From assembly GCA_018238625.1 (NCBI GenBank), contig JABCSY010000085.1, positions 1 to 18,195 on the forward strand: a stretch of 18,195 nt of DNA, in the 5' to 3' direction. The position numbers and the translations under genes are program-made. The stretch comes from Promethearchaeota archaeon. Its GTDB lineage: Archaea > Asgardarchaeota > Lokiarchaeia > Sigyniarchaeales > SOKP01. Within the stretch, counting starts at the first letter, position 1; every line of letters starts with the position of its first letter. The notes under the pieces are model-generated. The model saw only the letters and a program-made list of their open reading frames with translations. It was not told the origin of the DNA and made no database searches. Positions 1 through 18,195 of the stretch are shown piece after piece.

Positions 1-840
1 GAATCACTAAATCTTTATAAAAATTTAAAAGAAACTTCTGTGATTGAAGAAGATACAAGGAAAATCTTTAAGATTTATTGGAAAATATCTGAGTTCTTTT
101 ATGAATATATTCCTAGAATTGAAAGGCAAAGGGAAGAAAATATTGTTGGATTAAATTCTCTATTAATAAGACGTTTACAGGAATACAATCAAATTTTACT
201 TAGCTCTAATTTACCTCATCAAAGAATTTTAAAAGTCATTGAAGATATACAATTTGATTCAGAGTCTAAATCCATAGATCAATTTAAATGTGAAATTCCT
301 ACTAAATTTTGCCGCAGGCCACCAGGTGTAATATATAAACGACTTTTAGATGATAAAGAGAATACTATTTTTGAAAGAGATAAGGATGATATACCATTAT
401 CCACTGAACCTATAAAGGTATCCTCCGTTTGGAGTAAATATTACTTAGAATTAGAATTTACCGAAAAAGAAAAATATTTTGATTTTAATTTAGAATGTGT
501 AAATAAAGCTTATTTTAAGGTAGAAGATATAAAAAGAAAACCCCCACAATCTGGCAGAGCAAGTTTTGAATTTCGTCTTAATTTTGAGGAATTCATTGGA
601 GAAGAAGACCTAGAATTTAAAATAACTGAAGAAATTCATGATTTGGGCCAAATTCTCTCAAAAGAATTAAATCTAAAAATATTCGGGTTTGATCTGATTC
701 GACCAGTTAATAACAATAAACATTATTTCATAGATCTTAATGATTTTCCGGGATTTAGAGGAATTAAAGGTATCGAGAGAATTCTAGCAGATTATATCAT
801 TAATTATGCCAATGATTTAATGGATAATGAAAAAGGGTAG
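1..840 (+). CDS. ATP-grasp kinase, inositol 1,3,4-trisphosphate 5/6-kinase (ITPK1)-like; probably 5'-partial
   Basis: C-terminal LKIFGFDLI...HYFIDLNDFPGFRG matches the ITPK1-type ATP-grasp signature (LFGxDII...IDINxFPGY) with the Asp, Asp and Asn metal ligands retained. Frame 1 is open from base 1 (ESLNLYKNLKETSV...), so the GTG at 40 is probably internal and the true start lies upstream of the window. Confidence 0.7.
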   Translation, partial: ESLNLYKNLKETSVIEEDTRKIFKIYWKISEFFYEYIPRIERQREENIVGLNSLLIRRLQEYNQILLSSNLPHQRILKVIEDIQFDSESKSIDQFKCEIPTKFCRRPPGVIYKRLLDDKENTIFERDKDDIPLSTEPIKVSSVWSKYYLELEFTEKEKYFDFNLECVNKAYFKVEDIKRKPPQSGRASFEFRLNFEEFIGEEDLEFKITEEIHDLGQILSKELNLKIFGFDLIRPVNNNKHYFIDLNDFPGFRGIKGIERILADYIINYANDLMDNEKG

Positions 841-1671
841 GATGATAGCATATGCTATTATTCCGTAAAGTAAGCAAAAATATCCGAATTGAATCTTTTT
901 AGCTATTTTTAACAAGATTTCGATAGACGCATATCCTACAATAAAACTAAAAAATGTAATTATGATAATAGTAATCGGATCTAAAATTCTAAACACTGAG
1001 CCCTCTCCGAAGATAATATCAACTGCGATTGAAGCGATTACAACGGGAACGGACATTAAAAAACTTAATCTCAATGCGCTATCTTGTTCATAATTTTCAA
1101 TAAGGGTTGTAGATACAGTGATGGCAGATCGAGAAATTCCAGGTAATACTGCAACACCCTGAGTTAATCCAATAAGAAAACTATCTTTTATTACATTTTG
1201 TTTTTCAATGCTTTCGATTGTTTTTACTCCAAATTTCTTTTTTATTAATAATAGAATTAATCCAGTTATGATAAGCATACCAGCAATAATAAGCGTGAGC
1301 AGATCTCCGTGAATTGCCATAAATTCTCCAACAATTATAAATTTAAAGATAAAGTATAGTGGTAAGGCAGTAATAGCCGTTCCAATTGTTCCTACTATTA
1401 GCCAATTTCTCTTCTTTATATCAGTTTCTTCTACACTAAATTTCATAGGTAAAAAACTCTTTACAATTTTAATATAATCCTTCTTGAATTTTAATAGAAC
1501 TGCGAACATCGTTCCAAGATGTAACCAAATTGAAAGACTATAAGCTTCTTCTGGAGGGATACCAAAAAAATTAACTGCAATAATCATAACCTGTCCTGAA
1601 GAAGATATGGGCAACCACTCAAATAAGCCTTGTAAAATCGCAATAATTATATATTCAATCATGATTCTCAC
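817..1671 (-). CDS. uppP: Undecaprenyl/polyprenyl-diphosphate phosphatase (BacA/UppP family)
   Basis: Motifs LQGLFEWLPISSSG, LHLGT, QGVAVLPGISRS and SFLMSVP, plus multiple hydrophobic helices. Start is either GTG 1671 (GTGA overlap with the upstream stop) or ATG 1662. Confidence 0.93.
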   Translation of the reverse strand: MRIMIEYIIIAILQGLFEWLPISSSGQVMIIAVNFFGIPPEEAYSLSIWLHLGTMFAVLLKFKKDYIKIVKSFLPMKFSVEETDIKKRNWLIVGTIGTAITALPLYFIFKFIIVGEFMAIHGDLLTLIIAGMLIITGLILLLIKKKFGVKTIESIEKQNVIKDSFLIGLTQGVAVLPGISRSAITVSTTLIENYEQDSALRLSFLMSVPVVIASIAVDIIFGEGSVFRILDPITIIIITFFSFIVGYASIEILLKIAKKIQFGYFCLLYGIIAYAIILPFFIIH

Positions 1672-2165
1672 ATATTTATTTTTAAACCTTTATCTAAGCA
1701 TCTTTTAATCTCGTCTCGAGCTTTACGAAATCCTTCAACTCCTTTCATCGAAGGATCTTCAATATCACCATTTTCACCAGCAAATTCTCTTAATGTGTAA
1801 ATCTTTTTATTATTTAAATTAATAAACTCAATAATTTCTTTTTTATGTTTTTCAGTCAGAGTGAGAATAAGATTTGCTTTTTCTATTAATTCAGGGCGTT
1901 TCTTTAAATCAATTGAGAGGGAATCTTCCGGTAAATCTATACCAATTTCTTTCATAACTAATTTCGCGTCAAGAGAAATAAGCATTCCATCTCGAGCATT
2001 TGAAGAAATTCCACCAGAATACACTTCAACATTCATATTGTTACGTGTAAAAAAGTCTTTGAGAAAACCTTGAGTCATGGGACTTCTTGCTGTATTTACG
2101 CTACAAGCTACTAAAATTTTACTGTATGGAAAATCTTTTAGTTTACCAATAGTCGAAGACTTCAC
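1668..2165 (-). CDS. Low-molecular-weight phosphatase (LMW-PTP/YwlE/ArsC fold), YwlE-like
   Basis: P-loop CX5R(S) CSVNTARS, ANLILTLTEKHK, and the catalytic Asp loop TLREFAGENGDIEDP. Substrate uncertain. Confidence 0.85.
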   Translation of the reverse strand: MKSSTIGKLKDFPYSKILVACSVNTARSPMTQGFLKDFFTRNNMNVEVYSGGISSNARDGMLISLDAKLVMKEIGIDLPEDSLSIDLKKRPELIEKANLILTLTEKHKKEIIEFINLNNKKIYTLREFAGENGDIEDPSMKGVEGFRKARDEIKRCLDKGLKINM

Positions 2166-2176
2166 AATTATAACCT

Positions 2177-2863
2177 TTACACAAAACTTTCCTTTGATAC
2201 GAATTTAATTCCTTTATTTTTCATATCCTCTAAAGAGCTAGAGATGTTTCCTGGGGGCAAATCTATGCCTTTAGTTAAATTTACTAAAAAGTAAACCTCA
2301 AAACCAAAATCGATGCCATCAATTGCAGTAAAATAGCAACAATAGTCTAACGCTAATCCACAAATAAAGATTCTTTTGATTTTAAGGGAATTAAGAAATC
2401 CTGCTAAACCTGTTTCAGATTTCTTATCGTTCTCAATAAAACCCGAATAACTATCAATTTCAGGATGATAACCCTTTCGAATTATAGCATGAGCATATTC
2501 TTTTTTCAAATCCTCATGAAATCCAGATCCATAAGTATTTTGAACGCAATGATCTGGCCATAGGACTGGTCCAATTGCTCCAGTTTGATACTCATCACCG
2601 GGGCTCATTCCGGGGTGATTGCTTGCAAAGGATAAATGCTCTTTAGGGTGCCAATCCTGAGTTAATATAATAAATGCTTTATTTTTTCTGAATAATTCTG
2701 CAATACTATTAATTCTGCTTACTATTTGATCCCCCTCTTCAACAGGTAATGAACCCCCTGGAACGAAATCATTTTGCATATCCACAATTATAAGTGCATC
2801 ATCTAATTTAATAGTAATATTCTTTTCGAAACCGAGATCATCAATATTCAGTAAAATCACCAT
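2177..2863 (-). CDS. pncA: Nicotinamidase/pyrazinamidase (isochorismatase family)
   Basis: Motifs IIVDMQNDFVPGGSL, TQDWHP, LWPDHCVQ, IIRKG..DSYSGF and GLALDYC. Confidence 0.93.
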   Translation of the reverse strand: MVILLNIDDLGFEKNITIKLDDALIIVDMQNDFVPGGSLPVEEGDQIVSRINSIAELFRKNKAFIILTQDWHPKEHLSFASNHPGMSPGDEYQTGAIGPVLWPDHCVQNTYGSGFHEDLKKEYAHAIIRKGYHPEIDSYSGFIENDKKSETGLAGFLNSLKIKRIFICGLALDYCCYFTAIDGIDFGFEVYFLVNLTKGIDLPPGNISSSLEDMKNKGIKFVSKESFV

Positions 2864-2934
2864 AAAAAGATCTTTATAACTAATAAAATCAGCGAATAAT
2901 TAAATGTGTTGTGATTGAAATGTGCTAATATGAA

Positions 2935-5900
2935 TTAATTTGATTCAAAACTTTTGTTTAACCTAACTGTGAATATAGATCCTCGATTTTTCCCTTCTGA
3001 TTCAACAGAAATAGAACCCTTATGTAAATCAATAATTTCTTTAGAAATAAATAAACCTAATCCTGTACCCTCAATATCTACATTCATGCGCTGACCGTAT
3101 CTCTCAATTTTCCCAAATTTACTAAACAATCTATCCATTTCTCCTAAAGTTAGTCCAACTCCCGTGTCCTGTACTGACATAAAAACATTATCCTCATCCT
3201 GGCTTAAAGCTACTTTTACTGAGCCTTTGGGAGGTGTGTTTTTAATTGCGTTAGATAGAAGATTGGTTATCACTTGTTCAATTCTCAATTTATCAATTTT
3301 GCATATTATATTCTCCAAAATATGAAGAGATATTTCAATTTCCCGTTCTCTAGCGAAATACATGATATCCTCCACGCATTCCTTAATAATTTTAGAGATG
3401 TCATGTTCTTTTAAATCTAAAACTAAATAGTTTGATTCAATTATGGAAATATCTAACAAGTTTTCAACTAACTTTTTAAGTCGGGAACCCCCTTTATAAA
3501 TCATCTCTACAAACTCTAATGCCTCAGCACTAATCTCATTTTTATGAAGATTTAATAAAATCTGAGCTCCACCATATATCGAGTTAAGAGGCGTCTTCAA
3601 TTCATGAGATACACGTGAAACCAGTTCATTCTTCATCTTATTTAATTCTAATAATTTTTCATTTTCTTTTTCGATCACTAATTGTGCTTTCTTTTCTTTA
3701 GTAATATCATGAGCGATAGTTTCAATTAAGTTAAGCTCATTCTGTTTTAAAATCGAGATTTGCCAATTAATCCATGCAACACTCCCATCTCTTTTTTTAA
3801 TCATTAAATCTCTCGGTTTTGCTTTAATACCTTTAAGAAGGGCGTAATACGTGTTTTTGATTAGTTGAATTTGATCAAGGGTAAAAACATCGAAATCCTG
3901 GAATTTTCTTCCAATAATTTCATCTGCTCGAAATCCGAAGATTTTCTCAGAAGCTTGATTTTGTTCTAAGATAAAACCCTTCTCATCTGTAAGTACAATC
4001 GCAGTGGGAGCGTTTTCATAGACAATCCTAAACATTTCTTCTGATTCTTTCAATTTTTGTTCAGTCTTTTTACGTTCGTTAATATCTCGATAAACAAGCA
4101 AGTATTTCTGTTGTCCTTGCTCATCTTTGAAGCATCTAATCTTGACTTCAAACCAAATATAATTGCCATTTTTATGCTTTAATCGCGACTCATGAAAACC
4201 TTCTCCCGTTTTAAACACTTTCATCATGAATCTATTAATGTTTCTGTAATCGTCAGGATGATTAAAGTAGATGTCCTGTTTATTGAGTAATTCTTCTTTT
4301 GAATACCCCAAAACCGTCTCATGAGTAGCTTCGTTTAGAAACTCGATCTCAAAATCTTTATTAAGCACGCGTATCAAATCATTTGCATTTTCTGTAATGA
4401 GCCGATATTTTGTTTCAGAATCCTTCAATCTAAGTTCTGCTAATTTACGATCAGAAATTTCTTTTATTGTTGAAATAAATCCAATGATGTTTCCCTTATC
4501 ATCAAAGTAATTTTTAGAAACACTCGAAATCCAGATATATTCGTTTTCTAAAGTTAAAATTCGGAACTCTAATACATTATCAAAATTAAATTTCTTCTTT
4601 AAAACATCTATATAAAAATCTTTTAGTTGCTGAACATCCTCCTCATGGATGTATTCAAATAATCGAGAAGTGCTATTAATAATTCTGCCTTTAAGTATTC
4701 TCGAAAGTTGAGGGGAAACATATTTAATTTTTCCTTCTAATCCAACGATTACAATTGCCTCCTTGGTATTTTCTATTATATTCCTAAATTTTGCTTCAGA
4801 CTCTCGAAACTTAACCTCAGATAGTTTTTTCTCAGTTATATCTTGGAGTATTACTTGATAATATCTCTCATCGTCAATGTCAACGATTGAACTCTCCCAG
4901 TAAAACCAAATAATCGTGTCATCAGATTTAATTATCTTAAATTCTATAGAACCATCAATCTTACCCTTACGTATTGCCTTATACCTTTTCATAAAAAGTT
5001 TTAATAACTCATCTGAATTCTTTAATAGCTTAATTATATCGATAAAACTTTTACCTACTATATCATTTGGAGATAAGGTTGAGAACTTTTTAATTAAGGT
5101 TGAGTTAGTACTAATTAAATTTCCTTTTGAATCAAATATCATGATACCGAAAGGAGACTTGTCAAAAAGATGCCTGAACTTGGCTTCTGATTGCTTTAAT
5201 AGGACTTCGGCCTTCTTTCTCCTTGAAATATCTTCAATCATAATTTCCACGAATTGTTTTTCACCGATAGCTACTCGGTTAGCTTGAATGCTCACCCAAT
5301 AAAGGTTTAAACTATTTTGTTTAAGTTTGAATTCGAATGGACTAAAAGATCCTTTCATCAAAAAATCCTTAAATTTGCTTTCTAAAATTTTCATGTCATC
5401 TTGGTTCAATATTTCTATATCCCTAAAATGCTTCCCAATTAATTGATCTTTACCAAATTTCAAATATTTCAAAGCTGTTCTATTCAGACTTACAAATCTT
5501 CCTGAAGCATCAAGAAGCAATATGAGATAAGGTGAATGCTCAAAAAGGCTCCTAAATTTAACTTCTGATTCTTCAATCTGAATTGATTTTGTAATGTCTC
5601 GTGAAATAAAAATTATTTTAAATTCTCCATTTTTTTGTTTGAAAAGATTAGCTTTAGCTTCAAGCCAGATATAATGGCCCTGTTTATGTTTAATTCTAAA
5701 TTTTCTGGTGACGTCTCCAGATATCAGCCCCCCTTTAATTGCTGAAACTGCTAGAGTAATATCGTCAGGATGGACAAAATCACGTGGACGTTTACCAATT
5801 ATATCCTCTTCAGTATATCCTAGCACTTTAAGATATGCTGATTTATTTATGAATTCATGTTTAAAATTTTTATTCAAAACCGCGAATAGTTCATTAGTGT

Positions 5901-5997
5901 TTTCAATAATAAATTGATAAATATCTTCTATGTTTTCGGGCTTTGCTTCAAAAACATTATGATTTTCGGAACGTTCTAAAAAATTCACTCTTAGCAT
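2935..5997 (-). CDS. Soluble multi-PAS (six PAS/PAC) sensor histidine kinase
   Basis: Six units, most starting SExKF/YR..E and each ending in DIT/DIS/EIS/DIN. These are followed by HisKA (SHELKTPLN) and HATPase boxes (NLLSNAIK, DTGVG, FSKF, GTGLGL). No transmembrane segment or receiver domain seen. Confidence 0.95.
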   Translation of the reverse strand: MLRVNFLERSENHNVFEAKPENIEDIYQFIIENTNELFAVLNKNFKHEFINKSAYLKVLGYTEEDIIGKRPRDFVHPDDITLAVSAIKGGLISGDVTRKFRIKHKQGHYIWLEAKANLFKQKNGEFKIIFISRDITKSIQIEESEVKFRSLFEHSPYLILLLDASGRFVSLNRTALKYLKFGKDQLIGKHFRDIEILNQDDMKILESKFKDFLMKGSFSPFEFKLKQNSLNLYWVSIQANRVAIGEKQFVEIMIEDISRRKKAEVLLKQSEAKFRHLFDKSPFGIMIFDSKGNLISTNSTLIKKFSTLSPNDIVGKSFIDIIKLLKNSDELLKLFMKRYKAIRKGKIDGSIEFKIIKSDDTIIWFYWESSIVDIDDERYYQVILQDITEKKLSEVKFRESEAKFRNIIENTKEAIVIVGLEGKIKYVSPQLSRILKGRIINSTSRLFEYIHEEDVQQLKDFYIDVLKKKFNFDNVLEFRILTLENEYIWISSVSKNYFDDKGNIIGFISTIKEISDRKLAELRLKDSETKYRLITENANDLIRVLNKDFEIEFLNEATHETVLGYSKEELLNKQDIYFNHPDDYRNINRFMMKVFKTGEGFHESRLKHKNGNYIWFEVKIRCFKDEQGQQKYLLVYRDINERKKTEQKLKESEEMFRIVYENAPTAIVLTDEKGFILEQNQASEKIFGFRADEIIGRKFQDFDVFTLDQIQLIKNTYYALLKGIKAKPRDLMIKKRDGSVAWINWQISILKQNELNLIETIAHDITKEKKAQLVIEKENEKLLELNKMKNELVSRVSHELKTPLNSIYGGAQILLNLHKNEISAEALEFVEMIYKGGSRLKKLVENLLDISIIESNYLVLDLKEHDISKIIKECVEDIMYFAREREIEISLHILENIICKIDKLRIEQVITNLLSNAIKNTPPKGSVKVALSQDEDNVFMSVQDTGVGLTLGEMDRLFSKFGKIERYGQRMNVDIEGTGLGLFISKEIIDLHKGSISVESEGKNRGSIFTVRLNKSFESN

Positions 5998-6193
5998 CCC
6001 TCATTTATAGTTCGAACTAGTTTATAAAAAGAAGATTAGATTATGTAGATATATTAAGTAAGTAAAGAACTTTTATTATATTTCTTTTCTTCCAGATAAG
6101 ATGTTCGTTATTTCATCACATAATCGATCGATAAAAAATAGCTTTTTAAAAAAATTTAATTGCATAAAATCATTAATACAAAATAGTATCTTT

Positions 6194-6264
6194 GCGCTTG
6201 TAGTATAGTGGTAATATTCTGGCTTCCCAAGTCAGAGTCCCGGGTTCAATTCCCGGCAGGCGCA
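6194..6264 (+). tRNA. tRNA-Gly (anticodon CCC), intronless, CCA not encoded
   Basis: Cloverleaf read by eye: acceptor GCGCTTG/CAGGCGC, D-arm GTAT-AGTGGTA-ATAT, anticodon stem CTGGC/GTCAG with loop TTCCCAA (CCC at 6226-6228), T-arm CCGGG-TTCAATT-CCCGG, discriminator A6264. Confidence 0.96.
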
Positions 6265-6278
6265 TATAATCTTTATAT

Positions 6279-8468
6279 CTACCAAGAAAGCCCTTTAATA
6301 AATTTTAAATCACTAATTAATCTTTTAGCTTCGTGATCTGGTACTTCCATGAAGGCATAAAATTCATTTTGCCAGAAAGCTTTTCCTGAAGTGTTAGAAC
6401 GAATATCTTCAGCAAATTTGATTGAATTTCTTACTGGTAAGAGTACTTCTATTATTGCTTGATAGTCCTTTTCTTGGTTGACATTTTTTATTTTTGCAGA
6501 ATACTTAGAAAGCAATGAAAGCGTATTTTTTATGTAATCTGGTGGTAATTGAATAATTGTATGGTATATAGGTTCAAGTAGGATAAGTCCAGAATCGTTT
6601 AGAGCTTTTTTAATGGCATCGTAAAACATTGCGGATAATTCTGTAAACGCATTTTCTTCGTCAAGCCTATCTACGACGAGATCTTCAATCATAACTTTTA
6701 GACCTGTTAGTTTTTCGCCAGATAGAGGACCATTTAATAGAATTTTATCAATAATTTCTAAAATTGTATCTTTCAAGAATTGGTTTAAATCATCTTTTAA
6801 ACTATAAATCAAAACATTATTAGTATTGTAATACGTCCAAAAGTCTTGGATTTCATCCGTTGTTAAATTTGTAAATTCTTCTAACAATTCTTTCAATCTT
6901 GATACTGGTTTTATAGACTTAAAATCATGAGTCCGGAAGAACCGGCTTGTTTTATCGTTTAATAGTTCTATTCTAATTTTTAGCGAACTTTGTTGGTTTG
7001 GTGATTCTACAGCTATAGTAGAAGAAGCGTATCTGCAAGATTCTTTAAAGACCGCCCTTGGTTCTGACGTTGAAATCCCAACGCCACGTTTTTCAATTTC
7101 ATTTGCTGTAATTTCAAGATGTAAAGGACCCATACCTGAGAGGAGGAATTCGCCGTTTTCTTCGTTTATTTCAAATAACAAATTAGGATCTTCGATTAGT
7201 ATGTTTTCGATGAGTTCTTTCATTTTATCTAAATCTCTTAGATATTCCGGTTCGATTGATACCGTTACGACGGGAGTAGAAACATATTTCACGTTTTCAA
7301 ATGGAATCATTTTATCAATATAATTCTTATTAATCAAAGTCTCGCCGCTTTTTACTTGTTTTAAACCTTCTATAGCAACGATGTTTCCAACAGGTATTTC
7401 TTCAACTTGCTCTCTTCTTTGACCCATGAAAATTGCGGTTTTTCGAATTGTATCGAAATTATTTTCTCTTAATAAAAATACTTCCTCCTTATTGAAACAA
7501 TTTCCGGAAAATATTCTTCCAGTTGCGACCAAACTGTGCTTATCTGCTTGTACTTTGCTCAAACATATTATTAATGGTCCATTTGGATCGCAACTAGTCA
7601 TAGCTTTTCCAACTTCAGATGTCAAATCTCCACCCCAAATCTTGCTTATTCTGTATTTCTGAGCTTCAATAGGATTAGGGAGGTGATCGACAACCATTTC
7701 TAGTATTGCGTTGTGTATAGGAAAATAAACAGCTAAATCAGCATAGGTTTCTTTAGTGTACGTTTCTTTTTGATATCGCGATCTAATATCTGAAAACTTT
7801 AGCTCGTTATTTTCTAAAATATTTAGTGTAAACCCCCATTTATGGAGCGCTGAGCCGAACGCAACGTTTCCATCGGCAGGAGATACTTGCCACTCTTTTT
7901 TGAACGGTTTATCTGCGTATCTTTTAATAAGCGTATTAAAATCTTTAATAATCCTCGTATATTTTTTTCTTATTTGTTCATCTGTTAGCTTTAATTCTCG
8001 GATGAGACGGTCTACTTTATTAATATAAAGTACTGGTTTCACTCCTTCCTGTAGAGCTTGTTTAATAACTGTTTCAGATTGAGTTATTATTTCCTCGACA
8101 GCATCAACAACTACAACGACGCCATCTATTAACCTTAAAGCACGAGTAACTTTGCCACTAAAATCTAAATGGCCTGGTGTATCAACAAGATTTATTAGAA
8201 ATGGGTCGTGGTCTTTAAGAGATTTTTCATAGTATAATGAAATATTAGTAGATTTCATGGTAATTCCACGTCTTTGTTCTTCTTCTAAATAATCTAAGGC
8301 ACGTGCTTCACCTGCTAAATCGGGTGAAAGTAAACCTGCTTCACTCAAAAGAGAGTCGCTTAGCGTTGTTTTACCATGGTCTATATGTCCCACTAATCCA
8401 ATGTTTCTAATGTTCTGAGTCTTCTCCATCATGTTTAGAATCTCAGAAATCTCCTTCCGACGAGGCAT
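6279..8468 (-). CDS. Translation elongation factor 2 paralog (aEF-2p-like) lacking the diphthamide motif
   Basis: Intact G domain (GHIDHGKTT, RGIT, DTPGH, NKVD, GSAL) and GMGPLHLE at full EF-2 length. Domain IV is divergent: LVVDRLDEENAFTEL replaces the canonical LHEDxxHRG loop. Confidence 0.9.
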   Translation of the reverse strand: MPRRKEISEILNMMEKTQNIRNIGLVGHIDHGKTTLSDSLLSEAGLLSPDLAGEARALDYLEEEQRRGITMKSTNISLYYEKSLKDHDPFLINLVDTPGHLDFSGKVTRALRLIDGVVVVVDAVEEIITQSETVIKQALQEGVKPVLYINKVDRLIRELKLTDEQIRKKYTRIIKDFNTLIKRYADKPFKKEWQVSPADGNVAFGSALHKWGFTLNILENNELKFSDIRSRYQKETYTKETYADLAVYFPIHNAILEMVVDHLPNPIEAQKYRISKIWGGDLTSEVGKAMTSCDPNGPLIICLSKVQADKHSLVATGRIFSGNCFNKEEVFLLRENNFDTIRKTAIFMGQRREQVEEIPVGNIVAIEGLKQVKSGETLINKNYIDKMIPFENVKYVSTPVVTVSIEPEYLRDLDKMKELIENILIEDPNLLFEINEENGEFLLSGMGPLHLEITANEIEKRGVGISTSEPRAVFKESCRYASSTIAVESPNQQSSLKIRIELLNDKTSRFFRTHDFKSIKPVSRLKELLEEFTNLTTDEIQDFWTYYNTNNVLIYSLKDDLNQFLKDTILEIIDKILLNGPLSGEKLTGLKVMIEDLVVDRLDEENAFTELSAMFYDAIKKALNDSGLILLEPIYHTIIQLPPDYIKNTLSLLSKYSAKIKNVNQEKDYQAIIEVLLPVRNSIKFAEDIRSNTSGKAFWQNEFYAFMEVPDHEAKRLISDLKFIKGLSW

Positions 8469-8560
8469 TCTTACTTAATTCTCTTGTAAATTATTAATAA
8501 TATATTATTAAACCATGATTGATTTGATTAAAATTTTAGGTTTATTTGAAAGTAATAGGA

Positions 8561-8666
8561 GCGGGAAATGAAATAATCTCATTACTCAAGATCTTCTTCA
8601 TTAAGTTATGGAAAATACCAATACTTTCAGTTGGGTCAGAGCTTTCAACGAAAAATCATTTCCCGC
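8561..8666 (-). ncRNA. Candidate box C/D guide sRNA; predicted target C34 of tRNA-Leu(CAA)
   Basis: Perfect 11-bp terminal stem GCGGGAAATGA/TCATTTCCCGC. Minus-strand order: degenerate C (UUGAAAG, 8648-8642), guide, D' CUGA (8630-8627), hairpin, C' AUGAAGA (8601-8595), 12-nt guide AGAUCUUGAGUA, D AUGA (8582-8579). The second guide is antisense to ACUCAAGAUCU, a Leu(CAA) anticodon arm. Confidence 0.68.
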
Positions 8667-8684
8667 ATATTTAAATTATTACAA

Positions 8685-9320
8685 TTATAAGACAACATCA
8701 CCATCGATCCTTACAATTCTTCCATCGACATGCAACCGTTTATCGCAATATAATTCTATCGCTTTAGGAAAGATTTTATGCTCCCATTCTAAAACTCTTG
8801 GTCCTAAAGTTTTTTCTGTGTCAGTATCGTACACAGGAACACATTTTTGGATGATGATGGGACCATGATCCGATTGAGGATCCACAAAATGAATTGTAGT
8901 ACCTGAAACCTTCACGCCGTATTCCAAAACATCTTTGTGAGCGTGCATGCCTTTGAAAGAAGGTAAAAGAGCCGGATGGATATTCATAACGTTCCCATTG
9001 AAAGCATCGATAAAACTTTGGCTTACTAATCTCATATAACCGACTAAAACAACTAATTCACAATCGTATTTTTTTAGTACAGCTATCATCTTTTTGTCGA
9101 ATTCTTCTCTGGGGAGATGGAGAAACTGATTAGATTCAATTAATTCACAAGGTATGTTATGATTTTTCGCTCGTTCCATGCAAAATGCTCCAGTTTTGTT
9201 GCAAATAAGTACTTTTACATCCGCCTTATTTTTCAAAATCCCTTCCTCGCATGCTTTAATTATTGCTTCGAAGTTACTCCCAGAACCAGAGGCGATCGCA
9301 CCTATTTTTAATTTTTTCAT
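8685..9320 (-). CDS. purN: Phosphoribosylglycinamide formyltransferase
   Basis: Motifs ASGSGSNFEAI, LVGYMRLV, MNIHPALLPSFKG, SGTTIHFVD..DHGPIIIQ and EHKIFP. Confidence 0.97.
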   Translation of the reverse strand: MKKLKIGAIASGSGSNFEAIIKACEEGILKNKADVKVLICNKTGAFCMERAKNHNIPCELIESNQFLHLPREEFDKKMIAVLKKYDCELVVLVGYMRLVSQSFIDAFNGNVMNIHPALLPSFKGMHAHKDVLEYGVKVSGTTIHFVDPQSDHGPIIIQKCVPVYDTDTEKTLGPRVLEWEHKIFPKAIELYCDKRLHVDGRIVRIDGDVVL

Positions 9321-9515
9321 AGTTCGTTCTAATTTTCTCTTTTAAAAAAAGTTTATCATTAAAGCAAAAGAAAAACCCCCTCCTACTAGTTTTGGATAAA
9401 ATCCATAATGACAATATTTTTATTCTATTAACTCATATATTATTTAGAAATTAGAATTAATTCGTTGTTAAATATAATCTCTAGTATTAGTATTAATATC
9501 TAAGAATTGTTCTAT

Positions 9516-9539
9516 TTGTTTAAAACATTGTTTAAAACA
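9516..9539. repeat. Perfect 12-bp tandem duplication (TTGTTTAAAACA)x2, each copy palindromic (TGTTT-A-AAACA); possible operator
   Basis: Read directly at 9516-9527 and 9528-9539 in the divergent purN/aCPSF1 intergenic region. The regulatory role is inference. Confidence 0.55.
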
Positions 9540-9694
9540 CCAGATTAATTGTATATATAATTTTGAAGGAGATTATAAATAGGTTATAAAAAATAATTCA
9601 ATTTAAAGAAAAGACTATTCTAAGTAATAAGAGAATCAATAACTTTTACATTTTTAAAACCAGATAAGAATTACATAAAAAGAATTGAGTATAT

Positions 9695-11605
9695 ATGAGT
9701 TTCGAAGGAGAACTACAAAGAATTAAGGATCAAATCATTTCACATTTACCTCCCGGTATCAAGGTTAAAAAAATAGAATTTGAGGGTCCTGAAATAGCCG
9801 TTTATTCTGAAAATGATAATTTGGATCTTATTGAAAGTTCAGATATTTTAAAAGAGTTAGCGAAAACTATGCGCAAAAGGGTAGTTTTTCGCTGGAACGC
9901 TGAGAAGCGAAAGGATCCATCTGAAACAGAAGATTACATAAGGAATTTAATAGTTGAAAACGCTGAAATCACCAATATTGAATTTGATCATACTCGTGGA
10001 GAAGTTATTATAGAATCGGTAAAACCAGGGTTGGTTATTGGAAAAAAAGGCGTAAATTTAAAGGAAATTCGAATGAACACTTTCTGGCAACCAAAAACGA
10101 TAAGAACGCCACCGTTGGAATCGAGAACCCTTAAATTAATTAGAGGGATGTTGAGTAAAGAAAGACAAAACCAAAAAGATATACTCTTGAATATTGGAAA
10201 GAGAATTCACCGCCCTACCATTTTTAGAGATTTAGATATTCGCCTAACTGCCTTAGGTGGTTTTAGAGAGGTTGGTAGATCGTGTATCTTAATGCAAACA
10301 AGAGATAGTAATATTCTTCTTGATGTAGGGTTAAATGTCGGCAACAAAAGCGATCCATTTCCAAACTTTGATATTCCAGAGTTTTCAATAAGGGATTTAG
10401 ACGCCGTAATAGTCTCTCATGCCCACTTAGATCATTGTGGAATGGTACCTTTTTTATTTAAGTATGGATATAAAGGTCCCGTATATTCTACGCTCCCTAC
10501 ACGAAACCTATCGACCATGTTGCAATTAGACTTCGTTCAGATTTGCGAAAAAGAAGGTATACCGGGTCCTTATTCTAAAAGGGATGTAAAAAGCGCCGTA
10601 CTCCATACGATTCCCCTTTCATGGGGGAAAGTTACGGATATCGCTCCCGATATTAAGTTAACACTTCACAATTCTGGGCACATATTAGGCTCTTCAATAA
10701 TTCATTTACATTTCGGAAAAGGTGGATTCAATTTTATATACACGGGAGATTTTAAATATCAAAAAACTAGACTTCTAGAAAAGGCGGCTGTAAAATTTCC
10801 TAGAGTTGAAGCCCTACTTATTGAATCAACTTATGGAGGTCCTCAAGATCGCATCCCAAGTAGACAAGATTCTGAAAGAGACCTTAGACAAATTTTAAAT
10901 TCGACGATCAAGAGAGGCGGCAAAATTTTGATTCCTGTATTAGCAGTAGGACGAGCCCAAGAGCTAATAATCGTGTTAGAAGAGTTCATATCAAAGGGTA
11001 TTATTGATCATGTCCCAATCTTTTTAGACGGATTAATCTCAGAAGCAACAGCTATACATACAGCAAACCCCGATTTTCTTAGTTCTGACTTAAGAGAAAA
11101 AATATTACATCAGGGCAAAAACCCATTTTTAAGCGATTTTTTCACGACTATTTCTGGTCATGAGGAAAGGAACGATGTAATTATGGGTGGACCTTGTATT
11201 ATCTTAGCTACGAGCGGTATGTTAATCGGAGGACCTTCAGTTCAATATTTAAGAAGGTTAGCCGAAGATAAGAAAAATTCTCTTGTATTCGTATCTTACC
11301 AAGTAAATGGAACTTTGGGAAGCAGAGTTCAGCGTGGTTTCCGCGAAATTCAATACACCAATGAGAAAGGAAGGACACAGCTTATCCGCCTGAACATTAA
11401 CATATTCACACTTGAGGGTTTTTCCGGTCATTCGAGTCGAAGCCAAATTTCGCAATTCTTGCGTAGAATTCAGCCCAGACCAAAATTAGTTATAATAAAC
11501 CACGGCGAAGAAAGCAAATGTGTAAGCTTGTCGACGATGATACATAAAAAACTAAGAAAAGCCACCAAAGCTCCAAGAAACAGAGAGTCTCTTTCGCTCA
11601 GGTAA
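9695..11605 (+). CDS. aCPSF1: Archaeal CPSF1 / FttA beta-CASP ribonuclease (KH-KH-MBL-betaCASP), transcription termination factor
   Basis: 636 aa. N-terminal KH region (EFEGPEI, KPGLVIGKKG), LGGFREVGRSC, SHAHLDH, SGHILGS, YTGD, IESTYG, FSGHS and NHGE. Confidence 0.97.
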   Translation: MSFEGELQRIKDQIISHLPPGIKVKKIEFEGPEIAVYSENDNLDLIESSDILKELAKTMRKRVVFRWNAEKRKDPSETEDYIRNLIVENAEITNIEFDHTRGEVIIESVKPGLVIGKKGVNLKEIRMNTFWQPKTIRTPPLESRTLKLIRGMLSKERQNQKDILLNIGKRIHRPTIFRDLDIRLTALGGFREVGRSCILMQTRDSNILLDVGLNVGNKSDPFPNFDIPEFSIRDLDAVIVSHAHLDHCGMVPFLFKYGYKGPVYSTLPTRNLSTMLQLDFVQICEKEGIPGPYSKRDVKSAVLHTIPLSWGKVTDIAPDIKLTLHNSGHILGSSIIHLHFGKGGFNFIYTGDFKYQKTRLLEKAAVKFPRVEALLIESTYGGPQDRIPSRQDSERDLRQILNSTIKRGGKILIPVLAVGRAQELIIVLEEFISKGIIDHVPIFLDGLISEATAIHTANPDFLSSDLREKILHQGKNPFLSDFFTTISGHEERNDVIMGGPCIILATSGMLIGGPSVQYLRRLAEDKKNSLVFVSYQVNGTLGSRVQRGFREIQYTNEKGRTQLIRLNINIFTLEGFSGHSSRSQISQFLRRIQPRPKLVIINHGEESKCVSLSTMIHKKLRKATKAPRNRESLSLR

Positions 11606-11736
11606 TCCATTCATCTCTTTGTTTTATTATTTTGAAGATTTCAGCTACAGCTAAATGTTTTATTGTAATTTTTTAAAAAATTATAATTAGTAATTATTAA
11701 TTTACTAAAGAAATATATTTTAAAGGAGTTGATATT

Positions 11737-12171
11737 TTGCCAACAGTAGAAAAAAAAATAGAAATTAAAGCTTCCGTAGAAAAAGTTTACGATGTATTAA
11801 ACGACTACATGATTTTACCAAAATGGAATATCGTTGTAACTGAAATCGAACAGCTCGAATCCAAAAAATATTTCTTAAAAACTAATGTAGGAGACGTGAC
11901 AAATATAGAAATAGAGAATATACCTCACGAGAAGATGACATCAATCCAAGAGGGAAGCCCTATGAAGAAAATTGGTTATATTTTCGAACCGAAAGGGGAT
12001 GCAACTAAAGTGACGCTTTGGGCTGAATTTGAATTAGAAGACCAAAGAATGATCATGGAAATGGCTGGAGATTTATTTTTAAAAAGTTTAAAAGTTTATA
12101 TGGATTACCTGGTAGCGGGTGGAGATCCAGAAGAGTATAAAAAGTCCTTCAGTAAAATTAAAAAAGCTTAA
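11737..12171 (+). CDS. SRPBCC/START-like (polyketide cyclase family) ligand-binding protein
   Basis: N-terminal VEKKIEIKASVEKVYDVLND...PKWN pattern and a C-terminal helix LKSLKVYMD. TTG start preceded by GGAG. Confidence 0.8.
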   Translation: MPTVEKKIEIKASVEKVYDVLNDYMILPKWNIVVTEIEQLESKKYFLKTNVGDVTNIEIENIPHEKMTSIQEGSPMKKIGYIFEPKGDATKVTLWAEFELEDQRMIMEMAGDLFLKSLKVYMDYLVAGGDPEEYKKSFSKIKKA

Positions 12172-12252
12172 AAAAATTGCTTTTTCTATTTTTTCAATCC
12201 TAAAGACTAATTTTTTTAACCAGCAATTATTTATTAATTTAAAATTTAACTA

Positions 12253-13203
12253 GTGATATCTTTGAGATTTAAAAGGTTAAAAGTAAGGGAAAACTTAATT
12301 ACAATCACTCGAAGAATAATTCAGATTTTAGCGTTTTTAATGATAAATTATGTAATTATTGAAGCAATTCTTCCTATTAACCTATTAAGTTTAGAAGGAA
12401 TTCTTAAGGCACTACCTATTTTAAACTCGCCAAGAAATCCTCTTTCTAATGGAGCTGGAATGATAGAATATATTTTCTTCTCCATGGCTGAAGGCGTATT
12501 CCCATTTTTTCTTATCGCTTTGTTAATATTAATATTATTATTTTCAAATCGGTTTTTTTGTGGATGGATATGCCCGATTGGGGCGATCCAAGATGTATGT
12601 GCTGCGATACCTACTAAAAAAAAGAAGATAAATCTTGGAACCCATAAGAGTCTTCTCAACATAAAGTATGTTTTTATAATTATTATCACAATAATCATTT
12701 TCCCATTAGGAATTACAAAAAATACGAATGTTCTGTTTTATCTTGATTTAAAAACCCAGTTAGGTGTTTTTGCTCAACGACCAATAGGATTTTTTTCTTT
12801 GTCTGAATTTATTTTTGTTTTTCTTCCAGATATAATTCAGAATATCTTTTTACCAGTAAAATTCGAAACTTTAGAACCTGGAGGATACATTATATTAGGT
12901 CTCTACACTTTAATCCTGGTTCTTTCGGTGTGGTATCCACGAATATATTGTAGGTATATTTGCCCTTTTGCAGCAGTTTCCTCAGCCATAACTGATTATT
13001 CCTTTCTAAAATTGGCCAGAAACCCCGTTAAATGTGTAGGTCGATCTGAATGTGGGATCTGTGAAGATATTTGCCCAAAACAAATTAGAATATTAGATGA
13101 ACCGTTTGAATTTTTCACGGGTAAAGGTGAGTGTAACTTTTGTTTGGAGTGTAAAGAGAAGTGTCCTCATGATGCGATATTAATAAAATTTATAAACATT
13201 TAG
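12253..13203 (+). CDS. Membrane 4Fe-4S-binding protein (NapH/MauN/YccM-like)
   Basis: Several TM helices, two CX3CP motifs (RFFCGWICPIG, YCRYICPF), and C-terminal ferredoxin motifs CX5CXXCX3CP and CXXCXXCX3CP. Exact start uncertain. Confidence 0.88.
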   Translation: MISLRFKRLKVRENLITITRRIIQILAFLMINYVIIEAILPINLLSLEGILKALPILNSPRNPLSNGAGMIEYIFFSMAEGVFPFFLIALLILILLFSNRFFCGWICPIGAIQDVCAAIPTKKKKINLGTHKSLLNIKYVFIIIITIIIFPLGITKNTNVLFYLDLKTQLGVFAQRPIGFFSLSEFIFVFLPDIIQNIFLPVKFETLEPGGYIILGLYTLILVLSVWYPRIYCRYICPFAAVSSAITDYSFLKLARNPVKCVGRSECGICEDICPKQIRILDEPFEFFTGKGECNFCLECKEKCPHDAILIKFINI

Positions 13204-13248
13204 GCCGAATTGATAAAAATTTTGATAAGAGACCTACAATAAGCAGCA

Positions 13249-14460
13249 ATGGATCCTAAAAACCTTAAAATTTACCGATTACATATGCGTAGAGATTCTG
13301 ATATTGGATTTAAGGCCGTATCCGATTCTCAAGCGGTACGCTTGCACGAAGAAGACGATGAGTCTAAAATCGATATTAGACCCTCCTTTTTCAGAGATGT
13401 TGACCGTATCGTTCATAGCAAAGCATATGCGCGTTATATAGACAAAACACAAGTCTTTTTTGGTGTTAACAACGCAAATATCACACATCGTTCGTTACAT
13501 GTTTTATTAGTCTCAAGAATTGCTCGTCAGATCGGGCGAATATTAAAACTAAATACTGATTTAATGGAAGCTATAAGTTTAGCACACGACATAGGTCATA
13601 GCCCAAGGGGACACCTAGGCGAAAAAATACTGAATGACATAAGTAACAAGTATAATATGGGTACATTTAATCACAATGCTCAAGGCTGTCGTTGGTTGTC
13701 TTACTTAGAAAAAAGGTTTCCAAATAAACCTGCGAAAGGATTAAATTTAACGCTACAAGTATTAGACGGAATTCTTTGTCACGACGGTGAAGTTTACGAA
13801 CAAGGATTAAAACCAATTGAAGTGAATGGAAAAACTTGGGAAGCCCATTTAAATGAATACAACGACGCATTTCACGAAAACAAAATAAAAAGAATCCCAA
13901 TGTCTTATGAGGGCGTAGGAGTTAGGTTGGCAGACACAATAGCATACATCGGAAGAGATATCGAAGATGCGATTTTAATTAAATTCATTAAAAGGTCTGA
14001 CTTACCTAAAAGTTGCACAAATGTGCTTGGAGATACAAACCGAAAAATAATGAAAACTCTTATTATGGACCTTTTAAATAATAGCCTTGATAGCGATATA
14101 ATTGGTTATAGCGAAGAAATTTTTGAAGCGTTAAAAAGATTGAAGGAATTTAATTATAAACAAATATACACTCGAAGAGATCTTTACAAAAGTAAAAGTT
14201 CAAAAATATCTTACATAGAAAACTTAACTAATCAGTTTGAATTAATATTTGAAAAATCTCTGAAGGATTTGGAGGAAAATAACTTCAACGCTCCGATTTT
14301 TAAAGATCACATAGAATATATCGACGATGAAAACTATTCTACTTACTTTAAACCTCTTAAAGCTCAAAATAAGTTAACTTTGATAGTACGAGATTATATT
14401 GCTGGAATGAGTGATAAGTATTTCAACGAGATATTTAGAAAATACAATCTTAAGCACTAA
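13249..14460 (+). CDS. HD-domain dGTP triphosphohydrolase-like protein
   Basis: Motifs RPSFFRDVDRIVHSKAYARYIDKTQVF, THRSLH, AHDIGH, FNHNAQ, ADTIAY..DIED and DYIAGMSDKY. Confidence 0.9.
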   Translation: MDPKNLKIYRLHMRRDSDIGFKAVSDSQAVRLHEEDDESKIDIRPSFFRDVDRIVHSKAYARYIDKTQVFFGVNNANITHRSLHVLLVSRIARQIGRILKLNTDLMEAISLAHDIGHSPRGHLGEKILNDISNKYNMGTFNHNAQGCRWLSYLEKRFPNKPAKGLNLTLQVLDGILCHDGEVYEQGLKPIEVNGKTWEAHLNEYNDAFHENKIKRIPMSYEGVGVRLADTIAYIGRDIEDAILIKFIKRSDLPKSCTNVLGDTNRKIMKTLIMDLLNNSLDSDIIGYSEEIFEALKRLKEFNYKQIYTRRDLYKSKSSKISYIENLTNQFELIFEKSLKDLEENNFNAPIFKDHIEYIDDENYSTYFKPLKAQNKLTLIVRDYIAGMSDKYFNEIFRKYNLKH

Positions 14461-14561
14461 TAATTGCTTGACTATTCAGAAGTTTCAAGTCATCTTAATT
14501 TTAACCTTACAAAATTTATCAAGATATCATATTTTGAGAGTTAATATAATAAAAACAAAAC

Positions 14562-16154
14562 TTACAATTGTTTTTTAAAGTAATCAGTATTAATATCTTG
14601 AAAACATGAATCGATTGATTCGATTTCTTCAAGTTCCTGCAATGCAATTCTTTCCTTCTCGTTAAAATTTTTTGCTGCCCATAAAAGTTTGTTAAAGCGT
14701 TGATGGTGATGGTGAAACCTTTGATTTGCGTATTCTTTCGCTTGTTTTGTATAAAGAAGAAACGGCCAATCACTTCCTTCCATTAATAATAACTCCCGAG
14801 TGGCTTGTTTTAATATTCTCTGTTCCCAATCATTTGGATTTGGATTCACTTCTAATATTTTTTCAAGTTCTTTAATTGATGATTTTATATAGGGCCAAAT
14901 CCATCCATGATCTGGATTCTTCCACACTTGAAAATGCCCTCCTTCACCCCAACTACTCTCTCCCATTCTTATTATTGAAAATTCATCTCTATATTTTGAA
15001 ATGTACTCAGATATAGTCATCATTTCTATATTTTCATGGGTATGTATTAATTCAAATATCTTTTTTAACCAATTAATTCCCTCCATCCACCAGTGACCAT
15101 ATAGTTCAAAATCGTAAGGAGATATAATTATCCCCTTTGTATTGAACTTACTTTTAAAAACTTTCAATTCGTTATGTAAAACTGAAATAAAATGATTTGC
15201 ATGCTCCTCAACTCTTTCTTGTGCTATTGCAATTTCATAGAGCTTTTTGTTTTCTTTTTCTGTGGTTTTATCAGTAATTCTCCAATAATGTAAGCCTGAT
15301 TCGTGATCTTTCCTATGAAATTCGCGATAATATTCATTACCTGGATATCCTATTTTGGAATCCCATACTTGTTTACTTGTGTCTTTATTTCGACCAAATA
15401 CAGAAACCCCCGTTTCTAAAGTATACCCAAAGTTTGTGTTTAAACCAATATCATTATTTTGTTCGATCAATACAGCGTCCAATATTCCATGAGAATCTAC
15501 AAAGAAATATTGAATATCAGAATTATTCAACCAATAATCAATACTCTCTCTTACTTTTCCTTCCTTAAACTCCTTAGGTCGATAAGCACATTCAGGAAGC
15601 CAGATTCCTTTTGGTTCTCGACCAAAATATTTTTTATGAGTGTCTACAGCTAATTGGATTTGCGAAAATATCGCGGAATCACTTTCAAATAAGGGTAAAA
15701 AGCCATGAGTTGCTCCACAAGTTATTAATTCGATCATATTTACGTCTTGAAGCCACTTGAAACTTCCTAATATATCTCTATAATAATTTTGGTAAAATGT
15801 ATCTAAGACATATTCAAAATTTTGCAAGTGAAATTCAGCAATGTCTTTTCTTTTGCGATCACTTTCAAATCGTTTAATATCATTTTTAGCTCTTGAAATT
15901 AAACTATCCATATATTCTGTAAATCGTTGTTTCATATAATCATCTGCAAGGAGCTCAGCTAGAATCGGGGTTATATTTATAGTTAAAGCCGTTTTAATAT
16001 TTCTTTCCTTTAAATCCCTTAAGAGATTCAACACGGGAATATATGTTTCCAACATGGCTTCAAAAACCCACTCTTCACCGGCAGGCCAAGTTCCAGATCT
16101 TTTACACCACGGGATATGTCCGTGTAAAACCAAGCCAAAATACCCAAAACTCAT
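14562..16154 (-). CDS. GH57 1,4-alpha-glucan branching enzyme (DUF1957 C-terminus)
   Basis: Motifs VLHGHIP, ETYIP, ATHGFLP, WLPECAY (nucleophile Glu), PYDFELYGHWW (acid/base Asp), SSWGEGG and SDWPF. Confidence 0.93.
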   Translation of the reverse strand: MSFGYFGLVLHGHIPWCKRSGTWPAGEEWVFEAMLETYIPVLNLLRDLKERNIKTALTINITPILAELLADDYMKQRFTEYMDSLISRAKNDIKRFESDRKRKDIAEFHLQNFEYVLDTFYQNYYRDILGSFKWLQDVNMIELITCGATHGFLPLFESDSAIFSQIQLAVDTHKKYFGREPKGIWLPECAYRPKEFKEGKVRESIDYWLNNSDIQYFFVDSHGILDAVLIEQNNDIGLNTNFGYTLETGVSVFGRNKDTSKQVWDSKIGYPGNEYYREFHRKDHESGLHYWRITDKTTEKENKKLYEIAIAQERVEEHANHFISVLHNELKVFKSKFNTKGIIISPYDFELYGHWWMEGINWLKKIFELIHTHENIEMMTISEYISKYRDEFSIIRMGESSWGEGGHFQVWKNPDHGWIWPYIKSSIKELEKILEVNPNPNDWEQRILKQATRELLLMEGSDWPFLLYTKQAKEYANQRFHHHHQRFNKLLWAAKNFNEKERIALQELEEIESIDSCFQDINTDYFKKQL

Positions 16155-16320
16155 TTTTATAGTAAGTAATTAATATTGGTAAATTTAGTTATTTCGAATA
16201 TATTAAAAAATTTAGTAAAATTCAAGTTCTAAAACAAAATATAGAGACTTTTAATTATTCAAAGGTTAATTATTTCTCTAAAAATACTAGTAAAATTAAT
16301 CGTTTACTTTTTCGAGAAAG

Positions 16321-16468
16321 TGGATTACACATGGAGGAGCAATTTTTTTTTTTAGTTTATACGGGGTTTTGTTTTTTTTCAGTCACGGGTTTAATACTCT
16401 ATTTAGAAGAGTATTAAGAAAAACAAGTTTTTTTTTTAGCAACCTCCAATTAAGAACTGTGTAATCCA
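16321..16468. other. Structured intergenic element with nested inverted repeats (candidate ncRNA or MITE-like element)
   Basis: TGGATTACACA (16321-16331)/TGTGTAATCCA (16458-16468); TGGAGG (16332-16337)/CCTCCA (16443-16448); TTGTTTTT (16369-16376)/AAAAACAA (16419-16426); TTAATACTCT (16391-16400)/AGAGTATTAA (16408-16417). Function unknown. Confidence 0.55.
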
Positions 16469-16571
16469 ATAAATTATAAGGTTAAAAAACTATAAAAATC
16501 TATCTTTATTCAGAATAATAAAATTTTTTACAGAAAATATATTATTATTTATCAAATCTTTATTTTATTAA

Positions 16572-16673
16572 AGCCCAGTGGTGTAGAGGTCAAGCATTTG
16601 GGGCCCTGAACCCTGCGACCACGGTTCGAAAAATTAACGAAGTTCTCGTGTATCGGAATTCCGTGCTGGGCTA
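16572..16673 (+). tRNA. tRNA-Gln (anticodon CTG) with a 29-nt intron at 59/60 (16631-16659)
   Basis: Acceptor AGCCCAG/CTGGGCT (A1-U72, typical of archaeal tRNA-Gln), discriminator A. Anticodon loop CCCTGAA (CTG at 16606-16608). T-stem CACGG/CCGTG. Removing 16631-16659 restores the T-loop TTCGAAT, and the junctions form a BHB motif. Confidence 0.9.
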
Positions 16674-16684
16674 TTTATTCTTTT

Positions 16685-17047
16685 TTAACCCGTTCTTTTT
16701 ATTATATGATAACCATATTTAGTTTTAACTGGCTGAGAAATTTCACCAATTTTTAGCTTCGTACACGCGTTCCAGAACTCTGGAACCATATCACCCTTAG
16801 AGAAATCTCCTAGATTGCCGCTTTTTTTTTTACTTGGACAAGTAGAAAATTTTTGTGCCAGACTTTCAAATTTCTCTCCTGCTTGTATGTCCTCCCGTAA
16901 TTCTTGGGCTCTACTAAATTTGTCAACCAAAATATGACTTGCCTTGATCTTTCCTCCGCGAATTGGTGCTCCTCCAGCAGATTTTCCTGAACCTTTAGAA
17001 CTTTGACCTTTGTTTTGATATCCTTTTCCATACTTACCTTTTCCCAT
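16685..17047 (-). CDS. Parvulin-type peptidyl-prolyl cis-trans isomerase with a basic Gly/Lys-rich N-terminal extension
   Basis: Motifs KIKASHILV, FESLAQKFSTCPS, GNLG, MVPEF and PVKTKYGYHII. GGAGG SD sequence upstream on the minus strand. Confidence 0.93.
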   Translation of the reverse strand: MGKGKYGKGYQNKGQSSKGSGKSAGGAPIRGGKIKASHILVDKFSRAQELREDIQAGEKFESLAQKFSTCPSKKKSGNLGDFSKGDMVPEFWNACTKLKIGEISQPVKTKYGYHIIKRTG

Positions 17048-17071
17048 TATTTTTTACCTCCATTAATTATT

Positions 17072-18190
17072 TTATGTGGTGCCTTTTTCTGCGCGCCTTA
17101 ATTCTGCTTTTTTAACCATCATTTTTATATATAAATCTTTTGTAGTTTTGGGTGGTAGCGTCTCCTTATCTTTTCTTTTTAGCGTTATTGCTTGTTCAGG
17201 GCAAGTTGTTACGCAATTACCACACCCTATACATAATTTTTGTTCAACAACAGCTATGCTTTCAACCATCGAAATAGCATTCATCTGACATCGATTTAAA
17301 CAAGTTTCGCAGCCGATACATGAGTCTGAATCAACAATAGCGTAATAATTAGAATAAAACATTTCCCAAGGACGCTCAAGTTTCTTTAAATTTGTTATAA
17401 GATCGCAACAACATCCACAACAACAACAAATGAAATTAGGATCTTGAGCGTTTCCAGGTTGAAGGATTAAACCTTCCTCTTGCGCTTTTTTCAGTATATT
17501 TAAAGCTTCATCCTTTGTTATAAATCTTCCGTTATTTATGTCTACGACATGTTGAGCCGAATTATTTAGTGCGAAACAGTGCTCGCGCATATTAGTCTGT
17601 TTACACGACTCGCCTATTAGATCTTTCCCTTTTTGGCATATGCAATTCATTATAGCAATCTTCTCGGTACTTTCAATGATTGTTCTCAGTTCGTCGTATG
17701 TTGCAATATTGTGTTCTGGTGTGATGCTTTCTTCAACTGGAATAGTTCGCAATTGATTGATTTTAGTGCTTACGATTTCATCTCGGTATTCCTCTTCAAA
17801 GTATTGCTCGATGTCTTCATAAAATTCTTTTGTAATCGATTTTACTTGATATTCATACATGCCTACTGCTAAAAAGGCGAGATGATATCTTATCTCCTCC
17901 TCGTCTTCAACCATCTCTCTCTTTAAATTGATAGCACCCTTGTGATACATTCTGTCTAAGATGAGCTCAAGTTCCTCAATGGATTTTACTTTTTTCTTAA
18001 CCCTACGATAAATCTTTTCCACAGGTTCGGGAATAAATCGCATATTAATAGCAATTTCTGCTTCTTCAGGAGTAAAGAAAAATTTTAACAATCGAATTTC
18101 TACGCCTGATTTAGTCGCAGGATAGCCTATGGGTAAAGTATCTAGTTGCTGTTGCAGTTTTCGGTATATATTGTCTTCTTTTTCAATCAT
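17072..18190 (-). CDS. Cys-rich 4Fe-4S dicluster protein with N-terminal helix-turn-helix-like domain
   Basis: FTPEEAEIA...LDRMYHKG N-terminal domain, CIC...C...C, ICCCCGCCC, and two CXXCXXCX3C motifs (CIGCETCLNRC, CIGCGNCVTTCP). The start lies 5 nt from the window edge. Confidence 0.85.
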   Translation of the reverse strand: MIEKEDNIYRKLQQQLDTLPIGYPATKSGVEIRLLKFFFTPEEAEIAINMRFIPEPVEKIYRRVKKKVKSIEELELILDRMYHKGAINLKREMVEDEEEIRYHLAFLAVGMYEYQVKSITKEFYEDIEQYFEEEYRDEIVSTKINQLRTIPVEESITPEHNIATYDELRTIIESTEKIAIMNCICQKGKDLIGESCKQTNMREHCFALNNSAQHVVDINNGRFITKDEALNILKKAQEEGLILQPGNAQDPNFICCCCGCCCDLITNLKKLERPWEMFYSNYYAIVDSDSCIGCETCLNRCQMNAISMVESIAVVEQKLCIGCGNCVTTCPEQAITLKRKDKETLPPKTTKDLYIKMMVKKAELRRAEKGTT

Positions 18191-18195
18191 TTTTC

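Follow-up and report, generated by a model that had tools for sequence, protein, structure and literature searches.

Locus and architecture of the element

In the window, the whole stretch of 18,195 nucleotides analysed here, a candidate box C/D-type sRNA with atypical features lies on the minus strand at positions 8561..8666 (106 nt), between two genes that are read from the same strand. The gene of a PurN-like formyltransferase lies upstream (8685..9320; Pfam PF00551, E = 3e-52) with its stop codon 18 nt before the RNA, and the gene of elongation factor 2 (EF-2) lies downstream (6279..8468; Pfam GTP_EFTU, EFG_III, and EFG_C) with its start codon 92 nt after the RNA.

Re-reading of the sequence for 8666..8561 gave exactly the minus-strand parse of an earlier note, in the order UUGAAAG, 11 nt, CUGA, a hairpin AAGU..ACUU, AUGAAGA, 12 nt, and AUGA. 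The perfect 11-bp closing stem described there is also present, as shown by the pairing of its 5' arm GCGGGAAAUGA (8656..8666) with its 3' arm UCAUUUCCCGC (8561..8571). The 5' arm is almost unchanged across 22 genus copies, and in other families the closing stem is GGAAAUACUC/GAGUAUUUCC or GUGAG..GCGC instead.

Inside the closing stem, the 5' half of the element consists of a degenerate C box (UUGAAAG, 8642..8648), of which only xUGA is kept, the D' guide CUCUGACCCAA (8631..8641), whose core UCUGACCCA is invariant in the 22 genus copies, and the D' box CUGA (8627..8630), assigned from the sequence and the genus alignment. These are followed by the D'-C' hairpin AAGU-AUUGG-loop-CCAUA-ACUU (8603..8626), which provides the canonical stem of the inner kink-turn, the C' box AUGAAGA (8595..8601), the D guide AGAUCUUGAGUA (8583..8594), positions 2-11 of which read GAUCUUGAGU, and a degenerate D box AUGA (8579..8582). 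The guide spacers thus measure 11 nt from C to D' and 12 nt from C' to D, and other families are spaced alike.

The inner C'/D' kink-turn is well formed, comprising CUGA, the 4-bp stem AAGU/ACUU, a 3-nt bulge AAU, and GAAGA. The outer boxes are UUGAAAG and AUGA, whereas the consensus is RUGAUGA and CUGA, and the stem adjoining the outer kink-turn consists of 2 bp, then U:U mismatches, and then 11 bp. The folding energy of the element was -29.0 kcal/mol, compared to a shuffled mean of -17.5 (z = -3.6), and 1 of 200 shuffles folded equally well. Because the plus strand folds equally well (z = -3.64), the folding energy cannot choose the strand.

The element is the single match in its own genome (G000). 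No Rfam family reached the gathering score for the window's own copy, the tRNA-Gly being the sole such match in the window, and none of the seven weak matches found in the window at E up to 10 was close to the cut-off. A strict regular expression for canonical double-guide C/D RNAs returned no match in the same genome; a relaxed one returned four, all coding-like in appearance, which were dropped. C/D RNAs in the lineage of the window can be long, with degenerate boxes, which may explain why the consensus searches there came back empty. Genes for the C/D machinery are present in this genome, where fibrillarin (PF01269, G000:C121:9780-10448, 265.7 bits) and Nop5 (PF01798, G000:C121:10573-11247, 208.7 bits) adjoin each other.

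Conservation of the element and of its neighbourhood

Of the 24 other genus genomes searched, 21 contain the element (E < 1e-10). As the earlier note had anticipated, boxes and guide are conserved in relatives: the GA dinucleotides of all four boxes, which would form the tandem sheared pairs, are kept in 22/22 aligned genus copies, and the module composed of the C' box, a 12-nt spacer with the Leu(CAA) guide, and the D box is found in 107/400 phylum genomes, compared to 0 for the reversed control pattern. In the C box, the invariant GA occupies box positions 3-4. In the C' box, UGA and GA are invariant, box position 5 varies among A, U, and C, and four aligned genus copies have the canonical UGAUGA; in the D box, UGA is kept in every copy (AUGA in 21, UUGA in 1). 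Positions 2-11 of the D guide are invariant in 21/21 sequences from three families, positions 1 and 12 being variable.

The D'-C' hairpin is free to vary in length and sequence among copies. Covariation had been named as a check in the earlier note, and in the genus alignment this hairpin exhibited compensatory changes at 4/7 pairs (15 cells). Over the whole structure, 92.5% of the cells are paired, compared to 42-54% when the partners are slid, and the covariation score of the element was reached by 0/500 shuffles.

Outside the genus, related copies have canonical UGAUGA/CUGA boxes. Their C box reads AUGAUxx or GUGAUGA at an equal distance to the D' box, their D box is CUGA, and in family f2 the D' box occurs as CAGA or CCGA. 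These canonical homologues resemble ordinary C/D RNAs of 55-65 nt, and the homologue in genome G071, with an identical D guide and a related D' guide, scored 46.7 bits on RF00095 snoPyro_CD (cut-off 45). Records titled Thermococcus, Nitrosopumilus, Micrarchaeota, Thermoplasmata, Heimdallarchaeota, and others contained the module with canonical boxes, in at least 120 stretches altogether. Variant-guide matches in G189/G193 and G343 (L146, L147) were unconvincing as homologues and were dropped; the tRNA-Leu(CAA) of these genomes, sought for D-guide covariation outside the genus, gave chance matches only.

The degenerate outer boxes, the weak stem that adjoins them, the lack of an Rfam match for the window's copy, and the empty strict search of its genome might together suggest that a formerly canonical C/D RNA is decaying here, a relic whose outer boxes no longer bind L7Ae productively and which no longer guides methylation. 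However, both guides and the four GA dinucleotides are invariant over 22 diverged genus copies in which the linkers and the hairpin vary freely, a pattern of selection that is unexpected for a relic, and the same degenerate box style is common to families f1 and f2. A relic is therefore very improbable. On these comparative grounds, the element is more than a chance arrangement, and we regard it as a real, conserved small guide RNA.

The neighbouring genes are conserved as well. The formyltransferase lies upstream of the RNA in 18/19 genus loci, and in 19/19 the gene directly downstream, read from the same strand, is that of EF-2; EF-2 is also downstream in four loci of family f2, where its start is ~20 nt after the closing stem in L054, the one measured. 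Related copies are covered by metatranscriptome contigs of two studies (depth 12.5 for X3 and 2 for X4), which give no ends, strand, or level and may stem from DNA carry-over; the X3 contig spans the end of purN and the element and runs into EF-2. Two further contigs, X1 and X2, which are probably DNA, also cover the region in related strains.

This arrangement, together with the distant EF-2-like gene that adjoins the RNA in several other families, would be compatible with an element that acts mainly in cis as an EF-2 mRNA leader, whose kink-turns bind L7Ae or whose anticodon-complementary stretch senses tRNA, thereby tuning EF-2 and leaving the guide role secondary. Conversely, about half of the examined homologues of other families (L111-L140) have no EF-2 or EF-2-like neighbour, and the EF-2-like neighbours that do occur among them are distant paralogues, on the opposite strand in at least two cases. 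The resemblance of the canonical homologues to ordinary C/D RNAs also argues against a leader, which in addition would leave the covariation of the D' guide with tRNA introns, given below, unexplained; excision from the transcript of a neighbour would fit a trans-acting guide too. A role mainly as a leader is thus improbable. The reading that we favour, and consider likely from the sequence comparisons, is that of a trans-acting box C/D sRNA, with a D guide for C34 of tRNA-Leu(CAA) and a D' guide that pairs with the introns of tRNA-Met and tRNA-Leu(UAA).

Complementarity of the two guides to tRNAs and tRNA introns

The tRNA-Leu(CAA) gene was located at G000:C22:26291-26459(-), has two introns, and carries ACUCAAGAUC. 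It was found only by a profile built from three intron-less Leu tRNAs, and was not found by ARAGORN, with or without introns, or by the Rfam tRNA model (12, 19, and 33 calls). The earlier note had predicted an 11-bp duplex between the D guide and an anticodon arm containing the exact 11-mer ACUCAAGAUCU. This 11-mer has no other copy in the genome, and the real tRNA-Leu(CAA) reads ACUCAAGAUCC. Ten consecutive Watson-Crick pairs, from A31 to C40, are retained with the real tRNA, whereas the eleventh predicted pair is lost, with C in place of U at position 41. The A31-U39 pair and C40 of the predicted arm are present, and guide position 5 is opposite C34, as the earlier note had placed it for the D+5 rule. 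The same arm was seen in 27/30 genus loci examined.

These results suggest that the D guide most likely directs 2'-O-methylation of C34, the first anticodon base of tRNA-Leu(CAA), which is a guide role of an already known kind. The earlier suggestion of an Asgard tRNA-targeting C/D sRNA gains support from the architecture, the conservation of the guide, the homologues, the fibrillarin and Nop5 genes, and the complementarity to the target. The name 'sR47', which had been given for a precedent in Pyrococcus, was not found in PMC6313347.

The D' guide had been taken for an ordinary spacer in the earlier note; instead, it covaries with tRNA introns across families. In the genome of the window, the intron of pre-tRNA-Met(CAU) (G000:C111) carries UGGGUCAGA, to which the guide is complementary. 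The tRNA-Met intron contains UGGGUCAGA in 14/15 genus orthologues and GGGUCAGA in 15/15. In one of the 15 orthologues, the intron is positioned differently.

The closed genome G071 has GUCUAGCCCUUGA as its D' guide, and the complement of this guide, AAGGGCTAGA, has three matches in the whole genome, one at the sRNA itself and one each in the introns of tRNA-Met and tRNA-Leu(UAA). Across the phylum, 104/400 genomes matched the tRNA-Met intron motif, with 0 for the control, and the motif fits the guide of the sRNA of its own family, a covariation to which related genomes contribute as non-independent cases: GGGUCAGA faces the guide UCUGACCC in family f1, GGGGUCAGA faces UCUGACCCC in family f21, GGGCUAGA faces CUAGCCC in G071 and G072, and GGGUUAGA faces CUAACCC in G082. 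In family f2, 7/14 genomes had the motif in a tRNA-Leu(UAA) intron located in the D arm (control 0), where it is placed 5' of the anticodon, not 3'. The tRNA-Leu(UAA) intron of the window's own genome has an imperfect copy only, GGGUCAAGA.

The D' guide thus appears to base-pair with a short intronic motif, in pre-tRNA-Met and, in some families, in pre-tRNA-Leu(UAA). A conserved pairing of this kind between an sRNA and an intron looks like a new variant on the known guide role.

Other targets of the D' guide were sought in rRNA, in mature tRNAs, and across introns. No convincing sites were found in the 16S rRNA of G000 or the 23S rRNA of G016 and G038, and since the 23S rRNA is missing from the assembly, D' rRNA targets are excluded on these molecules only. 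The best 23S match, UGGGUUAGAA in G016, is not common to G038 and was dropped. The mature tRNAs examined had no match to the D' guide, and matches split across tRNA introns yielded nothing convincing. In family f16, an 11-mer complement of the guide, a pattern that may be one base too long, matched only the sRNA genes and two coding sites. A degenerate pattern for G103/G104 was too loose, with 137 matches, and was discarded; one G103 match of this pattern falls within an intron-containing tRNA.

The tRNA-Met motif lies 8-12 nt 3' of the anticodon loop in most families, and the tRNA-Leu(UAA) motif lies ~19 nt from the loop. In both precursors, the order of the motifs permits the D and D' duplexes simultaneously. 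The D guide pairs with 8/10 bases of tRNA-Met, with mismatches at positions 36 and 37, and with tRNA-Leu(UAA) it has a G:U pair at the wobble position 34. In the pre-tRNA-Leu(UAA) of G071, the duplex with the D guide is completed by UC, the first two bases of the intron, where the mature tRNA has CC. Depending on the family, 2, 3, or 4 nt separate the conserved CCC of the D' guide from the D' box, and because this register varies between families, no fixed intron nucleotide is placed at D'+5.

In the window's own genome, D-type modules for the Met, Leu(UAA), and Trp anticodon loops numbered 0, 0, and 0, compared to 1 for Leu(CAA), and a Met-type module was found in 3 of the 151 phylum genomes sampled and was absent from the remaining 148. 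A candidate tRNA-Met guide at G000:C57:5817 was conserved in the three closest genomes only and was judged to be chance. The Met-type module of G284 is canonical.

Computation shows how the element is built and conserved, that its guides are complementary to the tRNA and intron sites, and that the D' guide covaries with the introns. What the intron pairing accomplishes can be read in two ways. The RNA could be a guide for tRNA-Leu(CAA) only, with an intron pairing that is real, as shown by the covariation, but serves another purpose, such as methylation of the intron, a chaperone or timer of splicing, or a mark on the excised intron, and gives no help at position 34 of tRNA-Met or tRNA-Leu(UAA). 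The two central mismatches of the D guide with tRNA-Met and the canonical Met-type module of G284 would be in line with such a division. Nevertheless, the varying register of the D' guide leaves no fixed intron nucleotide to be methylated, the motif-bearing tRNAs are those whose anticodon loops are most like the target of the D guide, the spacing and order of the motifs would allow both duplexes together, and a dedicated Met module is missing in nearly all of the genomes sampled. A role confined to tRNA-Leu(CAA) is thus rather unlikely. We tentatively propose, as a possibility that falls somewhat short of an even chance, that one C/D RNA serves tRNA-Leu(CAA), tRNA-Leu(UAA), and elongator tRNA-Met, and that the precursors with imperfect matches carry a co-evolving intronic docking site for the D' guide.

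Proposed mechanism and known systems

In the favoured reading as a trans-acting sRNA, the element would be transcribed as a discrete RNA and would assemble with L7Ae, Nop5, and fibrillarin. The stretch GAUCUUGAGU would form a 10-bp duplex with A31-C40 of tRNA-Leu(CAA), with C34 five nucleotides from the D box, and fibrillarin would methylate the ribose of C34 to give Cm34. In what we consider the most likely account of the intron pairing, the D' core UCUGACCCA would dock the particle on the pre-tRNA-Met(CAU) intron and, in other families, on the intron of pre-tRNA-Leu(UAA), allowing the same D guide to reach position 34 of these precursors before splicing. Docking would presumably compensate for the mismatches of the D guide. 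Several observations weigh against this idea: the two central mismatches with tRNA-Met, or the G:U pair at the target base of tRNA-Leu(UAA), might block methylation, the register of the D' guide varies, the motif of family f2 is 5' of the anticodon, the tRNA-Leu(UAA) intron of the window's genome has an imperfect copy only, and the 11-mer complement in family f16 matched no tRNA intron.

The tRNA-Leu(CAA) guide, which standard annotation overlooks, appears to be very old, as it is widespread over archaeal phyla and many Asgard families. With the D' guide and the introns changing together, the idea that an intron can serve a modification machine as its landing pad becomes testable. This bears on the old question of why archaeal tRNA introns persist and gives a hint of a use for them. 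If one RNA does serve the three tRNAs in this way, wobble methylation would be a selective reason for keeping these tRNA introns in Asgard archaea, and RNA-guided Cm34 of tRNA-Met, for which human cells have SNORD97 and SCARNA97, would already have been present in the archaeal relatives of eukaryotes.

Ribose methylation at the wobble position of tRNA-Leu and tRNA-Met occurs in all three domains, by protein enzymes in bacteria and yeast and by guide RNAs in some archaea and in humans. In Pyrococcus abyssi, C/D sRNAs have reportedly been predicted for the first anticodon position of tRNA-Leu(CAA), tRNA-Leu(UAA), and elongator tRNA-Met, and each tRNA is said to have a separate small RNA in Pyrococcus. 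The element described here would share with these sRNAs the machinery, the target position 34, and the same three tRNAs, and the canonical module with an identical 10-nt guide was found in records titled Thermococcus. In contrast to Pyrococcus, a single RNA is perfect for Leu(CAA) and appears to reach the other two tRNAs through the pairing of a second guide with their introns; the window's copy is also twice as long as the Pyrococcus sRNAs, with degenerate outer boxes and long stems. In the openly searchable literature, which leaves subscription journals and supplements outside its scope, no box C/D RNA of such a kind was evident for Asgard archaea.

According to PMC5372725 and PMC4033218, TrmL in bacteria and Trm7-Trm734 in yeast form Cm34 in tRNA-Leu(CAA) and, in tRNA-Leu(UAA), a derivative of U34 that is 2'-O-methylated, so that these two leucine tRNAs are modified as a pair. 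These enzymes are described there as protein-only, without a guide RNA, unlike the element found here. The human C/D RNAs SNORD97 and SCARNA97 methylate C34 of elongator tRNA-Met(CAT) (Vitali and Kiss 2019, as described in the Outlook PMC6601515). Both are nuclear RNAs of eukaryotes, that source describes no docking on introns for them, and they are likened to the present element by function only.

Closer parallels are found among RNAs that act on precursors. In Haloferax volcanii, sR-tMet is a C/D RNA for Cm34 that acts on the intron-containing pre-tRNA-Met and has an unusual C'/D' motif (Joardar et al. 2011, as given in PMC5372725 and PMC4033218). As far as these sources describe it, sR-tMet resembles the element in pairing with an intron-containing precursor, not with the mature tRNA alone, a feature to which the guide-intron covariation points here. 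It differs in being dedicated to tRNA-Met, whereas the D guide here is perfect for tRNA-Leu(CAA) and the link with pre-tRNA-Met would be a separate intronic duplex of the D' guide. In euryarchaeal pre-tRNA-Trp, the intron itself serves as the box C/D guide that directs Cm34 and Um39 (Clouet-d'Orval 2001; Singh et al. 2004; via PMC4033218 and PMC5372725). As outlined there, that system and the one proposed here would have in common an intron-dependent ribose methylation at the wobble position and two guide duplexes per precursor; whereas the pre-tRNA-Trp intron is the guide, the intron here would be the target of a guide encoded elsewhere.

Structure, conservation and setting of the guide RNA

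The earlier note had described a box C/D guide RNA, and on re-reading of the minus strand (8666..8561) the parse matched exactly, with the sequence, the stem and the motif order as written. The closing stem is a perfect 11-bp helix (GCGGGAAAUGA/UCAUUUCCCGC), inside which follow, from 5' to 3', UUGAAAG, the 11-nt spacer CUCUGACCCAA (the D' guide), CUGA, a hairpin (AAGU..ACUU), AUGAAGA, the 12-nt spacer AGAUCUUGAGUA (the D guide) and AUGA. The element occurs once in its own 4.29-Mb, 201-contig genome (G000), and a search of Rfam matched it to none of the families there. The folding of the minus strand exceeded that of shuffled sequence (z = -3.6), as did that of the plus strand (z = -3.64), so the folding energy cannot pick the strand of the element.

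The boxes and the guide are kept in relatives: of 24 further genomes of the genus that were searched, 21 have the element (E < 1e-10). In a 22-copy alignment, little or no variation is seen in the closing stem, the GA of each box, UCUGACCCA plus CUGA, GAUCUUGAGU and the UGA of the D box, and the linkers and D'-C' hairpin differ freely between copies. Among the genus copies and those of other families, positions 2-11 of the D-guide spacer never vary, position 1 is A or U and position 12 is A, C or U, which is the pattern that would be expected for a 10-bp guide duplex. For the proposed structure, 92.5% of the alignment cells are paired, compared to 42-54% with the partners slid by 1-3 columns, and its covariation score was reached by 0 of 500 shuffles. 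In the D'-C' hairpin, both partners have changed at four pairs (15 cells); in the closing stem, conservation across the genus is too high for covariation to be visible. By eye, most copies have C-G as the pair adjoining the outer kink-turn, locus L016 has G-C, L019 has A-U, and in L017 and L070 it is unpaired, changes that are only suggestive of covariation.

Individual copies showed further differences. The L017 copy (genome G005, 1508-1627) carries an 8-nt tandem duplication that doubles the D box (AAUGAAUUAAUGAAG), and those of L019 and L070 have extra hairpins or inserts in the 5' linker. Two diverged copies in one genus genome (G008:C51:365-513 and G008:C168:4743-4898; 94% and 89% identical to the window's) could reflect either a true duplication or the presence of mixed strains in the bin.

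The element is flanked by genes for a PurN-like formyltransferase (8685-9320, minus strand), whose stop codon lies 18 nt upstream, and elongation factor 2 (EF-2; 6279-8468, minus strand). Within the genus, EF-2 lies downstream at 19 of 19 loci and purN upstream at 18 of 19. The neighbours also include an FttA/aCPSF1-type KH plus beta-CASP nuclease, an archaeal transcription termination factor (9695-11605, plus strand), and a 1020-aa multi-PAS histidine kinase (2935-5997, minus strand). At L054, the only locus of family f2 measured, EF-2 starts about 20 nt downstream of the RNA. Given these distances to purN and EF-2, the RNA may be cut from a neighbour's transcript. The same closeness is the basis for regarding the element as an EF-2 leader, a reading of low probability, since an EF-2-type gene is missing beside about half of the other-family homologues examined, and the rest adjoin a distant EF-2-like gene. 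Across the loci compared (window 6279-8666; L054, L055, L064, L140, L117-L124), families f1 and f2 have the RNA immediately upstream of EF-2; the distant EF-2-like gene of three other families (22-28% identity) runs on the strand opposite to the RNA in L117 and L118, the f13 loci that were checked. RNA-library contigs from two studies cover related copies, 90-95% identical, although these contigs carry no ends, strand or abundance and may stem from DNA carry-over.

Pairing with the anticodon arm of tRNA-Leu(CAA)

In G000, tRNA-Leu(CAA) was reported neither by ARAGORN (12 genes without introns; 19 with introns) nor by the Rfam tRNA model (33 matches). A profile built from three intron-less Leu tRNAs yielded two more Leu genes, tRNA-Leu(CAA) (G000:C22:26291-26459, minus strand) and tRNA-Leu(UAA) (G000:C52:6382-6531, minus strand), the latter likewise missed by both tools. 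Each has two introns, one in the D-arm and one in or beside the anticodon loop; among genus members, the introns of tRNA-Leu(CAA) lie in the anticodon arm, D-arm or T-loop. ARAGORN with introns also called a 'tRNA-Stop(tta)' (G000:C22:52327-52438) and a 'tRNA-Pyl(cta)' (G000:C177:10050-10153). As G000 has many unusual tRNA introns, both calls probably represent wrongly parsed tRNAs with introns and not suppressor tRNAs.

The spliced anticodon arm of tRNA-Leu(CAA) is AUGGA-CUCAAGA-UCCAU, with which the guide GAUCUUGAGU pairs over A31-C40 in 10 consecutive Watson-Crick pairs. The earlier note had predicted an 11-bp duplex that directs 2'-O-methylation to wobble C34. Its A31-U39 pair and C40 were correct, and C34 does lie opposite the fifth base upstream of the D box AUGA, but position 41 is C, so that the eleventh pair is absent; the exact 11-mer ACTCAAGATCT has no further occurrence in G000. 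That pair aside, the analysis supports the earlier note's interpretation. The 10-mer target is contiguous in the gene as well, the arm-interrupting intron ending in A directly before C32. The arm GGA-CUCAAGA-UCC was identical in 27 of the 30 genus loci examined, and the search pattern found none in the other three. The guide and its target are thus co-invariant in the genus, which is consistent with pairing and is not covariation.

Homologues in other families and phyla

In other families of the same order, homologues have both guides unchanged and different closing stems: GGAAAUACUC/GAGUAUUUCC in f2, and GUGAG plus GCGC in f4, where the boxes are the canonical GUGAUGA and CUGA. This replacement of whole stems supports the closing stem being a structure and not a sequence signal. 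A module search of the phylum (UGAxGA, a 12-nt spacer with UCUUGAG at positions 3-9, xUGA) matched 107 of 400 genomes and 33 of 85 genera, and the reversed control pattern matched 0. In most other families the RNA is compact and of the ordinary C/D type, its boxes being UGAUGA and CUGA, and the copy in genome G071 scores 46.7 bits in Rfam, above the cut-off of 45 for archaeal C/D RNAs. The window's copy is an unusually long, box-degenerate form of the Leu(CAA) guide RNA.

The canonical module was found in at least 120 stretches of a species-representative collection, among them records with titles naming Thermococcus, Nitrosopumilus and other Thaumarchaeota, Micrarchaeota, Thermoplasmata, Thermoproteota, Hadarchaeota, Methanobacteriota and Heimdallarchaeota; the Heimdallarchaeota records accord with the earlier note's placing of the window in the Asgard archaea. 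The Leu(CAA) guide role is of a known kind and, on this evidence, would be ancient. A strict pattern for canonical double-guide C/D RNAs found 0 in the 4.29 Mb of G000, despite the presence of adjacent fibrillarin and Nop5 genes. Degenerate boxes or long inserts may be a general feature of C/D RNAs in this lineage and cause consensus searches to overlook them.

The D' guide and tRNA introns

Neither the 16S rRNA of G000 (G000:C22:44763-46252, with an intron-containing tRNA after it) nor the 23S rRNA from two relatives offered a convincing site for the complement of the D' guide. A 23S rRNA was not found in the G000 assembly, nor does one occur in the 19 kb that follow the 16S gene. The pattern [AU]GGGUCAGA has 20 matches in G000, of which only one is within a structural RNA gene, the intron of an elongator-type tRNA-Met(CAU) (G000:C111:334-471, minus strand). 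Within the genus, GGGUCAGA was present in this intron in all 15 orthologues with the anticodon region retrieved, and UGGGUCAGA in 14; the motif is retained even in one genome whose intron is positioned elsewhere. In f2, the D-arm intron of tRNA-Leu(UAA) carries this motif in the closed genomes G038 and G032, and does so in 7 of 14 f2 genomes (control, 0).

Family f13, in which the D' guide differs (GUCUAGCCCUUGA in G071), offers what we regard as the decisive comparison for the predicted pairing. In the closed genome G071, the complement AAGGGCTAGA has three matches only: the sRNA gene, the tRNA-Met intron and the tRNA-Leu(UAA) intron. The same three were found in G072, plus four random-looking ones. 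A phylum scan for the tRNA-Met intron (AGACTCATAATC of the anticodon loop, 3-33 nt, GGGYYAGA) matched 104 of 400 genomes (control, 0), and the intron motif agrees with the sRNA D' guide of each lineage for which the guide was seen: GGGUCAGA with UCUGACCC in f1 (81/134 genomes), GGGGUCAGA with UCUGACCCC in f21 (4/6 genomes), AAGGGCUAGA with CUAGCCCUU in G071 and G072, and AAGGGUUAGA with CUAACCCUU in G082. These differences are compensatory changes between two unlinked genes, and we take the pairing to be real, with the caution that related genomes are non-independent and that the sRNA and intron were compared in the same genome in just a handful of lineages. As far as the searchable papers show, this covariation is undescribed.

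tRNA-Met shares 8 of the 10 bases of the D-guide target (A31-A35 and A38-C40, with mismatches at 36 and 37), and tRNA-Leu(UAA) differs from it solely at position 34, which would give a G:U pair. In G071, the D-guide duplex is completed in pre-tRNA-Leu(UAA) by the two leading bases of the intron and stays incomplete in the mature tRNA. Counted from the D-guide target, the motif is 8-12 nt further 3' in tRNA-Met of most families and about 19 nt further 3' in G071 tRNA-Leu(UAA), an arrangement that allows one RNA to pair through both guides simultaneously. G000 has no D-type module directed at the anticodon loop of tRNA-Met, tRNA-Leu(UAA) or tRNA-Trp, and a Met-type module was present in just 3 of 151 phylum genomes sampled, canonical-looking in one of those. 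The best reading of these sequence relationships is that the D' guide would dock the particle on pre-tRNA-Met and pre-tRNA-Leu(UAA), and that the D guide would then reach position 34 despite its imperfect match. A tRNA-Met guide of Haloferax reportedly acts on the intron-containing precursor (PMC5372725).

Several observations stand against docking. The D-guide mismatches may block methylation, the f2 motif is 5' of the anticodon, the tRNA-Leu(UAA) intron of G000 carries an imperfect copy only, and the D' register varies between families, so that no fixed intron base lies at D'+5. The main alternative is that the pairing with the introns serves a chaperone or splicing-timer role.

Two other loci concern tRNA-Met. 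At G284:C87:1499-1520 (minus strand), in a 0.9-Mb genome of another family, a canonical UGAUGA-GGAUUAUGAGUG-CUGA is a perfect predicted guide for tRNA-Met C34, unlike most genomes sampled. An intergenic stretch of G000 (C57:5694-5838) contains a 10-mer that complements the tRNA-Met anticodon arm perfectly, with UUGA after it; this part is kept only in the three closest genomes. The upstream stretch of 110 nt (C57:5694-5811) contains CUGA-AG-UGAAGA and is conserved more widely in the genus.

In Pyrococcus, the same three tRNAs, Leu(CAA), Leu(UAA) and Met, are predicted wobble targets of separate C/D RNAs. Docking through the D' guide would differ from this arrangement: whereas Pyrococcus would have a separate C/D RNA for each tRNA, here there is one RNA, with an intron motif on the Met and Leu(UAA) precursors.
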